DNA from: Basidiobolus meristosporus CBS 931.73
Lineage: Eukaryota > Fungi > Basidiobolomycota
Length of the DNA: 64,000 nucleotides
Assembly: GCA_002104905.1 (NCBI GenBank)
Contig: MCFE01000286.1
Coordinates: 1 to 64,000, forward strand
Reading direction: 5' to 3'
Position numbers and translations under genes: made by a program
Notes under the pieces: generated by a model
What the model was told of the DNA's origin: nothing
The model's input: only the letters and a program-made list of their open reading frames with translations
The model's database searches: none
Part shown: positions 1 to 64,000 of the stretch, piece by piece
How positions within the stretch are numbered: the stretch's first letter is position 1
Layout: each line of letters begins with the position of its first letter

Positions 1-132
1 CCAGCAACATAACATCTTTTCACCTTGTTCTTCTCCGGTACGACTTTATTAATATGCAGAGAATGAATTATTCTTTCTTCATTAAAAATTCACGTATTGT
101 ACAAACAAACATGCATGAAATATGAAGCTCCT

Positions 133-790
133 CTAGTTGATCATCAATTCCATGAAGGTGCAGTCCAGCCAACGATCAAACTTGTACCCAACGCGATGAA
201 AGGTCCCGACAAAAGAGAACCCAAGCTGTTCATAAAGTTTGAGTGAAGCGGTATTCTCGGCGGTGATCCCCGCTGCGGGAATGAATAAATTGAATGTTAC
301 TTGAAATGACGCGACAAGCATCCAACGTATTCGTATTCGAAAGAGGCCTACCGATAATGTTACAAAAGCCCAAATCCTTTCCTCGCTGGATGATTTCCTT
401 CATGAGCCTCTTTCCTAGCCCACGACGGCGATAGCCTTGGTGAATATAAAGCGATACCTCCGTTGTGCTGTAAGAAACGAAGATCAGTGGCTATCCTGAT
501 AACGCACGAACGACCTTCCCGAACCTCTTGAATGCAGGCTTGTCTCGGAATACACCCAGACAGCAGTAGCCAGCCACTCGCTTCTCTGGGGTGGTAGTGT
601 CGATAGCCACAATAAGCGGGTACCCCCGGCTTTTCAGAAAGTTGAACCACGCTTCGCGCTCCTCCAAGGCTTTTTCTTCATACTCAAAGATAGAGGTACT
701 ATGAAGGATTTCCCAGTTGAAGATTTCCAAAATCCCTGGCACGTCGGAAAGCTCACAATCTCGGATTTCTAGTTGGTCGAGTTCACACAT
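133..790 (-). CDS. GNAT N-acetyltransferase, Pat/YncA/MddA (phosphinothricin / methionine sulfoximine acetyltransferase-like) family; 3 exons
   Basis: Spliced by eye: MCELDQLEIRDCELSDVPGILEIFNWEILHSTSIFEYEEKALEEREAWF...YPLIVA...VAGYCCLGVFRDKPAFK|STTEVSLYIHQGYRRRGLGKRLMKEII...|AGITAENTASLKLYEQLGFSFVGTFHRVGYKFDRWLDCTFMEL. It has the acetyl-CoA motif (RRRGLG) and the family-typical C-terminal VGYKFDRWLD. Both introns are GT..AG. Confidence 0.9.
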
Positions 791-1767
791 TGTCTATAAA
801 AGGTCTCGAAGCATGGTGCCTTGCGTGCTTCCAGAGGAATCTTTATATAGTTTCCTCAGGCTGGTGTAGATACGGGTGCATACTTTGTGATAGGTCATGA
901 CAGCTTCTTTATTTGGTAGGTTACTAATCACATATCATCTAGAACCCTATCTTCCTGCACCATTAATGAAATACGGATGATTGACGGCAAATAAGATTTG
1001 ATACCGTTATCTGAGCTTATACAAATGAAGCATATGAGGTGATACCCCGTTGATATCTCTGATGGGACAGTGTTCATCCATCTCCTAGCAACCCGGACCA
1101 GCATTCTTGAGTATTTCCCACAGTCGAGGGATTTCACCAAGCTGATGGTCGATTTTTCTTCGGCTTGCTCTCTTGGCCTACCTTGCAGCTAAACAAGCCC
1201 TGCTGAGATTCCTGTCAAGCGCAGCACTATTGCTCCTTCCTCTCGGCTCTTACAAGATAAGAATCTCCTCGTGGACGCGTTTATGGCCCACTTGGTGGGT
1301 AATGGTGTTTATGAGTTTCGTCAAGGGCATGGTATATAGCTTCCAGTCGCTCGCTGCGACTGTGCAGGCACTTTCGAAGTGACCCGGTTTGAAGGCGTCT
1401 CCGGACTCTCGACACCTCCTGGGCAGGAATTGCTAAAAAAAGAATAGGGAAGTAATCCCCCAACAACCAAGAGGCGGACCCTAACCGTCCAAGCCGGTCT
1501 GCCTCATGGCCGGAGTTGGCATCAAGTGGGTGGGCGTTAACAAGCTGGCCTTGGTGGATCCGGGGGGAGGGGGAAGCGCCCCTTGAATGGGTATCATTGT
1601 TCTCCAACAAAGAATCTCGATCAGTGGGGTGCACAAGTAAACAACAATAATAAACAAACAATCTGGTTATCCAATGACTTCGTGACTCTAGTATAAATGA
1701 AGTGCTTTATTGTGTTTTATTCTATTCACATCGCCTGGATTCTCTATGCGGGGCTCAGCGATACCCA

Positions 1768-4700
1768 TTAGACGGCGGCTGCTACTACCTCACCACCATA
1801 CATATCCTCAAGATCAAGCTTTGGATCGCCAATCAACTTCAATCCAAACTTGTCGGAAAGAATCTTCACCGCACTAGGTCTCAAGAAAGCAGGAAGCTGC
1901 GGGCCGACTCGGACGTTTTGGATGCCCAGGGACAGCAACGACAGCAGAACAACCACCGCCTTCTGCTCGAACCAAGAAACAACGATGGACAGTGGGAGAT
2001 CGTGGATGGTGCAGTTCAACGACTCGGCGAGTGCGGTGGCGATCTGGATGGCCGAGTAGGCGTCATTACACTGGCCCATGTCGAGGAGTCTTGGGATACC
2101 CGAGTCTCCGATGGTCTTCCACTCTAACGAGTTGATACGGAATTTGCCACAGCCAGAGGTAAGCACCACAGCAGTCTCCGGAAGCATCTTGGCCAAATCG
2201 GTATAGTAGCTGCGCTCTCCTTCGTAACCGTCACAACCACCGATGACGAACACTCTGCTGATGTCGCCGGTTTCCATGGCTTTTAGAACAGCAGGGGCCA
2301 CATTCAAGACGGCCTCAGAGCTGAAACCAACCTGGTAGGTGTCAGTAGAGGGGGTGAAGGTGCTGGGAGGATATTCGAATTCTGGAGTGCCTTCACTGAA
2401 CCCGGGTGAGGCCAAAGCAACCTTGATCACCTCACTGAAGTCGAGATTGTCCCCTACATGGGGAATGTTTGGCCAGCCAACGACGCCAACGGTAAACAGT
2501 CTACCTTCGTAGTCATCCTTGGGTGGAGTCAGACAATTGGTAGTCATGACAATGGCACCAGGGAAGTGCGGGAACTCCACAGATTGTCTATGCCATGCCA
2601 GACCATAGTGACCTGCCAAGTGGTTATATTGGCGGAGCTTGGGGTATCCGTGGGCAGGCAGCATTTCTCCGTGAGTGTAGACGTTGATGCCCAAGCCTTC
2701 GGTCTGGCGAAGCAAAGAATCCAAGAACATGAAGTCGTGGCCGGAAACCAAGATGCATTTTCCGGGGCGTGGCTTGAGAGACACGGTGTGTGGTGATTGG
2801 GCGCCAAATGTCTTGTTGGCGTTGTGGAGGACATCCATGCAGATCAAGTTGATTTGGCCAAGCTCCATCAAGCAGGCCAAGGTCTTATCCATATCCTTGC
2901 AGTCCTTGGTGGTCAGGAAGTAGAATGCGCGATGCAAGAATTCATAGATACGACGATCCTCGTGAGCGAGCACCAGGGCGTGGTCGGCATATGCGCACAA
3001 GCCCTTCAGGCCGTACACGATCATCTCCTGCAATCCTACCAATGCATCGTTCTTGGTGGCTCTCATACGGCTGAGAATACCCACTTCCTTACCCTTGGAG
3101 ACAAGCATGTCCTCGATGTCACCAACCGAACCAGGAGCGCTGTCAAGGACTTCGGAGATGCTCTCCGGGATAGGGCACTTCTTGGGACGCAGGCCTAATC
3201 TCTTGCAGATCGCTTGATATTGGACACTCAAACGCTTGGTGTATTCTCTGCAATCGCGATGGAATTCAAGGAATCTATCGTTGTCAAAGTTGACATTGGT
3301 CAGGGTGGAGAAGGTAGCCTTCAATGAGTAATGGTTCACCTCAGGATACTCCACCTCAGATATCTGCACTTTGTCGCTGTGCTCGTACTGCAACTGGCGC
3401 AGATTGTAAGCGAACCAGGAGAGGCGCTTCAGGCAGGTGATCAAGAGATCTTGGAGAGCAGCCACCTCGGGAGTTTTGCCGCACACACCAATGGTGGTAC
3501 ATGCGCGGTTTTGATAGGTTTGTTCGCATTGGTAACAGAACATCTTGGCGTCTTCATACAGCGTTGCTGTGGGCACCTCAGCCCCTTGTGCTTGGCCTCC
3601 TTTCTTGAGAATAATGCTCTTGAGAGCATTTTCTTCGTCGGCACTCTTGGCGTAGGCCTCCACTTCCCAGCGGTTCTCCTTTCTAAGGTTGGCGATGATT
3701 TCCAGGGACTCTTCGTAGGAGATCTGCTTGTTGGCTTGCAGGCATTCACCAATGGTGATTTCCATGGCACCTGGGATTAATCCACCCAAACCGCAGTACA
3801 AGTACATGCCATTGTTTTCGAGGTAGTCGGTCACCTTCTCGGGGAAATCAAGCATTCTGACGGCGCAATTCTTCTTGTGATCACGGGAGGCGGCATCAAT
3901 CACCTCGACAAGTCCCTTACGCGTGAAGTTGTCCAACTCATCCTTGAAGAGATACTCATGCTCGTAGTATCTCATGCCATAGTAGAGCCTGATACGGGTC
4001 ATGTCGTGGCCCTGCTCAAGAAGGACCTCGCGATGCTGAAGAATGGAACGGAATACACCGATACCACTACCAAGGGCCACACCCAGGATCGGAGTGTCAA
4101 GACGCTCGGGCAGGTGCACCAATCCAGAATGGATCTTCAGGAACACGTATGGGTTCTCGGAATTGGGCTGTTTCTTGGAGAGGTAGGTGGAAGTCAGACC
4201 CTGGAATTTACCTCCGTTCTCGGTTGCCCATTCCTCCACGAAGAATACAATGTCAACCTTATCCTTAGAAACGAGGGGTGAGGAAGCAATAGAATAGTAT
4301 CTGCTGGAGATTCTGGGGACGTTGGTGATGAATTGCTCCAAAGAGATCTTGATCGAGGGATAGCGCTCGAGGACATCTACGACGCTGAATGTTGTGGAGG
4401 TGGAAAGCTTCATGTACATGTTTCCTTCCAGCATATCGGACGCCATGCTTTCGAGCGCCTCTTGCTCGTTGGCATCAGAAGCAAGGCAGCTGAATCCTTC
4501 AATAAGGGCACGGCTGGGGATCGCACTGATATCCAGGTAATTCTTCAGTATTTGGCGAACGGTCACCACGGTTGGCAATACGATAGCGTCATCCATGGTT
4601 TGAACCTCAATCGTCATATCCAAGTCGACATCCAACCGCTTGGCAGCGCGAGCCACCAATTCGTCCGGATTTTCGGGGACAACTTGCACATGGCCGGCCA

Positions 4701-5364
4701 CTTGATATTCTTGGTTTGTTTGGCTAATGTCGAATGTGACCAAGCAACCAGTTCTTTCGTACTCAGGAGAGGTAAGTCGCTTGTTCTGGACGACAGGGAC
4801 CTTGATGTATCCCTCATGGTGGATCTCCGGCACGGGTCGGTCAGAGGGTTGGATTTTGACTGAAACAGGCAAGCTCATCTTCACGTCGGAGCCGGTAAGC
4901 TTCATCCAGAAGGCCTTTAGCCAAGGACGGAAGGCTGTTTCATGGCCGTTTGGATCGTACTCGTCACCCAGTCCAACGGGCATGATGTTGAAGCCGCCAA
5001 GCTCAGTCATGCGTTGATCCAACAGCTTGGCAGCTTTGTTGAAGTTATCCTGCAAGGTTCTGTTTCCAAGTCCAAACACTGCGTATCTGGTTTGGCGGAA
5101 GAGTTGGGTCGAAGGATCCTGACGCTTGAGATAGGTCCAGAGAGGGGCGGCAGAATCAGGGAATTCACCATTGTAGAAAGTACTAGTCAAGAACACAATG
5201 AGAGGCTCGCTAGGCAAGCTCTCCAGGGCGACCTCATTCATGCGAGCCAGCTTGACGTCAAAGCTACGAATTTTGGCGAAGGTCTGCACGATCTTGGCAA
5301 AGCCTTCTGTAGTGCCGGTTTGGGAACCGTAGAGGATTAGCATGCGTGGCTTTTCAGAGAGCAT
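1768..5364 (-). CDS. hcp: Fusion of an NADPH-dependent diflavin (cytochrome P450 reductase-like) reductase and a hybrid cluster protein (Hcp/prismane), 1198 aa, intronless
   Basis: N-terminal part: flavodoxin motifs ILYGSQTGTTEGFAK, TSTFYNGEFPD and YAVFGLGN; FAD motif RYYSIASSP; NADPH-domain motifs LGSGIGVFRS, YYGMR, AASR and YLYCG. C-terminal part: Hcp cubane motif MFCYQCEQTYQNRACTTIGVCGK and hybrid-cluster motifs SGHD, THGEMLPAHGYP, TTNC, GGCDG, SGCGKFR, DMGQCNDAYSA and SWFEQKAV. Confidence 0.96.
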   Translation of the reverse strand: MLSEKPRMLILYGSQTGTTEGFAKIVQTFAKIRSFDVKLARMNEVALESLPSEPLIVFLTSTFYNGEFPDSAAPLWTYLKRQDPSTQLFRQTRYAVFGLGNRTLQDNFNKAAKLLDQRMTELGGFNIMPVGLGDEYDPNGHETAFRPWLKAFWMKLTGSDVKMSLPVSVKIQPSDRPVPEIHHEGYIKVPVVQNKRLTSPEYERTGCLVTFDISQTNQEYQVAGHVQVVPENPDELVARAAKRLDVDLDMTIEVQTMDDAIVLPTVVTVRQILKNYLDISAIPSRALIEGFSCLASDANEQEALESMASDMLEGNMYMKLSTSTTFSVVDVLERYPSIKISLEQFITNVPRISSRYYSIASSPLVSKDKVDIVFFVEEWATENGGKFQGLTSTYLSKKQPNSENPYVFLKIHSGLVHLPERLDTPILGVALGSGIGVFRSILQHREVLLEQGHDMTRIRLYYGMRYYEHEYLFKDELDNFTRKGLVEVIDAASRDHKKNCAVRMLDFPEKVTDYLENNGMYLYCGLGGLIPGAMEITIGECLQANKQISYEESLEIIANLRKENRWEVEAYAKSADEENALKSIILKKGGQAQGAEVPTATLYEDAKMFCYQCEQTYQNRACTTIGVCGKTPEVAALQDLLITCLKRLSWFAYNLRQLQYEHSDKVQISEVEYPEVNHYSLKATFSTLTNVNFDNDRFLEFHRDCREYTKRLSVQYQAICKRLGLRPKKCPIPESISEVLDSAPGSVGDIEDMLVSKGKEVGILSRMRATKNDALVGLQEMIVYGLKGLCAYADHALVLAHEDRRIYEFLHRAFYFLTTKDCKDMDKTLACLMELGQINLICMDVLHNANKTFGAQSPHTVSLKPRPGKCILVSGHDFMFLDSLLRQTEGLGINVYTHGEMLPAHGYPKLRQYNHLAGHYGLAWHRQSVEFPHFPGAIVMTTNCLTPPKDDYEGRLFTVGVVGWPNIPHVGDNLDFSEVIKVALASPGFSEGTPEFEYPPSTFTPSTDTYQVGFSSEAVLNVAPAVLKAMETGDISRVFVIGGCDGYEGERSYYTDLAKMLPETAVVLTSGCGKFRINSLEWKTIGDSGIPRLLDMGQCNDAYSAIQIATALAESLNCTIHDLPLSIVVSWFEQKAVVVLLSLLSLGIQNVRVGPQLPAFLRPSAVKILSDKFGLKLIGDPKLDLEDMYGGEVVAAAV

Positions 5365-6156
5365 TGTGGATTGTGTAGAAGTCAGAAACTATTGACGATG
5401 CCCTTGAAGCAGTTCGACCCCAGGTATTTATTCACTGTCACCAGTCATTGTAATTTACGAGAAGTTAACCCAATCAAACCTAGATTACACATACGACTAC
5501 CAATTCTGGCTGGTTTGTAATCTGCTCCCGATACGACAGGGATTTTTTATTATGCTGGCAGTCAATAAACTTGACCGAATATGTAAGCTATTTGATGACA
5601 ACTCTATATTTGCACCGCTTCCCAAGATCAACCCAGCTCAGATAGCGATCACGCTTAAATTCTTCCGATATCTCTCAACGCACTAGACCGTGCATGTGCA
5701 GTCCGCTTTGATATGCAGCGTGCATGGTTTCTAGGAGTCGAGTTACCATCGAAAGACCACATCGAGTAGATGGTGCTCGCGATTTAGGGGGCATATCTGG
5801 GCCATTGGCTTGAAAATCATCACAAAAAGGCAAAAGGCACTACAGTTCAAAATCTTCTATTTTTGTGCGAAATCCATGGCTCCGGTCGAAATTTCACTTG
5901 AATACTGGGTTCTGTCGGGCTAGGGGCCAAATCAGTTCCGAATCTGGCTTGCGCGCAGAAGTCGAGAGTGGAAATCCGAGGCAAAACTGGGCAACCTCCT
6001 CGATGGCGGCCACTTGATTCTCAGGGGGCTCCAACGCGACCAACTGGGCCATTCGCATTGGCAGGGATCGACACGGAAAATCTTTAGTGCTGTTTAACGT
6101 GAGGTTCGTGCATGGAGGATGGAATGCCCCGAAGAGTTTAAATCCAACCCAATATG

Positions 6157-6177
6157 GATTTGATGCATAATCAAATC
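6157..6177. promoter_or_regulatory. Perfect inverted repeat GATTTGAT-N5-ATCAAATC in the divergent hcp/HSF intergenic region
   Basis: The sequence reads gatttgat gcata atcaaatc. Any function is unproven. Confidence 0.3.
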
Positions 6178-6748
6178 AAATCAGATCGGATCGGATTAGC
6201 AGCAAAACCGATGTATATATGGGAATGCAGTGTGATCGAATCTTCCAAGTCGAATGGCACAATGGTAGGTCAGCACTCGAATGTGGATTTTATGGAATCT
6301 CAGAATTTCGGAATCAGCTAGTGCGATACCGCTGGCGATTGTATGCAAGCGCAATGGCCGAACACAAATGATCCTCAGCATCCATTGAATCAGAGTTTCA
6401 CCCAACCGAGCTAGATTAAATCCACCTGAAATCATTTTGCCTCAAGCGTAGACCGTGGTAAGCATGCCGCTTACTATCCCGCCTGTCGATCAACCCTCGC
6501 ATGAGAATCTCGAAAACCCATTTGGCAGTGATTCATGCGAGCGGGCATGCCGGCGGTTGTGAGACCCCATTGGGATCCCCTAAAGCAGAAAACCGGTTAT
6601 AGCGGTGGTTCTATACCTGTGCGCCCTTTGCCCTGGAATGCGTTTCCTGTCGAGATGAGGCAAATCGCGTATATAAGAGCGAGGGTGGGTGTCCTCTACT
6701 CGCCAACAGACAGAGCTACCTGGGCATCTCTATTTCTGGACTTCTCGA

Positions 6749-7934
6749 ATGATGAACGACATTCTTTCACCCATGTTAGGCAGCTTGGACAGTCAGCCTC
6801 TCCCCCAGTCCAAGGAAATCCCAATTTTTGTTCGTAAGCTGTATAGGTTAGTAGAGATGGGTGATGAGTGCTGCCACCATAGCTTTGCTCAACTCCTTGG
6901 CGGTATAATAGAATGCTTGAGAACGACAAACATGCTGAATACATCCGTTGGAACTTGTCTGGGAACAGCTTCGTTATCCCCGATGGTCCGTTACTTGCAG
7001 CCGTTGTGCTACCCCAATACTTCAAAGCCTCCACATTCTCTTCCTTTGTTCGCCAGCTTAACGTAAGTACTATGGACGGTGTATGAAGATCTTCGATCTG
7101 CCTAGACACCAGCTGCGTGTAACGTACAATACATCGTTCTCACGCATATCTAGAATTACCAGTTTCGCCGGATCTCTGATGCCCGAAAAGCCAAAAGCCC
7201 CACCAACCAACTGGCTTCCGTCTTTACCCATCCAAGCTTCCAGCGAGGAAAGTTCAATCTATTACATCGGATCAAGAGATCCGTCAATCGCGCCACAAGA
7301 CACAAGGCCAAGATCCATTGTGATGAGACAGTAAAACGTGAGGAGACCGCTCTTCCGCAGTTGATTAGCGGGGTGGACTGCAGCTCCAGCGAGGGAGAAG
7401 AGTTGGGTGACTTGGGTGCGTAAATACCAGATCCGTATCCTAAGCTCCACTTGCTAATGCTGCTTCTTTCTTGTAGCAGACAGCCACACTTGCACAAGCT
7501 GCCAAAGCCTGTGCATGGAGGTACAGGTGCTGAGACAGAGACTACGCAGTTATGAGGACATATTTGCTGGCAATAGCGAGCAGAATTACTCTACCCAGCA
7601 TGCAGAGCGTGAGGCCAGTCCCAGACAAGCACTCCTGGCTCATCAACCAGTCAACGCCGCCCTCAAATCCGAGGACTGGCCGTTGGAGACACCTAACCAA
7701 GAGTATGAGATCTTTTCCAAGCTATCGTGGATGTACAGCCTGGAGGACCCAACGCTGGCTTCTGCCGAGGCCACGTCAGACTCGCTGGGTGACGGAGTGC
7801 TTTCCCTTGAGCAGCCATGGTGTGATGATCTGAACAGTGCAATGGGCCAATTTGCAGTGAACTGGAACATGGCTGATCGAAAGTGCACGGAGGAGGTTCC
7901 AATCAACGCTGTTTACCCATTTTATGATGTATGA
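6749..7934 (+). CDS. HSF-type DNA-binding domain transcription factor (about 4 exons)
   Basis: Spliced: IPIFVRKLYR|MLENDKHAEYIRWNLSGNSFVIPDGPLLAAVVLPQYFKASTFSSFVRQLN|NYQFRRISDARK...FTHPSFQRGKFNLLHRIKR. This matches the HSF winged-helix consensus (F..KLY.M, IxW...G.SF, LPxYFK.S.FSSFVRQLN). A short coiled coil (LCMEVQVLRQRL) follows. Confidence 0.9.
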
Positions 7935-10412
7935 TTGTATTTTGGCACACTGATAATTTGTATATATTCTATGTTGGTTTGTATAAAGTTGGCTTATCGC
8001 ACATACATACAAAGAGCGATCACCAAGGTGATTGCGGACAAGTACGAGTTAATAAAGGGGGCTATTCACATACTTCAACATCCCACCGTGCCACTCGCTT
8101 TACAATGGCCCTTCGATGGTTGTACACTAATAACAATGGATCCATGCTGATCTTCAGCGATCAAAGGTTGTCAAGGCAACCCCAGCATGAATGCTCACTA
8201 GCACAAATGATGCTTTGAAATGGCCCGTCACCCCAGTCTTCGAAATTGAATGAAGCCAACCAGAGCAAAATGCACGGCAATCTCAAGTCAGGAATCACGA
8301 CCCTAACTTTTCACAGATTAAGTTTCATCAATGCTTTGTAATATTTGGATAATGTATCCGGAACAAGCGGATCATGTTGGATTGATAAGGATTCACCCCA
8401 CAATGGTCTATCACCCCCCACTACGCGCTCGTATCCATTATAGGATTTGACGTGTGCATCGTCACGGCCCTGGTTTCATGTAAAGTAAGATGCCGTTGAT
8501 TCCTACAGGATGGACATAATTCTTTGTTAGACGCCACAATGGCGGTGAAAAGAATGGACCAGACATTTGTTGGGGTCGAGAAGAAACCGGGTGTGCATTG
8601 AACGCTGGGCTTCCGAGAATTCAATTTTTTTCATTTGAATCCATCACCAGATGATTGACTTTCCGGATTGAAGCCGGTCTCTTCTAACAATCCAAGTTGA
8701 CCAGAAATGCCTTCTTTCGTATGGTGCTCTGCCTCTGCGTTGAATATCGCTGAGCGACGATTGTTCTCAACTATAGATCTAGATTATGCATGTATTTACG
8801 CAGCATAGCGTAGTGAACCTGCCATCTCCGTGTTTCATAGACATGACGAAAATAAGATACTTGGGTCGAGATTCACTCAGGATTCCGAAAAACAATCCAT
8901 GCTGATCGTTTTGAGTGCCAAAATTCAGTCCACAAAACAAATTCATGAATCCTGGCTGTAGATTACTAATGGGCGGGTCTCTAAAAAAAGCCCAATTTAC
9001 ACCATTCCGAACGCTTAGGTATTCAAAGTGCTCTGACTGAGTTCTGTGAGATCATATGTAGCATAATCCTGCCGAAGCTAGTTGATGTGCAGCAATCTGG
9101 CTGTACGGGTGGGCGCACTGTAGACCAGCTCACGACAACCTTCGTAATTTCTTTCCCAAGATCATAGGCGCTTAGAATGATTGAAGGGCTCTGATGTACC
9201 TGGAATACAAAAACCTACCAGACTACGATAAATATTTTGATCATATATTCGATTCGATTAATCAAAAGGATGGGAGTTTTGATCGGTACTCCACGATACC
9301 TTACACCCCGCGAATTCGGCAGCTGGGAAATAAATACAACCTCTCAGTCCTGCCCTGAGAAAGAAGGCGCAACAGTCTTTGAAGAACCAATCCCTTGCAA
9401 CAGCTACTTATTTCGTAGGTGGCTATGACGAGGATGATCGGGAAATGAGGTCAACAGTACATCTCAAAGCCTCTTTGTGCCCTTGACAGAGCCTTATGCC
9501 GACATGACCAAGTTTATTCCGGATTCACATAGTCTTCGAGAATGAGCCAACCGAGCTCTGTACGGAATAGCCGGTTTGGCAGATGTCAACCGTTCATTTG
9601 GGATAATGTATCCTTTATATCCGAGATTATTTCAGCTACGATCGTGCTCTACAAAGAGTAATAGGATCAATCGAACCATACACTTGGCTGTTTGTTTACA
9701 GTACACATGGAAATCGGGGCCCAAACTTGAGACAATCGACCCAAGGATCTCTCCTAGTACTAGGCGCATGTCCTGTAGAATCTTTGATAGGCCACCATTG
9801 AATGCCAGGAATAGCGAGACTTATTATTGAGGCCGAGTGGTCGAAAACTCCACCGCTTGGGTATCGATTAATCTGATAGCGGTATATACCCTTCATCGAA
9901 TAGTGATTAACCTTTGGCGATGATGATGCAGACGCGAATTTGTAAGACAAAGTGTAGACTATGACTCGTACCGTATACAATGTTCATATTAGTATGATCA
10001 ATCAAAATCTCTCGAGCAGGGAACCAAGAAATACCAAATTTGGTGATTCAGAAAGCTAGGGGTAGACATGTGTAGAGAAAAGCAGAAATATTGCTCCGAT
10101 TAGGTATGTTTGCCTGCCGAAGACCTAGGACAAAGTGCTATCAAAAACCTAAATGAGTAGAACTGATGAGGGTGATCCAATAGATTTTCTTCGGATTCTC
10201 CCCCCGTATTACCATAGGCCCTCTAAACGGGATAACATTAGCCATGTGAGAAGTGAAGTTATGAGAATTGTCTGCAAAAAGACGGCCGCGTAACACCATA
10301 CGATGAAAGCTGAATTTAATGAGCTGTAACGAATGGTCATTTGATTGCCCCCAAACATACACAGATTTATCAAGATATTGGAAAAGTAATAGGACCAAAA
10401 GTAAGCGCTTGA

Positions 10413-10420
10413 CTATAAAT
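10413..10420 (+). promoter_or_regulatory. TATA box of ARG1 copy 1 (CTATAAAT)
   Basis: TATAAA lies ~60 bp upstream of the ATG. Copies 2 and 3 have their own TATAAA at ~12408 and ~14401. Confidence 0.5.
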
Positions 10421-10476
10421 ACACTGCCCACACTGGCCTATTTTGTATCTCATACATTTCTAGCTCCTCAATCATC

Positions 10477-11721
10477 ATGTCTAAAGGAAAGGTTTTACTG
10501 GCTTACTCTGGTGGTCTCGACACCTCCTGCATCCTCGTCTGGCTCATTGAGCAGGGCTACGAGGTTCTCGCTTACCTTGCCAACGTTGGTCAAGAAGAGG
10601 ACTTTGATGCTGCTCGCGAGAAGGCACTCAAGATCGGTGCCTCGAAGGTGTTCATCGAAGATTTGAGACGTGAGTTCGTCGAAGAGCTCATCTACCCCGC
10701 TGTCCAGGCCAACACCATCTACGAGGGTGTCTACTTGCTTGGCACATCTCTTGCCCGCCCCGTCATTGCTCGCCGCCAGATTGAGCTTGCCAAGCAGGAA
10801 GGCTGCACACATGTGTCCCATGGATGCACCGGAAAGGGTAATGACCAAGTCCGCTTTGAGCTCGCTTACTATGCACTTCAGCCTGATATCAAGGTTGTCG
10901 CCCCTTGGAGAATCCCCGAGTTCTTCACCAGATTCCCAGGACGTGCCAGCCTGCTGGAGTACGCAGCTGAGAAGGGAATCCCTGTAGTCCAGACTGCTGC
11001 CAAGCCTTGGTCCACTGATGAGAACCTGTTCCACATCTCCTACGAGGCTGGTATTCTCGAGGATCCAAGCGTCACCCCACCCAGAGATATGTGGAAGCTC
11101 ACCGTCGACCCTGAGGATGCCCCCAATACCCCCGAGAGAATCTCCATCAAGTTCGAGAAGGGCAAACCAGTCGAGGTGAAGAACCACAACGACAACACCG
11201 TTGTCACCGATGCTCTTGAGCTCTTCACCTACCTCAACACCCTTGGCCGTCGCAATGGCATCGGTCGTATTGATATCGTCGAGAACCGTTTCATTGGTAT
11301 CAAGAGCCGTGGTTGCTACGAGACCCCTGGTGGCACCATCCTCCGTGCTGCTCATGTTGACCTTGAAGGGCTAACCCTGGATCGCCAAGTCAGAGCTTTC
11401 CGTGACGAAAGTGTGACCCCGGCACTGTCCAACCTTTTGTACAACGGTATGTACTTCTCCCCCGAGAGCACCTACCTCCTCTCCACCGTCGCCGCCTCTC
11501 AAGTGTCAGTGAATGGTGTTGTCAACCTTAAGCTTTACAAGGGCAATGTCGTTGTTGAAGGACGCTACAGTGAGACCGAGAAGCTGTATGATATGGAGGA
11601 GAGCTCCATGGATGTCCAAGGAGGCTTCAGCCCAGAAGACTCTGAAGGCTTCATCAAGATCCAGAGCATTCGTCTCAAGAAGTTTGGTCAATCAGTTGCC
11701 CGTAATGGTGGCAAATTCTAA
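10477..11721 (+). CDS. ARG1: Argininosuccinate synthase, copy 1 (414 aa, intronless)
   Basis: Contains the ATP-binding motif LAYSGGLDTS, plus YLLGTSLARP, HGCTGKGNDQVRFE, STDENLFHISYE and ENRFIGIKSRGCYETP. Confidence 0.98.
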   Translation: MSKGKVLLAYSGGLDTSCILVWLIEQGYEVLAYLANVGQEEDFDAAREKALKIGASKVFIEDLRREFVEELIYPAVQANTIYEGVYLLGTSLARPVIARRQIELAKQEGCTHVSHGCTGKGNDQVRFELAYYALQPDIKVVAPWRIPEFFTRFPGRASLLEYAAEKGIPVVQTAAKPWSTDENLFHISYEAGILEDPSVTPPRDMWKLTVDPEDAPNTPERISIKFEKGKPVEVKNHNDNTVVTDALELFTYLNTLGRRNGIGRIDIVENRFIGIKSRGCYETPGGTILRAAHVDLEGLTLDRQVRAFRDESVTPALSNLLYNGMYFSPESTYLLSTVAASQVSVNGVVNLKLYKGNVVVEGRYSETEKLYDMEESSMDVQGGFSPEDSEGFIKIQSIRLKKFGQSVARNGGKF

Positions 11722-12472
11722 TCAGAGGCCTATGCATGTATAGACTATTCATGTATTTTATGGGGATTCATTCAATTCAATGCAAATAATAAACATCCTG
11801 AAGCATAGTCAACATTGCATAACACTTGGTTCTTTGAAGATACTGCCTTGGTGAGACTCGAAAGTATAAAGCACAATCTCTTACAATGTATGAGAAATAG
11901 ATTGAGATTGGAGTTGTTACATTTAGCATTCGAGAGTAAGTAGCAACATTCATTACGTATGCCTGATCAATCATCACCATAAATCTATCTAGCAAATCAC
12001 TGGCTTCGTATCAATCGTGACTCCATTTGTATACAATATGGAGATGCAACTATCTTGGCTCTTCGGTGGCTTTTACGGCCAATCAACGGCAGGACTGCCT
12101 CAAATTTTCCCATGCGGTAGGCACAAATTTGCTGATTCCTATTTGGGTACAGGGAAATATCTTATTTTGGAGATGGTTGGTTTCTACCGTTAACATGTGC
12201 AAAAAGAAACTGTCCAGGAATTCCTTTTCTGGACCATCGTACAACCTACAACCACATGTTAACATACTTTTCGATACGTATGGCGAAAAGCACCCGGAGC
12301 AACTGCACTGTATTGAATCAAGTGGAATATATATTTATTGTTTTCATTAAGATGATAGCATCTTGATAACTGGACACATGACTGGAGGAGATTTCGAAGT
12401 CGTGAAATATAAAAACCATGGATTCCGAAGGACGTCAACATATCAACACTGACTTCACTGTTAAATAGTAAA

Positions 12473-13717
12473 ATGGCTCAAGGAAAGGTTTTATTGGCTT
12501 ACTCTGGTGGTCTCGACACCTCCTGCATCCTCGTCTGGCTCATTGAGCAGGGCTACGAGGTTCTCGCTTACCTTGCCAACGTTGGTCAAGAAGAGGACTT
12601 TGATGCTGCTCGCGAGAAGGCACTCAAGATCGGTGCCTCGAAGGTGTTCATCGAAGATTTGAGACGTGAGTTCGTCGAAGAGCTCATCTACCCCGCTGTC
12701 CAGGCCAACACCATCTACGAGGGTGTCTACTTGCTTGGCACCTCTCTTGCCCGCCCCGTCATTGCTCGCCGCCAGATTGAGCTTGCCAAGCAAGAAGGCT
12801 GCACACATGTGTCCCATGGATGCACCGGAAAGGGTAATGACCAAGTCCGCTTTGAGCTCGCTTACTATGCACTTCAGCCTGATATCAAGGTTGTCGCCCC
12901 TTGGAGAATCCCCGAGTTCTTCACCAGATTCCCAGGACGTGCCAGCCTGCTGGAGTATGCAGCTGAGAAGGGAATCCCTGTAGTCCAGACTGCTGCCAAG
13001 CCTTGGTCCACTGATGAGAACCTGTTCCACATCTCCTACGAGGCTGGTATTCTCGAGGATCCAAGCGTCACGCCACCCAGAGATATGTGGAAGCTCACTG
13101 TCGACCCTGAGGATGCCCCCAATACCCCCGAGAGAATCTCCATCAAGTTCGAGAAGGGCAAACCAGTCGAGGTGAAGAACCACAACGACAACACCGTTGT
13201 CACCGATGCTCTTGAGCTCTTCACCTACCTCAACACCCTTGGCCGTCGCAATGGCATTGGTCGTATTGATATCGTCGAGAACCGTTTCATTGGTATCAAG
13301 AGCCGTGGTTGCTACGAGACCCCTGGTGGCACCATCCTCCGTGCTGCTCATGTTGACCTTGAAGGGCTGACCCTGGATCGCCAAGTCAGAGCTTTCCGTG
13401 ACGAAAGTGTGACCCCGGCACTGTCCAACCTTTTGTACAACGGTATGTACTTCTCCCCCGAGAGCACCTACCTCCTCTCCACCGTCGCCGCCTCTCAAGT
13501 GTCAGTGAATGGTGTTGTCAACCTTAAGCTTTACAAGGGCAATGTCGTTGTTGAAGGACGCTACAGTGAGACCGAGAAGCTGTATGATATGGAGGAGAGC
13601 TCCATGGATGTCCAAGGAGGCTTCAGCCCGGAAGACTCTGAAGGCTTCATCAAGATCCAGAGCATTCGTCTCAAGAAGTTTGGTCAATCAGTTGCCCGCA
13701 ATGGTGGTAAATTTTAA
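12473..13717 (+). CDS. ARG1: Argininosuccinate synthase, copy 2 (414 aa; N-terminus MAQG instead of MSKG)
   Basis: Same motifs as copy 1. The protein is identical to copy 1 except at residues 2-3. Confidence 0.98.
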   Translation: MAQGKVLLAYSGGLDTSCILVWLIEQGYEVLAYLANVGQEEDFDAAREKALKIGASKVFIEDLRREFVEELIYPAVQANTIYEGVYLLGTSLARPVIARRQIELAKQEGCTHVSHGCTGKGNDQVRFELAYYALQPDIKVVAPWRIPEFFTRFPGRASLLEYAAEKGIPVVQTAAKPWSTDENLFHISYEAGILEDPSVTPPRDMWKLTVDPEDAPNTPERISIKFEKGKPVEVKNHNDNTVVTDALELFTYLNTLGRRNGIGRIDIVENRFIGIKSRGCYETPGGTILRAAHVDLEGLTLDRQVRAFRDESVTPALSNLLYNGMYFSPESTYLLSTVAASQVSVNGVVNLKLYKGNVVVEGRYSETEKLYDMEESSMDVQGGFSPEDSEGFIKIQSIRLKKFGQSVARNGGKF

Positions 13718-14184
13718 GGGAAAACCACTGAGGCAACGAAATACTTCCAATACGGTATATAGAACGCACCACATCAATACACCCTTCCATCCGTAACACT
13801 GTTAGATAAAATGTTAATATCTCAAATTTATTGTCCCAACAATAAAGTAATTTGACACATAGTCTCGAAAGTCGGCTCCGACAGGAATTCGTCAGTAAGC
13901 TGGCTCTAATCACGGCTCTGCTAGCGCAGTGTAGTAACAATAGCAAGCGAATCTTTGCGACTCGGGCTCAACTTGACCTCATTTCCGTCACTTACGTAAC
14001 AACGCTTCAAAAGATTCCTCTTGGGGAGGTGGTTCATACAAAATAAATCAATGAAATTGAAATCAAACTATGTATTTTAGTGCTTTTCCCCATCGTAACA
14101 CACTGGTTACCGGAGATGATTACGAATTGACCACTAACTAGCCAATAAAGGGTTCCGTGCTGTTATAATATGGGCCCAATGTTT

Positions 14185-14193
14185 ATGACTCAT
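14185..14193. promoter_or_regulatory. Perfect Gcn4/CpcA (AP-1-type) response element ATGACTCAT upstream of ARG1 copy 3
   Basis: ATGACTCAT lies ~280 bp upstream of the ATG. ARG1/argininosuccinate synthase is an established target of general amino-acid control in ascomycetes. Confidence 0.55.
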
Positions 14194-14474
14194 ATCGTTG
14201 TAACTGTGACTTGAAGATTCAGAGACAGGTTGACAAATTGGCTCTTGAAAAATGATTTATTTTCGGTATCGCTATATATCATACCATTTATAGCTGTGCA
14301 CAGTCGCACTAATGGAGAGATCCGGTCATCAGATCTAGACAAAAAGCAGATATACTATAGCACATGCGCTATTCCAATCATCAACCTGTAACGATGAGAA
14401 TATAAATCGGAAGTATACCTGCTCAAAGTTTCAGCTGCTGTTAGCATCTAACATCTTCTAGTCCCTCACTTATC

Positions 14475-15719
14475 ATGTCTAAAGGAAAGGTTTTACTGGC
14501 TTACTCTGGTGGTCTCGACACCTCCTGCATCCTCGTCTGGCTCATTGAGCAGGGCTACGAGGTTCTCGCTTACCTTGCCAACGTTGGTCAAGAAGAGGAC
14601 TTTGATGCTGCTCGCGAGAAGGCACTCAAGATCGGTGCCTCGAAGGTGTTCATCGAAGATTTGAGACGTGAGTTCGTCGAAGAGCTCATCTACCCCGCTG
14701 TCCAGGCCAACACCATCTACGAGGGTGTCTACTTGCTTGGTACCTCTCTTGCCCGCCCCGTCATTGCTCGCCGCCAGATTGAACTTGCCAAGCAAGAAGG
14801 CTGCACACATGTGTCCCATGGATGCACCGGAAAGGGTAATGACCAAGTCCGCTTTGAGCTCGCTTACTATGCACTTCAGCCTGATATCAAGGTTGTCGCC
14901 CCTTGGAGAATCCCCGAGTTCTTCACCAGATTCCCAGGACGTGCCAGCCTGCTGGAGTATGCAGCTGAGAAGGGAATCCCTGTAGTCCAGACTGCTGCCA
15001 AGCCTTGGTCCACTGATGAGAACCTGTTCCACATCTCCTACGAGGCTGGTATTCTCGAGGATCCAAGCGTCACCCCACCCAGAGATATGTGGAAGCTCAC
15101 CGTCGACCCTGAGGATGCCCCCAATACCCCCGAGAGAATCTCCATCAAGTTCGAGAAGGGCAAGCCAGTCGAGGTGAAGAACCACAACGACAACACCGTT
15201 GTCACCGATGCTCTTGAGCTCTTCACCTACCTCAACACCCTTGGCCGTCGCAATGGCATCGGTCGTATTGATATCGTCGAGAACCGCTTCATTGGTATCA
15301 AGAGCCGTGGTTGCTACGAGACCCCTGGTGGCACCATCCTCCGTGCTGCTCATGTTGACCTTGAAGGGCTGACCCTGGATCGCCAAGTCAGAGCTTTCCG
15401 TGACGAAAGTGTGACCCCGGCACTGTCCAACCTTTTGTACAACGGTATGTACTTCTCCCCCGAGAGCACCTACCTCCTCTCCACCGTCGCCGCCTCTCAA
15501 GTGTCAGTGAATGGTGTTGTCAACCTTAAGCTTTACAAGGGCAATGTCGTTGTTGAAGGACGCTACAGTGAGACTGAGAAGCTGTATGATATGGAGGAGA
15601 GCTCCATGGATGTCCAAGGAGGCTTCAGCCCGGAAGACTCTGAAGGCTTCATCAAGATCCAGAGCATTCGTCTCAAGAAGTTTGGTCAATCAGTTGCCCG
15701 CAATGGTGGCAAATTTTAA
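14475..15719 (+). CDS. ARG1: Argininosuccinate synthase, copy 3 (414 aa; protein identical to copy 1)
   Basis: Same motifs as copy 1. It differs from copy 1 only at synonymous sites. Confidence 0.98.
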   Translation: MSKGKVLLAYSGGLDTSCILVWLIEQGYEVLAYLANVGQEEDFDAAREKALKIGASKVFIEDLRREFVEELIYPAVQANTIYEGVYLLGTSLARPVIARRQIELAKQEGCTHVSHGCTGKGNDQVRFELAYYALQPDIKVVAPWRIPEFFTRFPGRASLLEYAAEKGIPVVQTAAKPWSTDENLFHISYEAGILEDPSVTPPRDMWKLTVDPEDAPNTPERISIKFEKGKPVEVKNHNDNTVVTDALELFTYLNTLGRRNGIGRIDIVENRFIGIKSRGCYETPGGTILRAAHVDLEGLTLDRQVRAFRDESVTPALSNLLYNGMYFSPESTYLLSTVAASQVSVNGVVNLKLYKGNVVVEGRYSETEKLYDMEESSMDVQGGFSPEDSEGFIKIQSIRLKKFGQSVARNGGKF

Positions 15720-18107
15720 ATCATATTTTTATACCATTTTGCCAATATCTCTTAGAGTCTCAGGCGAGTTCTTGAACGAGCCATTGAATACTCTTATTTA
15801 ATGTTTCACGAAGATCGCTAGAAAATGTCCATATGTCTTGACATCGATTCAAACGCAAAATGTTACTCTTGGATCCATATTTTTGTAGATAACCCACCAC
15901 CTAAACAATGTGGCATAGCAGAATAAATCCGTTGTTGTGGTCGATGTCAATTTCTACCAGCACAGCAATCATGTTGAGTATGCATTATCAGCAATGATAG
16001 AGTGAAGGATGATTTAACTATTTTGCTGGCTTTGCTCATATGGGAAGAACTTGTCAATATCCTACTCCTTGTTTAAACATATGTATCTAGTGTCAGACGT
16101 TGGCACAAGCCCCTCGCTCATAACTCATCTGGTAGGGTACGTTGTATTCTGGAATAGACTGCCAAATGCGAAGGAATTTTTCCGAGATCAACAATCAAAC
16201 AGGCCCTTCTCGAAACACCTTTTGGAGATTATATTGAACACTACATTATCCATCTCGACAGCTCTTATGCACTTACGGCGTCTTCCTCGGGCCATCCCTA
16301 CCACGTTTGTCTGATAAGGTCTCATGGATTTACCAATATCGTTCCCGCAAAACATACCTGGACGAATTGGATTAATACACTCAACTAGAATAACTTTCAG
16401 GAACACATAGTGGCTCATTACCAGTGTTTTCATGTAACATTCAATTCAAAGTATGTTTAGATATTTATCCATTTATAAATCCTAACAAGTTAAACTAAAG
16501 ACATGCTAGTTGATTAAGGATACAGGATACCTTCTCCTGCTATGTCTATTGTGAAAGAGGGTAAGAGACCAGGACTACATTGGCGATAGTAGCGATACAT
16601 ATACAAGTTCTTGACGGAACGGTCACCCATATGTTGTTCAGGTAGTGGACGAGCGAAGTATGAGGATAATGGAAAGGAAGGAATGGAAAAGAGTATTGCT
16701 TTCTAAAGATCATCCTCGGTACTAACACCATTCATTGAGCCAAACATGGTCGACTTCGGATAAGGGCTACGCGGTAGTTTACAGCTTTCTTTTAACCAAT
16801 TTACATCTTTCGAAAAAGATATCGACATGTTATTCTTGCGAGAAGAGCTCTTGGCTCCAGTTGAAATGACGGGGTTGCTCCTTGTAAGCTCTATCGTCTG
16901 AGTGACAGTGGACATGGCAAAGAACCAATAGTTGCGGCAGGGTTGCAATATAAGTATGCTTAATATGAAGTTGTTCGAAACCCAGTCCCAGAGGTAAGAG
17001 CTGAGGTCTGGATATTTATTGCTTTACCTACACTGTGCTGAGCTCATGTTACTTCCATGGCGATCATGTGAATGAGAGTATATATGAAACGCTGCTAGTT
17101 TAGGAATATGAAAAGGCTAAGGGCGAATATTAAATCTCCGTGATTTGAATTTACATCCAGAGAGTGGTGACACTTCATGAACACATCAATTTGATGCATG
17201 CCCGTGATATCATGTTGATGTCAGTCTTGTTGTGGTCGCTTATTCATTACTCCAGAGTCCCATATATATCACGGACTAAAACCCAATGGACCATCTTAGT
17301 GATGAAAGTTTATTACATTGGCACTGTCCCATAATTTTGCGATTTACTCGTGGACTTACAAAAAGGCCCTGATGATCACCTTTGGTAATTTGGTTTCAAG
17401 CACACACGTAGAACCCAGACATTCGTTACCCCATGTGGTCAGGGATTGGACTAGATGTGCGAGATTAGCAATTGCTTGGAAATTGGTTCTTCCGCCCGCG
17501 TGATATATCTTTGTATGGTATATTAACGCTTAGTGCCTGAACTATCTTCCTAAATATCATTATTATGCAACCTAATTCAAAGCGGTACCGAAAAGCTTAC
17601 ATATGCCCTTTGTAGGTACGATGCAAGCTCGATACCAAGGACTGTCATGCGCGACACCGGACCACGATGTAAGATGTTGGAATTGGCAACCCAAAATTTG
17701 TTCATTCACCATGTCGTCAGGGTTCATTTAACAAATTCACATGGAAACGGAATGCAAAATTTCTTGTGACCTCATGGATGGTACGATACCCTTTGCAGCT
17801 TGTTCATAGTTCCCAATTATCTTCAGTCTGCATCATGTAGGGGGCTTGAGTAATAAACTGCCAAATTAAGGACGAGTTGAGAAGATTAGCTTCAGCTGTT
17901 GCATATTCACTTGTTTAGTAGTGCGAATCCTAAGACTTGGATTAGAGTTTACAAAAGCTAAATGGTGAAAAGAAATTACAAGAGGCGAGGATGAAGGTCG
18001 GCATATGGTACTGATATAGCTGAAGGTAGGACAAAGACATCATAAGTAATACTGTTGAATTTGTACAAGTGATTCTTTTCAAGTAGCTCTGCGACTGCAT
18101 ATTATGT

Positions 18108-19737
18108 TCATTTCATTAACTGGCTTAATAGCTGTTCGGCAGTGAGGCATGATTGTGTTGTGAGGCCAGGTGACGAGTTCGTAGTGGAGGTGGGATCGGG
18201 CACAACGTAATCAACAGGTTGAGCCGCATAGAATAAATCATCAAACGAAGAAACGCTTGTAGATCCCGAACCTGAGGTAATTATCGAGGATTCAGGCGAA
18301 AGGATAGGTTGAAGCGGGGTGGGGAATTCTGGACTTAAATGATCATCGGGCGATGAGAGCATGAAAGTCTCAAGCTTGCACTTCCCTGGGCGCGGTTTTA
18401 GTTGAGTAGTGAATTTCATGCGATAAAGATCCAGAACTCGTTGAAGCAACCCTTTCTTGCCTGTCAGAAGCTGTGGATTAAGCCATGCCTGGTGAAGTCC
18501 GAAGGGGAGTCAAGTTAGAAAGACGTTGAGTAAGATCACGGGTGTTCTATGTGCACGATGTGTCGTCGACTTACCAGTTTCCATGCAATCTCATTGCATG
18601 TTATCTCATCAGCTCTATGCGAGTTTGTGTAAGTATCTTTGTTTGAAAAGGCAGATCTCGGAAAAACGCAATTCTTCTGCTTGAACCCAGCATCGATCTC
18701 ATTTACATCCACGTCGTTCAAATTGATCCGAAGAGTCCACGATTTTCCTGTACATAAATCTTGATAGATAAGAGTGTCGCTATCGGAGGAGGTGGAGGAG
18801 GTTGAGCATTCCATACTCGAGTGAGTTCCTCTCGGTCTGCGACGACGCAAGGTTCCGTTCATGATTTTTTCTTGGCGCGTAACTCTCCTTGAGCGCAAAT
18901 TGGGATATCGATTACGGTAACTATCTACAGCACGTTGGATCAGACCACGCTTTCCACCTATCTGCTCCAGGTTTAAGAAAGCCAATTTCCAGCCTAAATG
19001 GTTACATTCGGTCTCATAGGCCCACCGGTTTCCTTTATAGTCATCTTGGGTACAGAAGGCTCGTGGATAGACCTAAGGAAGCCAAGCAATGCCATAGCCA
19101 TAGAGCAAGCCGGGCAAAAGGGTTATCAACACCATGCTCACCGAAATTCATGGAATAGAATCAATGAATGTTGTTGATGAAATACACATGGATCAGTTTC
19201 AATATCACCATTAGTGTAGATCATACGCTGTCCATGCAAGGGAGAAGGGGGTAGAAAACACTCAGAATATGAATTAAATGGGATATTTACGCAGTTTTCT
19301 TGCTTAAAACCTGGGCTTAGCTCCTCAAGGTTCACCTTATCAACATCCGTCCGAATTTCATATTTTTGAAGGCGGCGATTATGCGAATAAAAGAAAGACA
19401 CCCACTCGATTCCGTCTCGAATAAAAGTTGCTGGCTCTTTGGAGACAACATCGCTCAGGTTTAGCTTCTGCGAAGTCAAGTCTTTCGGGTAGTTGGCCCC
19501 AGCCATGGTGCTTGTAAAAGTTGGTTTAGAGTCTGTCCTGTGTTTGACATGACCCTGTATATCTAGGCGTTGCTTTTTGACTTTTATCAGCGTTTTCTCG
19601 ATGAGCCCAAGCTGATCGAAGCTTAACTCCCATAGTATTTGATCTGGGTCAAAGGCTGGATCTAACAGGTGGGCAACGGTTATTTCATTAAGGCTGGAAG
19701 GTATGGACTGCGCAACGTCGTGGAAACCTCCGTCCAT
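18108..19737 (-). CDS. Conserved fungal protein with two tandem copies of a domain of unknown function (DUF8032-like; possible DNA-binding protein); 3 exons
   Basis: Copy 1: DGIEWVSFFYSHNRRLQKYEIRTDVDKV...FKQENC|VYPRAFCTQDDYKGNRWAYETECNHLGWKLAFLN...GGKRGLIQRAVDSYRN. Copy 2: WTLRINLNDV...FKQKNCVFPRS...CNEIAWKL|AWLNPQLLTGKKGLLQRVLDLYR. The family name is from memory of this motif. Confidence 0.7.
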
Positions 19738-20246
19738 GCTATCTCTGCTTCGTGGGAAAAGAATGAAAACGAAGCTTTACACGAATTCTACCTACTTGAG
19801 CCCTCAGCAGCAAGATAAATGGACAATTATAATGATTAGTTAGTCAAGAATGCTGTGGCCGCGAAAGACTTCAGGTCAAGTATATTATTCGAACGAGTTG
19901 ATGCGGGCGAACTTGACGGATTTTGTCCGAATCTGTTTGCACTGCTGACTTAGAGGGTATCGAAAGTATTTACTCCTTAAAGAATAGAGCTGTACCAAAT
20001 AAGCAACAGTACAAAATATTTGTTTTCTCGTATGTGATCGTTAGCGATAATTCGTTTGATTAGAAAAAAATTGAAGTAGAAATTCACAGGATTCAATGTC
20101 ATTGTTGAAATTTCAATAAAACTTTTATATATGCTCTTGGTTAAGCTGAGGTTGATCTACTGTGAAACGCTGATTTGTTGGTAGCGGAGTTTAATTCTTT
20201 CACTGGAGTCCATTTATTCGCAAAAATCCTATAACCTAGGCTCTAT

Positions 20247-21710
20247 TTAGGTAGGATTCTCGAAAGCTACGAAGACCAAGTCCCCATCTTCAATCTCTGT
20301 TTCTTCAAGAGTCAGCTCAGGGTTTAATTTAACTCCATCGAAGCATAACTCAATTGGGACTGTCGAATCGATTGTTTTTTGGTGTCTATATGTTTCAACT
20401 ATTCGTTTGAGCTTGGTAGTCTGTGAATTCGATCCGCAGAACCGAGAGCACATCAGAAGCTGCCTATTGAAATGGTATTTCAGAAATGCCTGTTACCTTC
20501 TTGACGCGAAGATGCTCAACGTCCTTATCTTTGTGTTTAAGTCTTATTGTCAAGGCTGGGATTTGTTCTTCTAAACACTCGCCCAGCTCCTTCTTTAAGC
20601 GGCGCTTCTTTTGGGTTTGAGTGAGCTCAAAGTGCTCCTTACTATATGCAGCTAGTATGCTATCAGCAGTTATTTCATTCACTGATTTTATACCTAAAAC
20701 TCACCAAGCTTAACCTTATCGCTCAACCCTAAGCTTTGTGGAGTTGCATGAGGGAAAACCCGCACCTCGTTGAAAGTTAATACTATCTTGTCAGGTGTTG
20801 TCATTTTCCCAATACTGTATGCATTTATAAGCTTTTCAAAGGAATCGTTCTAAGGAAAACAATCAGCTCATCTCGTAAGGAACATTTTGTCGTTACATTT
20901 TTACCGAATACATAGAAAATTTTAGAGGTATATCACGAATCATGTTGAAAATTTTGTTATCTGTTTCGTAAGAGCAGCGAGGATCAAACATGGGCTTCAC
21001 AGTTATCTCCACTTTAGAACTTTTGATTTTTGATTTTGCCTCCTTAAACTTCTTCTCACACTTGAAAGCAATTGCTTGCAACTCTGGCTCTAAATCGGAT
21101 TTTGGTAGTGGGACTAAGAGCTCGTTATCTGTAGATTCTTGCAGACTTCTTTTTATTTGGTCAAATTCTATATCTATCTGCCAACTAAAGTATGTGAGTG
21201 TTCTTGATATGACATAAGGAAGCTTGATTAATAATACTTAGTGTCACTCTGGCTGTATTCTTCCATTTGACATTTTGGTGGAGGAGTTAATATAACATCA
21301 TTTTCGCTATAAGCATGCTCTGAAAATGCGTTTTGTCTGTTCAAGCTAGGCCATTGATAAGTATATAATGAAATTGTGAGATTATTAGCATACCTTCTTG
21401 GCGTTTTATGCACCACTTCCTTCAAGAACTCCACACTCTCGTTATCATCAGAAAGAGAAATTACCAGTGGTGTTTCCTGCTTCTTGGCTGACAATGCCTT
21501 GCTTTTCGTCGTTGATTCACTGGTCACCTTGACATCTTCATCTGGTGATTTATCTAATTGTTACACATTACTTAGCATTCAAGGCAACGAAGTTTGTTTT
21601 GTATTCAGACCTAAACCTTCTATCCATATAACTGGATCTGTCTTATCAAGATCGATTATTTCTTTATCTCCACTTTGAGGCAATTCATCAGCATTAGGAG
21701 AGCATGACAT
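20247..21710 (-). CDS. Rad60/Esc2/NIP45-like protein with C-terminal SUMO-like domain(s); multi-exon
   Basis: C-terminal exons read LTIRLKHKDKDVEHLRVKK|TTKLKRIVETYR...IELCFDGVKLNPELTLEETEIEDGDLVFV, matching the SUMO-like FDG..L.P..T....IEDGD pattern. The N-terminus is low-complexity with SIM-like VISLSDD. The start is approximate. Confidence 0.75.
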
Positions 21711-22478
21711 TTGAGAATATATTGTTGTTTAAGAAGTGTGATCATGTTGGTCATGGCTTTATAGTCAATCATCAGAGTGGCTATATGCTATTGGCATTGC
21801 GGTAAATCGAGCTGGGCCAACGACCACAGTGTTTCAAGTAAATAAGCCGAGTATTGCGATGAATAGCAATTATCAGAAAGTGGCACAATACTATATGAAT
21901 CTAATTGATAAAGAATAGAAAACTAGCAATCGATCACCACTACCACAAGCCACCCAGAGCGTGACAGACCTAAACGTGGTATTTGCTTCTGTAGAGACAC
22001 TATCTGTTCCCCGCCAGAAATCTGAGGACAAAACTGTCTTCACTTTACCCAAAGGGACTGTGCATTCGAATACCTTAGATATTGTCATTATGAAAGAATT
22101 GGTTTAACCTAGAGGTCGACAAATCTTTCATTGATTGAAACACTTAACTACTACAGCGGCCTCAGCATCCTAGTTGCTTTACACCGGGTAGACCTTTTCT
22201 CAACGATATGAACTTCCGCCTCGGATCAACATATTCTAGTCATCCGTCAAGAGATACTAGAATTTGACAGTCAACTGAGCCCAGAATTCAGACAACGAAA
22301 GATAGAGTGGCCACTTCGGAGCTATTGAGCCACGGTTAGGTGTCATTGGTCTGGTATCTCAATTACACTTGGCAAACTTTATTACAGTGCGGAAAGCAAT
22401 TTCCGGAATGGCAATACAAAGATTATTAACACTGGAAACCATCCACGAGTAGCAGTACTTTGAGGCCATCACACCATT

Positions 22479-23193
22479 TTACTGTTTACCACCTCGACCT
22501 AAATAGATTTGGAATTTGGTTAGCACTATAAAGTACCCATATATCAACCAAAAGAAACAACCTCCTCTGTTACCGCCACGATTTCCCCATCTGCCTTGGC
22601 CTCTGCCACCGCGTCCGCCACGCCCGCCACCATTCTTTCTGTTGTCCTCTTTTACCATATCCACAATCTATATGACAAGAAACCGTGAGAACGTGATCGA
22701 TTTCCTGAAAGATGGAATCAAAGAGACCTCATCTGGAATGCGAAGGTACTTGATTGTACTGCCTCGGATATAACACTCTGGTAAACGCCAAAAGCGATCT
22801 CCCTCCTGCGAAAAGTGAAAATGGTTACTTTCTATACAATGATGCTTCTGCCATCTCGAAATGAAGATCGCATAGGGAATGCACAAGGGATTAAGTAACA
22901 TCTCACTTACGGGAGAGGTCTGAATAACTTCACGTAAGGTAAGATTCATAAAATTGTCGCAGTTAACCAAATGTCCATTGTATGTTTCGCCGCTTTTCAG
23001 TTCCACCAGCTGAATATTGATTTGGGATCTTAGTACTTTGGACCAAAATTATTGGAACTAGAAGAAACGAAATACCATAGGATGCCCCTGTGCGGTGTTG
23101 AGTAATGAGAGAGGTAACTAAATGACAGTTTGGTAAATTTTAGCATAAGCCGATTTAAAGCAAGCGCGATGTAAATGCATGACGTATTACCAT
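22479..23193 (-). CDS. LSM4: U6 snRNA-associated Sm-like protein LSm4
   Basis: M|[14 protein letters not shown]|[32 protein letters not shown]|[26 protein letters not shown] followed by an RGG tail. The first exon is the ATG codon alone. Confidence 0.96.
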
Positions 23194-23672
23194 CGTGAGT
23201 GATAGAACAACGAAAGTGCAGGTAACCGCTCTATACGTTGTTGATAATAGAAATTGATAACTAATATAAAACTGATGTTGCTTTGCTCACTTGATCTCGA
23301 AGCAAAAAAACAAGATGAAAAAACAAATGACCAGACAAACAGATTTAGTGTAGATCAAAGCTGGAAGAGTAGAAGTTGCCGAATATTATGATTAAGTTAA
23401 TAGACTGATTGATCAATGCATATCTGATAAAATTCTCGACGACCACCAACTGCTTGAACAGTCTCAAAGCTGAGGAGGAAAGAGTGACCATGTGGCCATG
23501 GTTTGGGGTGGATTAATAAGTTACTATCAAAACTACCCCAAGATTGACTTATTTGTATACCCCTGTTTTTAATCTGTGGGCCGGTCATAATTTGTATAGG
23601 CAGACAAAGGCTCGATGTACTTGGCACTCTAGTCTACCTGCTGACCCACTTCGTTCACTAAACACAGACACT

Positions 23673-24228
23673 ATGTACGCTCTTGCTACCGCTTCCTTGA
23701 GAGTATGTGCAGAGACTTCTTTGTTTCGTAGTTGAAGCTTTCGAGCCCTTAGTTCTACTGTTTTTGGCTCTGCAGTTTTTTTAAATATTAATTGTTATAT
23801 GTAGACTCCTCTTGCTTCTGCTACCATTGCTCGTGGCTTCTCCTCCCAAGCCGCTCAAATGAAAGGTATAGCATTCAATTTACTTCCTATGCACGACATG
23901 CCTATTAAAGAGTGCGTGTTTCAGATGTTGTTCAAGATTTGTACTTGAAGTCATTGAAAAGCTACAAGCCTGCTCCTCAAGTAAGTACCTTCCATGTTGC
24001 ACTCATTCCATTTTTCTCACGAACAATACTTCTTTGATTAGGCTGCTGGTGCCGAGGCTGGCCAGGTGAAGGACCTTAAGCTCCCTGCCGCTCCTGAGGT
24101 ACGCCTTTTCTATATTTTCCCGCAATCCTCGGCTGTGGCTTAACCAAATACCATAGGTTCCTAAAATCAACGAAGATATCACCGCCGAGCTTGCTGCTTA
24201 CGATTCCGAGGTACCTGCCAATAACTAA
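23673..24228 (+). CDS. ATP14: Mitochondrial ATP synthase subunit h (5 exons)
   Basis: Spliced: MYALATASLR|TPLASATIARGFSSQAAQMK|DVVQDLYLKSLKSYKPAPQ|AAGAEAGQVKDLKLPAAPE|VPKINEDITAELAAYDSEVPANN. It has a mitochondrial presequence and the DLYLKxLKxYKP motif. Confidence 0.9.
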
Positions 24229-24473
24229 ATCCACTATATTGGTAGCTGTACTCTCGCTTTCATATTTTTCACATACGAGCATGAAGCGAAAGCGCCCTTT
24301 TGCACCTTCGCTTCAAACATACATTCTGTGATTTTTCAAGGAAATAAATCAATTCACAAAATTGCATTACAATAGCCACGCTACAGTTCCTACTGGCCTA
24401 AATAGGGGTTGCGCAAGTGGTGCGAAATAGATATCGATTAAATATTTATTTTAAAAGCCAAAGTAAAAGAAAT

Positions 24474-27400
24474 CTATTTCTGCCATTTCGTGTAGACCTT
24501 TAACAGTACGCGTTCACCGTTTCCATATCCAACTGGGGCTGCTGTGTCTCTTTCTAAACAAAATAATGCATCTCGTACAGTAACTTTCCTGGTTGCAGAC
24601 GCATTTGAAGGCCCTACAGAGGATGGCCGGTTGACCGTAGACGGGGGCAGTACGAACCCGGGTGCCGATTGTGATCTCTGTGGTGCCAGTCCCCCCTTGA
24701 GAGCATTGCGCAAATGCGACTTGCTTGGCCTACCTCGTCCGCGGTTCGCCAGTGGTGATGGGGTATAGTTCGGCGTACTAGGGGGTTTTTGTACCGTAGT
24801 CTGGGGAGTAGATGGGGTGGGGGGTTCTGAAGGAGTTGTAGGTGTAGGGCGTGTTTTAATAGTTGGTGATTGAGGGCGAGGCGATTGAGCAGGGGACGAG
24901 GCAGCAGTTTTGCTGGAGGTAGAAGGGGCCGGCGAACTCGCGTCCGACCCAGCACCCATTAGCATCCAACTCTTCCTCACTCCGCCGGCGCTTAGTAAAG
25001 CTGTTTGATTCGTAATTTTCTTACGAATATCTTCACTCATATTCCTGGCGGTAACACCAGGCCCACTTCCTTCTTTACGTCGAACTTTCTTGGATTTTTT
25101 ATTCTCCCCTTCCTTGCCGTCTTCCTTGTCTTCGTTCTCGGTATTTTCTTGTGCTAATCGCTTTTCCCGATCAGTGATCATCCTTTTTCGCTGACGCTCG
25201 CTCTCCCGCTCTACTCTCTCGAGTGCCAAAAGCTGTTTCTTGACATCTTGACTTACAGCAATCTTGTACATAGGATGATGGTTAGCATCGAGGGGAGGGG
25301 CAGGGATGTGATGTGACACCACGCGATGTTTGCTAGCTACAATCATTTGTTCGACTAGAGACTTCAAACGCTCCTGGGCTGCTAATGCAAGATAAACCAT
25401 AAAATCAGGATCTATCCCTGTGAGTCTGTGCGGCTCCGCTTAAAAATACCAAAGCTTTAGTGGCGATAAGAGATGGTTGATTCATGTTGCCAGATACCTA
25501 TTTTCCCCACTATCTTTTTCAGCACCGTCAGACTCATAAAGTCTTGGGTTTTGGTCTGGTCCGTTTCAAGAGCCCCTTGGCCGTTATGCTTGTTCATCGT
25601 CTCGCTGTCTCTCAAGATATTATCTGACTCTTCCTATAGGGCATATCAATGTTACCTGAGGTTCATTTCAGCTCTTGCTCCTCATAGTCCTTACCTTAAG
25701 ATCCACTCCTGCATAACCCATGACATCAGTTAACGCATCGAAATCAACCTTGTCGTCACCCTGTCCGCTAGAGCCGCTTGTTTGACTTTTACTGGAAAAA
25801 TAAATGCGATTTTAATGATGTGAAGCGAAGAACCTACCAGAAACATACATACTTTTGGATGTTGGATGGCGGGCGACCGATGGTTGGCGCTAGAAAAACA
25901 ACACGGCATATGTATTAGTGAGGACACATGGTACAGGCAAGGATCAATGGCAACTAACTTGCGACTCGAGGAATGGCAACGTTTGGAGTGGAGACAGCAG
26001 GTGAGGCTGGCGACGGGGAGATAGATGGCCTCAGAGGTGACCCTGGTATACTTGAATTACCATCCGTTTTGTGTTTCTTTGCTGCATTTCTATAAGTTCA
26101 CAATGCATCTTAGAACAAGTAGCAATATAGTATGTGTTACGAAAGTTTTACATGATTGGTGATGCCAGCTGTTGCTCGGCCTGACGTCTCTTGAGTAAAG
26201 CAGTATACGCTGGTAAAGAGGGGTGAGTACGATTGGAAAGGGCAGCTGTCCGAACTGGTCGCGGTGACTGTTGAGCTATTTGGTTATTGGTGAGTTGCGA
26301 TGGTGGCCGACGGGGGAGATTTGAGAGAAGCTTTGAGTGCTGCGTTCCTAGCAGTCTTCGTGCCTGTGACAAGAATAACTCGGGGGTGATATGATTTTGC
26401 TATATAATCTTGCAATTAGAAAACCAGATGAAGCAGTTCGTATTCTTGTTGGGAGAACCTGAAGTTGTCGGAATAACTCATTCAGTCTATCTTGTTTCTC
26501 TGGAGGTAGCTGGCTGAGAATAGTATCTAGCAGCGTGTTCCCCGAAACTTTACCAACCAATGGATTACGTTTGTTAATATTGAATAACAACTCCACTCTG
26601 GAATTGAACATACCACGCTGTGCCCCAGAGCTTGACCCAGCTGCTACACCTGGCCGAATAGGCGCGGCTTGCGTAGTTGGAGTAGCACCAGCGCTAGAGG
26701 AAATAGGCAATCTTGCTAATGGGTTGGATAGGTTTGGTCTGGTAATAGATATTGGAGTGGGTGCTGTAGGTTTAGCACCAGAGCCTGAAGTCGAGCCAGC
26801 CGAAGATGGGAATGAATCTGCGGCGTTGACACCAGGTGCTAGAGATTTCTGGCCACTTACACCTGCTCGCGTATTTTTCAGAAGCTGCGCAAATTGCTCA
26901 AGATTAGCTTGTCTACTACCTTCTGTTGGCATCAGAGATACGCTTTTATGATTTGGGCTAGGATGAAGTGTCGTTGGTGATGCAAGTCCTGGAGAACCAA
27001 CTGAAGGTTGTGGCGGAGCAGAAGAGGCTTTCTGTAATGTAGGCAACGAAGCAAATTGGTTTTGAGCAACCGGTTCGGGTTGTTGTGAGATCCTACTCTC
27101 TGGAAGGATGGAGTTAGTTCCCGTAGGGGTGGCGGGAGCTGAACTTGATGCAGAAGCTTTTGTTGGTACAGCTAACAATTTTACGTCTTGTAATGAGCCT
27201 GCTTCTTGCTGATGTGTTGGAAGATGTGCCGTTCCTAGAACTTTGGCAGTGATTGAATCTATTTCAGCCACAGTCAAAGGATCCGCGATGGTATCAGGGT
27301 TGTGGAAATCGGCAGATTCGGTACCAGACAGTAATTCGTCCAAATCAATATTAAACTCCTCTGCATCGACGTCAGAATGTAAGGTGTTTACTATATTTTG

Positions 27401-27502
27401 TATCTCTGCTGCGTGATCCTCCGAACTATTGGAGATAATATCTAAAAAGCTTTCCGATGTATCTGTTTTTGAGAGATCAATGTCATCTAGTTTGTCAGGC
27501 AT
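24474..27502 (-). CDS. TAF4: TFIID subunit TAF4 (histone-fold protein); multi-exon
   Basis: Exons include LTDVMGYAGVDLKEESENILRD, DPDFMVYLALAAQERLKSLVEQMIVASKHR, SEDIRKKITNQTALLSAGG and RKVTVRDALFCLERD (TAF4 histone fold and conserved C-terminal domain). The 5' end is uncertain. Confidence 0.9.
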
Positions 27503-28133
27503 TTTCAACTGCGTTCAGATATGTGCTAGGGGGGGAGACATTCAACTTTAAACCTATTTCAGTGGTATTTAGAGTAAGAAGGCTGCTTTCCTTCGTGCTT
27601 AGGGAGTATATGGCACTAAACAGTTATTTTGAACGGTGTGTTATAGAAAATATGCACGTTTAGGCTTCCTGCACTGTGTGTACGAATCTCATTTCGATGG
27701 AATCCACCAATTCTAATAGGACAGTCACATGATCCATTTGATCATGAGGGACACGCGACGCGATCTCGCTGAACGGCACCAACTCAAATAGCCAATGATT
27801 ACTGACACCCAATATTATTGCAAGCTTGTTTAATCGTTGCTCTGACATCATGGGAAACATAGAAAAATCATTAGTTTTTCGTGGGTGAAAGTACTAAATA
27901 ATATATATACGTATATATATCTGGGAATGTATAATCGATATGGTTGAGCTTCAATAGCGAGCCAATTTAATTTTATTGTTGGGCTTATCTGATTCAGCAT
28001 AAACACAACCAGAGCACTACAAATTTTGCTACACATTATTACTGCTATTATCGCGAAATTCGAGTTACGTTTGAATCCGTATATACGGAGCTACCAATTT
28101 TCTAGTTCGTTCCATTTCACGCTCCTTTAAACA

Positions 28134-31100
28134 ATGTCCTCCGACATTCTCGAGATCCCGCTGAAAGGATCTGACAATGTACTTGAGATAGACTGTTCTC
28201 AATTACCAGAAGAAGCCAAGGAGCTCCTTGACATCCTTTTACAAGAGGAGGCGCCACTGGACATCTATCTAGAGCTCGCGGTAAATAGTAACCTTTACTT
28301 TATTCCTGCGTTAGGCTCGCTATTTTCTAAATACCTCGAAGCTTCAATACTATAGTCGTAAAAGAATAGATGAAGTAGTGGTAGTTCTCGAGCAGGGTTT
28401 AGCTGCTGGTATAGTCTCTACTTGATATAATGTACCGAACGCAAGTTCTTAACAACAATCCTCATTATAATCAGGATATAATTCTGATTCCTCGGCCAGG
28501 ATCCCTTTACTGAATTGCCTAGCCTCTGTATACTTGCTTAGGGCCAAGTCAGCTTTGGGTACAAAGAAGAGTAGATACCTTGAAGATGCCGCGAAGTATT
28601 ATAATGAAGCGGATAGGATTAATCCAAGGGTACAGTTGACCTGGTTGGGAAAAGGTATGTCCTCGATCCTGAGGTTCCACACTATTCGCGAAGCTTACTG
28701 ATTTCATGCCAGGTTTATTATATATGGCCAAAAAACAGCCCGACGACGCGTTACGTCAATTTCAACTTGTCCTTGAACAGGATCCCGACAACGTTTCTGC
28801 ATTGCTCGGAAAGGTATCATGAACATCTCGGGGATTTATGAATTCCAGTTCACTGACTAGTGTCTAGGCTAGAATTCAATATCATCGGAAGCAGTTCAAA
28901 GCAGCCCTTTCTACATATCAGCAGGTCTTAGTTCTCAAGCCTAGCGGTAAGCCGGATGTTCGAATTGGCATCGGTTTATGCTTTCACAAACTCGGAATGC
29001 TGAATGAAGCCAAGGATGCTTTTGATAGAGCTTTGGAAGTTGTAAGTGAGTCTACATGTAATGGGGCGACTATGTCCTGACTAACAAAAATGAGATAGGA
29101 CGAGAGAAATGCCGACGCGTTATCATTCTTGGCAATTATGAATTTTAATGAATTCAAGAGAAGCATGGCATCTGGAAGCAACGACAAGTTAGAGTATCTA
29201 GAGACGGCGGTGAAGTGCTTAGAAAGTGGACACAAACTCAATGTCAAGCATGCGGTTATCTCCAATCATCTTGCAGAGCAGTTCTTCTTTCGCAGACAAA
29301 TCAAGAAAGTAAGTCAGTGTACAAAAACGATTAGATCATGTTTATTAATTTTATCCAATTGTAGGCACTCGGCTTTGCTTCTATCGCTTCAGCTAATGCT
29401 GATACACTAGCTATACAGGCCGAATCGCATTTCCAATTAGGAAGAGCGTACCATCAAATGGTAAGCATCCTCAATCTAGATCTTGCCTACCTAATGCTAA
29501 TATTCAACCCTAAATGAAGAAAAAATACACCGAAGCTACTAGTCATTATCATAAAGCCACCAAGCTAAACCCTGACCACGTATTGGCACAGTTTGGTCTA
29601 GGCCAGATGCATATCTATAGAGGTTCGTTTTAGTCTTGCATGGTCGACATGAAAAGTAATCTAAAATTATCTAATGGTTTATTAGGGGAGCGTAGTTTAG
29701 CTATTGACCTTTTCCAGAAGCTTTTGCTCAAGTTCCCCAAGAGCTCGGAAACTCTAGTGGTATGTTGTTTTGCCGGCCCAGCCATTCTGTTTACTCTGGC
29801 CTGACTGCATTGCAATCCTGTAGATTCTTGGATCCTTGTACGCTTCGAGCGCCGATGAAAAGCAACGGGCTGTTGAGTATTTTGATAGAGCCACCAGGAT
29901 TCTAGAGGACGAAAGTTCGGAGGACCTAACTGATACTTCCATGTTTGTTCAAATGGGTCAGATGCTGGAGGATATCGACTCAAAAAAGGCTCTCAAAGGT
30001 ATTATTCAGCCCTATGGTTATGTGATTTCGTGGTGCTAAGATCAAGTGTAGCTTATCAGAATGCCTTGAGGGCAAATGAGAAAAACGATGAAGCCAAAAT
30101 TCCATTAGAGCTTACCAATAATATCGCTGTTCTACATCATATGGAAGGTAAGGATCCCCTCGACCACGGGTTTTATTTGTTTCAATAGCTGACGGCTGTT
30201 TATTACTAGGTGATTACGATTCTGCAAGGCGTATGTACGACCGTGCGGTCAATGATGCCACGGCTTTGGCTGCTGGTGGTGATACAGATGCCGAGTACAT
30301 TGCTACCACCGCAAAGTATAACATAGCCCGCCTGCACGAAGATTGTTGTGACGATACAAAAGCGCAAGAGCTATACAAAGAGCTTATCGAGAAGCACCCC
30401 AATTACATAAACCCTTACATTCGAATGGGACTGATGGATCAAAGTTCTGGAAAATCTACTGAAGCTACTGATTGGTATAAAGATGTATTGGGCGTGGACA
30501 ATAACAACGCAGATGCTTGGACAATGCTGGGTTGCTTGCAGGCTTCTATGCATCAAACAAGACCAAGTCGCAAAACGTTCGAGCGTATTCTCACCGAAAT
30601 AGACAAGCACGATATATACTCTCTTTGCTCATTAGGCAACAACTACCTGGGGCTTGCCCGCAGTGAAAAAAAGAAGGACATAAAGGCTACTCTATACAAA
30701 AAGGCTCTAGAATTCTATGACAAAGTGCTAAGATTGGACGAGCATAATGTCTTTGCCGCTACAGGTGTCGCAATTGCTACTGCCGAACGAGGCAATCCTA
30801 CCGAAGCTCGTGAAATGTTTGCTCAGATTCGAGATGCGGCACCTCATATTCCAGGGTTGTGGATCAACCTTGCGCACATCAATGTGGAGTTAGGCAACTA
30901 TCGTAATGCATATACGCTATATGAGGGATGTCTTAAGAAATTCTACAATAACAATGATCCCAACATCACTCTGTGTATGGCAAGGACATTGTTTCTGGCA
31001 GCAAAGGCCGAAAAGAGTCTCGAGCTTATGAAACAAGCACGAAAGTATGTTCAGAAGGCTTTCCATCTATGCCCCAAAGATAAGGCTGTACTCTACGATC

Positions 31101-32344
31101 TTGCTTTAATTGAGCAATCGTTAGCACAGCTAGTTGGTGATATCCCAGAAGAACATCGTTCTGTGAGGGAAATGAACCAAGCCCTGGATGGAATAGGAAT
31201 TGCGAAAAACATCTTTAACGCTTTGATTAGTGTTCCTCAAGACGTGCATGTGCCTTACGACAGAAACATTGCGACTCAAAGAGAGAAGCACGGTGATTCT
31301 CTGCGGAATAGCTTGACGAAAAAGATGGAAAAGCAAATGAAAGCTGAGCAGGAGCGATCATCGCGAATGGAGGAGGCCAGGAAAAAACTCGAGGCGGAAA
31401 GAAGGAAGCACCAAGAAGTTGAGCAGGAAAAAGGCCGTAAAATGCTCGAAGAGCAACGAAAAATTGAGGAGCAGCGTAAGCAGTTGCTTGAGAAAATACG
31501 AGAGGATAATGAGCGCGAAAGAGAGCTTGTTGACTCCGACGATGAAGACCTCAAAGAACGAAAGAAACGCGAGCCTAAAGAAAAGAAACCACGTAAGAAA
31601 TATGACAGCGATGGTGAGAATGAGGATGGCGGTCGAAGGAAGAAGTTACGCCAGAAAAAAGCTGAATATGACGACTCCGATACCCCAAGAAAGAAGTTCA
31701 AGTCGAAGGAGTTTGTTGATGATGAGGACGAGGATGACGACAAGAGCTCTAGAAAAAGATTTAAATCGAAGGAATTCATCGACGATGAAGATGAGAATGA
31801 TGATGATTATAGCAAAAACAATAGACGCAAACCGAAGCCAAAGGACTATGCACCTAGCGATGAGGAAACAAAGCCATTAAAAAGAAGACACAGACAGGAG
31901 AATATCGACAAAACACCATCCTCGTCGAAATTCAAATCAAGTGAATTTGTGGATAGTGAGGAAGATGAGGATAGCCTACCATACTCCAACGCGCAGCGAA
32001 CAAGCGATGTTGGTGACGAGGTTAACGAGGATGGTCACCAAACATCCAGGCCCAAGGCTTCACTTCCTCTAAAAAAGAAATTCAAAGCCCAAAGAATCGT
32101 TGCAGATGAGGACTATGATGAGGAGAACGTGCAGCAGGAGATGCCGCCACCCATGGAGGATGTAAGTCAACCAGATGCGCCAGCTGTACTGGATTCCAAT
32201 GATAAAGGTGAACTGTTAGATACAACACTGGCTGCCGCTCCTGTTCCTGAAGTCACTGAATTGAGCGAAAATGGTAGCCATGAAGCTCAACCTGAAGGAC
32301 AGGAGGCTTCAAATGTAGAAATGAATAGTGGCCATGTCGCGTGA
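28134..32344 (+). CDS. CTR9: Paf1 complex subunit Ctr9 (TPR protein); multi-exon
   Basis: Starts with the Ctr9-typical MSSDILEIPLKGSDNVLEIDCSQLPE...LDILLQEEAPL. Many TPR repeats follow (e.g. HNVFAATGVAIA, WINLAHINVELGNYRNA), then a coiled coil and an acidic/basic tail. Confidence 0.95.
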
Positions 32345-32814
32345 GCACCTAGCGACTGCTATATTAAACACTATTATTCGTATGTACATTCCAACCTTTA
32401 AAGTGCTTCATCCTCAAACCATTTTTTGCTTCAACACATTTTCCTGGCTTATGATTACCTTTAGACGTAATAAAATGTGTAATATTAAAACTCATTTCTA
32501 TATTACGAGCAGACGAAGTTGTTGGTTTGATTGTATCCCAGGCTAAGCAGTGAAAAAATTCAATTAATTGTTACGACCAATCAAGTATTGCGGATTTCCA
32601 AGGCACAAAAGAGGGGTATTACGAGGCTGCCACTCCTTCTTCCGTTTACTCAACGATCTACCCAGCCGTTGGCTTTCTATAACCGGTAAGTAGATTCTGC
32701 TGCCATCCTGACGAAGTCGTCTTCATCCATCGTATCTTAGTATTTGGCAAATGTTGCGACATTGTTGAAACCCCTTATTAAACAACATGCATCTAGGAAA
32801 CTTTATAGTCGAAA

Positions 32815-33582
32815 ATGGGTCGTGTGATTCGTGCTCAGAGAAAGGGTCCTGGAGGTATCTTCAAGTCTCATACCAGACTTAGAAAGGGTGCCGCTCAGCT
32901 CCGTCCATTGGACTTTGCTGAGCGCAACGGTTACATTCGCGGTATTGTTAAGGAGATCATCCATGATCCTGGACGTGGTGCCCCTCTTGCTAAGGTCCAA
33001 TTCCGTGACCCTTATAGATATAAGACCCACACTCAAACCTTCATCGCTACTGAGGGAATGTACACTGGTCAATTTGTCTACTGCGGTAAGAAGGCTGCTT
33101 TGACTATTGGTAACGTTCTCCCTCTTTCTGCTATGCCCGAGGGTACCATTATCTGTAACATTGAGGAGTCCGTTGGTGACCGTGGTGCCATTGCTCGTGC
33201 TTCTGGCAACTACGCTACTATCATCTCTCACAACCATGATGATGGCAAGACTAGAGTCAAGCTCCCCTCTGGTTCCAAGAAGGTTATCCAATCCACTTGC
33301 CGTGCTACCATTGGTATCGTTGCCGGTGGTGGTCGTATCGACAAACCTTTGCTCAAGGCTGGCCGTGCCTATCACAAGTACAGAGTCAAGCGTAACTGCT
33401 GGCCTAAGACTCGTGGTGTTGCTATGAACCCTGTTGACCATCCCCACGGTGGTGGTAACCACCAACACATTGGTCATGCCTCCACTGTTGCTCGCGATTC
33501 TTCTGCCGGTCAAAAGGTTGGTCTTATCGCTGCTCGTCGTACCGGTTTGCTCCGTGGTACCAAGAAGATTGCCGACAAATAA
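32815..33582 (+). CDS. RPL2: 60S ribosomal protein uL2 (L2/L8), intronless
   Basis: [11 protein letters not shown]...[12 protein letters not shown]...[25 protein letters not shown]. Confidence 0.99.
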
Positions 33583-34070
33583 ATATTTTATTAAAGACGC
33601 CTTTAATTATTTACTATCGAAACCTCATCTTGTTGATATTCGTTTTGATCCAGACGGACTTGGTTAAATGTGGAATTATGCTGATATACATTGTGGTTTT
33701 CTGTTTGTGTTGCTGACGCTGATCTTGCTTGCATTTCATTAGAAATTCGCCATGGCACTCGCCTTTGTATAATCGAATGAATCTGATGTGGAGTAGTTGA
33801 CAACGCAACCACAATAAGCACAATTTGGGTGGGCTATCACTCGGAATAGTTAGCAGTAGTATAAAATTATCTCATTTGACACAAATTATGCATATAATAC
33901 AGGCTGCGTATACTTTATCTCCGGCTGGCTTGATGCTATGAATCTGTTATTTAACCAACGTCACAAATGTGATCCAATCCGGCTATAATGATTGTGGGGG
34001 GTTGATTTCGAATTTGTACAAGAAGGAACGGAAGCATTATCACCAATATTCAATCTTGGGTTCATATATC

Positions 34071-41876
<7,806 letters not shown>

Positions 41877-42796
41877 GTGTTGCTCCCATATAAATATCCT
41901 GCCTCAGAATTATACATATTAAAGTTATCTTGCAACCACTGGTGTCAGTATGAACCAAATGGGGCAGCGTCTTGAATTAGCAATGATTTCATACAAGGCC
42001 CAGTTATTGGAAAACCCTGTATAGAATTTCTCTGCCACCATTTTCAATGGTCAAGAACTACGACAAGCTATGGGTGGCTGTAGCTTAGTTTTTGTCAGTT
42101 GTATCCCATTGATGCGTGTAATTGGATCATTTCGAAGATTTCCTTGTTAGGCTTGACAGAATTTGTCCTGGAGGTGGTTGCAACCAATGAGGATCCTCAT
42201 TCGATACATCATAATGACGGCCTTTTCAAGGAACGAATGATCGGCGTTGGTTGTACAAATAGCCAGACTTTTGTTGATGTGTTGGGTTTGTCCAAGGTGG
42301 CTGAGCATTATTGGTAACTTCATTAGAACTGCCCATGAGGCCAACGGTTGGAATATGTTTACCATGAACTACCTGGGTGATTGGGGAAGGGGGAATTTGG
42401 GTAGTTCAGGTGAGGAAAAGGATGTCGAGGCTCGCCTTGGGCTGTATTGTGGTAGTAGAGTAACCCTTGGAAAGAATGTAGAATCCACTGGAACAATGTA
42501 GTTCATTCCCATCATGGATGGGATGACTGATGAAATAAACATGGGATTCCTAATCGTATCGAACATATCCCTTGTCAGAAGCTTGCTTTTTCCACGGTTA
42601 ATGACTGCGAGGGAGGGGCTTTGAAAGTACTGCTTGACAGTTTCCCTCCTTGATATCGCTTACGCGGAGCGGGGATGAATCAACATTTGCGCTTGGTTCG
42701 CCACCACCATATTGGCCATCCTTGGACACATCAAAGTGGGGACGCAGTATGCTTACAATAATAGCTGATATTTTATTTATAACAAATTGGTGCTAG

Positions 42797-45733
42797 TTAG
42801 CTGGGGTTGATTTGGCGCTCCACCTGTTGCCAATGGGCTTGGTTGAGAACATGCTGCTTGTTGGTCTTCTGGTCTAGACCCTGACGATGATAAAGATCTG
42901 TGGAGAAAGGTGGTTAGGTTTGATGGTGGAGGTGGAAGTGAGAGTGAAAGTGGAGGCGGGGCATACCTCTTAAAAGGCCGCCAGCGACTAAACATCCCAT
43001 ATCATTTCGACTATTACGAGAGAGAAGATAGGCCGTAGTGAGCATCTTTTCTGACTGATCGTTTTGTGTATGCTGGAAGAGTGTTCCCAGCAATGATAGA
43101 GTCATGGCCTTCAGCTGAGTATTATACAACGTAGAGGTAAGCTTCAACGTCTCCAGGAGATTTTGTCTGGTAACAAAGGGTGGAGTGGGGTGTTAGAAAC
43201 TTTCTCGCCTTTGCCAAATAATAGAAATAAACCCCTACTTCGCCTTGACTATCTCATGAGTGACAAGGCCTTCGACGGCATGAAAAACTGCTTTGAGCCC
43301 GTCCAATCTTCCTTCTAGGCAATCGGTTCGTATACCGTCAAGCATTGCATTAACCTTCAAAGGCTAAGTTCAGTAAGTGTTGACCAAGAAACGCCAAGTG
43401 TGTTGGATTACCATTTCTCGATTAGAGGCGGATAAGCCTATGTGTATCAAGGCTTGATTCAAACGCACAAGTGCTACTAATTCGCGATTATCAGTACTCT
43501 ACAAAATGGTTAGCGTCAGGTCATTGGGGGGGGGGGATCGCAAGAACACTTTACCCTTGCAGCCGCCTCGTAGAACTCCAGAGCTTCAGCACTTTGGCCT
43601 TGGTATTGGCAGAGCATCCCCCAACTTGAGCAAATCAAGGCAGCGATTTTCTCCCAAAAACCACATGTGTACGACCATGAGATTAGCTCCAAAAGAGTCT
43701 ACAAAGATAAACGATTCCTTCAATTGGTCGCCACGATTAACGCCCACCGAATTAGTGCAGCTTACCTTCGTCGCTTCTTGAAATTCCGATCTAAGCATCA
43801 GTGCATCAGCTAAATGAAGGAGCATGTACCCCTTAACAACGGCACACCATTTCTTATGCTCAATGGCCGCTGGCTGGTTTGGACAACCTGAAGATGGAGC
43901 CAAGTTATGCACAATGTTCGATTAGAAAAAGATAAAGCATCGTGGTCATACCTATGAATGTATTGAACTGGACTAAGCACACCAATGCAAAAGGAATACG
44001 AAGGTTAGTTTGACATAGTAGGTTGATTCGAAGGTATCAAAAGATTACGGACGGTCAATGTTCTTCAGCCCTTCGGTCAGGAACGTTTTCGCTTTCAGAT
44101 TGGTGTTGTCCGATTTGTTGCACATCCCCGAGATCAAATACGCCAAGCTGTAGAGTTGATTCTTGGTTAGCCACCCAGCTGTCATAACGGAGAACGTCTC
44201 GTAGTGCCCCTGGGAATAGTTGTTTACAAGTGTGGACGACCGGATGGGTATCTAATCTTGCACAACTGACGTCAGAATGAGGCTGCGAATATCATTGAAC
44301 ATATGCAGGAACAACCTTAATGAACCCTTGTATATCCTGAAGCTCGGTCATCGACGGAGTCTCTAAAAGAGAGTACATCTCTGTCGTATACTGCATAGCC
44401 GTCTTGATATTCCCCGTGTGAGTGGTGTAGATTATTAAGATCATATAGTAGCAAAGATGGAGATTTCTATTCTGTACAATTGGTCTTCCTTGGCTCATCA
44501 TGCTGCTCTCCCCCGGCTGAGGAAATAGTCCAGAGACCTGCGACAGACCCTCATTCACGATATGATACTGCTGAAATGAGAGAGCGTACTGGCACTTGGT
44601 CAATAGAATACATGCCTGTGTTGGAACTCGTTAGCAGTTGGATCCCGCTACGGCCGAATGAAATAGACCTCTCACCTTCATGTCTGGCTCCTGACGTCTC
44701 TCAGCGAACTGCAATGCCTCGCTGAGTGTACTAAGACAGCGCCCGAAATCATGATCAATATAATACAACTTGGCACGAAGTAGCAGAAAGTGATATATCC
44801 AAACCGGTAGGTTCAACCTGCGCAAATGGAGTAAAACTCAGAGTCGGTGAAGTGATGACAGGTACTACGCATAGCTTACTCTCCAGCTTCAATTATGGAA
44901 TTCTTGAGAACGTTTTGTGCAATCTTGAAATTGCGGGTACGTTCCAAAATCTGGCACTGCAAGTCGATCATCTGAAATTTCAGCTCCGAATATCCCTCAA
45001 GCTATGAAAGTGCATGTTAGTCGACGATGTGGAACTTAGGTGCCAGTAGAAAACGCGCTCCACGAACCTTCTGTGCGAGTAGAATCTATATTTATCAAAA
45101 ATATACTGTGAGTGGTCAACGAAAAGGTGGAAAGTAACGTCGACTACGAACCGCCTTCTGCAAGTGCTCCTCGGCTTCGACCACGTTTTCAGTATACTGG
45201 AAGAGTATTTGTGACAGACGAAAACGTGTCTTGGTTTCAATCTTGGGCATTACTGTGACTCGAGAAGGTGTAGTGGGTGTTCTAGGGGCTTGGGGTCCTG
45301 AACCACGCATGGGGGTGTTGAAACGCATAGGGGAGGGCGAATTTCCTCCAGGAAACAGATTCGTACCCCTTCCCGATCTTAGTACGGCCTCAAGACAGTA
45401 CACTGCTGACTTGATGTCACGTTGATGTTCGATCCATTTCTGTTGCGTTGGCTGGGCAACTAAAGTCGAGGCTAATTGGCACGCGTGAGCAAGATAGTGC
45501 TCGGCCAAGGCCCAAAGAATCTTGTGCTGTGTGTTTCCTTGTGAGGGGGTCTGGGGCTCGATTTGGGTTAGCGAAGAACGGAATGGGGTACTATATATAT
45601 TCCCGGGAGATTGGGTCAAGTCTTGATAGTATCCACGTCCTGATTGCGGCTCCTGTTGCTGATATCCACCAGTACGGTTTTGCACCGGTGTAGTTGGCTG
45701 CTTGGGTATTCCTTGCCCTGGATATTGATACAT
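42797..45733 (-). CDS. MAU2: Cohesin loader subunit MAU2/Scc4 (TPR-like); multi-exon
   Basis: Contains LWALAEHYL...AVYCLEAVL...IETKTRFRLSQILFQYTENVVEAEEHLQKA, and ends KAMTLSLLGTLFQHTQNDQSEKMLTTAYLLS...GGLLR|DLYHRQG...QINPS. These match the fungal Scc4 pattern. Confidence 0.85.
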
Positions 45734-46289
45734 AATCGAGAACTTTACGGGAAAACCGAGAATTATCGAGGAAAGTTAAGGACAACGGTATTCGTAACTC
45801 TGGAGAAACACGAGAAATATTATGTATTATATGGTTTATGCGTAGAAGCTTCTTTGTATCCCTTGGTTCTGTAACCTCTAGATTAATGTTCGACCTTGGG
45901 TATTTGCGCTTGACTCTATATGATAAACCTAATACTCTCCGTGATGCGCTGTGTTGTGTTGTGATATGAATAACTAAAATAAATCTCGAATTCACAACAA
46001 TAGGATCGTGGGAGTGGCCCCCTTCCTTCACCCCTTTATCCGCAAAAGCATCACAATCCTCTGAATCAATGCTAATTAATTGTGATCAACAGTGGATTGC
46101 GGCGCTTTATTCGATTAATCAAGAGGAAGTACACAGATTCGCTGCAGTTGACAGGATAGTCATGACATCTCATAAAATAAAGCATACTGGCATACAAAGA
46201 GCATTTCAATAGTGCTCATCAAAATTGAGAACAAACAGGGAGTAAAGAAATAAATATTCATCTAAGCATGATATACTACGGACGTCGCA

Positions 46290-46945
46290 TCATCCCAATC
46301 CTCCCCAAACGCCTCGAATCCGTCTAGCAAGCTGGATATCCCTCTGCATCAGTGTAACACGCTTGGCATGGATTGCACATAGGTTACTGTGAAATGCATA
46401 TTAGTTGATGGGTTCATGAGTCCGTAGATAATGGATACCTACGCGTCCTCGAACAGGTGAACCAGGAAGGCCTCGGTGGCTTCTTGCAGCGCCATGATGG
46501 CATGGCTCTGCCAGCGCAGACCTACTTGTTCTTGGCTAAATTCGCCCAACACATATTCTGCAGCTATCTCTCTGACCTGTTGTCGGTGTGAATTACTGCA
46601 GGTTCAAAGAGGAAAGAGTCCTGACGTACCAATCGAGCAAAAGGGAGTTTTCGAAGGAGGAGGTCCGTGGTCTTCTGATAATGGCGTATCTCACGAAGTG
46701 CAACTGTTCCAGGGCGGTATCTTCTGGTCTTGGTGGTACCGGGGGTTCTTGTACCTGAAGGCTTGGTTAGCCACCGAAGATGAACAAGCAAAGGAGGTGG
46801 AGATACTTTTGGCTGGGGTACGCTTGGTCTTTGGGGTGGTTTTTATGCTTGTTCTGGGTGAAGTCCTTTGAATCGGTTTGGGCACAGTTTTCTTGGAGGA
46901 TTTGGCGGCCAGGTTGGACTTCTGGTTGTGCTTGGTTCTTGTCAT
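46290..46945 (-). CDS. CSE4: Centromeric histone H3 variant CENP-A (Cse4/Cnp1); 4 exons
   Basis: Divergent N-tail ([10 protein letters not shown]...), then [32 protein letters not shown]|[45 protein letters not shown]|[25 protein letters not shown]. The extended loop 1, LRWQS and TLMQRD are CENP-A hallmarks. Confidence 0.9.
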
Positions 46946-47824
46946 TGCACCGAAATAGGTTTGCTGCAGGGCCTATTCACGAAGGAACGAAAATGATATA
47001 CTGTTTAAGAAGTTACGCGACAAATGGAGGATGTACGTCTGGGGTAGAAGGGCAGTCCACTGAGAATAAAATTAAGTAAATTCATGATACATCAGTCCAG
47101 AGACCCTTTTAAATTATCCTGCTATGTTAACTCGATCATGATTGGCCAGATTAGGAAATTAACAAATGTAATATGTTTAAAAGTAGAATCACCCATTGTG
47201 AAGGCCAGTATTTCAATTCATTGTCCAGACAGCAGTGCTGACTTCAGTTCAATCAAACAATGGGTGTCTACACACACTACGTCTATTAATACGCCCAAGA
47301 ACCCAAACGCTTGAACCAATTATAAGGGTGGCTTTGGTGTTTTCATGCCATCTTGCTATTCTGGCTGGCTATGGTAACATATGAGTGTTCCAACAGTGCA
47401 CTGAATTTGATTGTAAATGGGGGGGCGTTATCGATGGGTTTGAAGCCATTTCACAGCTTTGCACTTACACAAGCCAACGTCTAGCTACGGTTTACGGCTT
47501 GGTAAGACACCTTGAGCTGTGACATCTAGATTAACCGGCTCCTCATGGCTATATTGGCTCAACGAAGAACGCAGCGCCACTTTCTGGACAGCGAAAATAA
47601 CGATGGACGTCACATAAGTCATCCGTTGGGTTAAATGGGTTTTGGACTAAAGTTTTATGTAACATAGTGCATTCGATATAGTGCCAATAACTCGCAGCTG
47701 AGACTCAAAAACATACAACCAGGGGGACTGGAAAAGATTGAGCGATTCTCGAATGATGGGTGGCATTCGAATAATATACAAACGTTGCCAAAAATAGAAG
47801 CGGAGGTATGTGCGGGCTTTCAGC

Positions 47825-49148
47825 TCACCAATTGCCGCGTTGTTTCTCCGCATCAGTCAACGGGACGTACTGGATTAGATCGATGTTAGCTCTTCACATC
47901 AGCTTTTAAGGTTCGAGACAGTCCTGACCATAACTCCCATCAACTCTTCCTCTTTGATTTCTCCGTTCTCGTCCTTGTCAATCTGATAGATAGACTGCGA
48001 GTGTAATTCACTACCTACCGGTATAAACATGCTACCAGTATGGCTCGATATCAGTATTTCGTGTGGTAAATTGGCACTTTCTAGCTTCCAAAAGACTTAC
48101 CGCCCAGGGCTTTTCAGTTGGTTGATGAGCTTAAAACGCAATACGATGGTTAGAAAAGAATGTTTTGAGCTTCTTCAAGTAAAATAATGTTTACTCACTG
48201 CCATTGGCGTTTTCACCGCCGCTGCCCCAACATGGCTGGCATTGAAGTTGCGGTTAGTGCCAGCAAATGTGCTGTATCCAACGTGCAAGTGCTTACATGC
48301 AATCATAGGGCCCGTTTTCTGGATGGCCTTTACGACCATCGCCGGTGACAAATTGAACTCTCCCCGATTCAAGAAACTCAGGATGATCAGCCTTTACATT
48401 GTTGGTTGATAAATCCACCAGCTCAGAAATGTGCTCGATGCCAACCACCTGGCCATTCTCGCCAACCTATATAAGCATGTCATACGCTGTAAACTACTAC
48501 TTCCATGGTGAATATGATCTAGTTAGGATGGTACCATGCTAGCCATACAGCTTGTCAGATAACCTGATCCACTGCCAACATCAAGAGCTTATGAATCCAA
48601 GCGTTATTTCTCTCGGGTCTCAACAATCAACTGGAACTCCGCTGAATACTAACCCTTCATTCCCGGTTTTAAATATCCTTTGAGATATTCCAAGGCATAG
48701 GCGTGCATATGGCTTGTGACAAACCACATTAGCCGTTGGCTAAGTAAAGTTAGGTGCAAAAGGCACTTACGGTGCAGAAATCGTAGCCCCATAGCCTATT
48801 GTCTGAGGAGAATCATCATACGGTTTAATGGGAGCATAGTGCTTACGATCAACTAAAGACATTGCACGATAGACTTCGGTTGATTGGATGATTCCGGAGG
48901 CTGAACAAGGATTCTCGCGGTGTTACTGGTTGTGGGCTTGTTGTGAACGCAGCAACGTTAAAAACAACATACCTTTAAGGTTGTTGATAAGCCCAATATT
49001 GGTATTTGCTTCTCGTCGCAAAGATCAAAAAGAAACTGGGTTAGAATTCAGAGAGATTATGTGAAAGTAACATTACTAAATGACCATCCATAAGAAAGGC
49101 CAGACATATGTATATGTTGAAGTATATACCGGAGCACCTCCAAGCCAT
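47825..49148 (-). CDS. PCM1: Protein-L-isoaspartate O-methyltransferase (PIMT); many short exons, mostly missed by the ORF track
   Basis: MAWRCS|...NIGLINNLK|[44 protein letters not shown]|[10 protein letters not shown]...|[11 protein letters not shown]...|[13 protein letters not shown]...GDGRKG...PYDCMHVGAAA...|YVPLTD. Confidence 0.95.
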
Positions 49149-49949
49149 GTCGGTATGTAAAGTTTTGCTTAACAGTAAGATGGATAATGTGGCTTTGTTC
49201 CGGGAGGGTCTATTCAATACAAAGTTTTGAATTGTATTTGCAAAACTCTCACGTGATACCACCAACAGATCGTGGATTAAATATGCGTATGAAATAGAGT
49301 TAAAGTTTGAGGGTTCCTGTCGATAGCGAGGTTAAGTATCCTGGTATACTTGCTACGTCTCGAAATAGGTCGTTAAGGGTAAACTGAAAGCTGTAGCCAA
49401 CACTCTTTCGCATGAACAGAATTCCATTACGTAACCGTATCATCGTTTACTAGTAGTAAGAGTTGCCATGATTCGACCTCCATGATAAGTGCACTTCGTG
49501 ACAACCACTAGTAGGTTTGCTACTTGGTTTATCTGCTTGTAAGCGGCTACCAAAAGAGTGGATCGAGTGCCTGGCCCAGGTAAAAGCCCTTGTATCTAAT
49601 GCACATCTACAAAAGCTGAGATAGGCATCTAGTTGGGATATGGAACATGACATTGATGGCGGTAAGAATGGAGATTAAGTATCTAACATTGGCCAAATTG
49701 GTGATATCCAACGTAATTTACTGTCCGAATCGGTTTGTTCTCCAGCATTGATGGAGTTGGTTCAATCGCATTTCTGCATTTAGTAAGCTCCTGCTGACAT
49801 ATCTTCCCACTATCCTGTTTATTGGTGGATTTTTTCCAAGTGAGACCTCGATATAACTCGTCATTTTGGCTCGATTGCTGGATATTAATTTTGGTTGCAC
49901 CTCAGGAGAGCTTCTACTCAAAGAAAGCCTGTCAAATTCACATTTGAAT

Positions 49950-51721
<1,772 letters not shown>

Positions 51722-52816
51722 TCGCGTTCCATCCTCTCAACATTCATGCTAAATTAGACGGATGCTGAGCATTTTGGTTAAAGGGAACTCTAGCCCTCCA
51801 TCACCTTCGTCCATCCTTTCAACTTAAATAATCCCGTCGCTGCAATCTGAGTTTCTTCACGTTTCCAAAAGCATCATTAAACAAGAGAAGTATCAAGTAG
51901 CTTCAGAGTGTATTATGCGTACGTTGTGATCACAAGGGTTTATCCCACGCTTTGAATATAGTAAATTCAAGGCCAGAAACCTGATTGCTTGGAGGTTTAG
52001 AAGTGAGGATGTTTTGAGAACAGGGGCATTAATCAGAAATTTTCCTCATTGTTTGAGAGACAAAGAGATGATAAGCCGAAAGACAACAATGCGAGCGACC
52101 TCAGATAAAACCATGTTGGCATCGATTCTTTCGTTTGGGTCTTTTCATGGATTCAGATTGAGTTTATTGCTGACCTTCCGGACAACACTTAATGTACATT
52201 ATTGAAGTATCGACGGAGTTCCCACGTAAACGCATCAGCCATCCCTTTGCGGGCCTCTAGTGTCTTTTTGTCTGGAAACAGGTCTGCCTATTCTTCAGCT
52301 GTCAAGCAGGTGAGAGTTTGCACAGCTATACCGAGTGTTGTCAGCATCGGCGGAGAGTTTTTTGATGGTGGATGTACACCGGCTGCCTTCATGTTTGGGA
52401 CAACTACATCGAGTCGGTAAAGTCGCGGCAACACACAAAGTCACAACGCATCAAGGTATTCCGCCTTGGTCATGCTTGCCCAGAGCACGCACAGACCCCT
52501 TGGTTGCCTCCAACGTTGCTAGACATCAAGTATAACAAATAGCCAAACAAATCTCTGATCAACTACGGATGTGATAAATCAGCATTACATCAAGTGTGGA
52601 TAAGTTAAATTCATCCAGATACTCGTACTCGAATGGCTAAATATTGAATGCACTGAAATAATTGATTGATGGAGCGTTTTCCACCAATCCTTTCCCCCTT
52701 TTTTAGGGTAGGAAAGAATCCAATGACTCGAGAGAATCATCAGTAGGTGAGATAGTTCACGTACACCACTAAGAGGAATAAGCTAACTCTTGGTGACCCA
52801 TTGAAAACGCGTTATC

Positions 52817-54782
52817 ATGTCCTCTGGCAATCCTACAGATCAATCTAATAACCCAGCACAGAACACAGCACAAAATACCAGCCCACAGATCTCTAATTCA
52901 CAGACTGGTTCGGAGGCCCAATCTATATCTGCTCGAACACCACAGAATTTAGCTGCCACCATGTCCCAACAGTCACCACAATCCAACAATCCTCTTGCTA
53001 GACCAAACCAAAAACAACTCCCTCCACAGAATATCAGTAATCCTTCTCTTGGGCAAGGAGGGAGCTCCACTCCCTCGCTGACTTCGCTCCAACAAAACCT
53101 CTCGATGAATCCACAACTGTCCAATCTGGTCCAGCAAGTTTTGGCTCAAAACGCAAAAGGTCTACAAAGCGCCCCGCCCATTCAACCGCGTACCCTACAG
53201 CAGCAACCAACCTTCTCCCAAAAACTAGCCTCACAGTTGGGCCAACCAACCAACCAATATCTAGCACAACAAGCCCTGGCTGCAGCTCAGAATAAAAACA
53301 AACGGGGGCCGAAGCCCAAACCCAAGGGCCCGGTAAGTCTGCCTGCACGGAATTTGTCTGCACTCAATGGACAGCAGCAAGCATCATTGCTCCAGGCCGC
53401 CAGCGCAGCAGCAGCAGCGCAAAAGCAACAGCTTAGCCAACTATCACAAACCAAAACGAACCCGGGCATTCCGGGAACCACGATGAGGCCAGGGGCGCTC
53501 AACACTGCTAGGGTGGCGCCGAATACTGGGGCAGCCAACAGACCTGGAGTGTCACCGCTGCTGCGTTCCGTCTCTAATCCAGCGATCGTAGAGAAGTTAC
53601 GGAAAAACATCCTGATCATCAGGCAAGCGTTACAAAGAACTGACTTGACCCCAGAGGAAAGGGAAACATACGAAAAAGAACAAGCCAACAGTACCAGGTG
53701 CATCGCACTGTATGAAAGTCTGACGCCTAGGGCCGCCGCAGCAAGCGCTAATGCCGAAGGTAAGTGATGATCATCTGATTGGTGAAGTGATGCAGGGTAA
53801 TTGGGTGGTGATGGTCCCGTTGGTTCTGTTTGAGGACCGTTGGCAGCCTATGTTCAGGACCCAGCTGAGATGCCATATATTTAACTGACACGGGTTTGCT
53901 TGGGTATTTAGGCGGCACAAGCACGGCCAACGCCAATGGAGCATCCGGCCTGGCCCAGTCCATCAAGCCAGTCACACCCACCGCGCAGCGGAGCATCTCA
54001 GCACAGTCACCGCAGCTAACGGTCACGCTAAAATCCAGCCCAAGTGTGCCAGTGACACCGGGGAGCAACGTGGTCAGTAGCCTAGGCGGACAAACACAGA
54101 CCATGCCGATCAACGCGATGGCCAAAGCCGTCACTCCGGTGCCAAAGCCCATCGCGCCTACGGCTACGCCCACGCAATATTCGAACGGCTTGAGCCTGCC
54201 CGGCACACCAACGTCGCTTAGACCCACCCCACTGGACATCGAAAATAACGGCCAACTGCTGTCGAAGCGCAAGATCCAGGAGTTGGTAGGCCAGATCGAT
54301 CCCAACGAAAGACTGGAGTCGGAAGTTGAAGATGTACGTATTGGAGTAGAATGCAACTAGATGGACTCGTCTAACTTGTCAATTCAGATTCTCCTGGAAG
54401 TCGCGGATGAATTCATCGAGTCAGTCACGAACTTCGCTTGTCGCCTGGCGAAGCACCGGAAATCCAATACACTGGAGGTGAAGGATCTGCAGCTCCACCT
54501 TGGTAAGTAAGCATGCAGCGTGCCGACCATAGCCCTTCCACCATACTCACCGCCGTTTTCATGGCTGCAGAGCGTAACTGGAACATCCGTATACCAGGAT
54601 TTGCCAGCGACGAGATCCGTTCACTGAGAAAGCCAAACATCCCCACCTCACACCAGCAAAAGACGAATGCTATCAATACTGCCAAGGCTCAGGCAGCGCT
54701 CGGCATCGTCCCGGCGGGACAAAATACCAACCCCCCTGCAACGAGTGCTGCTGGGAATTCGCAGAGTGTCAAGAAGGAGTAA
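52817..54782 (+). CDS. TAF12: TFIID/SAGA subunit TAF12
   Basis: A long Q/P/S-rich N-terminus precedes [26 protein letters not shown]|[38 protein letters not shown]|[11 protein letters not shown]. Confidence 0.96.
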
Positions 54783-55016
54783 AGCCTGTTCCAGTCCGGC
54801 GCATTCTGGGATCCCTCAATGCCAATCCAATCCAAGTGCATATATGTCTGTATGATGCAAATGTGCCCACCCGTTCCGTTCCAACATAGAAGTGAATCTT
54901 TTTAATTAATCAATGAAGTTGCTTCCCCCTATTCCCCCTCATCGTCTTTTCCTTGTAATAAAGTGAATGCGTCGAATAGATTGCGCAAAGTACTCCTGCA
55001 GTTGTCATGGTTGGCG

Positions 55017-56076
55017 ATGCGCTGCAGATCAAGTGGCATCCTAAATGGTCCGGAAGAAGTGCTGGTGTGGGACAAGGTGTGTCGCAGACTAGGAGAGGTG
55101 GAGCAAATACGAAAGGACGGTAGTGGCATGTTCCCTCAGATCGACTCATTGCACAAGTTGTTGGGCGATGAGGTAGGCTAAGGAAACCGTATCGCAAAAG
55201 CTCTGTTTTAACCAACGGCTGACGCAGGTGCGGCTTCTGCAAACCGTAGCCTTGCCAAGCTTTACAAAGAGGGGAAGGTCAACCTAGCTAAAAAGCAGAG
55301 GTATCGGAGCATTCACTTTTCCTTAGCACTTTCATGAAACACAACGGTGACGGGCTTCCCCTTAGAGTGATCTCCACAGCCCTTGAACGTCTCTAAATAC
55401 TTCTAGCTTTACAAGACTCTTTTACTGGAACGGGTATACCTCATAATTTGGCCGGTGGTTTTGCGGATTGGCCGTCTCAACTTTGGTCACCCTCTTGATT
55501 TGTAGAGAACATCAAGCCAAAAAAGCGAAAGAGTAAAGGCGAGAGTACAATCACCACTGTAAAAAGCTAGACCATATATCCAGAAATCAGCCATATTCTA
55601 ACAGTGCAGCTGGCTCTCTTCAATCAGCCACAGTGCATTCAAACACCAGGTACCAAGTAGAGGATGCTGATGTGGTTGAAAATAGAAGGCGAATGTGGGA
55701 CACAGCACATGCATGAGTTGCTCCGATTCTTACTAATCTCTGTGTTGCCCATAGGAGATATGATCTACCGCCGCGCAACATCATCCCACTGCCCGAGGAG
55801 GTAGTTCTTGGTGAATATCCGGAGTTCGAGGTTGATCATGTTGTGCTAGCACTGTATCCAAATACAACGTGCTTTTACAAGGCGATTGTGGTGCTTCCGC
55901 CCAGCAAGGTGCATTTTGTAGATTGTCATATTTCAATCGACCATCCCAATCGTTCTTCCTAGATCAAAGAAAGGCCGTACCAGGGGAGATACTGCGTGAG
56001 CTTCGAGGACGACGACGATGTAGACAGGTTTGTTCCGGTAATATGTGTTGTAGAGATGCCTAAAAGTGCGAAGTGA
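55017..56076 (+). CDS. SGF29: SAGA subunit Sgf29 (tandem Tudor H3K4me reader); start approximate
   Basis: EEVLVWDKVC..., YQVEDAD...|RYDLPPRNIIPLP...VLALYPNTTCFYKAIV...|YCVSFEDDD...VPVICVVEMP. Confidence 0.92.
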
Positions 56077-57018
56077 AAGTAGGGGCTTCTGGCTAATTGC
56101 TATACCTCTATCATTTGTCTATGAAACAAAAACCTCGATGACTAGTTGCCTGCCAGTATCAGCGCGCTATCGCTCATTCGTTGTATACTCATAATGAGAG
56201 GCCATGATGTGGCCACTCTTTTTGGGTTTGGCCAAGCGTAGCAGCTGCCCATTTGCCCGTTACCACTTGGAACGTGGACTTCCTCCAGTTCATGTAAAAG
56301 ACGCCTTCTGATGTCTAGTTTGTAGAGTACTATGCAGTGTAGGCGCATCTTGTTTGCGAAGTAAATGCAGCTAAAGTTCCTTTTTATCTTGGCGGTTTCA
56401 GCTCGGATCTTTCAGAGTTCGCGGTTTCTTCAAGAGGTTCGTTGGGAATTGATTTCTACTATAAAAGCTTATGCCACGGCCAGTGCGCTGTAACATGTTC
56501 TTCAAAGAGATACGGGAGTGGACACAGATTTCTGAGCTGCAAAACGCCTATCTTTGCTTCGTTCCAGCGCTATGGAAGGTCAGTGCTCTTCGATATGCTG
56601 ATTCTTCTTTGAGAGACACATCGCACACTTGGAAGTGTGCAGTCGCGGGGTGTTAACAAACCGGGAAAAGGATGGGCTATGCGAAATCTCAAGACGAGCA
56701 AACGAAGCCCGTGACAATCCGTCAATTCTCTGTAACCTCTCATCATATTATACTACTTGTAGAGGCGTTGGACACACATGATACGGAGGTAGTGAATACA
56801 CTAACAATGCAAGGATGGCGAGATCACAATCAAATCCAAGGGAATAAAATGTATGAATGAGTAACTTTATTGGTTGGTATTCCAACTGCCACTTGAGCAG
56901 TAGAGCACACTAGCAACTTAGCGTATCCACGAACAACTTACTATCGAGCTGACATATTGAATTGGCATTTGCATAAACGCCAAGCGCCTTGTTGAGTAGG
57001 CTGGTTGAAGCGGTTCTC

Positions 57019-58727
57019 CTAGAGCATGATTAAAGCCATTTCCTCGTTTTTGATAGGTGGACATCTCCAGTTGTAGAGATAATAATTGAGATCGCCGTCA
57101 CCAGGGTCGAACATCAATTCCTCTACAAACTCGAAGTTATGCATGAGTTCAAGGGCATTCATAACGTCGAAGCCAGCCTAGAAGCAAGGATTCATTGGTC
57201 AATGAGGTAAGGACTGGGCAAGCTGGAGAGAAACAGAGATTTACATTTTTAGCTAACACCAAGACATTGTGGACCAGCACCTGAAGACGCTGGGTATATT
57301 CTTCGCTACTCGGGAGAGTATTATCGTCGCCGCTCTCCGTTTTCCACTCCATGTTGATTGCGTAGTAGTACAGGTAGGCAGCATTCAATGTCTTGTGCTT
57401 GGGGTTGTCGAGGAGTGAGCTCGGCAATGAGTAGAACGAGATGAAGTCGGTGATACTGCCGGTATCATGGTCCTAGCAGTCACCATCAACTTAGAAGGGC
57501 CGTTTACTGGAAGGCTGAAAGCATACTTACTTCTACAACATAGCTGTAAACGACATCCTTAACAGGAACGAAGTAATGGCATACTTCCTCGTCAGATTGG
57601 AATACTGGTGTGTATTCGAATTGTGACAAAAAGCTGTTGAGAAGAGCGCAAACGGCTGGCGCATCCTGCTCCAGCATAGGGCGAAGTCCGGTGATGGTGG
57701 TAGTGGTAGGCAATTCGTAGTATTGAGTCATTTGTTCCATGGTTATACAATCAGGCAGTGCTTCGAAGCCTATCTCGACCAATTTTTCCGGGTTTAGCGA
57801 GCGATGGTGATATCTATTGTTTTCAAGAGTGAGAGGTAGATTTGATCAACGCAGACCCAGGGAGTAACACTACCTGCAGGTGGCAATGGGCTTGGGTAAG
57901 ACAACGCCCGCGGTGTAAGTGGCTTGGGAAATTCCCTCCATGTTGACCCGACGAGTGATTTCTTGGATGAGGAGCGGGGCCAGACGCTTGTTTCGAAGCT
58001 TTTTGTGGAGGCACAAAAAGCTGATTTCCACCAAGTGGCGCACACTTTCGCCAGGATACAGGTGTGAGCCGTTGTGGTGGGGAGAGCATGGTATATATTT
58101 ACCTGGTGCGAACTTTCAGGTCAGCGGGGATTCCAGCGATGAATGCAACCAGCTTGTTGGTGGTATCGCGGACTCCTAGATGCCAAGCTTTTTTCCAGCC
58201 CGGAGGCTTCAACGCCCTGAAACCAAAGGCAGAAGCGTCAGTGGAGTGGAGTGAAACACCCGAAGCTACGGTGGGTGGTTGTGTACCAAGAAATGAACTC
58301 CAACGAGTAGGCGAAACGGAAGGTAGCGTCATCGTCCTCCACATAGTTCAGTGAAAGCAAGGTGTAGACTTCTTCAAGCTACTATTCCGTTAATATACCA
58401 AGGGACGGTACGAAGCCAAAAAGCCTAGTACCTGCTCTGGATTTTCTAAATCAACCAGAACCCATTCAAAGCTTCCAGGTAGAGGATAAGGGGTCTGGCG
58501 AACATCCTCTATGGCTTTATCTACCTCGATAGCTCCCTCCACCATCACCGTCTCGTCTGGATTCAAAGTACTTCGGTTTAACCGTCTATTGATAGGAAGG
58601 CGGAGTTCTTACCATATTGTGGGACTGGCTGGGTATTCCAGAACTTATGCTCGGGGGGCTCCTGCAGTGGTTCATTTATTATGTTGGCCTCGTCTGCCTG
58701 GCAACTTTGCCTCTTGGGGTCGGGCAT
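57019..58727 (-). CDS. NMT1: Glycylpeptide N-myristoyltransferase; multi-exon
   Basis: [85 protein letters not shown], and a C-terminal MALIML. Confidence 0.96.
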
Positions 58728-58953
58728 AGCTGTAAGCTAAGCAACCTGGGTCGCATGCAGCCCCCAGACCAGCATATCCAAAATCTCACATGGGTCTCGT
58801 GAGAATCAGCGGATATGGCGTGTGAGTGACACTGCCTGCCAAATCAAAAAAGAATAGTTCGATGTTTGGATGACATTTATTTATGCAGTATGCAATCTCA
58901 AGTAGGCTGTTAGCATTCGGAATGTCTTTGGGGCTCACAAGGACACCAGAGCC

Positions 58954-59675
58954 TCACTCCGATTTCTTACCCACACGGGCTGTTGAGAACGCTTGATAGA
59001 TCGCCGCCCATGAGCGAACCAACAAATAGCTTGGAATCACGATCCAGATCGCGTTCATAGTGACAAAATAGAACCAATAGTAAAGGGGATGAGGGTCGCT
59101 GTGAGGACTACCCTCGAAGAAGGTTGTAGCGAAGTAAAGAACGTCTCCATACAGCTGGCAGATTGAGACCGACAAAAGGCCCAGATGGCGGCCGGGCGTT
59201 TGATTGAAAATGGCATACGCTGTATAGAGGGCTAGAGGGCCGTCCACGTACTAAACCAACAAGCTGTTAGAGTAATTCGTATTCAATGCATTAGCCTGAT
59301 CAAGATTACCGCGGTAATTCGCTCCATGTTCAGTACGAACGGGTCACTAGAAAGGTAGCGGGAATCGCCCTTGGAGTATTCCTTCCATACTTGGCCCAAA
59401 ACGAATTGATCCCCAGCCAGGGAGGCATAGTTATGAACATAGTATCCTTCCAGGCCCACGTGAATGAGTCCAGCAAGCAAACACCACATGAACAATAAGC
59501 GGTCTTGAGTCTGAAGCTTTTTGTTCTGAAGTGCAATTTTTGCAGCCACCAGAAGAATCACTCCAAACGAGCCGAAGACCACAGTCAGAATGTGCCCTGT
59601 CCCACTCGTGTTGGGAACGTAGTGCGGCAGAGAAAGGTTCCTTGGATAATACGGATGGCTGATGACGGTGTCCAT
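58954..59675 (-). CDS. Emopamil-binding protein (EBP)-type sterol delta8-delta7 isomerase (EXPERA domain); 2 exons
   Basis: HPYYPRNL, GLIHVGLEGYY, VWKEYSKGDSRYLSSDPFVLNMERITA|DGPL, QLYGDVLYF, YWFYFVTMNAIWIVIP. Confidence 0.92.
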
Positions 59676-61949
59676 TGTTGGACTCAGTCCAGCAAAGGCC
59701 AGCCTTTATAATGGTCACGGTTGCTCGATACCGGAGGTTCCTGTTCATCCGTCCCGGGCAAACTGATTCCTCCACATTGACAAATAAGATCTCGATTTCA
59801 TTGATACTCGATGGGGTATCCTACTTGATTTATTGCGCCAAGACACCGGTGGTTCCTGGAAATATTCGAAGGGGGTTTAGTGACCTTGGTGCCTGCTTTG
59901 TTGTCCTACGAGTGTAAATCCAACTACGTTCTCTTTCGAGACAACGCAGCTTTCGTTAGCAGACATTGTAAGAGCATTGCCGGCATGATGACGTACAATA
60001 GAAATGAGCTCAACCCGGGTAAAAGGGTCCAGGCTACAACAAGCACCGTAAAGGTACCAGATCGGTTTTCAGGGATATAGGCTGTGGCGAGAAGATAAAA
60101 TATACTATCTGAATACTCTTTTTGGCACTCACAGGCGGAGTTCCAAATGAGTGGCTCATTCCAACCATGGCTTGAACTAATGGAAGGAATGGTTGAGGCG
60201 TTTTCGTGGCAGATTCACTATATTGGGGGTGCAGGGATATTATTCATTGTCTATACTTGCTTGGCTATTCATAAGCAGACATAGTGCATTATTGTTATTT
60301 CACTTCTGAGCTTCAAACAACAACTTATAAATACGCACTATGTAAAAACAACGGCAATTCTGTGAGCACACTTCAAGCTCAAGCTTTAAACTTGTAATAG
60401 GAGTTATTATACTTTTTGTCCTCGATGAAATACATCCTGATACCTGGGTAAAAAGGTTCGACTGAGTGGAGTATTGGTACTTTGCACAAATATGATATGC
60501 CACTATGGCATCGAGTGGTTATTTATTTTCTTTGAATACTCTGCGTTTGTACTAACTCAATCTGGCTTATTACAAGTAAACGCGTATAATTGAGTTAAAG
60601 GCACTTTGTTCTTTCTTCTGGTACTTTGGGGTTTTTTTCCTGCCCCTGCAGGAGGGCGTTCCGCTCCCATAACAACACCCTAATGCCTTCTTTCTATAGC
60701 AGTGTCTTCATTCTACCTTCCAAACTTGGTTGTAGGACCCGTCCAATTTTTCAGCAGAGGAATAGATCTAGTAATAGCAGTTGTAGACATTCCAAAAAGT
60801 CACACCTTGAGATGCATAATCTATTGTGAGGATTTTGGAGACATTGAAAGTGACTGGGAGAAATAGTGGATTACGTTTTATTCACTGGACGATTCATGGA
60901 ATCTAACAATGGTAATTATATTTTTACCAGGCCTTGGCAACACAGGCGCACAGAATATGATTAGAAAGATTCAAAGAGCATATAGACAAAGCTTTTGGAC
61001 AACCTTGAGAAATATCATGCTCCATTTACCTCGTATAGTGAAGAACATATCTAAAGTAATCCCAACAGAGAATTTGGCCAGGAGATATTCTAGTGAACAG
61101 ACTAGGGTCTAAGCGATCAACATAATATAGGCATATGGTGATGCAAAGCTTGTATTTACACCTAAATAATTCTTCAGCTTAGTCGCTTAGATCACAGCTC
61201 ATGAACTTTACCTTACGCTGGGATATAACTATCAAATTCTCAGGGTTTTGGTACTTAATATATAGTGAAAAAACTTGAGGTTGTTCAAAAGCCCCCAAAC
61301 TTTGCATGCATGCCCTTGAGACTTTTCTAAGCATACTTTATATGTGTATTCTGCCAAAACCATCTAAAGTATAAAACCACTTTTATATTCAATAAACCAT
61401 CAAGTAAAATTATACTACCAACTTATTACCCTGGAGATCTTTAACATCTTCAGAACTCTAAGCCTGCAGATTATGGAGAAATTTGGAAAACTTTACAAAA
61501 ACTAAAACACAAAAGTAGAAAAGAAATAGCACCATCCTGCAGTATGTGTGCTGTACTCTTGTGCACCCCGCCCATTGACCTCAATCCGACTACCTCATTA
61601 ATATGTCTTTAGGCTCTTTTGCTTCTAGAAGCCTAGTAATGTTCAACAGCTCAGTTACATTCTGCTGATCTTACCCAAGATGGTAAGCATCCTCTGGGTA
61701 AAAGCCCTATTTATCATTAAACTGAAAGTCGGGGACTGAATCGAGCCAATGAATGCATGTGCGGTAATCCTAAATCTCGGCCACACCCCGAGTAGATCGA
61801 CCATGGTGCCAGCTTTGGGCATGAGGAGTTGGAAATAATATGTGTATCCGGGGACCAGACATTCAATAGAAGTATGCGCTACTGGACGGTTGGTTTGTTA
61901 TTAAGCTCAGCTATAAATACACTGCCCGATATTGCTTATCACCATTACA

Positions 61950-62522
61950 ATGTAATCCAGTCTCAGGAAATCGTTACTCTTCCTCGTTGGCCTAGTGACG
62001 TCGACCCTCGCTCATATGGAGATGATGCAACCCCCACCACGCCATTCACGGCACAATCCGACCTGGTTAGGAACCCCGGATTACGATACGGGGAACCCAT
62101 TAGGGACCTATCCTTGTAAAGGATACAGGCAAGGAGGAATAGTTAGACCGTAAAGCTGGTGATTCTGTTCAGGCGAGTTTTCCCTCGATGACCCAAATGA
62201 TGGTACGGATTTGCCTGCCGCTCGACCGACCTTTACCATCCGACCCACAAAGGGTAACAGTAACACGACTTCTACGATCTCCGCAACTGCTACTCTGTCC
62301 CCGACCAGAGCAACTAGCTCAATTAACAATACAGCTACCGCTGAACCTTCCTCCCTTCCGGCCTCAGAAAATTGCAAAAACCTCTCTGCATGGAGTACAA
62401 AGAGTGCCTACAATGGCTCGAAAAGAGTAAGCTGTAATGGCCACTTGTGGCAAGCTAGATGGTGGAATCAAAACGAGACACCAGATGCCAATAACGTCTG
62501 GGTAGATTTGGGATCATGCTAA
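61950..62522 (+). pseudogene. Disabled AA11-type lytic polysaccharide monooxygenase with a C-terminal CBM5/12-like chitin-binding module
   Basis: The frame from ATG 61950 reads M*SSLRKSLLFLVGLVTSTLA|HMEMMQPPPRHSRHNPTWLGTPDYDTGNPLGTYPCKGYRQGGIVRP*: a signal peptide followed by an N-terminal His and an AA11-like motif. Lesions are a TAA at codon 2, a stop/frameshift at 62151 and loss of most of the catalytic domain. A T/S linker and WSTKSAYNGSKRVSCNGHLWQARWWNQNETPDANNVWVDLGSC (CBM5/12-like) follow. Confidence 0.8.
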
Positions 62523-62679
62523 GCATAAATAAAGTGGTGCACCATTATGGATAAAGTAACAACATTTCATCTTCATCCTGTGTGTCATCCATGCATTACT
62601 AGTATATATTTCCACTCCTGAAAATATTGACTGAACGGTCAATATATTAGGTAAGCACACATGTTATACTAGTCCATGC

Positions 62680-63540
62680 CCTGTGCTTCTACAAATATGC
62701 AATCGTGCAGAGGCCACAGCATTGTGCCGATGATGAGCCCCAAGACACAAGTAGTGCCTAGCCATCAAAATTTGTCACATTTAGAGAATATTCATAGAGC
62801 TTCATCGGCTGCTGGGAGAAGGGCCCTTGCATTTTTTATTGGTGAAACGCCAGCTATTTAAGAGTAAAATGTTTCCTTGTTAACTTCTGAAGTGGTAATA
62901 TAGATATAAGGGCCTTGCTTAGAAGTCTGACTCCTATACCAGCAAGACCACTGATGAAATACATCCACCAACTAGTAAACCACATCCTACCTGCTTTAAT
63001 GTCATGAAATACAGGATTGATGTCTTTGCCACTGACACTTTCCACTACATACAGTCAGGTTCTGACTAAATAGGCACAGACTGATAGGATCCATCAGCAG
63101 CAGGATGTATGCTAGGCATACATATGCCCAGAGCAGATTTTTAGAAAACTGCGATGTGTCAATTAAAACGATGGCAAGTGTTACAATGCTGCAGCCAAGG
63201 TATACACCCTGAACGACCACAACGCGCGCAGACTACGGAAGCTGAGCGAGCAGCTAGCTGGTTAAGAGTTTAATCGGTAAGGTCTAGGTTGCTGGGACGA
63301 CAGGCAGGTCTTGGTTTTGCTCGAAGTGTACTCACCCTGTGACAGCACCTTGGAAATGTTGCCGAGTATATTCTGTACGAAGTCCTGCTTCTCGTGCTGC
63401 GTGTGGCCGATGCCCAACCATAATATTTCATCCATACTAGCTCTCGTTGGAACGGATACCCAATCATTATATTAGACTGTGTCATTATACTAACTGAGTG
63501 CTCAACTCCTGCTCGTATCACAATCGCTTCCAAGACCAAA
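62680..63540 (-). other. Possible degenerate membrane-protein gene remnant (family not recognised)
   Basis: Successive hydrophobic fragments (IVTLAIVLIDT...LLWAYVCLAYILLLMDP; WFTSWWMYFISGLAGIGVRLL; WLGTTCVLGLIIGTMLW) are separated by stops and frame changes. Confidence 0.25.
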
Positions 63541-64000
63541 GGACCTCTGATCCTTGAAAAGATTGGCCCTTGTACGAGAGCGATGCGTACATCCCGAGTA
63601 GATCCCTCTTCGGGGGGGGGTTATTGGTTATTGTACAATGAAGAGATGGCTTTCTGAGTTAAGTTTGCTAATAGAGTTGCCGTGTCTCTTCCATTCATAT
63701 TTCATGTAATTCTTATCGCTACACACTGGTTTCAAAATCATTTGTGATCTGACACTGAAATCGAGTCCAGCCACGTGTCCGTAATCACCAAAGATTCATT
63801 CATCCTAGATTTGCAGTTTAATTGGCCCCCAATGGCCATCTAAATCGCCAAGTTCCAGTCAAAGTACCCATAAAAACCCGAGAAATGTGGTACATCAGCA
63901 GTAGGTCAGGCTGAAGATCCTTTCTCGTTTTAGTTCTGCGAAGAACAGATGGATCAACAATATTGGGGGCACTAGAGAGCGTAAAAGATCCTCCTATTAC

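What the first reader, a model, noticed from the sequence alone, without database searches (positions are those of the whole stretch)
1768..5364. Self-sufficient reductase-Hcp fusion: a candidate eukaryotic single-chain NO/hydroxylamine reductase
Seen: one uninterrupted ORF joins a full FMN/FAD/NADPH diflavin reductase (~3650-5364) through a short linker to a complete Hcp (1768-3543). All cubane and hybrid-cluster ligand motifs are intact. The reductase's usual C-terminal FAD-shielding Trp motif appears as RWEVEAY and runs directly on into the linker. Established: bacterial Hcp reduces NO/hydroxylamine and depends on a separate electron donor (Hcr in E. coli), while diflavin fusions make P450BM3 and NO synthase self-sufficient. 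Inference: this is an NOS-like architecture working in reverse, passing electrons NADPH to FAD to FMN to [4Fe-4S] to the hybrid cluster, to remove NO under hypoxia. I have an unverified recollection that similar fusions occur in some early-diverging fungi and oomycetes, so novelty must be checked.
Basis: partly seen in the sequence, partly recalled or inferred. Interest (0 to 1): 0.85.

Follow-up and report, generated by a model that had tools for sequence, protein, structure and literature searches.

The report
Fungal NADPH reductase–Hcp fusion gene
A gut-dwelling fungus (Basidiobolus meristosporus) carries an intact gene that joins an NADPH-type two-flavin reductase to an iron-sulfur "hybrid cluster" enzyme, probably a self-powered nitric oxide or hydroxylamine reductase; the fusion is real but belongs to a widespread, already catalogued and biochemically unstudied family of eukaryotic genes.

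Summary
Window 1768-5364 (-) is one 1198-aa ORF with no intron. It holds Flavodoxin_1, FAD_binding_1 and NAD_binding_1, then a 36-residue linker, then a complete Hcp with every cubane and hybrid-cluster ligand.

The window is Basidiobolus meristosporus CBS 931.73, scaffold MCFE01000286.1, and this exact protein is already in NCBI and UniRef. The genome holds three old paralogs, all under strong purifying selection in every part (dN 0.05-0.12, dS saturated). This scan has already reported the other two paralogs on other DNA.

At least 60 full-length proteins share the architecture: chytrids, monoblepharids, ichthyosporeans, oomycetes, Cyanophora, Chromera, ochrophytes, euglenid-like and dinoflagellate-like plankton. 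Separate trees of the two halves each give one clade with matching topology, so there was one ancient fusion.

Best reading: NAD(P)H to FAD to FMN to [4Fe-4S] to hybrid cluster, reducing NO or hydroxylamine. This is inferred, not assayed.

- The domain order is opposite to NOS and P450BM3.
- The FAD shield is Tyr571, not the Trp.

The only paper I found that mentions the fusion does so in one table footnote, and I found no biochemistry. I rate it a new variant of a known kind, of moderate interest.

The parts
1768..5364 (-). Whole coding sequence of the reductase-Hcp fusion: 1198 aa plus stop, single exon.
   Evidence: ORF list and translation. Identical to the NCBI gene model on MCFE01000286.1.
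4921..5337 (-). FMN (flavodoxin-like) domain, residues 10-148. The protein has no N-terminal anchor or targeting extension.
   Evidence: Pfam PF00258, E 5e-29. The SQTGT loop at 14-18 is conserved in at least 50 of 54 homologs. The N-terminus starts 13 residues before the SQTGT loop.
4183..4821 (-). FAD-binding domain, residues 182-394, including R355-Y-Y357-S358.
   Evidence: Pfam PF00667, E 6e-49. R355 and Y357 are invariant and S358 is in 53 of 54. It aligns with rat CPR.
3772..4080 (-). NAD(P)H-binding domain, residues 429-531: G432-x-G434, S493-R494, C524-G525.
   Evidence: Pfam PF00175, 26 bits against a cut-off of 22. S493 and R494 align with rat S596 and R597. Conservation.
3652..3672 (-). 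C-terminal reductase motif R565-W-E-V-E-A-Y571. Tyr571 is the predicted FAD-shielding aromatic residue.
   Evidence: Alignment to rat CPR 'RYSLDVW'. Position 571 is F or Y in 54 of 54.
3544..3651 (-). Linker, residues 572-607, carrying the family-conserved D576-x-E578-N579-x-L581 motif.
   Evidence: D576 in 53 of 54, E or D at 578 in 54 of 54, N579 in 52 of 54. Residues 574-596 have pLDDT below 50. dN/dS of about 0.08 against paralog P0002.
1771..3543 (-). Hybrid cluster protein (Hcp) module, residues 608-1198. It begins with the invariant Met608 of the ancestral MFCxQC N-terminus.
   Evidence: Pfam Prismane, E 1e-136. NCBIfam equivalog for hydroxylamine reductase. PDB 7de4, E 2e-133. Model TM 0.93 to solved Hcps.
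3481..3537 (-). [4Fe-4S] cubane motif C610-x2-C613-x8-C622-x5-C628, with class I spacing and no 4-residue class II insertion.
   Evidence: All four Cys are in 54 of 54 homologs. Class definition from PMC10210160.
1966..2739 (-). Span holding the hybrid-cluster ligands H876, E900, C944, C1044, C1072, C1099 and E1133.
   Evidence: Alignment to E. coli Hcp and M. thermolithotrophicus Hcp. Each ligand is conserved in 51 to 54 of 54.
5423..5522 (-). Putative core promoter: the TATA-like ATAAATACC at -67 and a GATTACAAAC block at -158. All three paralogs share both at like offsets.
   Evidence: The blocks are conserved although synonymous sites between the paralogs are saturated. Their function is inferred.

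Best explanation
The gene encodes a soluble, probably cytosolic, single-chain oxidoreductase. An N-terminal CPR/CysJ-type diflavin reductase takes a hydride from NAD(P)H onto FAD. NADPH is favoured in this copy by Ser493 and Arg494. Single electrons then pass to FMN. The FMN (flavodoxin-like) domain delivers them to the N-terminal [4Fe-4S] cluster of a class-I-type hybrid cluster protein, and from there they reach the [4Fe-2S-2O] hybrid cluster.

By analogy with bacterial Hcp, the hybrid cluster reduces NO (to N2O) and/or hydroxylamine (to ammonium). The fused reductase replaces the separate donor, which is Hcr in E. coli and unknown for class I Hcps. The likely role is nitrosative-stress or N-oxide clearance under low oxygen, for example in the animal gut where Basidiobolus lives.

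Shown here: the architecture, intact cofactor sites, purifying selection, a single origin of the fusion and co-evolution of the two halves. Inferred: the electron path, the substrate and the physiological setting.
For: - One ORF with four Pfam domains.
- The Hcp half scores above the NCBIfam equivalog cut-offs. It matches solved Hcps at E 2e-133 and TM 0.93.
- The reductase half matches CPR, NOS and BM3 reductases at E about 1e-58 over its full length.
- All 11 metal ligands are conserved in 51 to 54 of 54 fused homologs, as are the FMN, FAD and NAD(P)H motifs.
- The three paralogs show dN 0.05-0.12 with saturated dS, which puts omega below about 0.08 wherever dS can be estimated (the FMN domain, linker and Hcp module each in at least one pair), and dN is equally low in the FAD/NADPH module.
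- The Hcp halves of all fusions form one clade (SH-aLRT 99). The reductase halves form one clade (100). Both trees show the same two subclades.
- Homologs from transcriptome assemblies (MMETSP, Trinity) encode the complete fused ORF.
- A natural variant, P0066, has only the FMN domain joined to Hcp. That points to FMN as the direct partner of Hcp.
- The literature states that the donor of class I Hcp is unknown and that NAD(P)H-driven reduction is exergonic (PMC10210160).
- In Desulfovibrio desulfuricans, NO induces both hcp and a separate cluster that includes a flavodoxin-family gene (PMC5701242).
Against: - There is no biochemical, spectroscopic or expression evidence for any member of the family. 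No RNA run was listed for this organism.
- The AlphaFold linker (574-596) has low confidence, and I could not measure the distance from FMN to the cubane because no coordinates were available.
- The position of rat CPR Tyr178, which stacks on FMN, is Leu104 here and Asn in most homologs, so FMN binding or its potentials may be atypical.
- Arg494 is His in 36 of 54 homologs, so NADPH preference is not a secure family trait.
- Hcp is oxygen-labile and Basidiobolus grows aerobically.
- The substrate of Hcp is still debated even in bacteria.
Confidence: 0.7

Rival explanations
1. The chemistry and electron path are the same, but the physiological job is nitrogen scavenging. The enzyme would reduce hydroxylamine (or a related N-oxide) to ammonium for assimilation, rather than remove NO.
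For: Databases name the family 'hydroxylamine reductase'. Papers on algae and diatoms place HCP in peripheral nitrogen metabolism (PMC10328945; PMC13198582). Two of the three loci lie beside argininosuccinate synthase genes.
Against: Recent bacterial work points to high-affinity NO reduction as the physiological role (PMC10210160). Adjacency of genes in a eukaryote is weak evidence, and here it was inherited through a block duplication.
Confidence: 0.2
2. The Hcp module acts mainly as a peroxidase, a protein S-nitrosylase or a redox sensor, and the reductase keeps it reduced. The product would then be a stress signal rather than bulk substrate turnover.
For: Alternative Hcp activities are discussed in the literature (PMC10210160 cites trans-nitrosylation). 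An HSF-type transcription factor gene is divergently transcribed next to two of the three paralogs.
Against: The active-site ligands are identical to those of catalytic Hcps. Nothing specific in the sequence points to a signalling partner.
Confidence: 0.07
3. The locus yields two separate proteins. This could happen by internal initiation at the invariant Met608, by an internal promoter, or by cleavage in the flexible linker. Hcp and the reductase would then act as a two-component system like Hcp and Hcr.
For: Met608, a relic of the Hcp start codon, is invariant in 54 of 54. The linker has low pLDDT.
Against: The frame is kept open across the junction in every homolog I examined, 71 proteins carrying both halves, including complete transcripts. 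The linker is under purifying selection and carries a conserved DxENxL motif. Both halves co-evolve as a unit.
Confidence: 0.05
4. The fusion is an artefact: an assembly chimera, bacterial contamination or a decaying pseudogene.
For: None found. The gene has no intron, which can look bacterial.
Against: Contigs from runs of two different years span the junction. The gene sits on a 103-kb scaffold among fungal genes with introns. There are three paralogs plus B. ranarum orthologs. Omega is below 0.08. The nearest prokaryotic Hcps are only 46-48% identical and are not fused.
Confidence: 0.01

Closest known systems
E. coli Hcp with its NADH-dependent reductase Hcr (class II Hcp system)
   Same: A pyridine-nucleotide-driven flavoprotein feeds the N-terminal Fe-S cluster of an Hcp, which carries the same hybrid-cluster ligands. 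E. coli Hcp (7de4) is the best solved match: E 2e-133, 41% identity, TM 0.93.
   Different: Hcr is a separate polypeptide with FAD and [2Fe-2S]. Here the donor is a fused FMN/FAD diflavin reductase of a different family. The cubane motif has class I spacing without the class II insertion that was proposed as the Hcr docking site.
Class I Hcps of Desulfovibrio and Methanothermococcus (1e1d, 1gn9, 8cnr)
   Same: The Cx2Cx8Cx5C cubane motif, the full three-domain fold and the same ligands.
   Different: These are stand-alone proteins whose electron donor is unknown (PMC10210160). The fused family also carries a 12-residue insertion (995-1006) that is absent from the nearest prokaryotic Hcps.
Self-sufficient diflavin fusions: P450BM3, NO synthase, pyruvate:NADP+ oxidoreductase (PFO-CPR) and [FeFe]-hydrogenase-CPR
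   Same: The same FMN/FAD/NADPH module makes a redox enzyme independent of a separate donor. After its own family, the reductase half's nearest relatives (about 30-34% identity) are such modules fused to PFO, hydrogenase, a GlpA-like enzyme and P450.
   Different: In all of those the reductase is C-terminal to the catalytic domain. Here it is N-terminal, so the normally free C-terminal FAD-shielding aromatic residue is internal and runs on into a conserved linker.
Assimilatory sulfite reductase CysJ/CysI
   Same: A diflavin flavoprotein whose FMN domain reduces an Fe-S-containing catalytic partner. CysJ is the best NCBIfam hit of the reductase half, and its C-terminus ends in Tyr, like Tyr571 here (the CysJ C-terminal Tyr is from my own knowledge).
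   Different: The score is far below the CysJ equivalog cut-off (188 against 668 bits), so this is not an ortholog. The partner is Hcp rather than a siroheme hemoprotein, and it is fused.
The 'HCP fused to sulfite reductase' gene of Cyanophora paradoxa, noted in PMC8003979
   Same: The footnote appears to describe the same family. A probable Cyanophora protein, P0005 (so assigned only from its EukProt gene-model name), is 49% identical over 99% of the length and falls in the same subclade.
   Different: It is mentioned only in a table footnote, with no analysis or biochemistry. The window's gene is a fungal paralog without an N-terminal extension.
Fungal NO-detoxifying enzymes P450nor (CYP55) and flavohaemoglobin
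   Same: Pyridine-nucleotide-dependent removal of NO in fungi (from my own knowledge).
   Different: These are unrelated haem proteins. Flavohaemoglobin needs O2, whereas Hcp chemistry is anaerobic.

Membership tests
Hybrid cluster protein (Pfam PF03063 Prismane; NCBIfam TIGR01703/NF003658 hydroxylamine reductase) | Full-length match above the curated family cut-off. | tested here: met
   Prismane 457 bits against a cut-off of 27. NF003658 643 bits against 367, and TIGR01703 610 against 361.
Hybrid cluster protein | Four N-terminal Cys that bind the cubane cluster. | tested here: met
   C610, C613, C622 and C628 align with the Cys of E. coli and M. thermolithotrophicus Hcp. Each is in 54 of 54 homologs.
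Hybrid cluster protein | The seven hybrid-cluster ligands: His, two Glu and four Cys, one of them the persulfide Cys. | tested here: met
   H876, E900, C944, C1044, C1072, C1099 and E1133 lie in the conserved SGHD, THGEM, TNC, GGCDG, GCGK, GQCND and FEQKA motifs.
Hybrid cluster protein | The three-domain Hcp fold. | tested here: met
   The AlphaFold model against 7de4, 1e1d and 1gn9 gives a target TM of 0.93 and rmsd 2.8-3.1 Å.
Hybrid cluster protein | The protein actually holds a [4Fe-4S] and a [4Fe-2S-2O] cluster and has NO or NH2OH reductase activity. | not testable with these tools
   Needs anaerobic purification, EPR and enzyme assays.
Class I Hcp (as against classes II and III) | A cubane motif without the 4-residue class II insertion, and a full-length N-terminal domain (not the shortened class III form). 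| tested here: met
   The spacing is Cx2Cx8Cx5C. Against E. coli class II Hcp the alignment shows gaps of 3 and 1 residues in the query at the motif. The query aligns from the N-terminus of class I and II chains but only from residue 177 onward with class III chains 7e0l and 7wsx. Class definitions from PMC10210160.
Hcp-Hcr two-component system | A separate Hcr-type (FAD plus [2Fe-2S]) reductase gene next to hcp. | tested here: not met
   No such gene is called in the 10 kb upstream or in the ~1.8 kb downstream that remain before the end of the scaffold. The neighbours are a GNAT, an HSF-domain gene and argininosuccinate synthase genes.
Diflavin reductase family (CPR, CysJ, NOS reductase, MSR) | An FMN domain with the (S/T)QTG(T/S) phosphate loop, followed by an FAD domain with RxYS and an NAD(P)H domain with GxG and a catalytic Cys. 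| tested here: met
   S14-Q-T-G-T18, R355-Y-Y-S358, G432-S-G434 and C524-G525. Pfam PF00258, PF00667 and PF00175 occur in that order.
Diflavin reductase family | A C-terminal aromatic residue that stacks on FAD (Trp677 in rat CPR). | tested here: met
   Tyr571 aligns with that position and is F or Y in 54 of 54. It is internal here, not near a free C-terminus.
Microsomal NADPH-cytochrome P450 reductase proper | An N-terminal membrane anchor, and the FMN-stacking Tyr140 and Tyr178. | tested here: not met
   The flavodoxin fold starts at residue 8, so there is no anchor. Phe63 matches Tyr140, but the Tyr178 position is Leu104.
CysJ (sulfite reductase flavoprotein) orthologs | A score above the NCBIfam equivalog cut-off. 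| tested here: not met
   TIGR01931 scores 188 bits against a cut-off of 668.
NOS/P450BM3-type self-sufficient fusions | The catalytic domain lies N-terminal to the reductase module. | tested here: not met
   The order here is reductase then Hcp. The nearest fused relatives (PFO-CPR, hydrogenase-CPR, P450-CPR) all have the reductase last.
Eukaryotic reductase-Hcp fusion family (unnamed) | Both halves fall inside the single clades formed by the fused proteins, and the linker carries the DxENxL motif. | tested here: met
   The Hcp tree clade has support 99 and the reductase tree clade has support 100. The linker holds D576, E578, N579 and L581.

The most novel reading that the evidence does not exclude
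The fusion works as a Rosetta stone for the unknown electron donor of class I Hcps, pointing to a flavodoxin-type FMN protein. On this reading the family is a widespread NAD(P)H-driven NO reductase of eukaryotes that produces N2O. It occurs in fungi, oomycetes and ichthyosporeans, and in tandem gene arrays in dinoflagellate-like plankton. If so, it would be an unrecognised eukaryotic route of NO detoxification and N2O emission in hypoxic soils, guts and oceans.
Probability: 0.25. Interest if true: 0.75.

Novelty: new variant of a known kind. Interest (0 to 1): 0.5.

Why it matters
Hcp has been studied for more than 30 years. Its physiological role is still debated, and the electron donor of class I enzymes is unknown (PMC10210160).

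A natural, strongly conserved fusion to an NADPH diflavin reductase names a donor type: an FMN or flavodoxin domain. A natural FMN-only variant supports the same reading. The fusion also offers a self-contained protein that could be assayed with NADPH alone, without hunting for a partner.

The family is spread across many eukaryotic lineages, including ecologically abundant algae and animal-pathogenic oomycetes. If it reduces NO to N2O, it would add a route to eukaryotic nitrosative-stress defence and to N2O budgets. For this particular window, though, the gene is already deposited and the scan has already reported its two paralogs.

Tried and rejected
RNA evidence for a single transcript. The RNA search listed no run and the 'any' search listed only DNA runs. 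The one read-laying run could therefore confirm only that the DNA is continuous.

Literature. Ten full-text searches found no paper that analyses or assays the fusion, only the Cyanophora footnote in PMC8003979. Andersson et al. 2006 (PMC1484493) does not mention it. The key eukaryotic HCP paper (van Lis et al. 2020, FEBS J) is not held and may discuss it.

Ideas I considered and rejected:
- Bacterial contamination or recent bacterial transfer. All named full-length fusions are eukaryotic, and the nearest prokaryotic Hcps are unfused and only 46-48% identical.
- Membership of CysJ or of microsomal CPR (no anchor).
- A 'functional gene island' reading of the ASS-HSF-RedHcp neighbourhood. The order recurs in paralogous locus L001 but not in L002, and a block duplication explains it.

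The careful full-length tree did not finish, so I used the quick PMSF tree.


Full report
**1. Observation**

The ORF list shows one ORF at 1768..5364 on the minus strand. It is 1198 aa, starts with ATG and has no internal stop. Pfam places four domains in this order:
- Flavodoxin_1, residues 10-148
- FAD_binding_1, residues 182-394
- NAD_binding_1, residues 429-531
- Prismane/Hcp, residues 608-1185 (E 1e-136)

The reductase ends at Tyr571 (nt 3652) and the Hcp module starts at Met608 (nt 3543).

The Hcp half exceeds NCBIfam's equivalog cut-offs for hydroxylamine reductase (643 against 367 bits). It matches solved Hcps at E 2e-133 (E. coli, 7de4) down to about 2e-114 (the Desulfovibrio Hcps).

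Alignment and motif positions identify the ligands:
- Cubane: C610, C613, C622 and C628.
- Hybrid cluster: H876, E900, C944, C1044, C1072, C1099 and E1133.

The Cys spacing is Cx2Cx8Cx5C. This is the class I pattern, without the 4-residue class II insertion (definition in PMC10210160).

The reductase half matches rat and human CPR, the NOS reductase and the BM3 reductase over its whole length at E about 1e-58 to 1e-54. It keeps these sites:
- the SQTGT loop that binds the FMN phosphate;
- R355-Y-Y-S358 for FAD;
- G432-x-G434, S493-R494 (rat S596 and R597) and C524 for NAD(P)H.

In the motif RWEVEAY, the residue that aligns with rat Trp677 is the terminal Tyr571, not the Trp.

**2. Source and reality of the gene**

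The exact protein is already in NCBI, UniRef and EukProt. It maps to Basidiobolus meristosporus CBS 931.73, assembly GCA_002104905.1, scaffold MCFE01000286.1, and the coding sequence is identical to the window's.

Contigs from runs of two different years (2013 and 2016) cross the domain junction without a break. Neighbouring genes are ordinary fungal genes, some with introns.

The same assembly holds two further paralogs:
- P0001 on MCFE01000019.1, 91% identical.
- P0002 on MCFE01000483.1, 84% identical.

B. ranarum has orthologs. This scan already reported the other two paralogs on other pieces of this genome (s1-197423 and s1-212418), and my results agree with those reports.

**3. Selection**

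Between the three paralogs dN is 0.05-0.12. dS is saturated: above 1.8 or not computable. Omega is therefore below about 0.08 wherever dS could be estimated: the FMN domain, the linker and the Hcp module each gave a value in at least one pair. For the FAD/NADPH module dS was not computable in any pair, but its dN is just as low. These are old duplicates, and all have been kept intact.

**4. The family**

A search with the whole protein finds about 65 full-length proteins with the same architecture at 37-91% identity and about 99% coverage. They come from:
- Basidiobolus;
- chytrids (Polychytrium, Podochytrium, Siphonaria);
- monoblepharids (Gonapodya, Hyaloraphidium);
- ichthyosporeans (Sphaeroforma, Creolimax);
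- saprolegnian oomycetes (Aphanomyces, Saprolegnia, Achlya, Thraustotheca);
- Chromera, Chrysophaeum and a probable Cyanophora protein;
- MMETSP and Trinity transcripts, and many environmental contigs.

A cluster containing Euglena mutabilis fragments also belongs. Domain mapping found both halves in 71 of 236 retrieved proteins, with a linker of about 22-43 residues.

Across 54 non-redundant fusions:
- every cubane Cys is invariant;
- each hybrid-cluster ligand is present in 51 to 54;
- R355, Y357 and G434 are invariant;
- position 571 is always F or Y;
- Met608, the relic of the Hcp start codon, is invariant.

The linker carries a family signature, D576-x-E578-N579-x-L581, conserved in 52 to 54 of 54. 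AlphaFold nevertheless gives residues 574-596 a pLDDT below 50.

**5. Origin**

In a tree of 134 Hcp sequences, all fused proteins form one clade with SH-aLRT support 99. A few short, probably truncated entries fall inside it. The clade is separate from the green-algal and metamonad Hcps and from the nearest prokaryotic Hcps. Those prokaryotic sequences, from Planctomycetota and Verrucomicrobiota, are 46-48% identical.

In a tree of 112 diflavin modules, the reductase halves form one clade with support 100. It shows the same two subclades and nearly the same internal topology:
- Subclade A: opisthokonts, oomycetes and Cyanophora.
- Subclade B: algae.

I conclude that there was one fusion event and that the two halves have co-evolved since.

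An exhaustive HMMER search shows a sharp drop outside the family, from 478-287 bits to 294 and then 258 bits or less. The next relatives are about 30-34% identical. They are diflavin modules fused C-terminally to PFO, [FeFe]-hydrogenase, a GlpA-like dehydrogenase or P450, plus some stand-alone forms.

The domain order here, with the reductase first, is therefore the reverse of NOS, BM3 and PNO.

The gene tree conflicts with the species tree. Oomycetes nest beside chytrids plus ichthyosporeans with support 100, and fungi are not monophyletic. An AU test rejects opisthokont monophyly at p about 0.001. I named that group after seeing the tree, which weakens the test. Transfer between eukaryotes, or old paralogy with differential loss, would explain the conflict.

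**6. Structure**

The AlphaFold2 model, built on a 48-sequence alignment, has mean pLDDT 84 and pTM 0.71. It shows two well-folded halves joined by a low-confidence linker.

- The Hcp half superposes on solved Hcps at target TM 0.93 and rmsd about 2.9 Å.
- The reductase half superposes on closed CPR structures only at target TM about 0.64 and rmsd about 10-11 Å.

The second figure suggests that the FMN domain is not in the closed CPR position in the model. I could not inspect coordinates, so this stays a hint.

**7. Mechanism**

The best-supported reading is NAD(P)H to FAD to FMN to [4Fe-4S] to hybrid cluster within one polypeptide or a dimer, reducing NO and/or hydroxylamine. Three pieces of evidence beyond the architecture support it:

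- A natural variant, P0066 (756 aa), joins the FMN domain alone to the distal linker and Hcp. It is a clean deletion of the FAD/NADPH module and sits in four identical tandem copies on an environmental contig. This is what one expects if the FMN domain is the direct partner of Hcp.
- PMC10210160 states that the donor of class I Hcps is unknown and that reduction by NAD(P)H would be exergonic.
- In D. desulfuricans, NO induces hcp and also a separate gene cluster that includes a flavodoxin-family protein (PMC5701242).

Caveats:
- The position of rat Tyr178, which stacks on FMN, is Leu104 here and Asn in most homologs.
- Arg494 is His in 36 of 54 homologs, so cofactor preference and FMN potentials need measuring.
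- The window's protein has no N-terminal extension, so it is probably cytosolic. Many subclade B proteins carry extensions of 75-100 residues, which probably target them to organelles.

**8. What is known**

The protein is deposited under the names 'hybrid cluster protein' or 'hydroxylamine reductase'. Ten full-text searches found one mention of the fusion. [quoted passage not shown]

I found no biochemical, structural or expression study of any member. One key paper, van Lis et al. 2020, is not held.

**Verdict**

I rate it a new variant of a known kind: Hcp with a dedicated pyridine-nucleotide reductase, here of a different family, fused and in reversed order. The family is widespread and catalogued but uncharacterised.

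Interest is moderate. The fusion makes the question of the Hcp donor, and of what Hcp does in eukaryotes, directly testable. This locus itself adds little beyond the two paralogs already reported by the scan.

Noticed in passing
window 5423-5431 and 5513-5522 (- strand); L001 about 9848 and 9936; L002 about 9833 and 9923: All three paralogs share a GATTACAAAC block at -158, -153 and -168 from the ATG. They also share a TATA-like ATAAATACC at -67, -65 and -78. Synonymous sites between the paralogs are saturated, so these are likely a shared promoter element of unknown factor.
   Followed up: partly
window 6154-6182 and 6297-6706; L001 9114-9142 and 8589-8999: In the divergent region between the HSF-domain gene and the fusion gene, a 29-nt block is 96.6% identical between the two paralogous loci. 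A 417-nt block is 68% identical. It looks like an unannotated 5' exon of the HSF-domain gene, which is modelled as only 110 aa here against 340 aa in L001.
   Followed up: partly
window 6818-7303 (+), 10477-15719 (+); L001 3220-8521: The order argininosuccinate synthase, HSF-domain gene, reductase-Hcp is kept in the window (three ASS copies) and in paralogous locus L001 (one ASS copy within the 10 kb of upstream flank fetched). Paralog L002 differs: an indoleamine 2,3-dioxygenase gene lies upstream. A block duplication is the simplest explanation.
   Followed up: partly
L004 49-10817: An environmental long contig carries four identical tandem copies (period about 2833 nt) of a 756-aa flavodoxin-Hcp gene. 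It lacks the whole FAD/NADPH module and nests inside the algal subclade of the fusion family. The array looks dinoflagellate-like.
   Followed up: partly
L007 616-12807: Three identical tandem copies, plus a partial fourth, of a 1240-aa full-length reductase-Hcp gene with spacers of about 510 nt. This is another dinoflagellate-like tandem array and suggests high gene dosage in some plankton.
   Followed up: no
proteins P0012, P0014, P0017, P0029, P0031, P0033 (oomycetes): Oomycete copies nest beside chytrid and ichthyosporean copies with support 100. An AU test rejects opisthokont monophyly at p about 0.001. This suggests transfer of the fused gene between eukaryotes, or old paralogy. Saprolegnians carry two paralogs.
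   Followed up: partly
window 2347-2382 (residues 995-1006): A 12-residue insertion (EFEYPPSTFTPS here, with conserved F996 and Y998) is present in 98% of the fused family and about half of the unfused eukaryotic Hcps. It is absent from the nearest prokaryotic Hcps.
   Followed up: partly
window 4913-4951: In all three DNA runs Logan's contigs break at the same place. A 39-nt unitig there has about 1.7 times the depth, probably k-mers shared with a paralog. It is not a break in the gene.
   Followed up: no
proteins P0237, P0238, P0247: Three unusual diflavin-related architectures appeared among the reductase hits. One is a 1839-aa protein with six tandem flavodoxin domains. One is a GlpA-like dehydrogenase with BFD, DUF1667 and a CPR module. 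One is a CPR fused to RasGEF, ankyrin repeats and hemerythrin.
   Followed up: no

Follow-up and report, generated by a model that had tools for sequence, protein, structure and literature searches.

The stretch of DNA that we analysed (hereafter the window) spans 64,000 nucleotides of contig MCFE01000286.1 from Basidiobolus meristosporus CBS 931.73. An ORF scan identified three intact and intronless ATG-to-TAA frames of 1245 bp, each encoding 414 amino acids and arranged head to tail on the forward strand, on which the other features of the locus described below also lie. They occupy positions 10477-11721 (A1), 12473-13717 (A2) and 14475-15719 (A3), exactly where an earlier note on this DNA had placed three 1245-bp coding sequences. 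The repeat periods are 1996 and 2002 bp, and each copy is already an annotated gene on the contig. The A1 and A3 proteins are identical and begin with MSK. A2 begins with MAQ, as does a fourth copy described below (B), with which it shares codons 2 and 3 (GCT CAA).

Pfam profiles for the N-terminal HUP domain (PF00764; 220.6 bits, E 1.5e-65) and the C-terminal domain (PF20979; 260.2 bits, E 2e-77) of argininosuccinate synthase (ASS) both matched A1. The matches were full length, covering profile positions 1-162 of 162 and 1-218 of 219 respectively, and lay above the gathering threshold (cut-off 27). The protein carries AYSGGLDTS at residue 9 and GCTGKGNDQVRF at residue 116, corresponding to AxSGGxDTS (the ATP pyrophosphatase loop) and GxTxKGNDxxRF, which we take to be the two signature motifs of the enzyme. 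It shares 71-85% identity, over 97-100% of its length, with annotated ASS proteins of Zoopagomycota, Mucoromycota, chytrids and Basidiomycota. Judged by their sequence, the array genes are argininosuccinate synthases (EC 6.3.4.5) of the fungal ARG1 type, and the predicted activity of the enzymes uses citrulline, aspartate and ATP.

The three coding sequences were ~99% identical. We counted 19 variable sites in total and 12-14 per pair, in agreement with the earlier estimate of about 15-20, and every codon pair given there as an example was found in the alignment. Seventeen of these sites were synonymous and the two non-synonymous ones fell in codons 2-3 of A2 (MAQ versus MSK), so that the claim of synonymous differences only, apart from these codons, holds. 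The comparison of dN with dS that had been proposed alongside it gave pairwise dS values of 0.036-0.043 and dN values of 0-0.002. Of the single-base changes possible in the ASS coding sequence, only 23% are synonymous, and the probability that all 17 changes in the gene body would be silent is ~2e-11. Since the gene body has tolerated no amino-acid change, purifying selection acts on all three copies.

Similarity between the copies ended at the stop codon, and no homology was detected after the TAA of A1, A2 and A3. The spacers, the outer flanks and the flanks of B were compared by MAFFT, by local alignment, with two scoring schemes and shuffle controls, and by in-register diagonal identity; no residual homology was found besides that between the A1 and B promoters. 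Flank alignments were no better than those of shuffled sequence, which bears out the earlier observation that identity breaks at the stop codon and that the 3′ flanks are unrelated. A marginal alignment score between the regions upstream of A2 and A3 (z = 3.5) was taken as chance. Spacer 1 (751 bp; 11722-12472) comprises the 3′ flank of A1 and the A2 promoter, whose TATA-like box lies at 12408-12414. Spacer 2 (757 bp; 13718-14474) comprises the 3′ flank of A2 and the A3 promoter; it contains a TATA box (14401-14407) and a single TGACTCA (14186-14192), the only Gcn4-type box found in the array promoters. Each spacer is unique within the window, and searches for hidden genes in them returned no tRNA, Rfam or Pfam match. 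A scan of the locus for bacterial-type promoters and terminators was uninformative, the host being a fungus.

The promoter region of A1 (10079-10423; TATA box at 10414-10420) is homologous to that of B. Their local alignment scored 296 (z = 11.5; mean of shuffled sequences, 104), and five collinear motifs are common to the two promoters and missing upstream of A2 and A3. A1 alone retains the promoter shared with B, the upstream DNA of A2 and A3 being unrelated and provided with TATA-like boxes of its own. The faint 5′UTR link between A1 and A3 that had been noticed earlier proved real: in the 19 nt directly 5′ of the ATG (10458-10476 in A1, 14456-14474 in A3), 14 bases match in register with the start codon (P ~5e-5).

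New here is the fourth ASS copy, B, a single gene in a collinear duplicated block on MCFE01000019.1. Both blocks contain, in the same order, an Hcp fusion gene, an HSF gene, ASS and downstream genes, the B block with one ASS gene. The B protein is 97% identical to those of the array, at a dS of 1.0-1.16, or 1.0-1.3 across the comparisons made. Because B differs at dS ~1.1, synonymous sites in the ASS gene must be free to change. A fragment from B. ranarum (1004 nt, lying wholly within the coding sequence at positions 175-1178) was equally distant from A1, A2 and A3, at a dS from the array of 0.95-1.0, and A1-A3 formed a clade with 100/100 support against B and this fragment. Searching with a C-terminal fragment revealed no further Basidiobolus ASS copies. 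The description of the enzyme in the earlier note as normally single-copy was overstated for the group, given this fourth copy and the two argininosuccinate synthases listed for several other early-diverging fungi. There was no sign of recent exchange between the array and B, the differences being evenly spread at 8-21 per 100 nt. GC-biased conversion was also considered and rejected, as only a weak trend was seen: at fixed differences between the array and B, 84 were G/C in the array where B has A/T and 67 were the reverse. GC3 was 0.62 in the array and 0.58 in B.

Likeness at silent sites within the coding sequences (97% at fourfold-degenerate sites within the array, compared with 50% to B) contradicts the divergence of the neighbouring non-coding DNA, where matches are at the level of shuffled sequence. 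Conversion is indicated because dS is only ~0.04 among copies whose flanks are not alignable. We therefore consider it highly probable that the locus arose by an old tandem triplication and that gene conversion, under strong purifying selection, has homogenised the coding sequences alone; this was the reading of the earlier note, and with B at ~1.1 it is the best supported. A ~2-kb unit with an ARG1-type ASS gene would have been duplicated twice in tandem, long enough ago for the spacers to lose every detectable similarity. We infer this age solely from the non-alignable spacers, whose near-equal lengths would fit a tandem-unit origin with no residual homology behind them. Non-allelic (interlocus) gene conversion would then have copied the coding sequence repeatedly between copies, with tracts starting and stopping only where the copies were still alike. 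Since protein-level selection would preserve this likeness in the coding sequence, and tracts could begin and end only there, the homogenised block would be pinned to the interval from ATG to stop. A1 would be under the ancestral promoter, with A2 and A3 driven by different upstream DNA. If all three copies are expressed, one enzyme under three promoters would provide extra dosage and possibly different regulation.

Six of the 19 variable sites lie within the terminal 25 nt at the two ends of the coding sequence (P ~7e-5), an excess that is as expected where conversion weakens near the edge of homology. Sites 4 and 7, together with the 5′UTR trace, associate A1 with A3, whereas five body sites associate A1 with A2, a comparison of two versus five sites only. 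The grouping of A1 with A2 was supported at 96/94 in a maximum-likelihood tree. No conversion tract inside the gene was detected statistically, 19 variable sites being too few for a formal tract test.

Homogenisation could also have been templated by RNA. In such a "copy correction", reverse-transcribed ARG1 mRNA recombines with the genomic copies, homogenising the transcribed part and removing introns. The absence of introns from A1-A3 would fit, as the genes next to B in the sister block span more than their coding length and hence contain introns; the homogenised block also corresponds to the part of the transcript common to the copies. However, single-copy B is intronless too, as is the B. 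ranarum gene over the part available, and intron absence is thus independent of the array. Neither a footprint of reverse transcriptase nor a remnant of poly(A) was found at the array. Since the UTRs no longer resemble each other, conversion would stop at the same boundaries whether templated by DNA or by cDNA, and the data do not discriminate between the two. Overall we regard the RNA-templated route as improbable.

A recent triplication of the coding sequence alone, of an age corresponding to dS ~0.04 and produced for instance by retroposition or by the insertion of processed copies, would explain intronless genes whose similarity ends at the stop codon, their flanks never having been related. 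The features of processed retrogenes were not found: poly(A) tracts and A-runs are absent 3′ of the stop codons, UTR sequences are unrelated between the copies, and there is no intron-bearing parent, the sole other copy being intronless B at a dS of ~1.1. That three insertions should land at regular intervals of 2 kb and in the same orientation would be a remarkable coincidence, and A1 sits on the ancestral promoter. Furthermore, the 5′ similarity of A1 and A3 is 74% over the 19 nt, versus 99% in the coding sequence, which fits old homology. Such recent copying is thus very unlikely. Hardly any weight can be given to the extra copies being false, through misassembly or collapsed haplotypes, even though a published report describes Basidiobolus as at least diploid, its genome being very large and showing copy-number variation (PMC3281927). 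The copies are separated by unique spacers absent elsewhere in the window, the B. meristosporus CBS 931.73 assembly containing MCFE01000286.1 is a PacBio assembly (PMC7466969), and differences between the copies are silent substitutions rather than the indels typical of read errors. The case previously made from the unique flanks against an assembly duplication is supported.

One feature of the array sits less easily with conversion. Rooted with B, A3 shows no derived change and A1 shows 11-12; A3 matches the B state at all five of its private sites and its maximum-likelihood branch length is zero. Conversion alone does not account for this departure of A3 and A1 from a clock. Codon preference was rejected as the cause of the ancestral state of A3, since the derived codons mix preferred and rare ones, and so were short conversion tracts from B to A3, each of which could span no more than 6-17 nt. 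Since A3 lacks derived changes, there might conceivably be an asymmetry of conversion or mutation within such arrays.

Unequal crossing-over is largely responsible for homogenisation in rDNA and histone arrays, where it extends to the entire unit with its spacer. The tandem copies of a genome resemble one another there as they do in the ASS array, but the ASS spacers are without detectable similarity, and the likeness to a histone or rDNA array drawn in the earlier note is inexact in this respect. That only the coding sequence is homogenised speaks for conversion rather than unequal crossing-over, which, on the sequence pattern, cannot account for the array as it now stands. Concerted evolution confined to coding sequences is known from yeast TEF1/TEF2, ribosomal-protein gene pairs and Drosophila hsp70, where interlocus conversion plus purifying selection is the accepted cause. 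As in the ASS array, these genes have coding sequences that are near-identical at silent sites too, unrelated flanks and their own promoters. The ASS array differs in consisting of three tandem genes of amino-acid biosynthesis in an early-diverging fungus, with the non-homogenised B as an internal outgroup. Trypanosome arrays of duplicated protein-coding genes, likewise in tandem, are transcribed polycistronically and lack individual promoters, whereas the ASS copies have their own TATA-type promoter regions, ancestral in A1 only. For those of Trypanosoma brucei, long arrays are tied to increased gene dosage by Jackson 2007 (PMC1855330), a paper that appears to deal extensively with concerted evolution and gene conversion.

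The ASS array is a clean yet ordinary case of gene conversion, and it says nothing new on arginine biosynthesis. Its value is as a textbook-quality example of conversion confined to coding sequence, with B as internal control and one enzyme behind three upstream regions. A literature search brought up no publication on gene conversion in Basidiobolus. It is conceivable, if rather doubtful, that the array is one manifestation of ectopic conversion being unusually frequent across the genome in this genus. If true, such a rate might be connected with the nucleus, which is large and probably polyploid, and many identical enzymes might be kept under different promoters. Routine homogenising of neighbouring paralogues would then have consequences in Basidiobolus for orthology calls, the dating of duplications and short-read assembly.

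Three argininosuccinate synthase (ASS, ARG1-type) genes lie head-to-tail on the plus strand at 10477-11721 (A1), 12473-13717 (A2) and 14475-15719 (A3), with repeat periods of 1996 and 2002 bp. Each is a 414-codon ORF encoding a complete enzyme, with full-length Pfam matches to PF00764 (E = 1.5e-65) and PF20979 (E = 2e-77), the AYSGGLDTS and GCTGKGNDQVRF signatures, and 71-85% identity to annotated fungal enzymes. All three are already called as genes on MCFE01000286.1. Minus-strand ORFs of 286-335 codons are present inside every copy (10495-11355, 12491-13498 and 14493-15500), probably as a by-product of sense-strand codon composition.

Comparison of the three CDSs identified 19 variable sites, 12-14 per pair, within the range of about 15-20 estimated in an earlier note made from the sequence alone. 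Seventeen are synonymous, and the remaining two sit at the first position of A2 codons 2 and 3 (MAQ in A2 vs MSK in A1 and A3), the only exceptions that the note had named. Nei-Gojobori estimates within the array were 0.036-0.043 for dS and 0-0.002 for dN, with 97% identity at fourfold-degenerate sites. Just 23% of the single-base changes possible in the ASS CDS are silent. That all changes in the gene body are silent (17/17, P ~ 2e-11) therefore indicates that A1, A2 and A3 are all under purifying selection.

Sequence directly after each TAA is unrelated among the three copies, confirming that identity ends at the stop codon. The spacers (751 bp between A1 and A2, 757 bp between A2 and A3) are unique in the window, and no similarity above shuffled level was detected when they were compared with each other and with the 751 bp before A1 and 757 bp after A3. 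The faint 5′ UTR trace previously noticed between A1 and A3 was recovered as 14/19 identical bases before the ATG (P ~ 5e-5); this 74% identity is far under the 99% in the CDS. All parts of what the earlier note observed are thereby confirmed. A duplication of age dS 0.04 predicts spacers ∼96% identical. The actual spacers are unalignable, resembling most non-coding DNA between the window and a second, related block of the genome, which argues that the duplication is old and that the CDSs have been homogenised since.

The distribution of differences fits this reading. Six of the 19 variable sites fall in the outer 25 nt of either CDS end, three in the first 22 nt and three in the last 19 nt (P ~ 7e-5, with a window size picked after seeing the data). 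Differences would gather there if conversion fades close to the edge of homology. Phylogenetic signal is also incongruent along the gene, as conversion could produce: sites 4 and 7 and the 5′ UTR trace group A1 with A3, and five body sites (267, 309, 690, 813, 1101) group A1 with A2 (ML support 96/94). A2 codons 2-3 read GCT CAA, exactly the state of a fourth ASS copy, B, and the A2 5′ edge would lie just outside the homogenised tract. Taken together, the unalignable spacers, edge excess, incongruence and silent body changes support the earlier proposal of an old triplication maintained by gene conversion and strong purifying selection, with conversion confined to the CDS.

B (ORY06099.1, MCFE01000019.1) is the fourth gene in the 90%-identity protein cluster and the single ASS gene of its block. 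Gene order around it matches that of the window: a reductase-Hcp fusion, an HSF-domain gene, ASS, a downstream segment, then LSM, ATP-synthase subunit h and TPR genes. Block-to-block nucleotide identity is 79% for the Hcp fusion, 70% for HSF and 85% for ASS, with the LSM/ATP-synthase-h and TPR segments following. Collinearity runs from 1792 to 29762, about the first 30 kb of the window, against MCFE01000019.1:160632-181876; for a p450 gene at 15489-16967 of the latter block, a search at E < 1e-3 did not recover any nucleotide similarity in the window. Between B and the array copies, identity is 85-86% for DNA, 97% for protein and 50% at fourfold-degenerate sites (97% within the array), with dS of 1.0-1.16, and silent sites of the neighbouring Hcp-fusion pair are saturated (NG86 dS ∼3). 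These values indicate that the block duplication is old and that ASS silent sites are clearly free to change, so that codon bias is ruled out as an explanation for within-array identity. The collinear blocks suggest an ancient duplication, segmental or of the whole genome. We do not claim that the triplication is older than the block duplication.

The cross-species comparison consisted of one B. ranarum fragment of 1004 nt (JASJQH010013733.1), wholly within the ASS CDS (positions 175-1178); no further Basidiobolus ASS sequence turned up in the collections searched. Identity of the fragment is 86% to the array copies and 83% to B, with exactly 10 amino-acid differences from A1, A2 and A3 alike. 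In the ML tree A1, A2 and A3 grouped together with 100/100 support, apart from B and this fragment. A contig this short, with both ends inside the ASS CDS, is what the collapse of near-identical copies yields in short-read assembly, so several ASS copies may be present in B. ranarum too. For this contig, directly translating the gene range as called does not give the annotated 232-aa product.

Homogenisation of rDNA and histone arrays, to which the earlier note had likened this locus, is usually attributed to unequal crossing-over. The likeness holds insofar as the copies are homogenised, but unequal crossing-over would have homogenised the spacers as well; here they are unrelated, only the CDS is affected and there is no whole-unit array. 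It is thus excluded as the homogeniser of the present array. An origin of A1-A3 as processed retrocopies is likewise excluded, since the UTRs are unrelated and neither poly(A) remnants nor an intron-bearing parent gene were found. Conversion templated by cDNA is indistinguishable from the DNA-templated form with the present data; it gains no support, as single-copy B is also without an intron, as is the ASS stretch covered by the B. ranarum fragment. Finally, the array is unlikely to be an artefact of assembly. PacBio sequencing was used for the genome (PMC7466969), the unique spacers speak against it as the earlier note had argued, and the differences between copies are silent substitutions, A2 codons 2-3 apart.

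One feature is not explained by CDS-confined conversion, which leaves copies equally old at any given site. Rooted with B, derived substitutions number 11-12 on A1, about 10 on A2 and none on A3, whose ML branch has zero length. A3 has B's state at 5/5 of its private sites, vs 0 of the 12 body-private alleles of A1 and A2 (Fisher P = 1.6e-4), and a manual Tajima-type count over the site table gave 11 changes on A1 vs 0 on A3. Micro-tracts copied from B to A3 were rejected, as each would need to be 6-17 nt at most, and so was codon preference, the direction of derived changes being mixed. The B. ranarum fragment split 7 vs 5 and was uninformative. Unequal mutation or constraint among copies, or chance plus a distant outgroup, are possibilities. 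At the N-terminus, most widespread among fungi is a lysine at position 3. Even so, the simplest account gives the A/B common ancestor MAQ; MSK would have re-arisen in a single array copy, from which it was copied to a second along with ∼19 nt of 5′ UTR.

The 345 bp upstream of A1 (about 10079-10423) aligned with the B promoter (score 296, shuffle mean 104, z = 11.5). Both carry five motifs in collinear order, namely AAAAACCTAAA, CCAATAGA, CCCCGTATTAC, ATGTGAGAA and, at about 55-63 nt from the ATG, a TATAAAT box. The longer motifs are all absent upstream of A2 and A3, which have only TATA-like boxes (12408 and 14401) at a similar distance from the ATG. A1 therefore sits on the ancestral promoter, with different DNA preceding A2 and A3, and from these upstream sequences we infer that the three identical enzymes may differ in regulation. 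AP-1/Gcn4-type heptamers (TGASTCA) occur twice in the 64-kb window vs 11.2 +/- 3.4 expected from dinucleotide shuffles, 100/100 of which had at least two matches.

The earlier note regarded ASS as normally single-copy. This is not strictly so in early-diverging fungi, several species of which list two ASS proteins. Entomophthora muscae is another Entomophthoromycotina fungus with an ASS paralogue pair; its two proteins are 93% identical and both listed on a 21,472-bp contig. Their central 160 residues are nearly invariant, with almost all differences lying in the N-terminal 183 and C-terminal 60 residues. This pair may be a conversion mosaic produced by the same process as in Basidiobolus. Henk and Fisher (PMC3281927) described the Basidiobolus genome as very large and at least diploid, with genes differing in copy number, and tandem gene arrays are described in Trypanosoma brucei (PMC1855330). 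A search for literature on gene conversion in Basidiobolus found no paper. The ASS array is a further example of a familiar phenomenon, in genes already annotated: CDS-limited concerted evolution, well known in duplicated housekeeping genes such as yeast TEF1/TEF2, ribosomal-protein gene pairs and Drosophila hsp70.
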